A stretch of DNA of 11,431 nucleotides from Candidatus Eiseniibacteriota bacterium. Lineage in GTDB: Bacteria; Eisenbacteria; RBG-16-71-46; JABDJR01; JAWXBZ01. The stretch covers positions 1-11,431 of the forward strand of contig JAWXBZ010000049.1 in the NCBI GenBank assembly GCA_034440375.1, read 5' to 3'. This document shows positions 1-11,431 of the stretch, piece by piece. Numbering within the stretch: position 1 is the stretch's first letter; every line of letters starts with the position of its first letter. Position numbers and translations under genes: made by a program. The notes beneath the pieces are model-generated. The model was not told the DNA's origin. It saw only the letters and a list, made by a program, of their open reading frames with translations, and did not search any database.

Positions 1-69
1 CATTGACATAGCTCACGGGAAGCGCGCTTCAACTGCAGCTCAGGTTCGGAGAAAAACGGAGGTGTACTC

Positions 70-612
70 ATGAATCGCTCGATATATAGTTTGTTAATTC
101 TGACGTCAATCGCTTGGTTGGCAGTTGGTACGGCGGATGGAAGATCCTACATGTTGGAGCCCACCCAGGTGATCGCCTGCTCCGGAGAGAAAGTGGGTCC
201 GGCTCGGCTCATCTTAACCTTTGACTTCACGACTTTTCCAAAGCGGTCCGGCTGGCAGGTTCAAGATGCCTTTCTGGAATGGCGAACAGCCGCCCGGCCA
301 TCTGCAGCCGCACCTCGATTCATTGCATACCCAATCATCGCTGATTGGATCGGCGTGGACGTGGCGCAGGGTAGGGCCCCACTCCTGGATCTGGCCCGGA
401 GTTCGGAATGGGAGATCGAACCGCTCGATGTGGAACGAATGGGTGGTGGCTTTGTCAGGCTCGACGTGTCCGCGATGGTCAAAAATTGGGTGCTTGGGTT
501 GACCCTGGACAAGGGAATCCTCGTGGAAGCTGATTCACTACCACTCTCAGTACTGATGACTGAGTCGGCTGGAATGAGGCTTCACGTCTTGTATGCGGGC
601 GACCCGCGGTAA
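70..612 (+). CDS. Secreted hypothetical protein, DNRLRE-domain-like (180 aa)
   Basis: SD GGAGGT at 58-63 before ATG 70. Signal-peptide-like N-terminus (MNRSIYSLLILTSIAWLAVGTADG). Segments RLILTFDFTTFP, QVQDAFLEW, YPIIADW, RLDVSAMVKNWVLG..DKGILV and RLHVLY follow the order of the DNRLRE/CBM96-like beta-sandwich pattern as I recall it. Confidence 0.65.
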   Translation: MNRSIYSLLILTSIAWLAVGTADGRSYMLEPTQVIACSGEKVGPARLILTFDFTTFPKRSGWQVQDAFLEWRTAARPSAAAPRFIAYPIIADWIGVDVAQGRAPLLDLARSSEWEIEPLDVERMGGGFVRLDVSAMVKNWVLGLTLDKGILVEADSLPLSVLMTESAGMRLHVLYAGDPR

Positions 613-618
613 CCTCGG

Positions 619-1410
619 ATGACACGAGTCTCGAGCAGTGCGAACCCGTGGTGTCGATTGGTGGCCCCGCGACATGGCCCCGGGCCGACAGCGATGAGTT
701 GCTTCTTCGTCATGCTCGTTGTTTCGTGGGCATGCCTGGCCACCCAATCGCTCGCCGCCCCTTTCGACAACCGACCCAAGCTCATGCTGCATCTGATTCC
801 GGTGACGACGAAGAACATCTGCGCACGAGGCTTGATCGATTGCCAGGCGGGTGCGACCGCGGGGAGCCTGGTAGATTCGGAGAGCGGGCCATTCTACATC
901 GTGTATCTCCTGGCAGAACTCGGGAGCATTGCCTCATCGACGGGATTCGCCTGTGGGCTCCACTATGGTAACGATTCCCCGAACGCTGATCGGGATGGAC
1001 GGGGCATTGAAGTATTCGATTGGCGGCTGTGCGGTAGTGGCTATGATTTACCATCGAATCCGCCGTGGCCGAAACCGACGGGAGTCTCCAGTCGGGTCTG
1101 GTACAGCGACATGGATGATTGCCTGAGTGATCGGGCCGCCGTGTCGGGGTACTTCTATCTTGGGGCGTACAGCCCGGACACACTGAGGCTTGGGCTCCGC
1201 CAGTTTGACAATCCACCGGTGATGATCAACTGCCAGACCGGCCTGGAACAAGGACTGTCTCCCGGAGATCTCGGTTCGGTGGTCTTCTCCGCCGGCGGGA
1301 CGATTTCCGGGTGCAATCCCTGCGTGGTGCCCTGCGGCGTGATTGCCACCACTTCGACCACGTGGAGCCGGATCAAGGGCACGTTGCTGCCGCAGACCGG
1401 GGACGAGTGA
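619..1410 (+). CDS. Secreted Cys-rich hypothetical protein with C-terminal TTWSRIK tail (true start may be ATG 694)
   Basis: 263-aa ORF beginning 6 nt after the previous stop. Hydrophobic signal-like stretch MSCFFVMLVVSWACLATQSLA. Nine Cys in the predicted mature part, including GCNPCVVPC. Ends ATTSTTWSRIKGTLLPQTGDE. Confidence 0.75.
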   Translation: MTRVSSSANPWCRLVAPRHGPGPTAMSCFFVMLVVSWACLATQSLAAPFDNRPKLMLHLIPVTTKNICARGLIDCQAGATAGSLVDSESGPFYIVYLLAELGSIASSTGFACGLHYGNDSPNADRDGRGIEVFDWRLCGSGYDLPSNPPWPKPTGVSSRVWYSDMDDCLSDRAAVSGYFYLGAYSPDTLRLGLRQFDNPPVMINCQTGLEQGLSPGDLGSVVFSAGGTISGCNPCVVPCGVIATTSTTWSRIKGTLLPQTGDE

Positions 1411-1460
1411 GGCGAGGGTCCATCGTTCCAGGCAGAACGATCCCGGATCCCCCACCTGCC

Positions 1461-1469
1461 TGATACACT
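1461..1469 (+). promoter_or_regulatory. Putative extended -10 promoter element (TGaTACACT)
   Basis: Matches TGnTAnnnT in the intergenic gap about 65 nt upstream of ATG 1533. No clear -35. Confidence 0.35.
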
Positions 1470-1532
1470 GCCCGGTCCATGGCAATGCCACCGGTTTCAG
1501 TTCTGAGTTTCCCCTTACCAAGGAGTGGATTC

Positions 1533-2222
1533 ATGAACAGCTTTGCTAAGACAGCGAGATCCTCTCTCCTGGCACTTTTGGCGTTGCTCGCGATGAGTGC
1601 GCCGTCCATTGCCAACGAAAACATTGTTCTATTCAGCGGCAACGGACCCGTCGGAAATCTTGATCCGATCATCCGGTACCTGGGCCTCGGGAGTTGTTGC
1701 GCGGAATTTCCTGCGTTTACGGCGGCGCACTTCGCCGCCGCCGCGGCTGGACCGCCGGCGACGATCATTGGGCAGGCTCACCCGGCATGGACTGCGGACC
1801 TGTCGTGCGATCCCACCGTCGAGACCGTGGGCCGCTGGGTTGGTGTCGCCATCGGCGGACCGCCGGAGACGGCGCTCTATGCGGTGAATTTCAACGTCAC
1901 GACCCAGTGCATCCACTCCGCGACACTCAGCATCTGCTGGATGGTGGACGATGCTCTTGGAAGCCCCAACAACCCGGCGGGTCTCTATCTCAATGGCAAT
2001 CCGATTCCGGCAGTTGCCGGCGGAAACTTCGCCGCGGCAACCTTTGTCGGCTCGATCCCCGTGGGTGGCATGCTGACTCCGGGCGCGAATACGCTGTACC
2101 TCTACGATGCCGACATCGGCGCCGCGGTCAGCGGCGTGGATTTCCTGGTACGCCTCGACGTCGTGGAGTGCGAAAGCCCGGTCGAAACGCACAGCTGGTC
2201 GGACATCAAGACCCGCTTCTAG
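1533..2222 (+). CDS. Secreted hypothetical protein, probable beta-sandwich/jelly-roll domain, with C-terminal HSWSDIK tail (229 aa)
   Basis: SD AAGGAG at 1520-1525 supports ATG 1533 over 1479. Classic Sec signal peptide MNSFAKTARSSLLALLALLAMSAPSIA. The pattern VDD...GLYLNG...LTPGANTLYLY resembles galactose-binding-like domains. Ends ECESPVETHSWSDIKTRF. Confidence 0.8.
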   Translation: MNSFAKTARSSLLALLALLAMSAPSIANENIVLFSGNGPVGNLDPIIRYLGLGSCCAEFPAFTAAHFAAAAAGPPATIIGQAHPAWTADLSCDPTVETVGRWVGVAIGGPPETALYAVNFNVTTQCIHSATLSICWMVDDALGSPNNPAGLYLNGNPIPAVAGGNFAAATFVGSIPVGGMLTPGANTLYLYDADIGAAVSGVDFLVRLDVVECESPVETHSWSDIKTRF

Positions 2223-2231
2223 TTTGACCGG

Positions 2232-2256
2232 CCGTCGGCCCGTACGGGGCCGGCGG
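2232..2256 (+). other. GC-rich stem-loop just after the stop codon
   Basis: CCGTCGGCCC (2232-2241) pairs with GGGCCGGCGG (2247-2256) with one G-U pair; 5-nt loop. Confidence 0.5.
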
Positions 2257-2276
2257 AGTACCGGGCATGGCAATCC

Positions 2277-2324
2277 ATGGGAGGCTGAATCGCGGCCATG
2301 GGCGATTCAGCCTCCCATTATTTT
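2277..2324 (+). terminator. Probable intrinsic terminator
   Basis: Perfect 17-bp inverted repeat ATGGGAGGCTGAATCGC (2277-2293) / GCGATTCAGCCTCCCAT (2302-2318), 8-nt loop, followed by TATTTT. Confidence 0.7.
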
Positions 2325-2345
2325 ACGGCGAGGTGCCTCGAACCC

Positions 2346-2374
2346 TTGCGCTCCGCCCGTCTCCCGGCTTTAAT
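2346..2374 (+). promoter_or_regulatory. Putative sigma70-type promoter for a leaderless kinase transcript
   Basis: TTGCGC (2346-2351), 17-nt spacer, TTTAAT (2369-2374), then 6 nt to ATG 2381. No SD upstream of that ATG. Confidence 0.55.
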
Positions 2375-2380
2375 CTCGCG

Positions 2381-5062
2381 ATGCCGCTTAGTCCCGGAAC
2401 CCGCATCGGCCCCTACGAGGTCATCGCCCCGCTGGGCGCAGGCGGGATGGGGGAAGTGTTCCGGGCGCGGGATTCGCGGCTCGGGCGGGATGTGGCCATC
2501 AAGACGCTTCCCGATGCGTTTGCGGCCGAGCCGGAACGACTGGCACGATTCGAGCGGGAGGCCCGATTGCTGGCCTCCTTGAGCCATCCGAATATTGGCG
2601 GTATCCACGGCCTGGAGGATTCGGGGGGGCATCGCCATCTCGTCCTTGAGCTCGTGGAAGGGGAGACGCTGGGGAATCGCCTGGCGCGTGGTCCCCTGCC
2701 GCTGGACGAGTCGCTGGAATTTGGCCGGCAGATCGCCGCCGCGCTGGATGCGGCCCACGAAGCCGGCATCGTTCATCGCGATTTGAAGCCCGGCAACGTC
2801 ATGGTGACCCCGGCCGGCGATATCAAGGTCCTCGACTTCGGCCTGGCCCGCGGCGGTGGCGCCACGCCGGCATTGGACATGGGACTTTCCGCCTCGCCCA
2901 CGATGACCTACGCCGCCACGATGGCCGGGGTGATCCTCGGTACGGCGGCCTACATGAGTCCGGAGCAGGCCCGCGGCCGCACGGTCGATCGCCGCAGCGA
3001 CATCTGGTCTTTCGGCTGCGTGCTGTTCGAATGCCTGACCGGCAAGATCCTCTTTTCGGGCGAGACCATTTCGGACACGATCGCGAAGATCCTGGAGCGC
3101 GAGCCGGACTGGAGCTTGCTGCCGCAGAAGACGCCACCGCGCGTGCGCGAGCTGCTCCGCCGCTGCCTTGAAAAAGATGCGCGCAAACGCCAGCGGGATG
3201 CCGGGGATATCAAGCTCGAGATTGACGAGATCCTGGCCGGCGGCGTGAACGCGAGTGGCACGATCCCGGCGTTGACTGCCGCCGCTGCCCCGGCGTCGTC
3301 GCAGAGGGGCTCGCTTCTGGCCTGGGGCATTGCCGGGCTCTCGCTGCTGGTGGCAGCCGCCTCATGGATTGCCCCCCGCCTGGCATCGCCACCTGCGCCT
3401 CCACCACCCGTTCAGTCGCTGATTGCACCGGCCCGGGGCACCTCCAGCGATAACATTCTCCCAGCCGACGCCGCCTACTCCCCGGACGGCACGATGATCG
3501 TGTTCGCGGCGGTGGACTCGGCGGGTCGCAGCCAGCTCTGGCTCCGGTCGCTTGGATCGCTGGATGTCCGATTGATCACGCATACCGAACTCGTCGATGG
3601 CGGCCTGCCGTTCTGGTCGCCGGACTCGCGCCGGATCGGTTTTTTCTCCGACCGCAAGCTCAGAATCATCGGGCTGGATGGCGGATCGTCTCAGATCATT
3701 TGTGATGCCCCGAGTGGCCGCGGCGGCACCTGGAATGGGGACGGTGTCATCCTCTTCGCTCCGACGAGTAGTGGTCCCCTCCAGCGGGTTTCCGTCTCGG
3801 GAGGGAAGCCGGAGGCGGTCCTGCCGCTGGACGAAAAGGCCGGTGAGACGGCGCAGCGTTTTCCCCGGTTCCTGCCGGATGGAAAGCAATTCACGTTCGC
3901 TTCGCTGCCGGCCCGGAATGAGGAGATTACGACCTTTATCGGGCGATTGGGCGCAACCGAGCGCCGCGTTTTCGTCCGCGCGTCATCGAGCGCCGCATTC
4001 GTGCCGCCCAACCTTGCCGTCTTCACCCGGGGACAAACGCTGATGGCGCAGCGGTGTGACCCATCCTCCTTGACCCTCAAGGGGGAGCCGGTGGCCATCG
4101 GCGATGCGCCCTCGAACCTGTGGACCTGGGGAACGAATCCGGCCAGCTGTTCCGATCGTGGGGACATCGTCTTTCCGACAAGCGTTTCCGATTTGACCTA
4201 CCTGGAATGGATGTCACCGTCCGGCCAGTCGCTGTCGCGGCCCCGCATTCCAGAGGCGCAATGGGCTCAAATCTCCCTGAGCCCGGACGGGCGGCAGGCA
4301 GCCATTCTCCGGTCGTCGGATTCGCGCGAGACCAATATCTGGCTGGTCGATCCGATCCGGGGGACGGCTGCCCCCATCACGACCGAAGGGGGGCCGGTCG
4401 ATAAGCTGATCTGGTCGCCGGATGGCCGCGAGATTTTCTACACCGCCGATCGGACCGGACGCCAGAACCTCTATGCCCGTCGGACGACTGGTTCGTACGA
4501 GGAGCGGCTGGTTTTTCAGAACGACAATATGTTTAAGCTGGCACAGGATATCTCGCCGGATGGGCGCTTTTTCCTGTTTGCCCAGCTCGATCCGGTCACC
4601 CGGCGGGACCTCTGGGTCGTGCCGTCCGCTGGAGGCAACGCGACGCCGTTTCTCACGGCGCCGGCCGAACAGAATGCCGCCATCTTCTCCCCGGATGGAC
4701 ACTGGGTGGCCTACCAATCGGACGAATCGGGTCGACTTGAGATCTACGTTACGTCATTTCCCATTCCGGAAACTAAGATCCAGGTATCAACCGCTGGAGG
4801 GGGAGGCTTTTTCTGGTTGCGCCAGTCGTGGGAGATCAGGTACTTAAGTCCCGCGGGCCGGTTGATGAGCTGCGCGGTCAGGCCTGGTCCGACACTTCAG
4901 ATTTTGGAGCCCAGGGAAGTTGGCGACTTCTCGAGGAACGTGCGCGACCTCGACATCACCGCCGACGGTCAGCGCATCCTGGCCATCCGCGGCGAAACCG
5001 CCGCCGGCGGTTCGAGTTTGACGCTGCTGACCAACTGGCATTCGTTGTTGGATAAGCACTGA
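2381..5062 (+). CDS. Hanks-type Ser/Thr protein kinase with a transmembrane helix and C-terminal TolB/PD40-like beta-propeller (893 aa)
   Basis: Kinase motifs GAGGMGEV, VAIK, HRDLKPGN, DFG, YMSPE and DIWSFG. Hydrophobic segment LLAWGIAGLSLLVAAASWI. Repeated [YWLIF]SPD[GS] blades. Start placed at MPLSPGTRIGPYE because the upstream in-frame extension runs through the terminator hairpin. Confidence 0.93.
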   Translation: MPLSPGTRIGPYEVIAPLGAGGMGEVFRARDSRLGRDVAIKTLPDAFAAEPERLARFEREARLLASLSHPNIGGIHGLEDSGGHRHLVLELVEGETLGNRLARGPLPLDESLEFGRQIAAALDAAHEAGIVHRDLKPGNVMVTPAGDIKVLDFGLARGGGATPALDMGLSASPTMTYAATMAGVILGTAAYMSPEQARGRTVDRRSDIWSFGCVLFECLTGKILFSGETISDTIAKILEREPDWSLLPQKTPPRVRELLRRCLEKDARKRQRDAGDIKLEIDEILAGGVNASGTIPALTAAAAPASSQRGSLLAWGIAGLSLLVAAASWIAPRLASPPAPPPPVQSLIAPARGTSSDNILPADAAYSPDGTMIVFAAVDSAGRSQLWLRSLGSLDVRLITHTELVDGGLPFWSPDSRRIGFFSDRKLRIIGLDGGSSQIICDAPSGRGGTWNGDGVILFAPTSSGPLQRVSVSGGKPEAVLPLDEKAGETAQRFPRFLPDGKQFTFASLPARNEEITTFIGRLGATERRVFVRASSSAAFVPPNLAVFTRGQTLMAQRCDPSSLTLKGEPVAIGDAPSNLWTWGTNPASCSDRGDIVFPTSVSDLTYLEWMSPSGQSLSRPRIPEAQWAQISLSPDGRQAAILRSSDSRETNIWLVDPIRGTAAPITTEGGPVDKLIWSPDGREIFYTADRTGRQNLYARRTTGSYEERLVFQNDNMFKLAQDISPDGRFFLFAQLDPVTRRDLWVVPSAGGNATPFLTAPAEQNAAIFSPDGHWVAYQSDESGRLEIYVTSFPIPETKIQVSTAGGGGFFWLRQSWEIRYLSPAGRLMSCAVRPGPTLQILEPREVGDFSRNVRDLDITADGQRILAIRGETAAGGSSLTLLTNWHSLLDKH

Positions 5063-5176
5063 CCTGTTCTCCACCGCTTGACCTCGACGCGATCGAATCG
5101 AACGATGGCAGCATCGATTGCATGCCGCAACGGGATTCAATAAATGATCTGCAAACTCGGCCTGGACCGAGTCTTG

Positions 5177-5230
5177 TTAGCCATGACTGCATTTACTCGC
5201 CCCGGGGCGAGTTGCGTCAGATATGGCTGA
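5177..5230. other. Long interrupted stem-loop centred on a perfect 18-bp palindrome, between convergent genes
   Basis: ACTCGCCCCGGGGCGAGT (5195-5212) is self-complementary. TGAC(T)GCA pairs with TGCGTCA and TTAGCCA with TGGCTGA outside it. Confidence 0.5.
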
Positions 5231-5268
5231 TAATTACGGAGTAGGCAAGTTGGCGTACGGCACCGGCA

Positions 5269-6252
5269 CTACTTCCCGTGCGGCACCAGGTTCGGCAGGG
5301 GCGCCCGATCCCGAACATAGGTATCGAACCAATAATTAACCTGGCGGGCCACCTCCGCGCGGTGCTCCGAAAGACCGTGGTCGCCCCCTTCGAGGAAGAC
5401 AAATCGAACGGGGCGTTTGGCCTTGTACAACGCCTCGGCCATTCGCAAGGTCTCGGTCGGTTCGACGCGCCAGTCGGCGCTGCCCTGCAGGAGCAGTATC
5501 GGCGTGGTCGGATTCAGGCGTTCCGGCCAGCGAACAGCGGAGCGCGCTTCCAGGGCGGCTTCGCGAATCGCGGGCCAGCCGGGCACCAGCTCAGCCAGCA
5601 CGCCTGTTTCCATTTCCGGCCGTTGCCTCACCATATCCGCGGCATCCGACAGACCGGCCCCGACGACGGCCGCGCGGATTCGATCGGTGCGGGCCAGCGC
5701 CAGGTAGGTCATCATCCCGCCCCGACTCCAGCCGTACATCCCGAGTCGGGTCGCATCGACGCGGGGCTGTCGTTCCAGCAGGGGAACCAGGTTCAGGACA
5801 TCGTTCACATCCGCCCCGCCGAACTCCTCGCGTCCCTCGCCGCCGGCATTGCCGCGATATTGGCTGGCCACGACGACATAGCCATGCTGGGCCAGCGGGC
5901 CGAGGAGCAGGGCGGCCGACGTATCGGTGATCGCTCCAAATTCCCGGTTGCCGCCACGATTGAAAATAATGGCCGGCAATGAATCACCGCTGATTGGTTC
6001 GACGAGATAGCCCCGCACCTTGAGCCCATCGCTCATGTAGGTGATGCGCTGGACGAGGACGCTGTCGAGATCAAGGACACGACCGCTGCGCTGGATTCGC
6101 TCGTCAATGAGCCGCCTCAGGTTGCCCGTGTACGAGACGGGTGCCCGAGCGACCAAGGTGCCGTCGGGTTCGATCGCGCCGACGGTCGTGGCCAGTATCA
6201 GCGGGAGCACGAAAAATCCACTTACCGGCCAACCCGAGCGATGACCAGTCAT
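5269..6252 (-). CDS. S9 family (prolyl oligopeptidase-like) alpha/beta-hydrolase peptidase, probably exported (327 aa; alternative starts 6276 or 6288)
   Basis: Nucleophile motif GWSRGG, Asp in QGSADWRV, His in GGDHGL, plus YMSDGLKVRGYL and NRGGN. Hydrophobic N-terminal stretch FFVLPLILATTVGA. AAAGGGG lies upstream of ATG 6252. ATG 6288 would overlap the upstream TGA by 1 nt. Confidence 0.88.
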   Translation of the reverse strand: MTGHRSGWPVSGFFVLPLILATTVGAIEPDGTLVARAPVSYTGNLRRLIDERIQRSGRVLDLDSVLVQRITYMSDGLKVRGYLVEPISGDSLPAIIFNRGGNREFGAITDTSAALLLGPLAQHGYVVVASQYRGNAGGEGREEFGGADVNDVLNLVPLLERQPRVDATRLGMYGWSRGGMMTYLALARTDRIRAAVVGAGLSDAADMVRQRPEMETGVLAELVPGWPAIREAALEARSAVRWPERLNPTTPILLLQGSADWRVEPTETLRMAEALYKAKRPVRFVFLEGGDHGLSEHRAEVARQVNYWFDTYVRDRAPLPNLVPHGK

Positions 6253-6287
6253 CCGCGCCCCTTTCGCGCCGTACATCCCGGGAGCCA

Positions 6288-7301
6288 TCAACCCCGCCGA
6301 AACAGCACCCAGAGAAAAAACGGTCCACCGATGGCCGCGGTGATGATCCCCACCGGCAGTTCCAGCGGGTTGGCGATCGTGCGCGCCAGCGTGTCGCACA
6401 CGATCAGGAACGATGCGCCGCCCAGCGCCACGGCGGGGAGCAGCACGCGGTGATCGGGTCCGACGAATCGCCGGAGCAGGTGCGGAACGACCAGGCCGAC
6501 GAAACCGATCGGGCCGGCCCAGGCCACGACCAGCGCCACCATGATCGAAGCCGCCGATAACCCGATCAGTCGCACCCGGTCGGCGTTGAGGCCAAGGTGG
6601 GTGGCCGTCCGATCCCCGATCGACATGACATTGAGCCCCTGCGCGTTGGCCATCAGGATGACGAACGCCGCCAGCAGCGGAAGGGTGAGCGCCGCGGGGA
6701 GCGCCACGCTAGATACGTCCAGTCCTCCCAACATCCAGCGGAGCATGGCGAAGGCCTGGTGGGGGTCCGACAGGTATTGAACGATCAGGATTCCCGATGC
6801 GAAAAGGAGATTGAGCGTGACGCCGGCCAGCAGCAGTGTATGTGTTCGGTCAGACACCGTGGGCCGGCGGGCCAGCAGGGTGACCAGCAGCATGGCCAAA
6901 GCCGCACCGACCAGCGCCGACAGCGGAACCAGCGCCACGCCGAGCGTCGCCAGGCCGACGGGCATCCAGCGCATGGCCAGCAGCGCGCCGAACGAGGCGC
7001 CGCCCGAGATTCCCAGCGTGTACGGCGTGGCCATGTCGTTGCGCAGCAGCGCCTGGTACACGGCGCCGGCCACGGCCAGTGCGGCGCCGACCAACGCGGC
7101 AAACAGCACCCGGGGAAGCCGCGTGTTGAAGAAGATGACGGCATCAATATTTCGCTCGATCGGAATCGATCGATCGAACGCTTTGACGAGCGATATGGAA
7201 GTCGGACCGATCAACGGCGCCAGTGCCATCGCAAATAGCATCACGATGAGGAGAAGCATAATGACCCGACCGGGATGGGCCGCGCGATTGCCGGCGGTCA
7301 T
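6288..7301 (-). CDS. FecCD/BtuC-family ABC transporter permease (337 aa)
   Basis: Family motifs RLPRVLFAALVGAALAVAGAVYQALLRN, PYTLGISGGA, GPIGFVGLVVPH and ELPVGIITAAIGGPFF; many hydrophobic helices. ATGA overlap with the upstream ATPase gene. Confidence 0.93.
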   Translation of the reverse strand: MTAGNRAAHPGRVIMLLLIVMLFAMALAPLIGPTSISLVKAFDRSIPIERNIDAVIFFNTRLPRVLFAALVGAALAVAGAVYQALLRNDMATPYTLGISGGASFGALLAMRWMPVGLATLGVALVPLSALVGAALAMLLVTLLARRPTVSDRTHTLLLAGVTLNLLFASGILIVQYLSDPHQAFAMLRWMLGGLDVSSVALPAALTLPLLAAFVILMANAQGLNVMSIGDRTATHLGLNADRVRLIGLSAASIMVALVVAWAGPIGFVGLVVPHLLRRFVGPDHRVLLPAVALGGASFLIVCDTLARTIANPLELPVGIITAAIGGPFFLWVLFRRG

Positions 7302-8095
7302 CGCGTCAATCCCACGATCGGCGCCCCGGCCGGTGAAGTAGCGCCCCAGAGCGAGGCGCCGTAAACCGATTCCAAACGATCCGGCTTCAGGATGTCCTCG
7401 GGGGATCCGGTGGACTCGATGCGACCGTGGTGCAGGATGGCCAGGGTCCGACAGTAGAGCCCGGCCAGGTTCAAGTCGTGGGTCACGACCACTGTTGTCA
7501 GGTTGTGCTCGACATTGAGGCGCGTCAGCAACCGAAATATCGACTGTTGATGAGCCAGGTCGAGCGAGGCGGTCGGTTCATCCAGCAACAGGATGCGCGG
7601 CTCCTGGGCCAACGCGCGGGCCACCAGGACCATCTGCCGTTCGCCACCGGAGAGCTGGCCGAGCGGGCGACAGGAGAGGTCGGCAATGCCGACGGCATCG
7701 AGGGCGCGGCGGGCGGCCGCATGGTCGACCGGTGTCTCGGTGGCCAGGAGCCCGGTGAGCCATGGGGTCCGACCCATCAGGACAATCTCGCTGACCCGGT
7801 ATGGAAACGCGTGCGGTTCGGCCTGCGGAACAACGGCAACCTGGCGGGCGATATCGCGGCGCTTCCATTCGGTGAGCGGTCGGCCATTCAACTCGATGAG
7901 TCCGCGCGCGGGTTGGAGCGCGCCGGATAACAGGTGCAGCAACGTACTTTTTCCCGCGCCGTTGGGTCCGACGATGCCGAGGAAGGCACCGGCGGGGATA
8001 TCGAGGGTGGCGCCGGCCAGGACGGAGACGCCATCGTGGTAGGAAAACGATAGATCGGTGGCCTTGAGGCTTCCTTGTACCGTGGATTCGATCAT
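7298..8095 (-). CDS. ABC transporter ATP-binding subunit, BtuD/FepC/HmuV type (265 aa)
   Basis: Walker A GPNGAGKS, Q-loop VVPQ, signature LSGGE, Walker B LLLDEPT, H-loop VTHDLNLA. ATGA overlaps at both ends. Confidence 0.95.
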   Translation of the reverse strand: MIESTVQGSLKATDLSFSYHDGVSVLAGATLDIPAGAFLGIVGPNGAGKSTLLHLLSGALQPARGLIELNGRPLTEWKRRDIARQVAVVPQAEPHAFPYRVSEIVLMGRTPWLTGLLATETPVDHAAARRALDAVGIADLSCRPLGQLSGGERQMVLVARALAQEPRILLLDEPTASLDLAHQQSIFRLLTRLNVEHNLTTVVVTHDLNLAGLYCRTLAILHHGRIESTGSPEDILKPDRLESVYGASLWGATSPAGAPIVGLTR

Positions 8096-9102
8096 TGGCT
8101 TTGGCCGCTCGGCGCGCTGACGCGCACCTCGGGAACTTCGCGCACCTCGGAATCTTTGCGCGCCTCGGGAACTTTGCGCGCCTCGGAAACGACTCGGGCC
8201 AGCTTTCGCCCGGTGTTGACCAGGTCGACGCCATTGATTGTCATGTGGTCGTCATCCATGACGACGACACGACCGTTCCGGACCGCGGGGAGCGTGGGTA
8301 GCTCGTCCCAGAGCCGAATCATGGCCTGCTTCTGTTCCGCCGAGGCCACGCCACCCAGGTGCCGTTCCAGGATCAGCTCCGGGTTCATCGTCAGGATCGC
8401 CTCGCGGGTGATGATCGGGTAACGGCCGGCATCTTTCGGCACGACATTCGTGCCACCGACCCGCACCAGCAGTTCATCGAGATAGGTTGGGCTGCCGACC
8501 GCGTAGATCTGCTCGAGGGCGCCCTCGGCGTGGCCCAGGATCATCAGTGTTCTGACCGGCGGGGGATTGTCACCCGCGGCCGCCAGCGAATCGAGCCCGC
8601 TGTTCATCTCGCGAACCAGGGCTTCCGCACGCTCCGCCGCTCCAACGGCTGCACCCAGTTGACGCAGCGTGGCCTGGATATCGGCAATCGTCTCACAGGC
8701 GTTTGTTTCTAAAATTCGCGGCTCGGCGCGACCGGAAAAAAACTCCAGCACCTTCGTGTTGCCGGGGACCGCCACGATCAGGTCGGGGCGGGCGGCCACC
8801 ATCGCTTCGAGATTTGGCTGATAGAGATCGCCCAGGGGCGGGCGGGTGGCGGCTTCCGGCGGATAACGGCACCAGCGAGTGACACCGATGACCCTGTCTC
8901 CCGCGCCCAGGGCGAACAGCATTTCGGTCAGGTTGGGCGAACAGGAGATGATCCGCGCGGGGGCGGTGGAGGTCTCGTGCGTGGCCGTGCGGCCCGAGCA
9001 ACCGGCGAAGGCCAGCAGAAGCACGAGAAGTGGCGCCGGCAACACGCCGAACAGCCGCGCCGGCCACCGGAGGAACGGTGGCCATGTTCGAAGGAAGATC
9101 AT
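8092..9102 (-). CDS. BtuF-like (helical-backbone) substrate-binding lipoprotein (336 aa)
   Basis: Lipobox-like LAFAGC. RIISCSPNLTEMLFALGAGDRVIGVTRWCRYP, PNLEAMVAARPDLI and PAVRNGRV are typical of cobalamin/iron-chelate binding proteins. ATG 9102 overlaps the tkt stop (TGATG); the track start at 9105 is a TTG. Confidence 0.88.
   Translation of the reverse strand: MIFLRTWPPFLRWPARLFGVLPAPLLVLLLAFAGCSGRTATHETSTAPARIISCSPNLTEMLFALGAGDRVIGVTRWCRYPPEAATRPPLGDLYQPNLEAMVAARPDLIVAVPGNTKVLEFFSGRAEPRILETNACETIADIQATLRQLGAAVGAAERAEALVREMNSGLDSLAAAGDNPPPVRTLMILGHAEGALEQIYAVGSPTYLDELLVRVGGTNVVPKDAGRYPIITREAILTMNPELILERHLGGVASAEQKQAMIRLWDELPTLPAVRNGRVVVMDDDHMTINGVDLVNTGRKLARVVSEARKVPEARKDSEVREVPEVRVSAPSGQSQ
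8119..8190 (-). repeat. Four imperfect tandem copies of an 18-nt unit encoding VSEARK-VPEARK-DSEVRE-VPEVRV
   Basis: Minus strand reads GTTTCCGAGGCGCGCAAA GTTCCCGAGGCGCGCAAA GATTCCGAGGTGCGCGAA GTTCCCGAGGTGCGCGTC. Confidence 0.9.
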
Positions 9103-11132
9103 CAACCCTCAAGCATCTCGCGGGCCACTTCGACGACATGGGCCACGGTGAAGCCGAAATGCTCCGCCAAATCATTGTCGGGCGCCGAAGCGCCGAACCG
9201 GTCCAGTCCGATGACCCGCCCGGCCGGTCCGATCCACTTGTCCCAGCCGAAGCTGCAACCCGCCTCAACGGCCAGCCGGCGTGTGACACCCGGTGGCAGG
9301 ACCGAATCGCGATAAGACGCATCTTCTGCCTCGAACATCTCCCACGACGGAAGACTGACGACGCGGACCGACCGCCCCTCGGCTTCCAGCAATCGGTGCG
9401 CCTCCACGGCCAGGGTCACCTCGGAGCCGGTGGCGATCAAGATCAATTCGATCGCGTCCGGGCGCAGCTCGCAGGCCAGGATATAGCCACCCCGGCGGAG
9501 TCCCGTTGCCGGCCCGTAAACGGCACGATCCTGGGTCGGCAGGTTCTGGCGCGTCAACACGAGGCCAACCGGGCCGTGCGATTCGAGCGCGGCAATCCAG
9601 GCCTGCACGGTCTCGTTGGCATCGGCAGGACGGATCAACGTGAACTTAGGGATGGTCCGCAGGGCCATCAGTTGCTCCACCGGCTGGTGGGTCGGACCGT
9701 CCTCGCCGAGATAGAACGAATCGTGCGTCCAGACATAGATGACCGGCTGTTTCATGAGCGCGGCCAGCCGCACCGCGGGTCGCATGTAGTCGCTGAAGAT
9801 GAGGAACGTGCCGCCGTACGGGCGAAAGCCGCCGTGAAGGCTCATGCCGTTCAGGATGGAACCCATGGCGTGCTCGCGCACCCCGAAGTGAAAATTGCGC
9901 CCGCCGAACAATCCCGGGGCGATCGGATCGGCCTTGTCGATCCATGTCTTGTTCGATGGGGCCAGGTCCGCCGAGCCGCCGACGAACTGGGGGAGCGCGG
10001 CGGCCAGCCACTGGATCATTTTGCTGGAGGCCGCGCGGGTCGCCATCCCCTTGGCGTCCGTCGGAAACTCCGGCGCCCCGGCCGACCACCCCGCCGGCAG
10101 TTCCGCGGCATGCGAGGAATCCCAGAGTCGGGCTCCGGCGGCGTCGGCCTTCCGCCAGGCATCGAAGAGCCGCTGCCACTCGGCATGAGCCACCCGGCCA
10201 CGATCCGAGACCGTTTGCCAGAAGGCGCGCACTTCGTCCGGAACCAGGAACTGCGAATCCTCCGGCCACCCGTAGGCCTTCTTGGTGGCCCGAACCTCGT
10301 CGGCTCCAAGCGGCGCCCCGTGCGCCTCTTCGCTGTCCTGCTTGTGCGGCGCCCCGTAGCCGATGTGCGTGCGGGCCACGATGAGGCTGGGGCTGTCGGC
10401 CCTGGCCCGGGCCGCGATGAGCGCCGCGTCCACGGCCGGGCGGTCGTGGCCATCGACATGATTGACATGCCAGCCGTAGGCCTGGAAGCGGGCACCGACG
10501 TCCTCACTCCAGGCGAGCGAGGTCTTGCCGTCGATGGTGATGCGGTTGTCGTCGTACAGCACGATCAGCCGGTTGAGCTTCAGGTGACCGGCCAGCGAAG
10601 CCGCTTCGGAAGCCACGCCTTCCATCAGGTCGCCATCCGATGCCAGGACGTAGGTCCAATGCTCGATGACACAATGTTCCGGGCCATTGATACGGGCTGC
10701 GAGCATCGCCTCGGCGATGGCCATGCCGACGCCGTTGCCGAACCCTTGGCCCAGCGGCCCCGTCGTCGTTTCGACGCCGGGCGTGTGGCCGTGCTCCGGG
10801 TGCCCCGGCGTCCGGCTTCCCCACTGGCGGAATTGCTTCAGGTCATCGATCGACAGGTCGTAGCCGGCCAGGTGGAGGAGGCCGTACTGGAGCAGGCAGC
10901 CGTGGCCGGCCGACAGGACAAAGCGGTCGCGATTCGGCCAGTGCGGGTCGTCGGGATTGAACCTGAGATGGCGCGTCCAGAGAACATGAGCCATGTCGGC
11001 AGCCCCCATGGGGAGGCCCGGATGACCCGAGTTGGCCTTTTCGACCGCATCCATGGCCAGTGTGCGCAGCGTGGTGACCGCCAGATCCTCGGGGCCGGCG
11101 TTGCCTGCCTCGAACCGTTTGTCCTGTGACAT
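9102..11132 (-). CDS. tkt: Transketolase (676 aa)
   Basis: [37 protein letters not shown], ThDP-binding DGDLMEG...[16 protein letters not shown] and [18 protein letters not shown] ends 6 nt before ATG 11132. Confidence 0.97.
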
Positions 11133-11246
11133 CAAGCGCTCCTGATTTTGCGTCCGCGTGTGGCTGGAGATACGGGAATCCGGCGAGACTATCCGTTCAC
11201 CCATCCGCCCGCCACCGGGGGGCCGGCATGATTGCTTACTTTTCAA

Positions 11247-11262
11247 TGTAAAGTACTTTACA
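11247..11262. promoter_or_regulatory. Perfect 16-bp palindrome TGTAAAGTACTTTACA, candidate transcription-factor operator
   Basis: Exactly self-complementary and set in an AT-rich patch between the divergent tkt and TatD-like genes. Confidence 0.7.
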
Positions 11263-11336
11263 ATCACTCAGGGACCCGGAACGGCCGGATCAACATCAGC
11301 TGGAGGACCCCATGGATCGCACACCGTTCCTCTCCC

Positions 11337-11345
11337 TGCTATTTT
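11337..11345 (+). promoter_or_regulatory. Putative extended -10 element (TGcTATTTT) for a leaderless TatD-like transcript
   Basis: TGnTAnnnT match ending 6 nt before ATG 11352, with no SD in between. Confidence 0.45.
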
Positions 11346-11351
11346 CATCGT

Positions 11352-11431
11352 ATGGATCTGATTCCCGACGCGCATTGTCATCTGGACGAAATCGACGACC
11401 CGATCGGCGCCGTGCATGCGGCGCGCGCCGC
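11352..11431 (+). CDS. TatD-family metal-dependent hydrolase, N-terminal fragment (runs off the window)
   Basis: My translation is MDLIPDAHCHLDEIDDPIGAVHAARA. D-x-H-C-H-L close to the N-terminus followed by an A-R-A helix is the TatD signature. Not in the ORF track because it is truncated. Confidence 0.75.
   Translation, partial: MDLIPDAHCHLDEIDDPIGAVHAARA

Follow-up and report, generated by a model that had tools for sequence, protein, structure and literature searches.

Introduction

The type A C-terminal domain (CTD) of type IX secretion systems (T9SS; TIGR04183 / PF18962, Por_Secre_tail) folds as a domain, measures roughly 70-100 residues and tags Sec-exported proteins of the FCB group. 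In dockerin-cohesin systems of the cellulosome type, varied proteins are plugged onto one receptor by a C-terminal module, the dockerin, a domain of about 70 residues that binds Ca. MinD and PBP5 have C-terminal membrane-targeting helices. The tripartite signals (LPXTG/sortase, PEP-CTERM/exosortase, GlyGly-CTERM/rhombosortase and MYXO-CTERM/myxosortase) are short, strictly C-terminal and found in lineage-specific variants, and they mark many unrelated exported proteins per genome (Haft preprint, 10.1101/2023.06.07.544157).

Two genes in the window (the whole stretch of 11,431 nucleotides analysed here) encode predicted exported proteins that end in a tail with a Trp-Lys core. The tail comprises about 18-25 residues, made of a spacer and a short predicted helix, and a full-text search of the literature found no description of it. 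It is borne by around 67 genes, about one gene in fifty (~2% of genes), of the uncultured soil-type bacterium to which the window belongs. We consider it an even bet that this C-terminal peptide serves as a portable address or for docking, and is distinct from the fold of the passenger.

Results

Two window proteins end in a common tail

The features of the two genes are as follows:

694 to 1410, forward strand: ORF1, a predicted exported protein of 238 amino acids, with an alternative upstream start at 619

694 to 756, forward strand: putative signal-peptide-like N-terminus of ORF1, from hydrophobic-window heuristics and alignment with paralogues, the cleavage site being placed without a dedicated predictor

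1333 to 1407, forward strand: tail module of ORF1, with Cys, spacer G-V-I-A-T-T-S, core T-W-S-R-I-K (1360-1377) and a 10-residue extension

1533 to 2222, forward strand: ORF2, a predicted exported protein of 229 amino acids whose beta-sandwich passenger weakly resembles CBM35/CBM6 modules

1533 to 1613, forward strand: putative signal-peptide-like N-terminus of ORF2, with an AF2 helix at residues 5-20

2169 to 2219, forward strand: tail module of ORF2, with Cys, spacer E-S-P-V-E-T-H, core S-W-S-D-I-K (2193-2210), T-R-F and the stop

ORF1 ends in C-G-V-I-A-T-T-S-T-T-W-S-R-I-K-G-T-L-L-P-Q-T-G-D-E-stop and ORF2 in V-E-C-E-S-P-V-E-T-H-S-W-S-D-I-K-T-R-F-stop. A sequence-only reading of the window had proposed that two otherwise dissimilar proteins, both with N-terminal signal peptides, share such a tail. 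Hydrophobic-window heuristics agree on the N-termini, and the best BLASTP alignment between ORF1 and ORF2 (E = 9.3) is the tail itself. The motif given for ORF1 was also right, but the tail does not stop at GTL: the seven residues LPQTGDE follow, so that ten residues lie after the Lys.

Judged by profile scores, ORF1 is a weak, atypical member of the tail set. Its tail scored 21.0 bits in one search and 22.2 bits (E 7.6e-4) in another, the respective values for ORF2 being 23.7 bits and 29.7 bits (E 3.1e-6), and its G-V-I-A-T-T-S stands where P-V-x-P is usual. Among relatives the tail is kept in 8/8 cases for ORF1, with up to 21 residues after the Lys, and in 12/13 members of the ORF2 family; identity among these relatives goes as low as 40%. 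ORF1 is one of a set of paralogues, and their shared domain is also found as the N-terminal part of long proteins with a T9SS CTD. It matched no Pfam or NCBIfam family, and cohesin-like structural neighbours of its family in the Atlas (TM ~0.45-0.49) are a lead only. ORF2 has one paralogue, on contig C20.

In the AF2 model of ORF2 (pLDDT 83), the domain stops at residue 212, and a coil (213-221) and a low-confidence helix (222-228) lie outside it. The ORF1 model is poor overall (pLDDT 55) and makes the same helix call, with low pLDDT, at residues 223-231. The models thus suggest that the tail is not part of any passenger fold.

The gene located 3' of the two window tail genes encodes a Ser/Thr kinase with a PD40 propeller.

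The motif is strictly C-terminal and conserved as protein

A scan for [TS]W[GS]x[ILVM]K covered 36,511 six-frame ORFs of the Candidatus Eiseniibacteriota genome GCA_034440375.1. Among 71 matches, 65 lay no more than 15 residues from the stop, and the density of C-terminal matches (65 per 574,688 positions) was 85-fold that of internal ones (6 per 4,513,174). A profile built from 54 tails retrieved 71 places at the genome cut-off of E < 0.001, both window tails included. In a further tail-profile search, about 67 C-terminal matches stood clear of noise, and there was a single strong internal match. In the regions fetched from genomes G140 and G154, all 47 motifs were terminal. The tail on the two window proteins is therefore real, as the sequence-only reading had it, and the proteome scan proposed there finds it far beyond those two proteins.

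Identity at codon positions 1, 2 and 3 of the tails is 0.53, 0.65 and 0.46, respectively, and hence the tail is conserved at the protein level. A DNA-level repeat was ruled out, as conservation is lowest at the third position of codons and pairwise nucleotide identity reaches 0.82 at most over 45 nt. Two window proteins alone would prove nothing, one of them a match as weak as that of ORF1 (E 7.6e-4). The C-terminal excess leaves virtually no probability for chance, nor do the counts leave any more for a repeat or for the last element of a common fold: tails occur in at least 43 families with unrelated Pfam domains, and lie outside the modelled domain.

From its start to its end, the tail consists of an optional Cys (41/67 tails), an extended and conserved P-V-x-P spacer, the core [ST]-T-W-[SG]-x-[IV]-K and a stretch of 3-13 residues. 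Trp and Lys are essentially fixed, and neither Phe, Tyr nor Leu replaces Trp among the profile matches. In 65 tails of this genome the residues after the Lys are mostly polar and the last one varies; from Trp to the end the net charge is about +2. The claim that the tail lacks a transmembrane helix and a basic cluster is thus upheld, as no Arg cluster is present.

A reader may not be needed at all if the tail is a short interfacial helix which, on its Pro-rich tether, attaches its protein to LPS or a membrane leaflet. We regard this as improbable. The helix modelled from Trp onward in both window proteins would fit, and Trp, Lys and the net charge suit an interface. Contrary to the amphipathic tag that had been envisaged, however, the best helical hydrophobic moment over nine residues does not exceed that of ordinary C-termini (0.46, sd 0.13, n = 67 for tails; 0.48, sd 0.18, n = 2810 for the others), and mean hydrophobicity from Trp onward is around 0. 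Two further points against it are that Phe, Tyr and Leu fail to substitute for Trp and that the spacer is conserved too.

The tail is carried by small exported proteins of many kinds

A signal-peptide-like start was found in 57/67 tail genes, compared with 818/2874 other genes and 93/131 CTD genes, which served as a positive control; the calls come from a crude heuristic that flags 28% of other genes too. The 61 tail genes compared by BLAST fall into 43 families. Pfam matched 16/54 tail proteins, and the domains are unrelated: LTD, NHL, beta-helix, CHRD, DUF4394, PrcB_C and ASH/DUF1573. Matches in NCBIfam were to choice-of-anchor D and to NHL proteins similar to ScyF, which is a PEP-CTERM protein. 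The tail is independent of the passenger, and the view that it tags signal-peptide proteins with unrelated passengers is borne out.

Within this genome, the domain of ORF1 and five further tail passengers also occur as the N-terminal part of long CTD-ended proteins. The two kinds of protein differ in size, with a median of 234 aa among those with tails and of 704 aa among 134 with a CTD.

Tails accompany the T9SS in FCB-group genomes

The tail was detected in 140/151 genomes of the phylum. A pattern scan located it also in metagenome-assembled genomes (MAGs) named Latescibacteria, Krumholzibacteria, Fibrobacteraceae, Ignavibacteria-like, Gemmatimonadota and others. Among 49 informatively named loci, 48 belong to FCB-group taxa and one is labelled Alphaproteobacteria. 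The list of taxa given in the sequence-only reading is borne out for Eisenbacteria, Latescibacteria and Krumholzibacteria; Poribacteria are absent among the 80 loci read.

Markers of the T9SS are found in the same genomes. In the genome of the window, SprA is encoded by an ORF of 2321 aa, and the CTD has 118 matches; CTD cargo is present in 151/151 genomes of the phylum, and SprA in 24/25 tail-bearing genomes reached by the pattern scan. G161, the genome without a SprA match, is perhaps just incomplete, being a bin of 1.6 Mb.

These observations raise the possibility that the tail is a minimal signal for T9SS secretion or surface attachment, read by one of the parts of that system (the attachment complex, the translocon or a shuttle of PorV/PorP type, for example), and that small proteins cross the outer membrane, or are placed on it, through the T9SS. 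In its favour are the joint occurrence of tails with CTD cargo and SprA, the prevalence of FCB-group taxa and the use of tail or CTD by identical passengers. Furthermore, the genome of the window has at least five PorV-like genes, one of which stands in line, on contig C30, with a tail gene and a CTD gene that point the same way; the only PorP/SprF match coincides with a PorV-like gene. The co-occurrence is, however, confounded with lineage, and the tail does not resemble the CTD: its profile has no matches within CTDs or ahead of them (one chance-like match among 134 CTD proteins of this genome, so that a tail in front of the CTD was discarded). The number of PorV-like genes (2-6 per genome) does not track the number of tails either. 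On balance, we find the T9SS explanation unlikely, and family f5 adds to this judgement, as it keeps abundant CTD cargo and almost no tails.

Genomes of family f5 have 0-4 tails each, and usually a single conserved LTD protein carries the tail. This protein has housekeeping synteny, beside a putative carbamate kinase (assigned by motif only) and an aminotransferase-like gene. CTD cargo in f5 amounts to 20-35 or more matches per genome, the exception with 9 being one small, 81%-complete genome. Because the conserved LTD protein keeps its tail, f5 is not a clean tail-free contrast group. A comparable case is a small protein of Ignavibacteria-like MAGs, in which the tag is also on a single protein. 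No Pfam or NCBIfam family matched this protein, and its only conserved neighbour is a putative maf (motif only). Persistence on one protein, as in f5, implies that the tag can be maintained alone, and fits a tag without a dedicated high-capacity machine; both cases may thus be counted in favour of a tail that binds the envelope by itself.

Tails have shifted from Gly to Ser in concert

The residue that follows Trp (position +1) distinguishes lineages. Ser occupies this position in 51/65 tails of the genome of the window and in 8/10 tails of the sister genome G006, whereas Gly is found in 8/10 tails of the sister family f2 and in 39/39 tails from four further genomes, which include a Latescibacteria MAG. 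In short, the family of this bacterium (f1) reads TWS and the others read TWG. Among the +1 Ser codons listed, 40/49 are AGY, one step from GGY, compared with 30% genome-wide. As TWS is lineage-wide and its codons are one step away from those of Gly, dozens of unrelated genes seem to have changed in parallel.

Tails that shift together within a lineage point to one shared reader. We note that related genomes are not independent, and that part of the concerted shift could reflect descent or gene conversion. A parallel change of this kind is hard to square with lipid binding.

The reader could also be a protease. A periplasmic or surface enzyme might recognise the tail as a removable pro-peptide or as a turnover tag, so that the tail would control the maturation or lifetime of the protein and not its location. 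A strictly C-terminal position and a fixed Trp/Lys core followed by a stretch of variable length (3-13 residues, and the longer ones of ORF1 relatives) suit a recognition site that lies internally, with a disposable end after it, and the shared reader that the concerted shift implies might be such an enzyme. Relatives with the same passengers, however, bear anchoring or sorting signals at that position, not pro-peptides, and no peptidase gene recurs near tail genes. We hold proteolysis to be about as improbable as direct attachment to lipid.

Search for a reader gene

The sequence-only reading had envisaged a dedicated machine, and had suggested a co-occurring peptidase or translocon. None was identified; neighbouring genes, PorV-like copy number, kinases and the ORF1 domain all failed, a result that favours a tail acting without a reader. 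The candidates were the following:

(i). Neighbouring genes. No non-tail gene family recurs near tail genes in the genome of the window, and none recurs beside them across G000, G140 and G154. The statement on peptidase genes has the same scope.

(ii). Ser/Thr kinases. In the genome of the window, 9/39 kinases lie within three genes of a tail gene (p = 0.002), the share among other genes being 7.6%; near kinases there is an enrichment of CTD genes too (12/39 vs 16%). The link was not repeated elsewhere: 1/30 kinases of G154 (null 2.2) and 0/24 of G140 (null 1.4) lie within 5 kb of a tail.

(iii). PorV-like proteins. Their copy number is 2-6 per genome everywhere, including 3-6 in f5, and is unrelated to tail count.

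(iv). The ORF1 domain as a general receptor. It was rejected because it is present in only 25/151 genomes, and in 0/60 of family f3, compared with 140/151 for tails.

Discussion

A portable address would work as follows. The tail would be placed on Sec-exported, mostly small, single-domain proteins, as an alternative to the ~80-residue T9SS CTD of larger proteins in the same genome. The optional Cys probably staples the end of the passenger, and a short Pro/Val-rich spacer, P-V-x-P, would precede a two-turn element starting at [ST]-T-W-[SG]-x-[IV]-K. One conserved envelope protein (the 'reader') would bind the tail peptide, and would either hold the protein at an outer-envelope site or pass it on to that site. 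From the evidence above we infer both the existence of a protein reader and an outcome of localisation rather than, for instance, turnover.

A broader formulation is that the FCB group has a proteome-wide system of peptide-receptor addressing, in which the tail, a two-turn Trp/Lys helix held out on a Pro-rich stalk, plugs small exported proteins onto one conserved envelope receptor, with tag and receptor co-evolving. Such co-evolution is suggested by the change from Gly to Ser that dozens of tails in one family made in parallel, and the receptor would probably sit at the outer membrane, perhaps allied to the type IX apparatus. A fourth bacterial design of C-terminal sorting signal would then stand beside the beta-signal, the domain of the T9SS and the tripartite signals of sortase type, and would supply a ready-made minimal display tag. 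We consider this generalisation doubtful.

Should the tail prove to be an address label, it would mark some 2% of this bacterium's genes for an undescribed destination, and likewise many proteins in Eisenbacteria, Latescibacteria, Krumholzibacteria, Fibrobacteraceae, Ignavibacteria-like groups and Gemmatimonadota. Better annotation would then be within reach for exported proteins now called 'hypothetical', which number in the hundreds, and a missing envelope component would be pointed out. Co-variation with the lineage-wide Gly-to-Ser switch offers a concrete way of tracing the reader. The tail would also provide a very short natural tag for surface display.

Comparison with known sorting signals

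The tail had been said to fit none of PEP-CTERM, GlyGly-CTERM, LPXTG and the T9SS CTD, and profile comparison with Pfam and NCBIfam gave no model match that would contradict this. In NCBIfam, 0/54 tails matched at E <= 10 and no sorting-signal model was found on the 54 whole proteins; TIGR04183 matched neither these nor the window proteins. With Pfam, the tails gave two single spurious matches only, and PF18962 and PF13860 are absent from the 54 tail proteins. A PEP-CTERM search of the genome had no matches, but the control was also without matches anywhere. The outer-membrane beta-signal, a C-terminal aromatic residue that closes a beta-barrel, does not correspond to the tail, whose last residues vary and whose passengers are soluble (LTD, NHL, beta-helix, beta-sandwich).

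MinD/PBP5-type helices are likewise short and C-terminal, with aromatic and basic residues and a flexible linker. The moment of the tail is not above background, and its Trp/Lys core, spacer and Gly-to-Ser shift exceed what lipid binding needs. A dockerin-like module would offer the same plug-in principle; the ORF1 family, which provides the cohesin-like lead, is nevertheless found in far fewer genomes than tails.

The tripartite signals are similar to the tail in size, in strict position, in lineage-specific variation and in the variety of exported proteins marked, and LTD, CHRD, NHL and choice-of-anchor D passengers carry signals of this type elsewhere. The tail differs in that neither a transmembrane segment nor an Arg cluster follows the motif, and in that Cys is not general.

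The T9SS CTD is a whole folded domain, while the tail is a short peptide without similarity to it; the tail marks small proteins and is nearly lost in f5, which retains CTD cargo. Both are nevertheless C-terminal tags of Sec-exported FCB-group proteins, and they share genomes, passenger domains and an identical slot at the end of the protein.

The shared tail in the window and in its genome

The tail shared by ORF1 and ORF2 is a real, widespread and undescribed C-terminal tag. The genome that carries these genes comprises 3.96 Mb in 264 contigs, with 63.8% G+C and a completeness of 93.7%, and the window is its contig C49. The Atlas taxa of the ORF1 clusters point to Eisenbacteria as the source of this genome. 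The relevant features of the window are the following:

694-1410 (alternative start 619), forward strand: ORF1, tail C-G-V-I-A-T-T-S-T-T-W-S-R-I-K, then ten residues
1533-2222, forward strand: ORF2, tail C-E-S-P-V-E-T-H-S-W-S-D-I-K-T-R-F
2267-5062, forward strand: Ser/Thr protein kinase with C-terminal PD40/TolB-like propeller repeats, directly 3' of both tail genes
70-612, forward strand: third signal-peptide protein, 180 aa, weak DNRLRE-domain match (E 0.012), without tail
5269-11267, reverse strand: S9-family peptidase-like hydrolase, FecCD/ABC/periplasmic-binding-protein transporter set and transketolase, an ordinary context

Another DNRLRE protein of the same genome, L039, does have the tail.

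The sequence-only reading had proposed that ORF1 and ORF2 are unrelated outside the tail, and this holds: their top BLASTP alignment (E = 9.3) is the tail itself. At E <= 0.01 neither Pfam nor NCBIfam assigns either protein to a family; two Pfam matches of ORF2 fall short of this threshold (E 0.087 and 0.28).

When the motif [TS]W[GS]x[ILVM]K was counted in the 36,511 six-frame ORFs of at least 60 aa, 71 occurrences were found, 65 of them within 15 residues of the stop. The suspected enrichment at C-termini is thus genome-wide: 65 occurrences in 574,688 terminal positions versus 6 in 4,513,174 internal ones represent an 85-fold difference in density. A crude set of 3239 genes contains 61 tail genes, or 67 if TWT variants are admitted. 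A tail profile separates tails sharply from noise, and in six frames 71 places score E < 0.001, with both window tails among them (that of ORF1 weakly, E 7.6e-4). Only one strong match is internal, 43 residues before the ORF end.

A full motif lies 43 residues upstream of the ORF end in gene g1727 (contig C129, 11983-12027), where a frameshift, a lost stop or a natural extension may be involved. Protein L018 (contig C24, 19647-20906) is internally duplicated; both copies close with a tail-like motif, so that one motif is internal and the other terminal.

Cargo carrying the tail

Signal-peptide-like starts were scored with a heuristic whose positive control was the set of genes with a C-terminal domain (CTD) of type IX secretion (T9SS), 93/131 of which were flagged. 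The heuristic is lenient, as it also flags 818/2874 other genes; even so, the expected enrichment among tail genes is evident (57/67).

The 61 tail genes fall into 43 BLAST families by single linkage. Among 54 tail proteins searched against Pfam, 16 have a match at E <= 0.001 and 38 do not. The domains found are mutually unrelated (LTD, NHL, beta-helix, CHRD, DUF4394, PPC, Golvesin_C, PrcB_C and ASH/DUF1573), and NCBIfam adds choice-of-anchor D, DNRLRE and NHL proteins akin to the PEP-CTERM protein ScyF. As anticipated, no characterised sorting-signal model of NCBIfam or Pfam matched: none was hit in the NCBIfam search of the 54 whole proteins, the tails alone matched NCBIfam in 0/54 cases, and against Pfam they gave two single matches, both spurious. 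No description of the tail was found in a search of published full text; the preprint by Haft about small sorting domains (10.1101/2023.06.07.544157) covers tripartite signals only.

Anatomy of the tail

The consensus is P-V-P-V-E-P-T-T-W-S-R-I-K-S-L-[LFI], with a total of 3-13 residues following the Lys. In 41/67 tails, versus 164/2723 control C-termini, a Cys precedes the Trp by 7-14 residues; since 24/67 tails lack one in the vicinity, it must be considered optional. At codon positions 1, 2 and 3 the identity is 0.53, 0.65 and 0.46, and nucleotide identity between any two tails reaches at most 82% over 45 nt. Conservation is at the protein level.

The fold predicted for ORF2, modelled together with 13 relatives (pLDDT 83), is a beta-sandwich at residues 28-212 with weak likeness to CBM35/CBM6 modules (Foldseek E about 1e-3). 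The tail lies outside this domain, as a coil (213-221) and a short low-confidence helix (222-228). The ORF1 model is poor (pLDDT 55), with a helix again from the Trp onward; neighbours in the Atlas suggest, as a lead only, a cohesin-like sandwich. The tail had been described as amphipathic, which is not borne out since its helical hydrophobic moment (0.46) is no different from the value for other C-termini (0.48).

A lineage shift at the residue after the Trp

The residue that follows the Trp (+1) differs between lineages.

Residue +1 of the tail in different genomes
Own genome, 65 tails: Ser 51, Gly 14
G006, same family (f1), 10 tails: Ser 8, Gly 2
Sister family f2, 10 tails: Ser 2, Gly 8
G154 (a Latescibacteria MAG), G144, G140 and G096, 39 tails from 40 loci: Ser 0, Gly 39

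The Gly counts are not a search artefact, because the search profile is itself Ser-biased. The eight relatives of ORF1 and the closer relatives of ORF2 are of the Ser type, and the distant relatives of ORF2 are of the Gly type. The +1 Ser codon is AGY, one transition from GGY, in 40/49 listed cases versus 30% genome-wide (p about 1e-13). Both the +1 pattern and the AGY codons indicate that dozens of unrelated genes underwent the same replacement in one lineage. In our reading, this parallel Gly-to-Ser replacement adapted the tails to a single partner that had itself changed, which speaks for a common reader; descent or gene conversion may account for part of the shift.

Distribution

Of 151 genomes sampled from the phylum, 140 have matches to the tail profile, and the highest count in one genome is at least 57 (the phylum tallies of tail, CTD, PorV-like and ORF1-family matches include the unpublished genome G015, on which alone no claim depends). 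The 32 genomes of family f5 have 0-4 matches each. CTD cargo is found in 151/151 genomes, f5 included. Five f5 genomes retain the tail on just one protein, a conserved LTD protein encoded in a housekeeping syntenic context. This protein (L076-L081; f5 genomes and contig C194 of the own genome) has aminotransferase-like and carbamate-kinase-like neighbours, named by eye.

A scan of species-representative genomes for DNA encoding exactly T-W-G-x-[IV]-K-x-x-[YF]-R-stop detected at least 125 such stretches. DNA was available for 80 loci, and there 84/84 matches terminate ORFs at true stop codons. Record names, informative for 49/80 loci, include Eisenbacteria (19), Fibrobacteraceae (5), Krumholzibacteria, Kapaibacterium and Melioribacter(aceae) (4 each), Latescibacteria (3), Ignavibacteria, Gemmatimonadota and Bacteroidota (2 each), and KSB1, Zixibacteria, Chlorobiaceae and Alphaproteobacteria (1 each). 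Such tails thus recur in genomes named Eisenbacteria, Latescibacteria and Krumholzibacteria, as the sequence-only reading had stated for 'TWGxIK' tails, while Poribacteria are absent among the names of the 80 loci.

In four loci (L207-L210) from MAGs labelled Ignavibacteria, Melioribacter, Kapaibacterium and 'Chlorobiaceae' (G152, G158, G153, G156), the tail terminates a conserved exported protein of ~130-175 aa. This protein shows one Ig/FN3-like domain by eye, matched no Pfam or NCBIfam family, and in 3/4 loci adjoins a putative maf, read by motif only.

Type IX secretion and the search for a reader

SprA is present in 24/25 tail-bearing genomes from the pattern scan. The exception, G161, is a 1.6-Mb bin labelled 'uncultured Alphaproteobacteria' in which an Ignavibacteria-type tail protein (L090) was found and SprA was not; it is probably mislabelled or incomplete. 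We infer that the tail most probably serves as a docking or address peptide, whose reader would be an envelope protein conserved among T9SS-bearing bacteria.

No recurrent gene family was detected beside tail genes in the own genome, nor when it was compared with G140 and G154. Kinases of the own genome are enriched near both tail genes (9/39) and CTD genes (12/39), but the adjacency to tail genes did not recur in G154 and G140, and the link was rejected. PorV-like copy number, flat across the phylum, does not track the tail, and the ORF1 domain family, present in only 25/151 genomes, was discarded as a general reader.

The own genome has a SprA ORF and 118 CTD matches; a CTD profile of our own detects 134 CTD proteins, whose median length is 704 aa versus 234 aa for tail proteins. 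The tail occurs upstream of a CTD in one chance-like case among the 134. The ORF1 domain either occurs in short proteins with the tail or forms the N-terminus of long ones with a CTD; in the own genome, five further passengers of the tail are likewise found at the N-terminus of long CTD-ended proteins. Tail and CTD are thus alternative endings of the same passenger domains. The ORF1 family (own-genome contigs C11, C50, C101, C209, C252 and others; L013, L014, L028, L029, L037, L053, L062-L064) is strongly expanded: the own genome, G006 and two of seven f2 genomes have at least 19 matches each, and the remaining five f2 genomes have 7-18.

At least five PorV-like outer-membrane genes are found in the own genome:

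C196, 30087-31088
C75, 18047-18988
C150, 2254-3147
C30, 30159-31154
C63, 5603-6655

Four of these five adjoin CTD cargo genes, the neighbour on C75 not being scored as a CTD protein. On C30 the gene row consists of a large protein, the PorV-like protein, a CTD protein and a tail protein. The adjacency of PorV-like and CTD cargo genes resembles the cargo-plus-shuttle pairs of type B CTDs in Flavobacterium.
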